From NCBI GenBank assembly GCA_031370785.1, contig JANMQY010000135.1:1-30800 (forward strand): a DNA stretch of 30,800 bases, read 5' to 3'. The translations under genes and the position numbers were made by a program. The DNA comes from Candidatus Eiseniibacteriota bacterium. Lineage in GTDB: Bacteria > Eisenbacteria > RBG-16-71-46. Position 1 is the stretch's first letter; each line of letters starts with the position of its first letter. Below the pieces are notes generated by a model. It had not been told where the DNA came from. It did not search any database and saw only the letters and a list, made by a program, of their open reading frames with translations. Shown one piece after another: positions 1 to 30,800 of this stretch.

Positions 1-26
1 GGCGTGTTGCGCCCGGCGCGGGCGTT

Positions 27-50
27 CCGGCGGCGAAACGCGCCGGTTTT
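27..50 (+). terminator. Possible intrinsic terminator of an upstream gene
   Basis: Hairpin ccggcg(27-32)...cgccgg(41-46), with an inner cg-aaa-cg, followed by tttt (47-50). Confidence 0.35.
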
Positions 51-69
51 GGGCGGCCTTCGACGGGTG

Positions 70-78
70 TGCTAGTCT
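70..78 (+). promoter_or_regulatory. Possible extended -10 promoter for valS
   Basis: TG-c-TAGTCT at 70-78, about 63 nt before the proposed valS ATG. Motif match only. Confidence 0.3.
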
Positions 79-141
79 CCGTCGCTCATTTTCACGCAGG
101 TCCTGCAAACGCGGCCCCGCGTGATCCCCCCTGGAGGTCCG

Positions 142-2802
<2,661 letters not shown>

Positions 2803-3210
2803 ATGACCCGGGGACCGACGCCGCGGAGCGTAGCCCCGCGCAGCGTGACTGCGCGCCGGACTCCGGCTACGCGGAGCGTGGCCCCGCGCACCAGCTATCT
2901 GCGCATCTACGATGTGGTGCGCCGAATTCCGCGCGGGCGGGTCGCGACTTACGGCGGCGTGGCCGCCGCTGCCGGCCTGCCGCATGCGCCGCGTGTCGCC
3001 GGCTACGCGCTCCACGCGCTGCCTCAGGGCTCGCCCATCCCGTGGCATCGCGTGGTCGGGGCGGGAGGGCGCCTCAGCCTCGCGCGCCTGAGCCCCGATG
3101 GCGCGACCACACAGCGGCTGAGGCTCGAGCGCGAAGGCGTGCGCTTCGATGGCCGCGGCCGGGTGATGCTCGACGCGCACGAATGGCGGGGCGCGAAGGC
3201 GCGGCGCTAG
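2803..3210 (+). CDS. MGMT-family alkyltransferase-like (ATL/YbaZ-type) DNA-binding protein
   Basis: IYDVVRRIPRGRVATYGGVA...PRVAGYAL...PWHRVV. Trp replaces the catalytic Cys of the PCHR motif. ATG directly follows the valS TAG. Confidence 0.85.
   Translation: MTRGPTPRSVAPRSVTARRTPATRSVAPRTSYLRIYDVVRRIPRGRVATYGGVAAAAGLPHAPRVAGYALHALPQGSPIPWHRVVGAGGRLSLARLSPDGATTQRLRLEREGVRFDGRGRVMLDAHEWRGAKARR
2822..2890 (+). repeat. Imperfect 21-bp direct repeat in the 5' end of the ATL gene
   Basis: cgcggagcgtagccccgcgca (2822-2842) and cgcggagcgtggccccgcgca (2870-2890), one mismatch. Encodes RSVAPR twice. Confidence 0.75.
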
Positions 3211-4289
3211 CCGCCGATCAGCAGATCCACGATGCGCTCGCCGCTGTGGCCGTCTCCGAACGGATTCGGCCAGTCGCGCGCCTTGGACTGCATGGTGCGC
3301 GCGCAGCGGACGATGTTCCCGGACTCGGCGCCCGCCAGAATGTTGGCGCCGACCTCGAGCGATTCCGGCCGCTCGGTGTTGTCGCGCAGCGTGACGCACG
3401 GCACGTGGAGGCAGCACGCTTCCTCCTGAAGTCCGCCCGAGTCCGTGACCATCAGGCCGGCCTCGCGGTGGAGTCCAAGGAACTCGAGATAGCCGAGCGG
3501 AGGCAGCAGACGCACCGCGCCGTCCACGCGCACGCCCAGCGTCTCGAGCATCTTCGAAGTGCGCGGGTGGAGCGCGGCCAGCACCTGGAACCCGAGGTCG
3601 CGCGCGATTCCGGCGAGTCCCTCGAAGATGCCGCGCAGCCGCGTCTCGTCGTCCACGTTCTCGGCGCGGTGAACGGTCGCCAGCGCGAATTTCCGTGGCT
3701 CGACTCCGAAGCGCTCGAGCAGGCCGTTCATGGGCACGCGCTCGCGCTGGAGCATCAGCTCGTCGACCACCGTGTTGCCGGTCACCCGGATACGCTCCTC
3801 GCCGACGCCTTCGCCGCGCAGGATCGTGCGTGCGTGCGTGGTGGGCGCGAACAGCAGATCCGAGAGATGGTCGGTGAGGATGCGGTTGATCTCTTCCGGC
3901 ATATTTCGGTCGTAGGAGCGCAGCCCGGCCTCGACGTGACCCACCTTGATGCCGAGCTTGTGCGCGGTGAGCCCCGCCGCGAGCACGGTGTTGGTGTCGC
4001 CCTGCACCAGCACCCAGTCGGGCTTCTCGCGCGAGAGCAGCGCGTCCATGCCGCTGACGATCGCTCCGATCTGATAGGCGTGCGAGCCCGAGCCCACTTC
4101 GAGATTGTGGTCTGCCGCGGGCAGGCCGAGCTGATCGAAGAACACGCCGTCCAGCTCGAACGAGTAGTGCTGGCCGGTATGGAGCAGCAGGAACGGAACC
4201 TTCTTCTTCTGGCAGGCGCGCACCACCGGCGCCATCTTGATGATCTCGGGACGCGTGCCGACCACCACCGCGATCCGGGGCAGGCTCAC
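3207..4289 (-). CDS. wecB: UDP-N-acetylglucosamine 2-epimerase (non-hydrolysing)
   Basis: GTRPEIIKMAP, HTGQHY, VQGDTNT, HVEAGLRS, MPEEINR, TDSGGLQEEA, RDNTERPE, NPFGDG. Confidence 0.93.
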   Translation of the reverse strand: MSLPRIAVVVGTRPEIIKMAPVVRACQKKKVPFLLLHTGQHYSFELDGVFFDQLGLPAADHNLEVGSGSHAYQIGAIVSGMDALLSREKPDWVLVQGDTNTVLAAGLTAHKLGIKVGHVEAGLRSYDRNMPEEINRILTDHLSDLLFAPTTHARTILRGEGVGEERIRVTGNTVVDELMLQRERVPMNGLLERFGVEPRKFALATVHRAENVDDETRLRGIFEGLAGIARDLGFQVLAALHPRTSKMLETLGVRVDGAVRLLPPLGYLEFLGLHREAGLMVTDSGGLQEEACCLHVPCVTLRDNTERPESLEVGANILAGAESGNIVRCARTMQSKARDWPNPFGDGHSGERIVDLLIGG

Positions 4290-5602
4290 GCGGCGTTTCC
4301 CGAGGCGGCCCGCACTCCGGTTTCCGCGGCCAGACCGGACATCATCTCCTCGACCACGTCACAGCACGAGTTCCACGAGTTGACGCGCGGGTAGACCTGC
4401 GCCGTGCACGCGAGATAGAGCCGTCCCGGAATCACCGAGGTCGGCGGACGGAGCTGGTTGTAGCCGAGCGTCCAGATCGGCTCGACGAACGGTGCGCGGA
4501 ACAGGAACTGGTCGACGACCGTGCGCCCCGCCTCCGGGAATAGCGACTCGAGGTCGCGCCGATAGGCCGCGAGCAGCTCGGCATCGCTCTTCTTGAACAT
4601 CTCGCTCGAGCGGTGCGTGTAGTTGACGAGATAGGTCACATAGAGTCCGTTCGAGCGCTCGAGCGGCACCAGGTTCGACATCTCGATCACGCCCTGGCAG
4701 GTCGCGCCACTGTCCACGGTCGGCATCCAGTAGTAGCGCGACAGCGGTTTCTCCATGAGAAAGACCCCGCTGACCACGCCCTGATAGTCGAGCTTGAGAT
4801 CGGCGATCCTGGGGTCGAGCGCGAGGCCTTTCGTCATCTGCTGGAAGCGGATCAGGGGCGAGGTCGCAACCACCAGGTCGAAGCTCTCGCGACTGCCGTC
4901 GGCGTAGCGCAGCACCATGCGCTCCCCGTCGCGCTCGATCGCTTCAACCGAGGTGCCCAGGCGCACCTCGCCGTCGCGGCGCAGCGCGGACTCGAACGCG
5001 TCGATCAGGGATCGGTAGCCGCGCTTCAAGCAGCCCTTCACCTCGCGCTTGGTGTTCTTCTCCCGGCTCATCCGGCTGGATAGCCACAGCGCGGGAATCC
5101 CGGCGTAGCCGTCGCCGATCTTGGCTTCGAGGAGCGGTTTCCACAGGATCTCGAACGCGCGCGATCCGACCATGCCGCGGATCCAGTCCGCCACCGCCAC
5201 GTTGTCGAGGTGCGGGCTCATGCCGTGCGTGCGGGCGCGAATGCCCATCAGCCCCATGCGCAGGCGATCCACGATCGACAGTGGGCTGAAGCGGAGCAGA
5301 TCCATCGGCGTGTTCATCGGATACACGCGGCGCCGGTACATGAAGCCCATGTCGGTGCCGCGCCACAGCAGCTCGTTGTCGAGCCCGAGATCCTGAATGA
5401 TCCGGATCAGCGCGTCGTCGTCGGGGAGGATGCAGTGGTAGAAGCGCTCGAGGTTGCCGCTCCTGTAGGGAAAGGTCGTGCCGAGCCCGCCGAGAAAGCT
5501 CTCGCTCTCGATCAGCGTGACCCGAAACCCAAGCCGGGAAAGCCGAAAGGCCGAGGCCAGACCCGAAATTCCCCCCCCGATCACTGCTGCTGTGCGCTGC
5601 AT
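4286..5602 (-). CDS. FAD-dependent oxidoreductase (amine oxidase/protoporphyrinogen oxidase-like, glycan-locus type)
   Basis: N-terminal Rossmann motif VIGGGISGLASAFRL...VTLIE...LGG, then ERFYH. AGGAG just upstream favours ATG 5602 over GTG 5641. The stop overlaps the wecB start. Confidence 0.8.
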   Translation of the reverse strand: MQRTAAVIGGGISGLASAFRLSRLGFRVTLIESESFLGGLGTTFPYRSGNLERFYHCILPDDDALIRIIQDLGLDNELLWRGTDMGFMYRRRVYPMNTPMDLLRFSPLSIVDRLRMGLMGIRARTHGMSPHLDNVAVADWIRGMVGSRAFEILWKPLLEAKIGDGYAGIPALWLSSRMSREKNTKREVKGCLKRGYRSLIDAFESALRRDGEVRLGTSVEAIERDGERMVLRYADGSRESFDLVVATSPLIRFQQMTKGLALDPRIADLKLDYQGVVSGVFLMEKPLSRYYWMPTVDSGATCQGVIEMSNLVPLERSNGLYVTYLVNYTHRSSEMFKKSDAELLAAYRRDLESLFPEAGRTVVDQFLFRAPFVEPIWTLGYNQLRPPTSVIPGRLYLACTAQVYPRVNSWNSCCDVVEEMMSGLAAETGVRAASGNAA

Positions 5603-5745
5603 CCATGCTCCTGATTCGAGCGCCTTCGGGGCGCGTTTCACCGTCGTGTGAGGCCACCCGAGCGCAGGAGGCGGCGAACAGTATGAAGGGGAGTGGCGCT
5701 CCGCCGCAACTTCGCGGGCGTCGAGTCAGCCGCGGCCGGGATCGG

Positions 5746-7218
5746 TCAGCGCGCAGGAGCGCTGGAATCGGCAGGCGCGGGTCGACCGGTCCAGACCGTC
5801 GCCCGCTCCAGCGTGAGAATCGGGCCGCGGGCCGCGCGCGCGATGGCATTCTCCGCCTCGGAGGCACCTTCATAGCCCGAGCGGTACGAGACGCCCATCC
5901 ACGGCCGGGCGCTGGCGCTCAGCGAGTCGAGAAACGCGCGCGTCACCCGCCATTCGGCCGGCACGACGAGATCGCCTTCGTAGTAGGGAAGCGCCGATTC
6001 GCCGAGCAGCAGGAGGTGGAGTCCCGGATCGAGCCGGTAGTGGCGCGCGAACAGCAGGCTGTGCGCATCCGCGTGCAGCACGACCTCGCCGGGCGTGACG
6101 CGCGGGGCGAGCCAGGCTTCGGCCTGGCTGAGATGCGCGGCCTCGACCTGCTTTCCGCGCAGGACCGTGGCCCGTACCGCCGAAACCAGCACGATCGCGA
6201 TCGCCGCGAGGCGGAGCACGCGCGGGCGGATTCCGGCGAGTCCGGCGGCGACCAGCAGGCACACCGCGGGGAGCGTGAAGAACATGTAGCGCTCGACGAA
6301 CACGCCGGCGCCGCGCATCGCGAACACCCACAGCGCCAGCATCGGCGCGAGCGAGGTCATCCACAGCAGCGACGCTGCCCGGCGCTCGTTCCGCCGAGCG
6401 AGCGGGAGCAGCGCGAGCGCGAGCATCGGCACGATCAGATAGCGGGGCCCCAGCGATAGCAGGCGCATGACATTGAGCAGGGAGGCGGGGGTGGCGGCCT
6501 TGACCCAGTGGTCGATGTGCATGCGCTGGGCCTGCATCATCAGCGTCGGCAGCTGCGGAGCGAACACCACGGCCACGGCGAGGTTGAGAGCGATCCAGCG
6601 CACGGCCTGCCTGCGGTCGCGGCCCGCGGTGACCAGCCCCCATATCGTGAGGAACACCAGCACCGGGCCGGCAAGGTAGTGCGTGTACAGCGCCACCGCG
6701 GCGCCGAGCACGTAAAGCGCGCCGTCGCGTCTCTTGCCAGATTCGAACCAGCGCCACGCGCGCCACGCCGCGAAGGTGAGCGCCAGGAATAGAAGCGCGT
6801 AGGAGCGCGATTCCTGCGAGAAGGCCACGTGCGCCGGATGAACCGCGAGCAGCGCCGCGGCGAGCAGCCCGCAGCGCTTGCCGAACAGGTCGCGTCCCAT
6901 GAAGAACAGCATCACGACGTTGGCGACGCCGATGAGAATGGAGAGCGATTTGATCCACAGGTCGCTCTCGCCGCCGAGAACGCGCCATGCCGACACCAGC
7001 AGGTAGTGCAGCGGCGGGTGGACGTCCCCGGCCACCAGGTGGAGCAGGTCGGGAACCGGGTGGCGCGCGATCCACAGGGTGTAGATCTCATCGAACCAGA
7101 GGCGGGTGCCGATCGCAGCCCACACCCGAACCGCCACCGCCACCACCAGCACCAGCGCTCCGATCAGGAGCTCGCCGCGGTCGAACTTGCTGGTCTCGAT
7201 TCGTGGCTCGGCGTGCAC
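5746..7218 (-). CDS. GT-C fold glycosyltransferase (GT39/PMT_2, ArnT-like)
   Basis: LWFDE, DVHPPLHYLL, SQESRSYAL, LYTHY and ERY motifs, with many hydrophobic segments. GGAGG upstream of GTG 7218 (ORF track starts at 7296). Confidence 0.85.
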   Translation of the reverse strand: MHAEPRIETSKFDRGELLIGALVLVVAVAVRVWAAIGTRLWFDEIYTLWIARHPVPDLLHLVAGDVHPPLHYLLVSAWRVLGGESDLWIKSLSILIGVANVVMLFFMGRDLFGKRCGLLAAALLAVHPAHVAFSQESRSYALLFLALTFAAWRAWRWFESGKRRDGALYVLGAAVALYTHYLAGPVLVFLTIWGLVTAGRDRRQAVRWIALNLAVAVVFAPQLPTLMMQAQRMHIDHWVKAATPASLLNVMRLLSLGPRYLIVPMLALALLPLARRNERRAASLLWMTSLAPMLALWVFAMRGAGVFVERYMFFTLPAVCLLVAAGLAGIRPRVLRLAAIAIVLVSAVRATVLRGKQVEAAHLSQAEAWLAPRVTPGEVVLHADAHSLLFARHYRLDPGLHLLLLGESALPYYEGDLVVPAEWRVTRAFLDSLSASARPWMGVSYRSGYEGASEAENAIARAARGPILTLERATVWTGRPAPADSSAPAR

Positions 7219-7477
7219 GCTCGGTGGCCTCCTCCCTGCGCCTGGCAATGATCCGGACAAGTAAACCACACTCGGCGCGACGCGAAGGCGTAACATCTCG
7301 GGCCGATGGAATCAGTGCGCGGGGGAAGCGGCGATCGCGGAAACCACCGACACCGACGCGACGCCCGGGCCTTGACCCGCTTCCAAGTCGCGCCCTATCC
7401 TCGCGGCGCGACCGCGCCGCTTCGATGCACGACCGACACGTCCGAAGCGCGCATCCACCTCATGACCGGGAGCCGGC

Positions 7478-9058
7478 TTGCCTACTGATTCGCCGGTGAA
7501 CCGCAGCCGGCTGCATCGATTTGCATGGCTGCTCGCGGCCGCCGCCCTGATCGCTCTGCGCATTCCGCATCTGGTCGGCCCGCTGGTGGATCCCCACTCC
7601 TGGCGCCAGTGCGACACGGTCCATACCAGCCTCGACTTCTATCACCGCGGACTCGACGTGCTTCACCCGGCGGTGTGCTGGCTCGGCGCGCATCGCACCA
7701 TCCTGCTCAACTTCCCGCTGGCCGAAGCGATCACCTCGCTGGTCTACCGGGTGTTTGGGCCCGATCCGATGTGGGACCGCATCGTGCAGCTGGGGTTCTT
7801 CATTCTCTCCGCGGTGTGGCTGCACGCACTCGCCGCGCACCTCGCCGGCACCCGCACCGCGCGACTCACCACCCTGGCCTACCTCGCGCTGCCGCTCGGA
7901 CAGTTTTTCTCGCGCGTGCCGCACATCGAGTTCAGCGTGCTCGCGTTTGTGAACGGAGCGCTGTACTACGCGAACCTCGCATGCACGCGGCGGAGCACCG
8001 CGGCCGCGGTGGCCGCGGCCGCGTGCGGCGTGCTGGCGGCGCTGGTCAAGGCGCCCTACCTCGGCACCACCGCCTTCGCACTGATCGTGCTCATGGTCGC
8101 GACCTGGTCGCTGTCCAACCTGCTCCGGCTCGCGCTCGCCTACGGAGTTCCGGCGGTCGTGTTCCTGTTCTGGCGCGATTACGTGGACCGGGTCAATGCG
8201 ACCGTGCCCGACTGGTACTTCCTGCCCGACTTCTACAAGGAAGTGAATCCGCTGTGGCGCTACACCGGGACGCTCGCGGAACGGCAGGACATCCGCAACT
8301 GGATCAAGCTCGCGAAACGGGTGGTCTACGAGATCGCAACTCCGCTCGGATGCCTGTTCGCGCTGGCGGCGCCGATGTGGGCGGGGAGGGTCGCTCCGGG
8401 CGCAGTCGCTCCGATCGGGGACTCCGCCGGGGCGGGGCGACGGCCCGACGCGCGCTGGTTCGCGATCGCGTGGCTCGCGGGGTGTCTCCTTTACCTGCTG
8501 GTATTCTTCCGGCTGAATGCGTGGCACAACTACTATCAGACGCCTTTCCTCGCGCCGACCGCGCTGCTCATCGCGCTCGGCGTCGACGCCTTGTGGGATC
8601 GCCTGCCGCGACTCGGGCGCGTCCCGCTCACCGGGATCGCGCTGGCCGCGTTCCTCGTGACCGCCGCATGGCTGCCTTCGCGCATCGGCTACGACCAGGT
8701 GGACTGGCTGCGCACCGAGGCTGGACCCGTGATTGCCGCGCGCGTGCCCGAAAGTCAGCTGGTGGTGGCGGGCGATTTCAACACGCTGCCGCCGACCGAC
8801 CCGCGCCTGCTGTTCCGCGCTGGCCGTGAGGGGTGGCCGATGCGCGTCCACGAGATCACCGCGGAGCGGCTCGAGAAGCTCCGGCCGTACGGCGCGCGCT
8901 GGGTGGTGGTGCTCACCGATCCCCAGCATCCGGACGTGCAGCCTCCCGCGTTCCTCGAGCCGATACGCGTCGCCACCGATCCCGTGATGCACGCCGGTCG
9001 CCAGATCGGAACCGTGCACGTGTTCGATCTCACGCGCGGACGCGCGGTGGGGCCATGA
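7478..9058 (+). CDS. GT-C fold (ArnT/GT39-like) membrane glycosyltransferase
   Basis: HSWRQCDT in the first loop, then LNFP, LVK and HNYYQ, in a polytopic membrane protein. Start uncertain (TTG 7478 or GTG 7496). Confidence 0.7.
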   Translation: MPTDSPVNRSRLHRFAWLLAAAALIALRIPHLVGPLVDPHSWRQCDTVHTSLDFYHRGLDVLHPAVCWLGAHRTILLNFPLAEAITSLVYRVFGPDPMWDRIVQLGFFILSAVWLHALAAHLAGTRTARLTTLAYLALPLGQFFSRVPHIEFSVLAFVNGALYYANLACTRRSTAAAVAAAACGVLAALVKAPYLGTTAFALIVLMVATWSLSNLLRLALAYGVPAVVFLFWRDYVDRVNATVPDWYFLPDFYKEVNPLWRYTGTLAERQDIRNWIKLAKRVVYEIATPLGCLFALAAPMWAGRVAPGAVAPIGDSAGAGRRPDARWFAIAWLAGCLLYLLVFFRLNAWHNYYQTPFLAPTALLIALGVDALWDRLPRLGRVPLTGIALAAFLVTAAWLPSRIGYDQVDWLRTEAGPVIAARVPESQLVVAGDFNTLPPTDPRLLFRAGREGWPMRVHEITAERLEKLRPYGARWVVVLTDPQHPDVQPPAFLEPIRVATDPVMHAGRQIGTVHVFDLTRGRAVGP

Positions 9059-9146
9059 TCGTGAACCTGCTGCGGCTTTCGGTGTTCGCGGTCTCGGCGG
9101 CGGCCGCGCCCGGCATCCGCCCTTCGCCCGGCACCAGCCGCGTGCA

Positions 9147-10040
9147 TTGACCGTGGCGCGCCCGGTCGCGACGGTCAGCGTGGACGTCGATCCCGTCGAT
9201 CTGCACCTGATCGGCTACGGGCACCGCGGCCTGCCGCCCGATGCGCTCTCCTACACGGTCGCGCTCCCGCGTCTGATCGACGCCTTTGCGCGCGCCGGAA
9301 TTCGCGCGACGCTGTTCGTTGTCGGACGCGACGCGCCGGTGCATGCAGGCGTGCTGCGCGCTCTGACCCACGCGGGGCACGAGGTGGCGTCGCATTCGAT
9401 GACCCACCCGCTGGCGCTCGCCAGCCTTGATGAAGAACACCTGCACGAAGAGCTGGTGGTGTCGCGCACCGTGCTCGAAGCCGCGTGCGGCCAGCCCATG
9501 GTCGGCTTCCGCTCGCCCAACTACGACATGGACGGACGAACGCTGCGCCGACTCGAAGCGGCGGGCTATCGCTACGACGCCTCGGGCTATCCGACGCCGT
9601 TCCTGCTTCCGGCGCGTCTGCTGCTTGCGCTCAAGAGCTCGGACCCGGCGGCGATCTTCAACCTCAAGCTCTGGCCGTTCACCTGGCGGCGCGCGCCCTA
9701 TCGAACGCGCGGGCTGATGGAATTCCCGGTGTCGGTCACTCCAATCGTTCGCTTCCCCTTCTATCACACCGCGCGCTACGTCATGTCCGAGACGCGCTTC
9801 CTCAAATTGCTCGAAGGTTTCGCGCGCCGCGCCGAGCCGCTGTCCTACGTGGTACACGCGGTGGACGTGCTCGGGATGGTCGAGGACAAGGTGGATGCGA
9901 GGCTGAGGCCACATCCCGGCATGGAGCTTCCGCTCGAACAGAAGCTGGCGATCCTCGATCGCGCTCTGGCCGCGATCGCCGCCGCGTTCGAGACCCTTCC
10001 GTTCCGCGACCGTCTCGACGCGAAGCCGGGCGCCCGCTAG
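9147..10040 (+). CDS. Polysaccharide deacetylase family (CE4/NodB-like)
   Basis: SVDVD, RATLFVVG, GHEVASHSMTH, GFRSPNY and YRYDAS motifs. Confidence 0.85.
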   Translation: MTVARPVATVSVDVDPVDLHLIGYGHRGLPPDALSYTVALPRLIDAFARAGIRATLFVVGRDAPVHAGVLRALTHAGHEVASHSMTHPLALASLDEEHLHEELVVSRTVLEAACGQPMVGFRSPNYDMDGRTLRRLEAAGYRYDASGYPTPFLLPARLLLALKSSDPAAIFNLKLWPFTWRRAPYRTRGLMEFPVSVTPIVRFPFYHTARYVMSETRFLKLLEGFARRAEPLSYVVHAVDVLGMVEDKVDARLRPHPGMELPLEQKLAILDRALAAIAAAFETLPFRDRLDAKPGAR

Positions 10041-10113
10041 TCTGACGCGGAAGAAATCCCGAACGCCGGGCCTATGGGGCACGACGCCCCGCCCGATCCT
10101 CCCGGAGGAAACC

Positions 10114-11469
10114 ATGACTCATCGCTCCGCCGTCGCCATCGTTCTCACGCTCACCGCACTCGTTGTGCCCGCTGCGGCGCGCGCCGCCGGATCTTCGATC
10201 ACCGTCTATACGCGCGATCTCGGCCTGGTGCGCGAGCAGCGCACGCTCACGCTGACCGGCGCCCGCGACACGCTGCGGCTGGTCGATGTGCCCGAGAGCA
10301 TGGACTTCGCCTCGGTGCGGCTGGTTCCCGAGGGCGGCTCGCGCGTGACCCGTCTCGCGTATCGCTTCGATGTGATGAACGGAGACGCGCTGATCGATCA
10401 CGCGCGTGGCCGGCGCGTGCGCGTGAGTGGGAGGGACAACCGCGTGAACGAGGGCGCGCTGCTCGCGGCGGATGGCTCATGGCTGGTGGTGCGCGCCGAT
10501 GACGGTGCACTGAGCACGCTCTCTCGCGCCCAGGTCGACGAAGTGCGGCTCGCCGATCCTCCGAGCGGACTGTCGCTGCGTCCCACGCTGGAGGCGGTGC
10601 TCGAAGGCGGTCGCGCCGGGCGCGTCGATGCCGAGCTGAGCTACCTGACCGGCGGACTCTCGTGGGATGCCGAGCATACGGTGGTGCGGCGCGGCGAAGG
10701 CGCGGCGCGCTGGGGCACCTCGGTCACGGTGATCAACACCACCGGCCGGACCTGGGAGAACGCCGAGCTCAAGCTCGTGGCCGGCGATCCGCGGCGCACC
10801 CAGCCGAGGCCGATGCCGATGACCATGATGCGCGCCCAGGCCGAGGGAATGCAGAAGATGGCGGATGGCGCCGATCTCAGCGAGGAGGCGTTCGCGGAGT
10901 ATCACCTCTACTCGCTCGGCCGGCCGGCCACGCTGCGCGATCGCGAGACCCAGAGCCTGACCATGCTCGATCCGCGCGATGTCAAGGTCACGCCGCGCTA
11001 CGTCTACCGCGGCGCCGACCCGCACGGCGTGGCCAGCGTGCTCGAGATCATGAACGCCAAGGATGCTGGCCTCGGCGTGCCGCTGCCGGCCGGACGCGTG
11101 CGCTTCTACGAAGCCGATGCCTCGGGCGCGCTGCAGTTCACGGGCGAGACGCGCATCGGGCACACGGCGGTCGACGAGAAGATGACGCTCGAAGTGGGCA
11201 TGGCCTTCGATCTGGTGGCGGAGCGCAAGGAGGCGTACAACAACCGCGTCTCGGACCACGAGCGCGAGTACCAGGTGGTGATCGAGCTGCGCAATCGCAA
11301 GAAGAACGACGTGGTGATCCGCGTCGAGGAGAACGTCGGCGGGGACATCGAGGTCACGAAGAAGACCCACGAGTTCACGCGCAAGGACGCGAACACCCTG
11401 GTCTTCAACGTGCCGGTGCCGAAGGGGCAGAAGGTGACCCTGAGCTACACCGCTCGGGTGAGGTTCTAG
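10114..11469 (+). CDS. Secreted DUF4139-type protein
   Basis: Signal peptide ending AARA. ITVYTRDLGLVRE, LSYLTGGLSW, LKLVAGD, EYHLYSL, GLGVPLPAGRVRFY and AFDLVAER. GGAGG SD at 10104-10108. Confidence 0.8.
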   Translation: MTHRSAVAIVLTLTALVVPAAARAAGSSITVYTRDLGLVREQRTLTLTGARDTLRLVDVPESMDFASVRLVPEGGSRVTRLAYRFDVMNGDALIDHARGRRVRVSGRDNRVNEGALLAADGSWLVVRADDGALSTLSRAQVDEVRLADPPSGLSLRPTLEAVLEGGRAGRVDAELSYLTGGLSWDAEHTVVRRGEGAARWGTSVTVINTTGRTWENAELKLVAGDPRRTQPRPMPMTMMRAQAEGMQKMADGADLSEEAFAEYHLYSLGRPATLRDRETQSLTMLDPRDVKVTPRYVYRGADPHGVASVLEIMNAKDAGLGVPLPAGRVRFYEADASGALQFTGETRIGHTAVDEKMTLEVGMAFDLVAERKEAYNNRVSDHEREYQVVIELRNRKKNDVVIRVEENVGGDIEVTKKTHEFTRKDANTLVFNVPVPKGQKVTLSYTARVRF

Positions 11470-12074
11470 CGATAGAGAACCTTGAGACGTCCCCAGGTCG
11501 TGGCCTTCGTCGGAGTCGACGTATCGCTGAGGATGCGCAGTGTTCCCCGGTACTCCAACCCGAAGGACCACGGGCCCCCCATGGACCGCTGGGCGTTCAG
11601 AAGGAAAGGCGGGTTGAGATTGCGACTCCACCCGAAGTAATCCCCGGCGGCGATGGGCGAGACGATCAGCCAGTACTTCGTGCCTCCCGTGAGCAAGGGT
11701 CGGACGACTGAGCTGACCATCTGAATGGAGGCAACGTCTCCGAAACAACAGATGGGCATTGTCTCGAGCACCGAGCCCGGTACGTCGCCGCCATCGGTCA
11801 TCAGGGAGAGGTTCACGCCCGTACCGCCCGCAAGCCGGAAGGCGGCGATCTCGATCGTCTGGACCACACCATTCTCGGCGGGGGTGAACTGCAGTCCCTG
11901 GACGTAGACCCCCGAGCCGCCGATCGACCACCCGGAGGTCATGTCGAAGGTGTCGCCAGGGCCGAAGGTGGAGAAGAGGATGGTCGAGGCGCTGGCAGGG
12001 CTGGCCCCCAGGTGGCAGGCCAGAGCGAGCATCAGGACTGAAGCGGAGGCGTACAGCAGTCGCTTGAGGAACAT
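11466..12074 (-). CDS. Secreted hypothetical protein with a C-terminal TWGRLKVLYR tail
   Basis: Signal-like N-terminus MFLKRLLYASASVLMLALACHLGASPASA, a beta-rich body (QFTP...PGSVLE...LTGGTKYWLIV) and C-terminal PTKATTWGRLKVLYR. Convergent CTAG overlap with the preceding gene. Confidence 0.7.
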   Translation of the reverse strand: MFLKRLLYASASVLMLALACHLGASPASASTILFSTFGPGDTFDMTSGWSIGGSGVYVQGLQFTPAENGVVQTIEIAAFRLAGGTGVNLSLMTDGGDVPGSVLETMPICCFGDVASIQMVSSVVRPLLTGGTKYWLIVSPIAAGDYFGWSRNLNPPFLLNAQRSMGGPWSFGLEYRGTLRILSDTSTPTKATTWGRLKVLYR

Positions 12075-12205
12075 GCGCGGCCCCTTCGTCAAAGTGGAGT
12101 TTCTCTACTCGGGGGACCTGTGAGACTACACGCATGCACGGGTGCGCGATACGAATACCGCGCCCGCTCGACCTCTCCGGCACACTCGGGTAGCATCGCC
12201 GGTCC

Positions 12206-14326
<2,121 letters not shown>

Positions 14327-14329
14327 CCC

Positions 14330-15223
14330 ATGCTCGAATCCTTCGCGCTGCCGATCGTGAAATACGCGCTCTCCGAGGACATCGGCACCGGGGACATCAC
14401 GACGCTCAATACCATCCCCTCGGGCATCCACGCGCGCGCGGCGATCGTGATCAAGGAAGCCGGCGTCGTCGCCGGGCTCGATGTGGCCAAGCTCACCTTC
14501 CGCGAGGCGGAACCCACGCTCAAGTGGCGGCCGCTGCTGAAGGATGGCGACGTGGTCAAGCCCGGGGTCGCCGCGGCGCAGGTGCTGGGCGATGTCGGCG
14601 GCATTCTCAAGGCGGAGCGCACCGCACTCAACTTCCTCCAGCACCTTTCGGGAATCGCGACGCTCACCCGGCGCTTCGTGCAGAGGGTCGAAGGCACCGG
14701 CACCATCATCCTCGACACGCGCAAGACCACGCCAGGGCTGCGCTTTCTCGAGAAGTTCGCGGTGCGTTCCGGCGGCGCGGAGAACCATCGACTCGCGCTG
14801 TGGGACATGTACCTGGTCAAGGACAACCACGTGCGCGCGGCCGGAGGCATCACCGCTGCGCTCGAGCGCATCCTGCGCACCCGGCAGGGCGACCTGCTGC
14901 TCGAGGTCGAAGTGGAATCGCTCGATCAGCTTCAGGAGGCGCTGCGCCCGGAAGTCGATCGCATCCTCGTCGACAACCGCCCGGTCGAAGAGGTGAAGCG
15001 CGCGGTCGAGGCGGTCGACGAGTGGTGCAAGGCTCATCCGCCCGACAGCCCGCGCATGCCCAGGGGAGCGCGGCGCTGGCCCCAGGTCGAAGTCTCGGGC
15101 GGGATCACGCTCGAGACGGTGCGTGCCTACGCCGAGACCGGCGCCGACTACATCTCGGTCGGCCAGATCACGCACTCGGCCCCTGCGCTCAATCTGAGCC
15201 TGGAGATCGAGGAAGTTGGCTGA
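14330..15223 (+). CDS. nadC: Nicotinate-nucleotide diphosphorylase (carboxylating)
   Basis: EDIGTGDITT, AERTALNFLQHLSGIAT, DTRKTTPG, NHR, KDNH, EVEVE, EVSGGI, DYISVG and THSAP. Confidence 0.96.
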   Translation: MLESFALPIVKYALSEDIGTGDITTLNTIPSGIHARAAIVIKEAGVVAGLDVAKLTFREAEPTLKWRPLLKDGDVVKPGVAAAQVLGDVGGILKAERTALNFLQHLSGIATLTRRFVQRVEGTGTIILDTRKTTPGLRFLEKFAVRSGGAENHRLALWDMYLVKDNHVRAAGGITAALERILRTRQGDLLLEVEVESLDQLQEALRPEVDRILVDNRPVEEVKRAVEAVDEWCKAHPPDSPRMPRGARRWPQVEVSGGITLETVRAYAETGADYISVGQITHSAPALNLSLEIEEVG

Positions 15224-16058
15224 GCCCACGTTCGACCGCGCCGTGTACGCCGCCCGGCTGGCCACGCGCTCCTTCGGCCACCGCCTGATCGTGCGCGCCG
15301 AGGTCGAGTCGACCAACGACATCGCGTGGGATGCGATCGCCGAGGGCGAGCCCGACGGCACGACGGCGATCGCGGACGTGCAGACGCGCGGACGCGGACG
15401 CGCGGGCCGGGCGTGGCTCACCACGCCGGGAAAGGGACTGGCGCTCTCGATCGCGCTCTATCCGGGTTGCGAGCGGCGTCAGCAGGGCACGCTGCCGCTG
15501 GTCGCGGGGCTCGCGCTCGTCAAGGCGCTCGATCGGCTGGGCGTCGCCGCGCGGCTCAAGTGGCCGAACGATGTGCTGATCGGTGAGCGCAAAGTCGCGG
15601 GCATCCTGTGCGAGAGCCGGCGCGTGCCGCTCGGCGATGAGCTGGCGGATGTCGTCGTGGTAGGGGTGGGCGTGAACGTGACGCAGCAGGCGGACGACTT
15701 TCCGGCCGACATCTCCGCGGCGGATTTCGCAGGCGCGCAGCCGGCGTTCTCGCTCGCTGGAACCTCACTCGCGATGGAAGGTCATGCGCTCGATCGCGAA
15801 ACGGTGGCCGCCGAATTTCTCAACGCGCTCGAGCCGCTGTGGGTTCTGCATGCCGAGGGCGGGCGCGAGGAAGTGCTTGCTGCGTGGACCCGGCGCGCCG
15901 ACTTCTGGGGCCGCCCGGTCACGGTGCGCACGCCTTCGGGCGCCGTCTCCGGGATCGCGCGCGCTCTCGATCCGGACGGCGCGCTGATCGTGCGCCTGGA
16001 GAGCGGGGTCGAGAGCACGGTGCTGGCCGGCGATCTCGACGTGGCCTGGCCGGGCTGA
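15216..16058 (+). CDS. birA: Biotin--[acetyl-CoA-carboxylase] ligase (no N-terminal HTH)
   Basis: ESTN, QTRGRGRAGRAW, LKWPNDV, KVAGILCE and GVGVNV, plus a C-terminal SH3-like domain. Confidence 0.93.
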   Translation: MAEPTFDRAVYAARLATRSFGHRLIVRAEVESTNDIAWDAIAEGEPDGTTAIADVQTRGRGRAGRAWLTTPGKGLALSIALYPGCERRQQGTLPLVAGLALVKALDRLGVAARLKWPNDVLIGERKVAGILCESRRVPLGDELADVVVVGVGVNVTQQADDFPADISAADFAGAQPAFSLAGTSLAMEGHALDRETVAAEFLNALEPLWVLHAEGGREEVLAAWTRRADFWGRPVTVRTPSGAVSGIARALDPDGALIVRLESGVESTVLAGDLDVAWPG

Positions 16059-16067
16059 GGAGCGCGC

Positions 16068-16919
16068 ATGAACTACGCTCCACGCCCGACAGGCGACCCG
16101 CGTCCGAGCGACGATCCGCGTCCCAGCGATAACCCGCACCTGATCGGCGACCCGCGTCCGAGCGACGATCCGCGCCAGACCGGCGAGATGCCGTTCCTCG
16201 AACATCTGGAAGAGCTGCGCGTGGTGCTCTTTCAGTCCGCGCTCGCCTGCCTCGTCGGTGGGACCGCCGGCTGGTGGTTCGCGCCGCGCCTGCTCGAGGA
16301 CATCGTGCATCGCACCGTCGGGCACGCGATCGTGCTCTCGCCGCTCGAAGCCTTCAACGAGCGCTTCAAGCTGTCGCTGGTGCTCGGCCTGTTCGTCGCG
16401 CTGCCGTTCATACTGTGGAAGCTGTGGAGCTTCGTCGTCCCGGGCCTGATGAAGCGCGAGCGATCGTGGATCCCGGGAATGGTCGGCGCATCGTTCGTCC
16501 TGTTCGGGCTCGGAGCGTGGGCCTCGTACGACTACGTCGTGCCGCTCGTGATCCGGGTGCTGAGCGGATTCAAGACCGCGAGCATCGTGGAGCAGATCCA
16601 GTTGAGCGCGCTGCTCGGCTTCGTCTACAACATGGCGCTGGCCTGCGGCGTGGTGTTTCAGCTCCCGCTGGTGTGCATGACCCTGACCGCGATCGGGCTG
16701 GTGACGCCGGGATTCCTGCTGCGCCAGTGGCGCTTCGCGCTGGTCGGGGCGTTCCTGATGACCGCGATGATCACGCCGGGCGACGTCGTCACCGCGCAGA
16801 TCATCATGGGCGGGCCCATGGTGCTGCTCTATTTTGTGAGCGTGGCGCTGTCGTGGCTGGTCGCCAGGCGCAAACGCGAAGATGAAGTTAGGAAATGGGG
16901 GGAGGACCTCAATGCCTGA
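16068..16919 (+). CDS. tatC: Twin-arginine translocase subunit TatC
   Basis: MPFLEHLEELR, FVVPGL..RER, GVVFQLP and ITPGDVVT, with about six hydrophobic helices. GAGGAG SD. Confidence 0.93.
   Translation: MNYAPRPTGDPRPSDDPRPSDNPHLIGDPRPSDDPRQTGEMPFLEHLEELRVVLFQSALACLVGGTAGWWFAPRLLEDIVHRTVGHAIVLSPLEAFNERFKLSLVLGLFVALPFILWKLWSFVVPGLMKRERSWIPGMVGASFVLFGLGAWASYDYVVPLVIRVLSGFKTASIVEQIQLSALLGFVYNMALACGVVFQLPLVCMTLTAIGLVTPGFLLRQWRFALVGAFLMTAMITPGDVVTAQIIMGGPMVLLYFVSVALSWLVARRKREDEVRKWGEDLNA
16092..16183 (+). repeat. 18-bp-period tandem repeat in the tatC 5' end (DPRPSD units)
   Basis: Exact 29-nt copies of ggcgacccgcgtccgagcgacgatccgcg at 16092-16120 and 16146-16174, within about five degenerate 18-bp units. 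Confidence 0.85.
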
Positions 16920-17772
16920 TCGAAAGAAATCTCGCGTCAAGCGCCGCGCCGCACCGAAGGGTCGAGCTGCGGCGAAGCGCACGCGCGCGGTGCGCAAGCC
17001 GCGACCGCCTCGCGCGCTGATCACGGTCGATGTCGGCAACAGCGAAACCGTGGTCGGCTGGTTCCGCGGTCGCGAGCTGGACGGCTTCTGGCGCCTGACC
17101 AGCGGACGGCAGACCGCGGATGAGATCGAGATCGTGCTGCAAGGGCTGCTGCGCAGCCGGGTGTCTCACTCGTCGCGCACCGGCGCTGTGCTGTGCTCGG
17201 TCGTGCCCGCGCTGACCTTCGCGTGGGTCGAGGCGCTGGCGCGCGTGAGTGGAACGACGCCGGTCGAGGTCACTGCCGAGACCGCGAAGACGCTCCCGAT
17301 CCGCTATCACGACCGGAGCGCGGTCGGCGCCGACCGCATCGCGAACGCGATCGCCGCGCGCGGGCTGTACGGCACGCCGGCCATCGTCGTCGATCTGGGA
17401 ACGGCGACCACGTTCGATTGCATCTCGAAGAGCGGCGCCTACCTCGGCGGCGTGATCGCGCCCGGGGTCGGCACCTCGGCCGAGGAGTTGTTCCGGCGCG
17501 CCGCACGCGTGCCGCGCGTCGAGCTGCGGAAGCCCCTGCGCGCGATCGGCCGCACCACCGAAGAGTCGCTGCGCGCTGGCGTGCTGTGGGGCGCAGCCGG
17601 GCAGGTCGATGCGCTGGTGCGCCGCATCGCGCTCGAGATGAAAGGCACGCCGCACGTGATCGCGACCGGAGGCTGGGCGAAGGCCGTGGCGCCCGAATGC
17701 GAGACCGTGAACACGGTGGATGAGGCGCTCACACTCAAAGGCATGCGCTTGATCTGGGAGGCGAATCGGTGA
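16912..17772 (+). CDS. coaX: Type III pantothenate kinase
   Basis: DVGNSETV, GADR, VDLGTATTFD, GGVIAPG and IATGG. GGAGG at 16901-16905 before ATG 16912. Basic N-terminal extension. Confidence 0.93.
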   Translation: MPDRKKSRVKRRAAPKGRAAAKRTRAVRKPRPPRALITVDVGNSETVVGWFRGRELDGFWRLTSGRQTADEIEIVLQGLLRSRVSHSSRTGAVLCSVVPALTFAWVEALARVSGTTPVEVTAETAKTLPIRYHDRSAVGADRIANAIAARGLYGTPAIVVDLGTATTFDCISKSGAYLGGVIAPGVGTSAEELFRRAARVPRVELRKPLRAIGRTTEESLRAGVLWGAAGQVDALVRRIALEMKGTPHVIATGGWAKAVAPECETVNTVDEALTLKGMRLIWEANR

Positions 17773-19748
17773 GGTTAACAGCCTCCGACCACCGACGTTA
17801 CGCGGGCCTCCTTTTCGCGGCGGCGGTGTCAATGAGTCTGCTCGATGCGTGGACCGGCGCCAAAGCCGACAAGCCAACTGTCGATCCGCGCAAGCTGCCG
17901 CCAATCCCGGTTGAACGGCTGAACGAAGCGATTGCCGTGAAAGCGGGCATCAGCCCGAAGCACCTTGGCAGGGCGGCCTCGACGGCTGGAACCGACAGCA
18001 GCTACGAGATCGATCTGATTCGAACCCTCGCGAGCACCGAATACGACGGCCGCGGGATCAGCACGAAGGGCATCGATCGAGCCGCATTCCTTCTCGCGTT
18101 CGATATGCAGGCGTTTGGACTTCGCGGTGCCGGGAGCGAAGCGATCAACGACACGACGTGGGAGGGAAGGCAGCCGTTCGGCCAGCCGTTCGAAGTTACG
18201 ACCGGCGTCGCGGTCGGCGAACCCTGCGCGGTTGAGGTCGCCGGCCGTCGCTTCGCAGTCGGCGCCGACATGCAGCCGATCGGATTCTCGACCAACGGCA
18301 CGCTGCGCGCGCCGGTCGTGTTCGCGGGCTACGGGATCACCGCGCCCGGCTTCGCGTACGACGACTACGCCGGGCTCGATGTGCACGACAGGATCGTGCT
18401 CGTGCTCAGCAACGAGCCCGACGAGATGGATTCGACCAGCAAGTTCGACGGCAGCGTCAACACGCCGCACGCGGAGCTGCGCACCAAGGCGATCAACGCA
18501 CGCGAGCACGGCGCGCTCGGGATTCTCGTGGTCGACGGTCCGCGCTTTCATACCGGCGAGCCGCTGCGCGCACCGAGCTTGACTGGCACCGGCTACATGA
18601 GCAGCGGCCTGCTCGCCGCGCGCATTTCGGCGACGGCCGCCGAGGCGCTGCTCGCGCCGGCCGGGCTCGACCTCGCCACCGCTCAGCGAGCGATCGATGC
18701 CCACGAGAGCCCACACAGCCTCGCCCTGCCCGAGTCTGCGGCCGTGACCGTGTCGCTCAAGCGCACGCGGGCCATGGTGAAAAACGTGCTGGGCTGGATC
18801 CCCGGTCGCGATACGACGCGCACTCTGGTGATCGGGGCGCACTACGATCACCTCGGATTCGGGGGAGAGGGCTCGCTCACGCCCGACTCGCACGTGCCGC
18901 ACCTCGGCGCCGACGACAACGCTTCGGGAGTGGCCGCGATGATGGTCGTGGCCCGCGACCTCGGGCGCCGCGTGAAGGCCGGCTGGCGCCCCGAGCACAA
19001 CCTCGTGTTCTGCGCGTTTACCGGAGAAGAGAGCGGACTGCTCGGCTCCGCCCACTTCGTCGACGATCCGACCCGACCGCTCGAGAGCATTGAAGCCATG
19101 ATCAACATGGACATGGTGGGCCGGCTGCGGAACAACAAGCTGCTGGTTTCGGGAGTCGGAACGGCGGATGAGTTCTCGGCGCTGATCGCGAACGCGAACC
19201 GCGCTGCCGGCTTCGATCTCAAGACCTCGCAAGACGGCTACGGTCCGAGCGATCACTCTTCGTTCTACAAGCGGCAGATCCCGGTACTGTTCCTGTTCAC
19301 CGGGGCGCACGCCGACTATCACAAGCCGAGCGACACCTGGGACAAGATCAACGAGCGGGGACTGTGGCGCATCTCGCGGTTCGCGGGGGCGCTGCTGGAA
19401 TCGCTGGATGCGCGGCCCCGAGTCCACTACCGGAAGGCGGAGTCGGACAGCTCGATCGGCCGCATCGCCGGGGGCGGCGGGTACGGCTCGTACCTCGGCA
19501 CCATCCCGGACTACATGCAGACGGAGGGCGGCGTGCTGCTCTCGGGCGTGCGCACGGGCGGTCCCGCGGACCAGGCCGGACTCAAAGGAGAAGACGTGAT
19601 CGTGAAGTTCGACGGAGTGCGGATCGACAACATCTACGACTACACCTACGCGCTTCGCTCGCGCCGGCCCGGGCAGAGCGTGCGCATCACGGTCAAGCGC
19701 GCGGGGAAGGAGCTGGATCTGGTCGCGACGCTCGGGAGGCGGCCGTGA
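17769..19748 (+). CDS. Secreted M28 family peptidase with PA and C-terminal PDZ domains
   Basis: VFAGYGI...DDYAG (PA domain); GAHYDHLG, GADDNASG, GEESGLLGS, NMDMVGR, SDHSSF, HADYHKPSD (M28); YLGTIPDY...GPADQAGL...GEDVIV (PDZ). Confidence 0.9.
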   Translation: MRLTASDHRRYAGLLFAAAVSMSLLDAWTGAKADKPTVDPRKLPPIPVERLNEAIAVKAGISPKHLGRAASTAGTDSSYEIDLIRTLASTEYDGRGISTKGIDRAAFLLAFDMQAFGLRGAGSEAINDTTWEGRQPFGQPFEVTTGVAVGEPCAVEVAGRRFAVGADMQPIGFSTNGTLRAPVVFAGYGITAPGFAYDDYAGLDVHDRIVLVLSNEPDEMDSTSKFDGSVNTPHAELRTKAINAREHGALGILVVDGPRFHTGEPLRAPSLTGTGYMSSGLLAARISATAAEALLAPAGLDLATAQRAIDAHESPHSLALPESAAVTVSLKRTRAMVKNVLGWIPGRDTTRTLVIGAHYDHLGFGGEGSLTPDSHVPHLGADDNASGVAAMMVVARDLGRRVKAGWRPEHNLVFCAFTGEESGLLGSAHFVDDPTRPLESIEAMINMDMVGRLRNNKLLVSGVGTADEFSALIANANRAAGFDLKTSQDGYGPSDHSSFYKRQIPVLFLFTGAHADYHKPSDTWDKINERGLWRISRFAGALLESLDARPRVHYRKAESDSSIGRIAGGGGYGSYLGTIPDYMQTEGGVLLSGVRTGGPADQAGLKGEDVIVKFDGVRIDNIYDYTYALRSRRPGQSVRITVKRAGKELDLVATLGRRP

Positions 19749-20878
19749 ACCGGGCGCGGCTCACCTTTGCGCGGCTCGTCCCTGCGCGGCTTATGAGGTG
19801 GGCGCTCGTATCGATTGCGGTGTGGGCGCTTGCCCTGGTCGGGGTGCTGGCGCTCGCCGGCGCGTCACCTCGCCCTCGCGCGCCGGCGCCTGCGACCGCC
19901 GCCCCGGCGGACTCGATGATCCGTAAAGGCGAGACGCACTTCGCACATCTATGGCAGCTCACCTTCGGTGGACAGAATGCCGAGGGCTACTGGTCCGCGG
20001 ATGGAACGAAGCTCATCTTCCAGTCCACGCGCGACGGCTGGCCTTGCGATCAGATGTTCGTGATGAACATGGCGACTAAAGCGGTCAACCGGGTGAGCAC
20101 GGGCCGTGGACGCACGACCTGTGGATATTTCTTCGACCACGACCGCCACGTCTTCTTCTCTTCGACGCATCTCGAGTCCGACTCGTGCCCGCCGCCGCCC
20201 GACTACTCGAAGGGCTACGTGTGGCCGGTGGACCCGGGCTACGACATCTTCACCGCACGGTCCGACGGCTCGGAGCTGAAACGCCTTACCACTACTCCGG
20301 GATACGACGCCGAAGGCACTCTCTCGACAAACGAGAAGTGGATCGTGTTCACCTCGGAGCGCGACGGAGATCTCGACCTTTACAAGATGCACCCCGACGG
20401 ATCCGCCGTGACGCGCCTTACCAGCACGCCGGGCTACGATGGCGGTGCGTTCTTCTCGCGCGACGGAAAGTGGATCTGCTACCGCGCCGATCATCCCGCC
20501 GACTCCTCGATCGCCGAATATCGCGCGCTGCTGGCGCGGCACCTGGTGCGGCCCTCGACCATGAACCTGTGGGTGATGCGCGCCGATGGCAGCGGGGCGC
20601 GCCAGGTCACGCACGATCAGGGCGCCTCGTTCGCGCCCTTCTTTACGCGGGACGTTAAACAGATCATCTACTCGTCGAACCGCGAGAATCCGCACGGGCG
20701 CAACTTCGATCTGTATCTGGTGGACCTCGCCGGCGGCACGCCGCGGCCGGTGACACGCGATCCTTCGTTCGATGGATTTCCGATGTTCCGCCCGGACGGC
20801 AAGTGGCTGGTGTTCGCATCGAATCGCGGCGCAAAGGTGCGGGGCGAGACCAATCTGTTTCTCGCCGAGTGGCGCTAA
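19745..20878 (+). CDS. TolB-like PD40 beta-propeller protein
   Basis: GTG 19745 overlaps the M28 stop (GTGA). Signal peptide, then QLTFGGQNAEGYWS, PGYDAE, PGYDGGAFFS, FAPFF and FDGFPMF repeats. Confidence 0.85.
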   Translation: MNRARLTFARLVPARLMRWALVSIAVWALALVGVLALAGASPRPRAPAPATAAPADSMIRKGETHFAHLWQLTFGGQNAEGYWSADGTKLIFQSTRDGWPCDQMFVMNMATKAVNRVSTGRGRTTCGYFFDHDRHVFFSSTHLESDSCPPPPDYSKGYVWPVDPGYDIFTARSDGSELKRLTTTPGYDAEGTLSTNEKWIVFTSERDGDLDLYKMHPDGSAVTRLTSTPGYDGGAFFSRDGKWICYRADHPADSSIAEYRALLARHLVRPSTMNLWVMRADGSGARQVTHDQGASFAPFFTRDVKQIIYSSNRENPHGRNFDLYLVDLAGGTPRPVTRDPSFDGFPMFRPDGKWLVFASNRGAKVRGETNLFLAEWR

Positions 20879-20910
20879 CGCCGCGCCGATTCGACTCTCG
20901 GAGCTCGTGA

Positions 20911-22503
20911 ATGGGGAAGCGCATCGAATTCGACTCCGCGGCGCGTGACCTGCTGCGCCGCGGCGTGGACAAGCTGGCCGGCGCGGTGCGGGTCACGCTC
21001 GGGCCGCGCGGGCGCAACGTAGTGATCGATCGCGGCACTGGCATGCCGACCATCACCAACGACGGCCTGACCATCGCACGCGAGATCGAGCTCGAGGATC
21101 CGTTCGAGAACATGGGCGCGCAGATGGTGCTCGAGGTGGCGGTCAAGACCGGCGAGGTGGCGGGGGATGGCACCACCACCGCGACGGTGCTCGCGCATCG
21201 CATCATCCGCGACGGATTGAAGGCGATCACCGCCGGACACAATCCGGTCGCGCTCAAGCGCGGCATCGAGCGCGCGGTCGCCGCGGTCGTCGAGCATCTG
21301 AAGCAGCTCTCGCGCCCGGTCGAGACACGGGAAGACATCGTGCGCGTGGCCACGGTGAGCGCCAATGGCGACACGGCGCTCGGCGAGATGATCGCCCAGG
21401 CGGTCGATCGCGTCGGCCGCCAGGGCGTGATCACGGTCGAGGATGGGCGCGGCATGGAGACCACGCTCGAGGTGGTCGAAGGCGTGAGATTCGAGCGCGG
21501 GTATCTGTCCCCGTACTTCATCACGCACCCGGAGAGCATGGAAACCGCGTTCGACAGCGCGCTGCTCCTGCTCACCGATCTCAAGTTCAGCGGCGCGCGT
21601 GACCTCGTGCCCGCGCTCGAGCTGGCGGCCGAAGCCGGACGACCGCTGGTGATCGTCGCCGACGATGTCGAGGGCGAAGCGCTCGCAACTCTTGTTGTGA
21701 ATCGGCTGCGCTCCACCGTCGCGTCGGTTGCGGTCAAGGCGCCGCTCACCGGCGAGCGCCGGCGCGCGGCTCTGGATGATCTCGGCGTGCTGACCGGAGC
21801 GCAGGTGTTCACGCCCGAGATGGGCTCGACGCTCGACTCGCTTCGCCCGCGCGATCTGGGGCGGGTGCAGCGCGTGCGCATAGATCGTGACACCACCACG
21901 CTGGTCGGCGGCGGCGGCAGACCCGACGCGATTCGCGAGCGCATCGCGCAGGCCGAGCACGATCTGGCGGTGTGCGACACCGACTACGATCGCGACTGGC
22001 TGCGCGAGCGACTGGGCCGTCTGAGGGGCGGCGTGGCCGTGATCCGGGTCGGCGCGCCGACCGAAGTCGCGATGACCGAGCGGCGCTCGGTGGTCGAAGA
22101 TGCGCTGGCCGCGACCCGCGCCGCGCTGGAAGAGGGCGTCGTGCCGGGCGGAGGTGTGGCGCTGATCCGCGCCGAGCCGGTGGTGCACGCGCTCGTATGC
22201 GAAGGCGACGAGGGAGTGGGGCGCGACATCGTGCTCGCCGCGCTCGAAGCTCCGGCCCGGCAGATCGCCGAGAACGCAGGCGCCGACGGCGCAGTGGTGG
22301 TGGAGCGCATCCGCCGCGCGAAAGGCGCGCACGGGTTCGACGCCGCCACCGGGACCTACGCCGATCTCGAGGAGCGCGGCATCGTGGACCCGACCAAGGT
22401 GACGCGGGTCGCACTCCAGAACGCCGCGAGCATCGGCGCGATGGTACTGACCACCGACGCGATCGTGGTGGACGATGAAGAGGAAGAGGCGCCGCCGGAG
22501 TGA
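20911..22503 (+). CDS. groEL: Chaperonin GroEL family protein (divergent paralog)
   Basis: VTLGPRGRNV, ITNDG, AGDGTTTATVLA, GYLSPYF, EGEALATLVVN, VEDALAATRAALEEGVVPGGG and GIVDPTKVTR. No GGM tail and no adjacent groES. Confidence 0.92.
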   Translation: MGKRIEFDSAARDLLRRGVDKLAGAVRVTLGPRGRNVVIDRGTGMPTITNDGLTIAREIELEDPFENMGAQMVLEVAVKTGEVAGDGTTTATVLAHRIIRDGLKAITAGHNPVALKRGIERAVAAVVEHLKQLSRPVETREDIVRVATVSANGDTALGEMIAQAVDRVGRQGVITVEDGRGMETTLEVVEGVRFERGYLSPYFITHPESMETAFDSALLLLTDLKFSGARDLVPALELAAEAGRPLVIVADDVEGEALATLVVNRLRSTVASVAVKAPLTGERRRAALDDLGVLTGAQVFTPEMGSTLDSLRPRDLGRVQRVRIDRDTTTLVGGGGRPDAIRERIAQAEHDLAVCDTDYDRDWLRERLGRLRGGVAVIRVGAPTEVAMTERRSVVEDALAATRAALEEGVVPGGGVALIRAEPVVHALVCEGDEGVGRDIVLAALEAPARQIAENAGADGAVVVERIRRAKGAHGFDAATGTYADLEERGIVDPTKVTRVALQNAASIGAMVLTTDAIVVDDEEEEAPPE

Positions 22504-22530
22504 GGGTGAGACGGATGCCGAATCCCCTCC

Positions 22531-24771
22531 TCAGACGAGATCGAGCCTCACGCGCCGGAGCAACGTCTGATACCGCGGATCCTGGCGAATCGGATCGAGG
22601 CGCGGGTGGACGCGCAGAAACACGAGCCCGGTCGCGTGTTCTTCGACCGCGACGTCGAGCCAGCGGTAGGCTTGGTCCACGTCGCCGAGGGTCGCGTAAA
22701 GCGCGGCGATGCCCCACGCTGAGACCACGCGGTGGGAGCGGGCCTCGATCAGCTCCTGAAGGATGCGCCTCGCGGCGGCTTCGTTTCCGCTCCTCGCCTC
22801 CAGGTGAGCGAGGCCGAACGACGGTCCGGCCACACCGCCGCTCAGCCGTCTGCCTTCCTCGTACTCCCGTCGGGAATCGTCGAAACGACCGAGTGCCTCG
22901 AAAGAGCGGGCAAGGTCGGTGTGCGCGCCGTCGAAGCGGGGATCGAGATCGACTGCCTTCTGGTAGTAGACGATTGACCGCTCGTATTCGCGTGCGTAGA
23001 AGTACGCGTCCCCGACGCAGGTGTGCGTCATCATCGACAGCGGATCGAGGCTCAGCGCCTTCAGCATCGCTTCCTGCGCTTCCCGGTGACGTTCGGAGCA
23101 GTAATAGACGCTACCGAGGCTGGAGTACGCGCTGGTCAATCCGGGATTGAGATCGATGGCCCGCTGCAAGGACCGGATCGCACCGGGGAGATCCATCTCG
23201 TGCGACTCAACCGCTCCCAGTGCGGCATGGGCCTCGGCAAGGGAATCGTCCAGCTCAAGCGCTTTCATCGCGGCCTCGCGGGCCTGCGCATTCGCCTCGG
23301 CCGGCGGAGCCATGCCTCGACCGCCGCGGACGATGTGGCAATACGCGATCCCCGCCCATATCGGGGCGTAGGTCGGGTCGAGCTCGAGCGCACGCTGGAA
23401 GTGCCGCAGGGCCATCTCGATCGCCTGCGGCGAGCCACCGGCGACCAAGTGGCGGCCCTTCAGATATTCGACGTGCGCCTCGGGGTTCACGGGCCGCCGT
23501 TTCGCGAGCTGAGTTGCCTCGCGCGGCGTCACCTGCACCGCGATTTCCTTCGCCACCGTTTCCGCAACCCGGCTCTGGAGATCGAGGACGTCCTCGATCT
23601 CGCCGTCGTACCGGTCGGTCCACAGCGTCTCGTCCGTCCTTGCCGATACGAGCCGCACCGTGACGCGCACGCGCTTGCCGATGAGGAGCGCCGAACCCTC
23701 GAGGATCGCGTCTACGCTCAATTCGTGCGCGATCTCGGGCAGGCCTTTCTGGGCCCCCTTGTACTTCATGGCCGACGTGCGCGAGATCACCCGCAGCGCC
23801 TTGAGGCGCGCGAGTTCCGAGATCAGCGCTTCGGTCATGGCGTCGGCGAAGTACTCCTGAGCCGGATCGCGTGAAACATTGTCGAACGGAAGCACCGCGA
23901 GCGAACGGATCACGTCGCGCCCGGGCTCCGGCGCGACGCCGCGTTGCGCCTGCTCGCGGATGTGGCGCAGCGTCTGGCTCACGACCCCCGCGGAAGCGGG
24001 GCGCAGCGCGGGGTCCTTGTTCAGGCACGACTCGATCAACCGGTCGAGCTCGTGCGGAGCCTCCGGCCGAAGCGAGCGCACCGGGCGGGTCGCCCCGTGC
24101 AGGATCTCGAACATCAAAGCCTCGGGCCGGCTCTTTTCGAACGGCCGGCGGCCGGTCGCCATCTCGTAGATCATCGCGCCCAGTGCATAGACGTCGGTGC
24201 GGGAATCGTCCGCTTTGCCGCGCAACTGCTCGGGCGCCATGTACGGAAGCGAGCCGAGAATCGCGCCCGACTGCGTCAGGCTGGTCGCGGTGTGAGATGA
24301 GTGCAGCAGGCCGGCCAGGCCGAAATCGAGGATCTTCGGAGTCCCCGCGGCAGTGAGAACGATGTTGCCGGGTTTCAGGTCGCGATGGAGGAACCCTCGG
24401 CGGTGCGCAACCTCGAGCGCATCGCCGATCTCCGCTCCGATCCGGCTCAGCTCATCGAGATCGAGCGGGCCTTCCTGTAGGCGCGACTGGAGGGTGCCGC
24501 CCGGGACGTATTCCATGACCAAGAAATCGACGCCATCCTGGGTGTCGAAGTCGAAGATCGTTGCCACGCCCGGATGGGACAGGCGGGAGAGGACCTGCGC
24601 CTCGCGGTGGAAACGCTCGCGCGCCCTGGGGTCCGCGAGCGCGCCGCGCAGGAGCACCTTGACCGCAACGTCGCGGTCGAGATGCAGATCGTGCGCACGG
24701 TATGCCTCGCCCATGCCGCCGGCGCCGAGCAGCTCGAGGATGCGATAGTGAGAAAGAGTCGTTCCGATCAT
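22531..24771 (-). CDS. Hanks-type Ser/Thr protein kinase with TolB-N-like and TPR domains
   Basis: LGAGGMGE, VAVK, HRDLKPGN, DFG, YMAPE and DVYALG, then SLAVLPFDN..EYFADAMTE and TPR helices. Likely start MIGTTLSHY at 24771. Confidence 0.92.
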   Translation of the reverse strand: MIGTTLSHYRILELLGAGGMGEAYRAHDLHLDRDVAVKVLLRGALADPRARERFHREAQVLSRLSHPGVATIFDFDTQDGVDFLVMEYVPGGTLQSRLQEGPLDLDELSRIGAEIGDALEVAHRRGFLHRDLKPGNIVLTAAGTPKILDFGLAGLLHSSHTATSLTQSGAILGSLPYMAPEQLRGKADDSRTDVYALGAMIYEMATGRRPFEKSRPEALMFEILHGATRPVRSLRPEAPHELDRLIESCLNKDPALRPASAGVVSQTLRHIREQAQRGVAPEPGRDVIRSLAVLPFDNVSRDPAQEYFADAMTEALISELARLKALRVISRTSAMKYKGAQKGLPEIAHELSVDAILEGSALLIGKRVRVTVRLVSARTDETLWTDRYDGEIEDVLDLQSRVAETVAKEIAVQVTPREATQLAKRRPVNPEAHVEYLKGRHLVAGGSPQAIEMALRHFQRALELDPTYAPIWAGIAYCHIVRGGRGMAPPAEANAQAREAAMKALELDDSLAEAHAALGAVESHEMDLPGAIRSLQRAIDLNPGLTSAYSSLGSVYYCSERHREAQEAMLKALSLDPLSMMTHTCVGDAYFYAREYERSIVYYQKAVDLDPRFDGAHTDLARSFEALGRFDDSRREYEEGRRLSGGVAGPSFGLAHLEARSGNEAAARRILQELIEARSHRVVSAWGIAALYATLGDVDQAYRWLDVAVEEHATGLVFLRVHPRLDPIRQDPRYQTLLRRVRLDLV

Positions 24772-24817
24772 GGTGGGCCCGTGACACGGGGTGCGGCAGG
24801 GTAACATGATTCTCGAC

Positions 24818-24846
24818 TTGCTCATCACCGGGGGCGGTCGGATAAT
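24818..24846 (+). promoter_or_regulatory. Candidate sigma70-type promoter for the RiPP precursor
   Basis: TTGCTC (24818-24823), 17-nt spacer, GATAAT (24841-24846). AGGAGG SD at 24901-24906. Confidence 0.45.
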
Positions 24847-24912
24847 CCCGGCTCCGCGGGCGCTATCGTGAGCGCATGCGCGGGAACGTCACATTTCATC
24901 AGGAGGCGCTTT

Positions 24913-25032
24913 ATGGAAGAGAAGGATGTCGCTCAGGTTCCCTTCTTTGCCCACTTCCTCGAGAGCCAGGAGAAAGTACTCACACCCATCGGCCGGAGTC
25001 TGAAGTATCCCTCGGACACCGACGAAGATTAG
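24913..25032 (+). CDS. Microviridin/marinostatin-family graspetide precursor peptide, 39 aa (MEEKDVAQVPFFAHFLESQEKVLTPIGRSLKYPSDTDED)
   Basis: Translated by hand; it is absent from the ORF track. AGGAGG lies 6 nt before the ATG. Leader PFFAHFL (canonical PFFARFL) and core SLKYPSD (canonical TxKYPSD). Directly upstream of two ATP-grasp ligases. Confidence 0.93.
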   Translation: MEEKDVAQVPFFAHFLESQEKVLTPIGRSLKYPSDTDED

Positions 25033-25037
25033 TCTCA

Positions 25038-25135
25038 CCTCCGCCAGGCGGAGGCAGCAGACCTTCGCCAAACCTCACGAGACCGGCGGTTGACAGGCAT
25101 GCGGAATTCTCCGTAGCCGTTCATTCGCCGGTCTC
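25038..25135 (+). promoter_or_regulatory. Two stem-loops between the precursor and the first ATP-grasp gene
   Basis: cctccgc-cag-gcggagg (25038-25054), and a long imperfect hairpin closed by gagaccggcg (25079-25088) / cgccggtctc (25126-25135). Confidence 0.6.
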
Positions 25136-25150
25136 CATGGGGGCGCCCCC

Positions 25151-26131
25151 TTGTCCCGATCGAAATCGGTTGTTCTCATCCTCACCCACAGCGCCGATTT
25201 CTATACGGTGGACCTCGTCGCCGAAGCGATCACCCGCAGGGGCCTGCGGGCGATTCGATTCGACACCGATCAGTTTCCGGCGCGCGCACATGCGTCCGCA
25301 TTCCTCGGACCCCGCGATGATCGGCTCGAACTTCATGACGGAAGCCAGGCGGTGGATTCGCGTGAAGTGGGCGCGGTCTGGCTCCGTCACGTCTCGAAGC
25401 CCGCGCTGGCGGCGGATGTGGATTCTCGATTTCGCGATGCAGCCGAACGCGAGTCCTCCGCTGCACTGCGCGCGGCTTTGGACTTCCTGAGCGGCGCGCA
25501 CTGGATCAACCATCCCTCGGCGGTGGCGCGTGCGGGCGACAAGCTCCTTCAGCTCCGACTCGCTCGCGAGGCAGGCCTCGACATCCCGCGCTCGCTGCTC
25601 ACCAACGATCCTCGTGAGGCACGCGAATTCTTTTCCGCGGTGGATGGCAGGCTGGTGGCCAAGATGCTGACGCCGCTCAGCACGAGCATGGATGCGTCGG
25701 GGCCTTTCGTGTACACGAGCAGAGTGGACGAGGACGACCTGTCCGCAGCCGACAGCCTGCGCCACGCGCCGATGCTCTTCCAGCAGGAGATCGCGAAGGC
25801 GCGCGAGCTGCGCGTCGTGGCAGTGCGCGGCGAGTTGTTCGTCGGTGCGCTCGAAGCGCCGGATTCGGATACCGGCGTCGTGGATTGGCGGCTCATGGAC
25901 CCGGCCGAGCGCAGGTGGGAGCGCGACTCCCTGCCGGACGACTGCGCGCGGTCGTTGCGCACGATGCTCGAGTCGCTGGGCCTCGAATTCGGCGCGGCCG
26001 ATCTGATCCGGACTCCCGAGGGGCGCCACGTGTTCCTCGAAGTGAACGCCTGCGGGGAATGGGGCATGCTCGAGCGCGATCTGGGCTATCCCATCTCCGA
26101 GGCTCTGGCATGCGCCCTGTGCGAACGATGA
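25151..26131 (+). CDS. ATP-grasp RiPP ligase, MvdC/MdnB-like (amide-forming)
   Basis: VLILTHSADFYTVDLVAEAI, RFDTDQFP, KLLQLRLA, KMLTPLSTSM, FQQEI..ARELRV, DWR and FLEVNACGEWGMLERDLGYPISEA. These resemble MdnB/MvdC as recalled; no alignment was run. Confidence 0.88.
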   Translation: MSRSKSVVLILTHSADFYTVDLVAEAITRRGLRAIRFDTDQFPARAHASAFLGPRDDRLELHDGSQAVDSREVGAVWLRHVSKPALAADVDSRFRDAAERESSAALRAALDFLSGAHWINHPSAVARAGDKLLQLRLAREAGLDIPRSLLTNDPREAREFFSAVDGRLVAKMLTPLSTSMDASGPFVYTSRVDEDDLSAADSLRHAPMLFQQEIAKARELRVVAVRGELFVGALEAPDSDTGVVDWRLMDPAERRWERDSLPDDCARSLRTMLESLGLEFGAADLIRTPEGRHVFLEVNACGEWGMLERDLGYPISEALACALCER

Positions 26132-27147
26132 GCGAACCGGTCCTGATCGTCACCCGGTCGGACGACAATGACTGCGTCCCCAGGGTCGTCAAGGCGCTGC
26201 GGCATCGGGGCGCGATGCCCGTGCGCTTCGACACCGATCGCTTCCCGACCGAGACTCGCCTTTCGATTCGCTACGACGGCCCCGACGAGCGCGTGCAGCT
26301 GGCGACACCCGAGGCCGAAGTCGACCTCGCGGAAGCGAGCGCCGTGTGGCACCGCCGCCTCGCATTCGGAAAGCGCATCTCCGAGTCCATGGAGTCACAG
26401 ATGCGCGACGCCTGCATTCAGGAGTCGCGCGCCACCGCCATGGGACTCATCGCCAGCCTGGGGGCGTTTCACCTCGACCGCGAAGCCAGCATCCGCTCCG
26501 CACAGCACAAGCCGCTGCAGCTCAGCGTGGCACGCGAGCTGGGACTGGAGACGCCGCGCACGCTGATCACGAACGATCCGCGCGCCGTCCGCGAGTTCGT
26601 TGCGGACTGTCCGGGCGGAGTGGTGGCCAAGATGCTGTCGTCGTTCGCGATTCGCGAGAACGGCCACGAGAAGGTCGTGTTCACCACGCCATTGAAACCC
26701 TCCGACCTGGAACGAATGAACGGGCTCGAGCTGAGCCCGATGACGTTTCAGGAGCGCGTGCCCAAGGCGCTCGAGTTACGGGTCACCGTCGTCGGCGAGC
26801 GCGTGCTTGCGGCCGCGGTCGACTCGAATGCTCTGACCGGGGCCGACGCCGACTGGAGACGTCGCGGCTCGGACCTCGAGAACGCCTGGAAACCTCATGC
26901 CATGCCGCCCGACATCGAACGACGCGTTTCACGGTTCATGGATTCCTTCGGACTGAACTATGGCGCGCTGGATTTCATCCTGACGCCCGATCGCCGCTGG
27001 GTGTTTCTCGAGATCAATCCGGTCGGCGAGTACTTCTGGCTCGACCATCTCTTCTCCCCGTCGATCTCAGAAGCATTGGCAGACACGCTGCTGGGTCTGG
27101 CTCCCCGGCGCGAGGGCCTCGCTTCGGCGGTGCAGGCGGCCCGGTAG
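26128..27147 (+). CDS. ATP-grasp RiPP ligase, MvdD/MdnC-like (ester-forming)
   Basis: ATG 26128 overlaps the upstream stop (ATGA). VLIVTRSDDN, RFDTDRFPTE, AVWHRR, HKPLQL, KMLSSFAI, VVFT, PMTFQERVPKALELRVT, DWR, FGLNYGALDFILTPD and FLEINPVGEYFWL. These resemble MdnC/MvdD as recalled. Confidence 0.9.
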   Translation: MSEPVLIVTRSDDNDCVPRVVKALRHRGAMPVRFDTDRFPTETRLSIRYDGPDERVQLATPEAEVDLAEASAVWHRRLAFGKRISESMESQMRDACIQESRATAMGLIASLGAFHLDREASIRSAQHKPLQLSVARELGLETPRTLITNDPRAVREFVADCPGGVVAKMLSSFAIRENGHEKVVFTTPLKPSDLERMNGLELSPMTFQERVPKALELRVTVVGERVLAAAVDSNALTGADADWRRRGSDLENAWKPHAMPPDIERRVSRFMDSFGLNYGALDFILTPDRRWVFLEINPVGEYFWLDHLFSPSISEALADTLLGLAPRREGLASAVQAAR

Positions 27148-27283
27148 GTATGACCCGTTCCAGCGCAGCATCTCCGGCCCGTCCGGGTGCTGTAATGCCG
27201 GCGACTGGCTCAACATTCTCGTGATTTCTGCCGAGATGGCGCGTTACTCTTTTGTATCACCTTTCCACCCTTGGAGGTCCACC

Positions 27284-29764
27284 ATGAAAGTCGCGAGCCG
27301 CTCCCCGCGCGGGCAGGTGCTGGTGCCCGCCACCCTGCTTGTCATGATCTCCTTTCTTGCGTCCCCAGCCCCGGCGAAAGCCGCCTGGTCCAACGCGCCG
27401 ACGCTGAATCTGCCGGTCTGCACCGCGACGGGCGATCAGTACAGCCCGGTTCTCGCTCCGGATGGGATCGGGGGCCAGTACATTGCCTGGTACGACTACA
27501 GGAGCGGGCTCTCGCGGGTCTACGCCCAGCACATTCTGGGTTCCGGTCAGCCCGATCCGGCCTGGCCCGCCAACGGCCTACCCGTCACCACGAATGCTCC
27601 CCAGCAAATCTTTCCCAAGCTGGTCTCCGACGGCGGTCGTGGCGTGATCGTCTCGTGGGAGGACGGTCGAAACACCAGCTGGGACATCTTCGCTCAGCAT
27701 CTAATCGTGACCGGCGTGGACCCGGCCTGGCCCGCAACCGGCCGTGCTGTGTGCACCGACCCCTTCGCCCAGAACTACCATTCGAGCATCTCGGATGGAG
27801 CGGGAGGTGTCATTCTCGCATGGACGGACTTTCGTACCTCCGGCAGTACCGGGCAGGATATCTATGCAGCGCATGTCCTCGCCTCGGGCGTGGTCGATCC
27901 CGCCTGGCCGGTGAACGGCCGGGCGATCGTTACAGCTACCGGGAACCAGAGCGCGTCTCCGCTACCCATAGTCCCCGATGGTGCCGGCGGCGCGGTGATC
28001 GCCTGGGCCGACTACCGGACGGGCACCGCGGACATCTACGCCCAGCACGTGCAGGGAACCGGAGCCGTGGACCCCGCATGGCCTGCTGACGGAAGAGCGT
28101 TGTGCGTCGCCGCCGGCGCTCAGACGTTTCCGGTCGCCGTTGAAGATGGTTCGGGCGGGGCGATTGTCGCGTGGCAGGATGGACGCGCGGTTTTTCATAC
28201 CTATGCGAACCATGTCCTCGCGAACGGAGCGATCGCGCCCGGATGGCCGGCGGACGGGCTTTCGACCAACACGGGAGTTTCGTCTCAGGCATCGCCCATC
28301 CTGACCGGCGATGGGGCAGGAGGCGGGATCTGCCTCTGGACCGACAGCAGAAATGGACCGCAGGATGCGTATGCCCAACACCTCACCCCGACGGGCGTGG
28401 ACGCGAGCTGGCCGGCCGATGGTGTGGGCGTGGTGGTGCAACCCGCCCTCCAGTACGTGGGCGGCGCGGTGTCGGATGGGGCCGGCGGTGCGATCGCCCT
28501 CTGGCACGACAGCCGCAACGGTGGCTATGACCTGTACGCCCAGCACCTGCTGGCCAGCGGTGCGCTGGACTCGCGCTGGCCGGTCGGCGGCCGCGCGCTG
28601 TGCACTGCATCTGGAGATCAGGTCTCTTCGCAGAATGTGGTCTCGGACGGCGCGGGCGGCATGGTCGCCGTCTGGCAGGACAACCGATCGGGAACCAACG
28701 ACATCTACGCCCAGCGCGTCGCGCGCTTTGGCTACCTCGGCACGCCCGAGGCCGAGATCGCCAGCGTGAAAGACGTGCCGAACGATCAGGGCGGCAAGGT
28801 CAAGCTTTCGTGGTACGCGTCGTATCTCGACACCAACAACGATCCCAATCTCAACTACTACGAGATCTACCGCTCGATCGCGCCGAACGCCGCGCAGGCG
28901 GCGCTCCGGCGCGGGGCGCGGATGCTGAGCGGCCCCGCCGACGCTCCCAAGTCGGGCGAGAAGGCGATCCTCGCGCCCTCGGCGGCAACCGGCGCGTACT
29001 TCTGGGAGCTCATCAACACGCTCTACGTCTCGCACTACATACCGACCTACAGCTATGTCGCGCCGACCGCGAGCGACTCGACGGGCGCCTACAATCCGCG
29101 CACTGCTTTCATGATCGTCGGCAGGAGCTACGACGCGTCGTACTACTGGCTGTCGCGGCCCGACAGCGGATACTCGGTGGACAATCTGCCGCCCTTCACG
29201 CCCGCGCCTTTCACCGGCCAGTACTCGGCGGGCTCGGCAACGCTCCACTGGAATCCCAATCCTGAAGCCGATCTGGCGAACTACCGGCTCTATCGCGGAA
29301 CTTCGACGTCGTTCGTGCCGGGCCCGGGCAATCTCGTGGCGTCACCGCCCGACACTGGCTTCACCGATGCGGCGGGCGCGCCTTACTACTACAAGCTCTC
29401 GGCGGTGGATACGCACGGGAACGAGAGCGGCTTCGCGCTGCTGACGCCGAGCGGCGTGTTGGACGTGCCGGGCGGCGGTCTGCCGGCCCGAGTCGCGTTC
29501 GCGACACCGTGGCCCAACCCCGCGAGGGAGTCGGCGCGATTCGCGCTCGCGATGCCGAGAGACGCGAGGGTCTCGCTCGGGATCTTCGACCCCAGCGGTC
29601 GCCGCTTGCATGAGCTGGTCTCGGGCAGCCTGCCCGCGGGCGAGCACACGCGAGTCTGGGATCTTAGGGATGACGCCGGCCATCGCGTGGCGCCCGGCCT
29701 TTATTTCGCGACGCTCGATGTGGACGGAGCGAGGATCACGCGGAGGTTTGCGGTCGTGAGGTAA
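27284..29764 (+). CDS. Large secreted protein: eight ~56-aa propeller-like repeats, FN3-like domain, C-terminal FlgD-Ig/T9SS-like domain
   Basis: GGAGG SD, ATG 27284 and a signal peptide ending AKA. Eight DGxGG..WxDxR..YAQH repeats; LHWNPNPEADLANYRLYR...YYYKLSAVDTHGNES (FN3); PWPNP...IFDPSGR...WDLRDDAGHRVAPGLYF (C-terminal domain). Confidence 0.85.
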   Translation: MKVASRSPRGQVLVPATLLVMISFLASPAPAKAAWSNAPTLNLPVCTATGDQYSPVLAPDGIGGQYIAWYDYRSGLSRVYAQHILGSGQPDPAWPANGLPVTTNAPQQIFPKLVSDGGRGVIVSWEDGRNTSWDIFAQHLIVTGVDPAWPATGRAVCTDPFAQNYHSSISDGAGGVILAWTDFRTSGSTGQDIYAAHVLASGVVDPAWPVNGRAIVTATGNQSASPLPIVPDGAGGAVIAWADYRTGTADIYAQHVQGTGAVDPAWPADGRALCVAAGAQTFPVAVEDGSGGAIVAWQDGRAVFHTYANHVLANGAIAPGWPADGLSTNTGVSSQASPILTGDGAGGGICLWTDSRNGPQDAYAQHLTPTGVDASWPADGVGVVVQPALQYVGGAVSDGAGGAIALWHDSRNGGYDLYAQHLLASGALDSRWPVGGRALCTASGDQVSSQNVVSDGAGGMVAVWQDNRSGTNDIYAQRVARFGYLGTPEAEIASVKDVPNDQGGKVKLSWYASYLDTNNDPNLNYYEIYRSIAPNAAQAALRRGARMLSGPADAPKSGEKAILAPSAATGAYFWELINTLYVSHYIPTYSYVAPTASDSTGAYNPRTAFMIVGRSYDASYYWLSRPDSGYSVDNLPPFTPAPFTGQYSAGSATLHWNPNPEADLANYRLYRGTSTSFVPGPGNLVASPPDTGFTDAAGAPYYYKLSAVDTHGNESGFALLTPSGVLDVPGGGLPARVAFATPWPNPARESARFALAMPRDARVSLGIFDPSGRRLHELVSGSLPAGEHTRVWDLRDDAGHRVAPGLYFATLDVDGARITRRFAVVR

Positions 29765-29784
29765 CGAGGACTCCGCGCGCATGC

Positions 29785-29817
29785 CGAAGCCCTCGCGAGA
29801 GTATCGCGAGGGCTTCG
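29785..29817. terminator. Perfect 14-bp stem-loop after the propeller gene
   Basis: cgaagccctcgcga-gagta-tcgcgagggcttcg. There is no strong U-tract, so terminator function is inferred. Confidence 0.55.
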
Positions 29818-29858
29818 CGCTTGAGCGGGCGCGCACCCCGCACTATCTTCGCGAGCCG

Positions 29859-30350
29859 ATGATTACCATCCGACCCGCCGCGAAGTCCGACGAGGCCGCC
29901 CTCGGGCGCCTTGGCGCTGCGCTCATGCGTCAGCATCACGCGTCCGATCCCAGGCGCTTCATCATCGTGGATCGGCCCGAGGCCGGTTACGGGCGGTTTC
30001 TCGTCTCGATGCTCGCAAACCCCGACTTCCGGGTGCTGGTCGCGGAGCGGTCGGACGAGGTCGTCGGATACGTGCTTGCCGCAATCGAGCCGACGAGCTG
30101 GAAGGACCTGCGCGGTCCCTGTGGATTCATCCACGACGTCTACGTCCACGAGAGTGCGCGCCGCCAGGGCTTCGGGCAGGATCTCGTGCGCGCGGCGATC
30201 GCCTGGGTTCATTCCAGGGGTTTGTCGCAGGTCGTGCTCTGGAGTAAATCCGGCAACGAATCTGCGCAACGCCTGTTCGCCAAACTCGGCTTCCGTGACA
30301 CGATGGTCGAGATGACGCTCGATCAAGAAGCCTCGGAAACCAGAGGTTGA
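29859..30350 (+). CDS. GNAT family N-acetyltransferase
   Basis: MITIRPA, VLVAE...VVGY, IHDVYVHESARRQGFG (motif A) and NESAQRLFAKLGF. Start 29859 is preferred because the 29781 start reads through the hairpin. Confidence 0.88.
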   Translation: MITIRPAAKSDEAALGRLGAALMRQHHASDPRRFIIVDRPEAGYGRFLVSMLANPDFRVLVAERSDEVVGYVLAAIEPTSWKDLRGPCGFIHDVYVHESARRQGFGQDLVRAAIAWVHSRGLSQVVLWSKSGNESAQRLFAKLGFRDTMVEMTLDQEASETRG

Positions 30351-30387
30351 AGCTCACTCGCCCCAAACTCCGTTGGAGGTCGCGCTC

Positions 30388-30800
30388 GTGACCATTGTGC
30401 TGGGCAGCATCTTCGGATTCGTGACGTGGTTCCTGCTCCGTTATCTGGTCGCGGGCCTCTACACCGTGGACCAGAACGAGCGCGCGGTGAAGACGTCCTT
30501 CGGCCGCGCGCAACGCGTCGGCATTGCCACCACGCTCGACGACCCGATCTCGGAGGGACTGAGCGGCGAGGAGCGGGAGCGCTACTCCTATCCGCAGGTC
30601 CGCGTCATCCCGGCCGGCGGGCCGTACTTCAAGTGGCCGTGGGAGAAGGTCTACAAGGTCACGATCGCGACCCAGACCACCAACATGGCGACCGACCCCG
30701 AGAACCCGAGGGCCAATTCCGATGGCACGATGCTCGAGGCGGTCACCAAGGACCAGCTGAACACCGGGCTCAAGGGTCAGATCCGCTACCGGGTCGCCGA
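30388..30800 (+). CDS. SPFH/band-7 domain membrane protein (3'-truncated by the window)
   Basis: GGAGG at 30375-30379 and GTG 30388. MTIVLGSIFGFVTWFLLRYLVAGLYTVDQNERAVKTSFG...GGPYFKWPWEKV...EAVTKDQLNTGLKGQIRYRV, open to the window end. Confidence 0.8.
   Translation, partial: MTIVLGSIFGFVTWFLLRYLVAGLYTVDQNERAVKTSFGRAQRVGIATTLDDPISEGLSGEERERYSYPQVRVIPAGGPYFKWPWEKVYKVTIATQTTNMATDPENPRANSDGTMLEAVTKDQLNTGLKGQIRYRVA

Follow-up and report, generated by a model that had tools for sequence, protein, structure and literature searches.

The window, by which we mean the whole 30,800-nucleotide stretch of DNA analysed here, contains with a probability of about 80% an intact three-gene cluster of the microviridin type (graspetide group 1), predicted to yield a tricyclic peptide that is likely a serine-protease inhibitor. 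A precursor gene and the genes for two ATP-grasp ligases are present as an earlier interpretation of the DNA letters (the sequence-only reading) had claimed, and family scores, structures and a tree agree with this assignment (Table 1). The host is an uncultured sediment bacterium of Candidatus Eisenbacteria with 68% GC, which bears out the high-GC, uncultured and non-cyanobacterial host proposed earlier, and it shares its GTDB family with a named Candidatus Eisenbacteria MAG. The cluster is a fairly ordinary member of the microviridin family, and its product is a predicted cage-shaped protease inhibitor.

Table 1. Features of the cluster and its spacers, in positions of the window
Feature	Position	Strand	Remarks
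Candidate promoter, weak sigma-70-like consensus match	24781-24810	+	GTGACA-18-CATGAT
Shine-Dalgarno sequence AGGAGG	24901-24906	+	6 nt 5´ of the precursor ATG
Precursor gene	24913-25032	+	39 codons, class I, single core
Short G+C-rich hairpin without T-run	25038-25054	+	6 nt past the precursor stop codon
Long hairpin	25079-25135	+	57 nt, between precursor gene and ligase 1
Ligase 1, ATP-grasp, predicted lactam (amide) ligase	25151-26131	+	326 aa, TTG start
Ligase 2, ATP-grasp, predicted lactone (ester) ligase	26128-27147	+	339 aa

The precursor peptide

Translation of 24913-25032 on the forward strand gave exactly the 39 amino acid peptide quoted before, and the strong Shine-Dalgarno sequence claimed for it is indeed located at 24901-24906; the orthologous locus L088 has GGAGG at the equivalent place. 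In the mechanical list of open reading frames the precursor frame appears as a 54 amino acid ORF starting from a GTG at 24868. The gene had been described as unannotated, which is correct in that no product name is attached to it, but the identical peptide is already present as a gene call, on the 30,800-base contig, in the public protein collection. An exhaustive search of representative proteins with the precursor returned 22 matches at E <= 0.001.

The precursor scores above the curated cut-offs of both family models, with 24.7 bits against Pfam PF12559 (cut-off 21) and 30.4 bits against NCBIfam NF033738 (cut-off 26). Thus, the family assignment holds, whereas the motifs expected by the sequence-only reading, PFFARFL and TxKYPSD, are not matched to the letter: the leader helix motif reads PFFAHFL (residues 10-16) and the core, SLKYPSDTDED (residues 29-39), has SxKYPSD. 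Arg28 is located immediately N-terminal to the core, and the computed mass of the unmodified precursor is 4495.189 Da. In microviridins, ester bonds connect a Ser or Thr hydroxyl to an Asp or Glu carboxyl and the amide connects Lys to Glu (PMC8939145). All ring-forming residues are present here in the published register (hydroxyl residue, x, Lys, x, Pro, Ser, Asp, x, acid, acid). Aligned to the core motif TxKxPSDx(D/E)(D/E) (PMC12848669) the peptide reads S-L-K-Y-P-S-D-T-D-E, with Ser in place of the literal Thr; the strict motif fits only 121 of 185 precursors (PMC8939145). A motif scan of the whole 3.44-Mb genome found leader and core motifs together at the precursor gene only; one leader-like match on contig C84 and one core-like match on contig C68 each occur without the other motif.

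The two ligases

The two ATP-grasp genes overlap as claimed, and the ATGA at 26128-26131 is real. The context of the TTG start of ligase 1 is preserved in L088. For ligase 2 an alternative start exists at ATG 26110, with GAGG 7 nt upstream, that would give a protein of 345 amino acids and is adopted by the public gene call P0129; the shorter version agrees better with the N-termini of homologues, and ligase 2 overlaps ligase 1 with either start.

Comparison with the ligase family models, which had been suggested as a check, gave MvdC as the best model for ligase 1 (TIGR04185, 387.1 bits, versus 253.8 for the MvdD model TIGR04184) and MvdD for ligase 2 (TIGR04184, 429.6 bits, versus 277.5 for TIGR04185); PF21068 matches the two with 101.6 and 126.3 bits, respectively. 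Since both scores fall short of the NCBI equivalog cut-offs (425 for TIGR04185, 475 for TIGR04184), we file the enzymes as MvdC-type and MvdD-type and not as NCBI equivalogs. The MvdD equivalog cut-off is reached by none of 201 searched genomes of the phylum. The best solved relatives of ligase 1 are PDB 5ig8 (2.9e-93) and 7m4s, 'AMdnB' (4.2e-87), and the best structure for ligase 2 is PDB 5ig9 (2.5e-97), which is MdnC (PMC7823629). In a tree of 45 rows, ligase 1 and ligase 2 were placed in the MvdC-type and the MvdD-type clade, each with a support of 100/100. Where 21 relatives are invariant, ligase 1 agrees with them in 58 of 60 columns; ligase 2 agrees with its relatives in 69 of 72 such columns. 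An assignment to RimK or another non-graspetide ATP-grasp family, named earlier as the outcome that would overturn the proposal, does not apply because the RimK model TIGR00768 gives only 42.1 and 30.4 bits with the two ligases (cut-off 143.4); with the Pfam RimK model, ligase 1 reaches 17.8 bits (cut-off 21) and ligase 2 has no match.

Proposed biosynthesis

We infer the steps of biosynthesis from the pathway that has been published for MdnA/B/C and MvdE/C/D (PMC7823629, PMC8939145). The leader helix PFFAHFL would dock on the ligases and activate them. Ligase 2 would then use ATP to form the large lactone between Ser29 and Asp35 first and the small lactone between Ser34 and Asp37 afterwards, and ligase 1 would make the lactam between Lys31 and Glu38, so that three waters would be lost in total. 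The computed monoisotopic masses are 4459.168 for the precursor minus two waters, 4441.158 for the precursor minus three, and 1214.509 for the tricyclic 11-residue core. The leader would be cut off by an unlinked protease; in E. coli, MdnA-C alone gave leaderless microviridin (PMC7823629). The resulting cage is predicted to display Leu30 as specificity residue. Leu at this position leads us to predict elastase-, subtilisin- or chymotrypsin-like targets and not trypsin-like ones, and Leu or Val at position 5 led to inhibition of elastase and subtilisin (PMC7823629). Leu is also the commonest specificity residue among the related cores (88 of 212), as is Asp-Glu among their acid pairs (125 of 212).

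Rare residues in precursor and ligases

Two precursor residues are rare: Ser instead of Thr at the first ring position is found in 3 of 214 related cores, and PFFAHFL in place of PFFARFL in 1 of 124 leaders. In addition, ligase 1 has Ala in the stretch FLEVNACGEW where Pro is otherwise invariant in 21 relatives. These deviations could mean that the cluster is active but makes a non-classical product, either because Ser29, His14 or the Pro-to-Ala change halts processing at a mono- or bicyclic stage (marinostatin-like, with esters only), or because Thr36 or Asp39 allows another topology. A review describes the ligases as inflexible at conserved ring residues (PMC7823629), and a sister Eisenbacteria locus (L009) combines a Lys-containing precursor with an MvdD-type ligase alone, both of which would fit such a product. 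However, Lys31 and Glu38 are present here and ligase 1 is intact, its Pro-to-Ala change is shared by the sister variant P0127, every microviridin builds its second lactone on a Ser hydroxyl, and three multi-core precursors (L012, L043 and L121) carry Ser-cores beside Thr-cores within one peptide. We therefore regard a non-classical product as unlikely and retain the tricyclic microviridin as the preferred reading.

The rare Ser29 and the leader His are not errors, since both are retained in sister variants. The variant P0124 differs in 2 of 39 residues and has kept His14 as well as Ser29; the core of P0131 reads GRSLKFPSDTDED. On a contig from a second study the precursor gene shows four changes, of which two are silent and two result in V9I and H14Q; the Ser29 codon is unaltered and the ring-forming residues are untouched. 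Across 20 aligned precursors Pro10, Phe11, Phe12 and Leu16 are invariant. At the leader Arg position, the clade of short precursors (n = 7) has Arg three times, His twice and Gln twice. A literature search for a Thr-to-Ser change in microviridin gave only unrelated papers.

The leader Arg has been described to contact Glu191, Asp192 and Asn195 of MdnC (PMC7823629), and the corresponding residues of ligase 2 are Ser192, Asp193 and Arg196. Compensation of the ligase 2 changes by the leader His was considered and rejected: L088/P0006 has Ala and Arg there, yet its leader contains Arg. It might be possible that a small sediment lineage of the Eisenbacteria type exists, in which precursors of 38-42 amino acids leave the leader Arg, otherwise regarded as essential, free to vary (Arg, His or Gln), the first lactone is formed on Ser and the leader-binding hairpin of the ester ligase is remodelled (Ser or Ala at the Glu191 position, Arg at the Asn195 position), resulting in a different grip on the leader. 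This proposal is tentative, and we would not bet on it; if it is true, the resulting tricyclic inhibitor would escape genome mining based on TxKxPSD.

Candidate promoter and spacer structures

The candidate promoter is located in the 140-nt divergent spacer between a kinase gene and the precursor gene; the search for sigma-70-like sites found one, with 0.3 expected from shuffled sequences. For the Ser/Thr kinase upstream of the cluster, matches occur in 2 of 83 related loci, one strong (L054) and the other weak, and in 2 of 80 from a second set, again a strong one (L154) and a weak one; we take this as chance.

The spacer that separates the precursor gene from ligase 1 is structured. The fold of 25025-25155 has a z-score of -5.53, and none of 200 shuffled sequences was equally stable. 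The equivalent of the long hairpin in L088 has a z-score of -4.49, and in the alignment of these two sequences 5 of 23 pairs are changed on both sides and still paired. Structure in this spacer is found in some relatives: z is below -4 in three of six, and the other three have -2.29, -0.73 and +0.45. The hairpin has no Rfam match beyond chance and no second copy in the genome, so that a known RNA and a genomic repeat were both rejected. The hairpins probably keep the level of precursor mRNA above that of the enzyme mRNA, and the short one may act as an attenuator or stabiliser.

Genomic neighbourhood

The cluster had been called minimal, and this is overstated: downstream, on the same strand, follow the gene for a secreted 847 amino acid beta-propeller protein (27284-29764) and, 2.6 kb from the cluster, a gene for a GNAT acetyltransferase (29781-30350). 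A link between the GNAT gene and the cluster was not found, but it keeps a small probability. The operon might comprise more than three genes and include both of these, with the GNAT N-acetylating the product as MdnD/MvdB does. The common strand and the gaps of 136 nt after ligase 2 and 16 nt between the 847 amino acid gene and the GNAT gene are consistent with such an extension, and in cyanobacterial clusters MdnD/MvdB is a GNAT (PMC7823629). In the related loci (83 and 80), however, tblastn gave no match (E <= 1e-3) to either of the downstream proteins, and the genes downstream of related clusters vary between loci. The GNAT has one weak match to the RiPP N-acetyltransferase model NF041716 (26.9 bits, cut-off 250) but otherwise matches generic acetyltransferase models only, far below their cut-offs, and a GGAGG site of its own precedes the 847 amino acid gene, whose start resembles a signal peptide. 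A longer operon thus appears improbable, and we keep to a cluster of three genes; the genes next to it gave no sign of a transporter, a leader peptidase or a linked acetyltransferase.

Distribution and relatives

Of 83 related loci, 80 have their genes in the order precursor, MvdC-type ligase, MvdD-type ligase, with hosts among the Acidobacteriota, Myxococcota, Planctomycetota and Cyanobacteriota, and the ligases of relatives are already named MvdD in public records. The novelty of the pathway had therefore been overstated, since the identical three-gene module is common outside cyanobacteria. Precursors with two to four cores make up 65 of 122. A metagenome scan with ligase 2 as sole query found no relative; a scan with the alignment A2 gave 80 loci. 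In the main texts searched, no publication joining microviridin with Eisenbacteria was found, nor were the core and leader strings.

Among near relatives of the host the cluster is patchy: ligase 2 is matched in 2 of 41, the host genome counted among them, and a search of 201 genomes from the phylum gave matches to the MvdD model at E <= 1e-40 in 5. The composition gives no signal of horizontal transfer, the G+C content being 65.5% for the cluster and 67.8% for the genome. In the tree, each ligase falls together with its counterpart from a different Eisenbacteria genome, which indicates that the lineage has carried the cluster for some time. That it is a silent or decaying remnant of a horizontal acquisition, yielding no product, would fit the patchy spread and the rare precursor residues but is highly improbable given the three open frames with a strong ribosome-binding site, the G+C content near that of the genome, the retained invariant columns of both ligases, the residence in the lineage, and changes in the second-study precursor that are silent or lie off the ring-forming residues.

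With this cluster, a candidate phylum without a cultured member joins the hosts of microviridin-type protease inhibitors. Mining rules that take the TxKxPSD core or the PFFxRFx leader literally would drop natural variants, and the natural variants with Ser29 and His or Gln at position 14 are ready-made probes of ligase tolerance at a ring residue and at the leader Arg. Otherwise the cluster is a routine natural-product lead.

Comparison with known systems

The ligases of chryseoviridin (CdnC) and of the myxomiditides (MyxF subclade) are ATP-grasp graspetide enzymes from the same branch of the superfamily, and CdnC (PDB 7mgv) matches ligase 2 at 5.2e-66. These systems have extra ligases and rings, for example (KxxE)n lactams (PMC12848669). 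In contrast, the cluster described here has no third ligase and no KxxE repeat.

Marinostatin is a bicyclic diester from marine proteobacteria (MEROPS I10 / Pfam PF12559) that contains two ester rings only and is not known to have the lactam Lys. Its precursor belongs to the same Pfam and NCBIfam family as ours and has a similar PSDxDE-type tail in which Asp accepts the second ester, whereas our cluster has both Lys31 and an MvdC-type ligase.

Cyanobacterial microviridins are made from MdnA by MdnB and MdnC in Microcystis and from MvdE by MvdC and MvdD in Planktothrix. Our cluster resembles these systems in the PFFARFL-type leader, the one core at the C-terminus, whose ring residues stand in the same register, the two paralogous ATP-grasp ligases, each of which has an orthologue here, and the gene order A, B, C. 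It differs in the Ser for Thr at the first lactone and the His for Arg in the leader, in the very short precursor (39 amino acids) and in the acid pair, which is Asp-Glu here while classical cyanobacterial cores such as those of L028 and L030 end with WEEY. Moreover, neither an adjacent ABC transporter nor a linked GNAT accompanies it, its ligases both score under the equivalog cut-offs of NCBIfam and the host belongs to Candidatus Eisenbacteria.

The same three-gene module, in the same order, is found in clusters of Acidobacteriota (Pyrinomonadaceae, Blastocatellia), Myxococcota, Planctomycetota and Candidatus Eisenbacteria MAG_AAO_H125.51. These clusters have Thr cores and mostly an Arg leader, many of their precursors are multi-core, and the TLKYPSDTDE cores of L010 and L087 differ from the SLKYPSDTDE found here at the first residue only. 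In the nearest orthologue, L088, the precursor has 42 amino acids and both ligases are 69-71% identical to those of the cluster.

Family assignment and layout

The short peptide and the two ligases encoded downstream of it score as a microviridin precursor and its two ATP-grasp enzymes. On Pfam PF12559 the precursor reaches 24.7 bits, above the curated cut-off of 21, and on the NCBIfam model NF033738, titled [quoted passage not shown], it reaches 30.4 bits where 26 are required. The ligases score best on the MvdC and the MvdD model, respectively (ligase 1: 387.1 bits vs 253.8 on MvdD; ligase 2: 429.6 bits vs 277.5 on MvdC), although these scores miss the NCBI equivalog cut-offs of 425 and 475. 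The MvdD pre-ATP-grasp domain PF21068 is found in both (101.6 bits in ligase 1, 126.3 bits in ligase 2). The closest solved structures of ligase 1 are 5ig8 (2.9e-93), which we take to be MdnB, and 7m4s (4.2e-87), deposited as "AMdnB protein". That of ligase 2 is 5ig9 (2.5e-97), which is MdnC according to PMC7823629. Membership in the RimK family, which the sequence-only reading had named as the outcome speaking against it, is contradicted by the RimK-family models, which reach 30-42 bits on the ligases against a cut-off of 143.

The ATP-grasp tree proposed by the same reading also agrees with the assignment. The maximum-likelihood tree had 45 rows, taken from the two window enzymes and both ligases of 22 loci, with HSPs below 280 aa left out; the loci were chosen by hand from 160 for taxonomic spread and so that carriers of Ser-cores and His-leaders were included. 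It consists of two clades, each supported at 100/100, which separate ligase 1 from ligase 2. Each window enzyme adjoins its counterpart in L088, a metagenome locus and the nearest orthologous one (69% and 71% identity), followed by a Candidatus Eisenbacteria MAG.

The layout of the cluster corresponds to what had been read from the DNA: the peptide quoted there is identical to our translation, the strong Shine-Dalgarno sequence is present, and the ligase genes overlap in ATGA, in which the start of ligase 2 overlaps the stop of ligase 1, whereas 3 nt separate the two genes in L088. An alternative ligase 2 start at 26110, with GAGG 7 nt upstream, gives 345 aa and is the one adopted in the public record P0129; the shorter form is the better fit to the N-termini of homologues.

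Features of the cluster and its surroundings
Feature	Position	Strand	Remark
Ser/Thr kinase with TPR repeats	22531-24772	-	upstream of cluster
Shine-Dalgarno AGGAGG	24901-24906	+	6 nt before precursor start
Precursor gene, 39 codons	24913-25032	+	translation
Spacer, precursor to ligase 1, 118 nt	25033-25150	+	
Short hairpin	25038-25054	+	fold of 25025-25155
Long hairpin, 57 nt	25079-25135	+	fold of 25025-25155
Ligase 1 gene, 326 codons	25151-26131	+	TTG start
Ligase 2 gene, 339 codons	26128-27147	+	ATG start
847-aa protein	27284-29764	+	signal-peptide-like start, beta-propeller repeats (TIGR04275), FlgD Ig-like / T9SS-tail-like C-terminus
GNAT acetyltransferase	29781-30350	+	2.6 kb 3' of ligases; generic models only

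Distribution and the conserved unit

The window spans contig C96 (30,800 bases) from end to end. Its genome (3.44 Mb, 147 contigs, 67.8% G+C) contains one precursor and two ligases of microviridin type in a whole-genome search, and near-identical DNA was present in sediment and freshwater-sediment metagenome runs from two studies. A match to ligase 2 occurs in 2 of 41 near relatives, the window genome counted, and in the phylum the MvdD model finds 5 of 201 genomes at E <= 1e-40, three of which (G000, G002, G072) reach at least 390 bits. G002, Candidatus Eisenbacteria bacterium MAG_AAO_H125.51, belongs to the same GTDB family as the window genome. The module is common in other phyla: the collection of species-representative genomes held 577 stretches with a relative, the best 80 of which came from Cyanobacteriota, Acidobacteriota (Pyrinomonadaceae, Blastocatellia), Myxococcota, Planctomycetota and one Clostridia-labelled MAG. 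For ligase 2, a word-index search returned 1,358 relatives, and many of these already bear the source label "MvdD family ATP-grasp ribosomal peptide maturase".

In 80 of 83 related loci, the MvdD-type gene has an MvdC-type gene immediately 5' of it, and the genes 3' of the ligase pair vary between the 20 loci examined. Thus, conservation is confined to the module of three genes. None of the 163 related loci searched had a counterpart of the 847-aa protein or of the GNAT nearby, and a counterpart of the kinase was present near a few (2 of 83 and 2 of 80). Further upstream, 5 kb from the cluster, an M28 peptidase-PDZ fusion (17769-19748, + strand) precedes the genes of a PD40 beta-propeller protein and of GroEL.

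The sister genome G002 has a second microviridin-type locus (L009, 3227-4487, on its contig C27), in which a 49-aa precursor containing Lys immediately precedes an MvdD-type ligase. The 3.5 kb upstream contain no gene of MvdC type, and the product may be ester-only in spite of the Lys.

Typical and rare residues

Of 160 related loci surveyed, 111 had a recognisable precursor, giving 122 or 124 unique sequences depending on the count. In most respects the window precursor is ordinary. Like 57 of 122 it has a single core, and it shows the commonest choice at each of these places: Leu behind the initial hydroxyl residue (88 of 212), the acid pair Asp-Glu (125/212), Tyr preceding Pro (167/212) and, among the single-core precursors, a one-residue tail past the core (25/57). 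TLKYPSDTDE cores occur in one Blastocatellia MAG and in Archangium gephyra. Two residues of the window precursor are rare: Ser as first ring residue (Thr 211, Ser 3 among 214 cores) and His at residue 5 of the leader motif (Arg 116, Lys 7, His 1 among 124). The window core agrees with the TxKYPSD core that the sequence-only reading gave for microviridins in KYPSD and departs from it at the first letter, which is Ser29 and not Thr.

The following sequences show that Ser29 occurs in nature as a stable variant, and that position 5 of the leader motif is relaxed in the window lineage. The sister peptide P0124 (39 aa, from another assembly) differs only by T24S and Y32F. In P0131, a 38-aa representative, the leader has Arg and the core reads GRSLKFPSDTDED. 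A second-study contig over 24827-25028 (a single contig, depth ~3) differs within the gene by V9I, H14Q and two silent substitutions but has an identical Ser29 codon. Across seven short precursors from the clade, this leader residue is Arg in 3, His in 2 and Gln in 2. In L012, L043 and L121, multi-core precursors combine one Ser-core with Thr-cores in one chain, so the same enzymes presumably accept both.

H14Q (24952-24954) and V9I (24937) were seen in second-study contigs of the metagenome runs X6 and X7, in which a loose end at 24971 leads to a more diverged P0130-type precursor with a Gln leader and a Thr core. These variants indicate that several precursor variants coexist in these sediments. 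Paired precursors occur in five Planctomycetota-type loci (L076, L123, L125, L137, L152), one of each pair having a poly-Gly run of up to ~20 Gly between leader and core.

According to PMC7823629, MdnA Arg17 touches MdnC Glu191, Asp192 and Asn195; in ligase 2, aligned to 5ig9, these are Ser192, Asp193 and Arg196. A specific response of ligase 2 to the leader His is ruled out, since P0006, the L088 enzyme, has Ala, Asp and Arg at these positions beside an Arg leader. Thus, the leader-contact changes are clade-wide. Conservation is high otherwise: ligase 1 keeps 58 of the 60 columns invariant among 21 tree partners (lost: T148S, P300A) and ligase 2 keeps 69 of 72 among 22 (lost: P85S, L268S, F302Y). 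P300A is located within a conserved stretch, here FLEVNACGEW, and is also present in the sister variant P0127.

A structured spacer

The region 25025-25155 folds far better than its shuffles (z = -5.53), and the L088 spacer has a matching two-hairpin layout (z = -4.49). Base and tip of the long stem are common to both, and in the two-sequence alignment 5 of its 23 pairs are altered on both sides yet still paired. Among six relatives, z was below -4 in three (L088, L017, L076) and -2.29, -0.73 and +0.45 in the others. The hairpin matched no Rfam family and had no second copy in the window genome. A plausible role for the spacer hairpins would be to maintain more transcript of the precursor than of the enzymes.

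Proposed pathway and comparison with known clusters

The following steps are modelled on the microviridin pathway as described in PMC7823629, PMC8939145 and PMC12848669. The leader helix would activate both ligases; the MvdD-type ligase 2 would close the ring Ser29-Asp35 first and then Ser34-Asp37, the MvdC-type ligase 1 would form the ring Lys31-Glu38, and the leader would be cut off by a protease unlinked to the cluster. MdnA-C are enough by themselves in E. coli, as stated in PMC7823629, which also connects Leu or Val at the specificity position with inhibition of elastase and subtilisin; in the product predicted here, Leu30 would be this residue.

A literature search of main texts found no paper pairing "microviridin" with "Eisenbacteria", and none with SLKYPSD, LKYPSDTDE, PFFAHFL or PFFAQFL. 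Published mining demanded the motif TxKxPSDx(D/E)(D/E) (PMC12848669), from which the window core deviates at the first letter. The cluster is otherwise an ordinary microviridin cluster of class I, and clusters like it have been surveyed since 2017. One such survey is reportedly that of Ahmed et al., cited in PMC8939145 and PMC7823629. Cyanobacterial clusters have a GNAT of their own, MdnD/MvdB, whereas the GNAT of the window matches generic models only.
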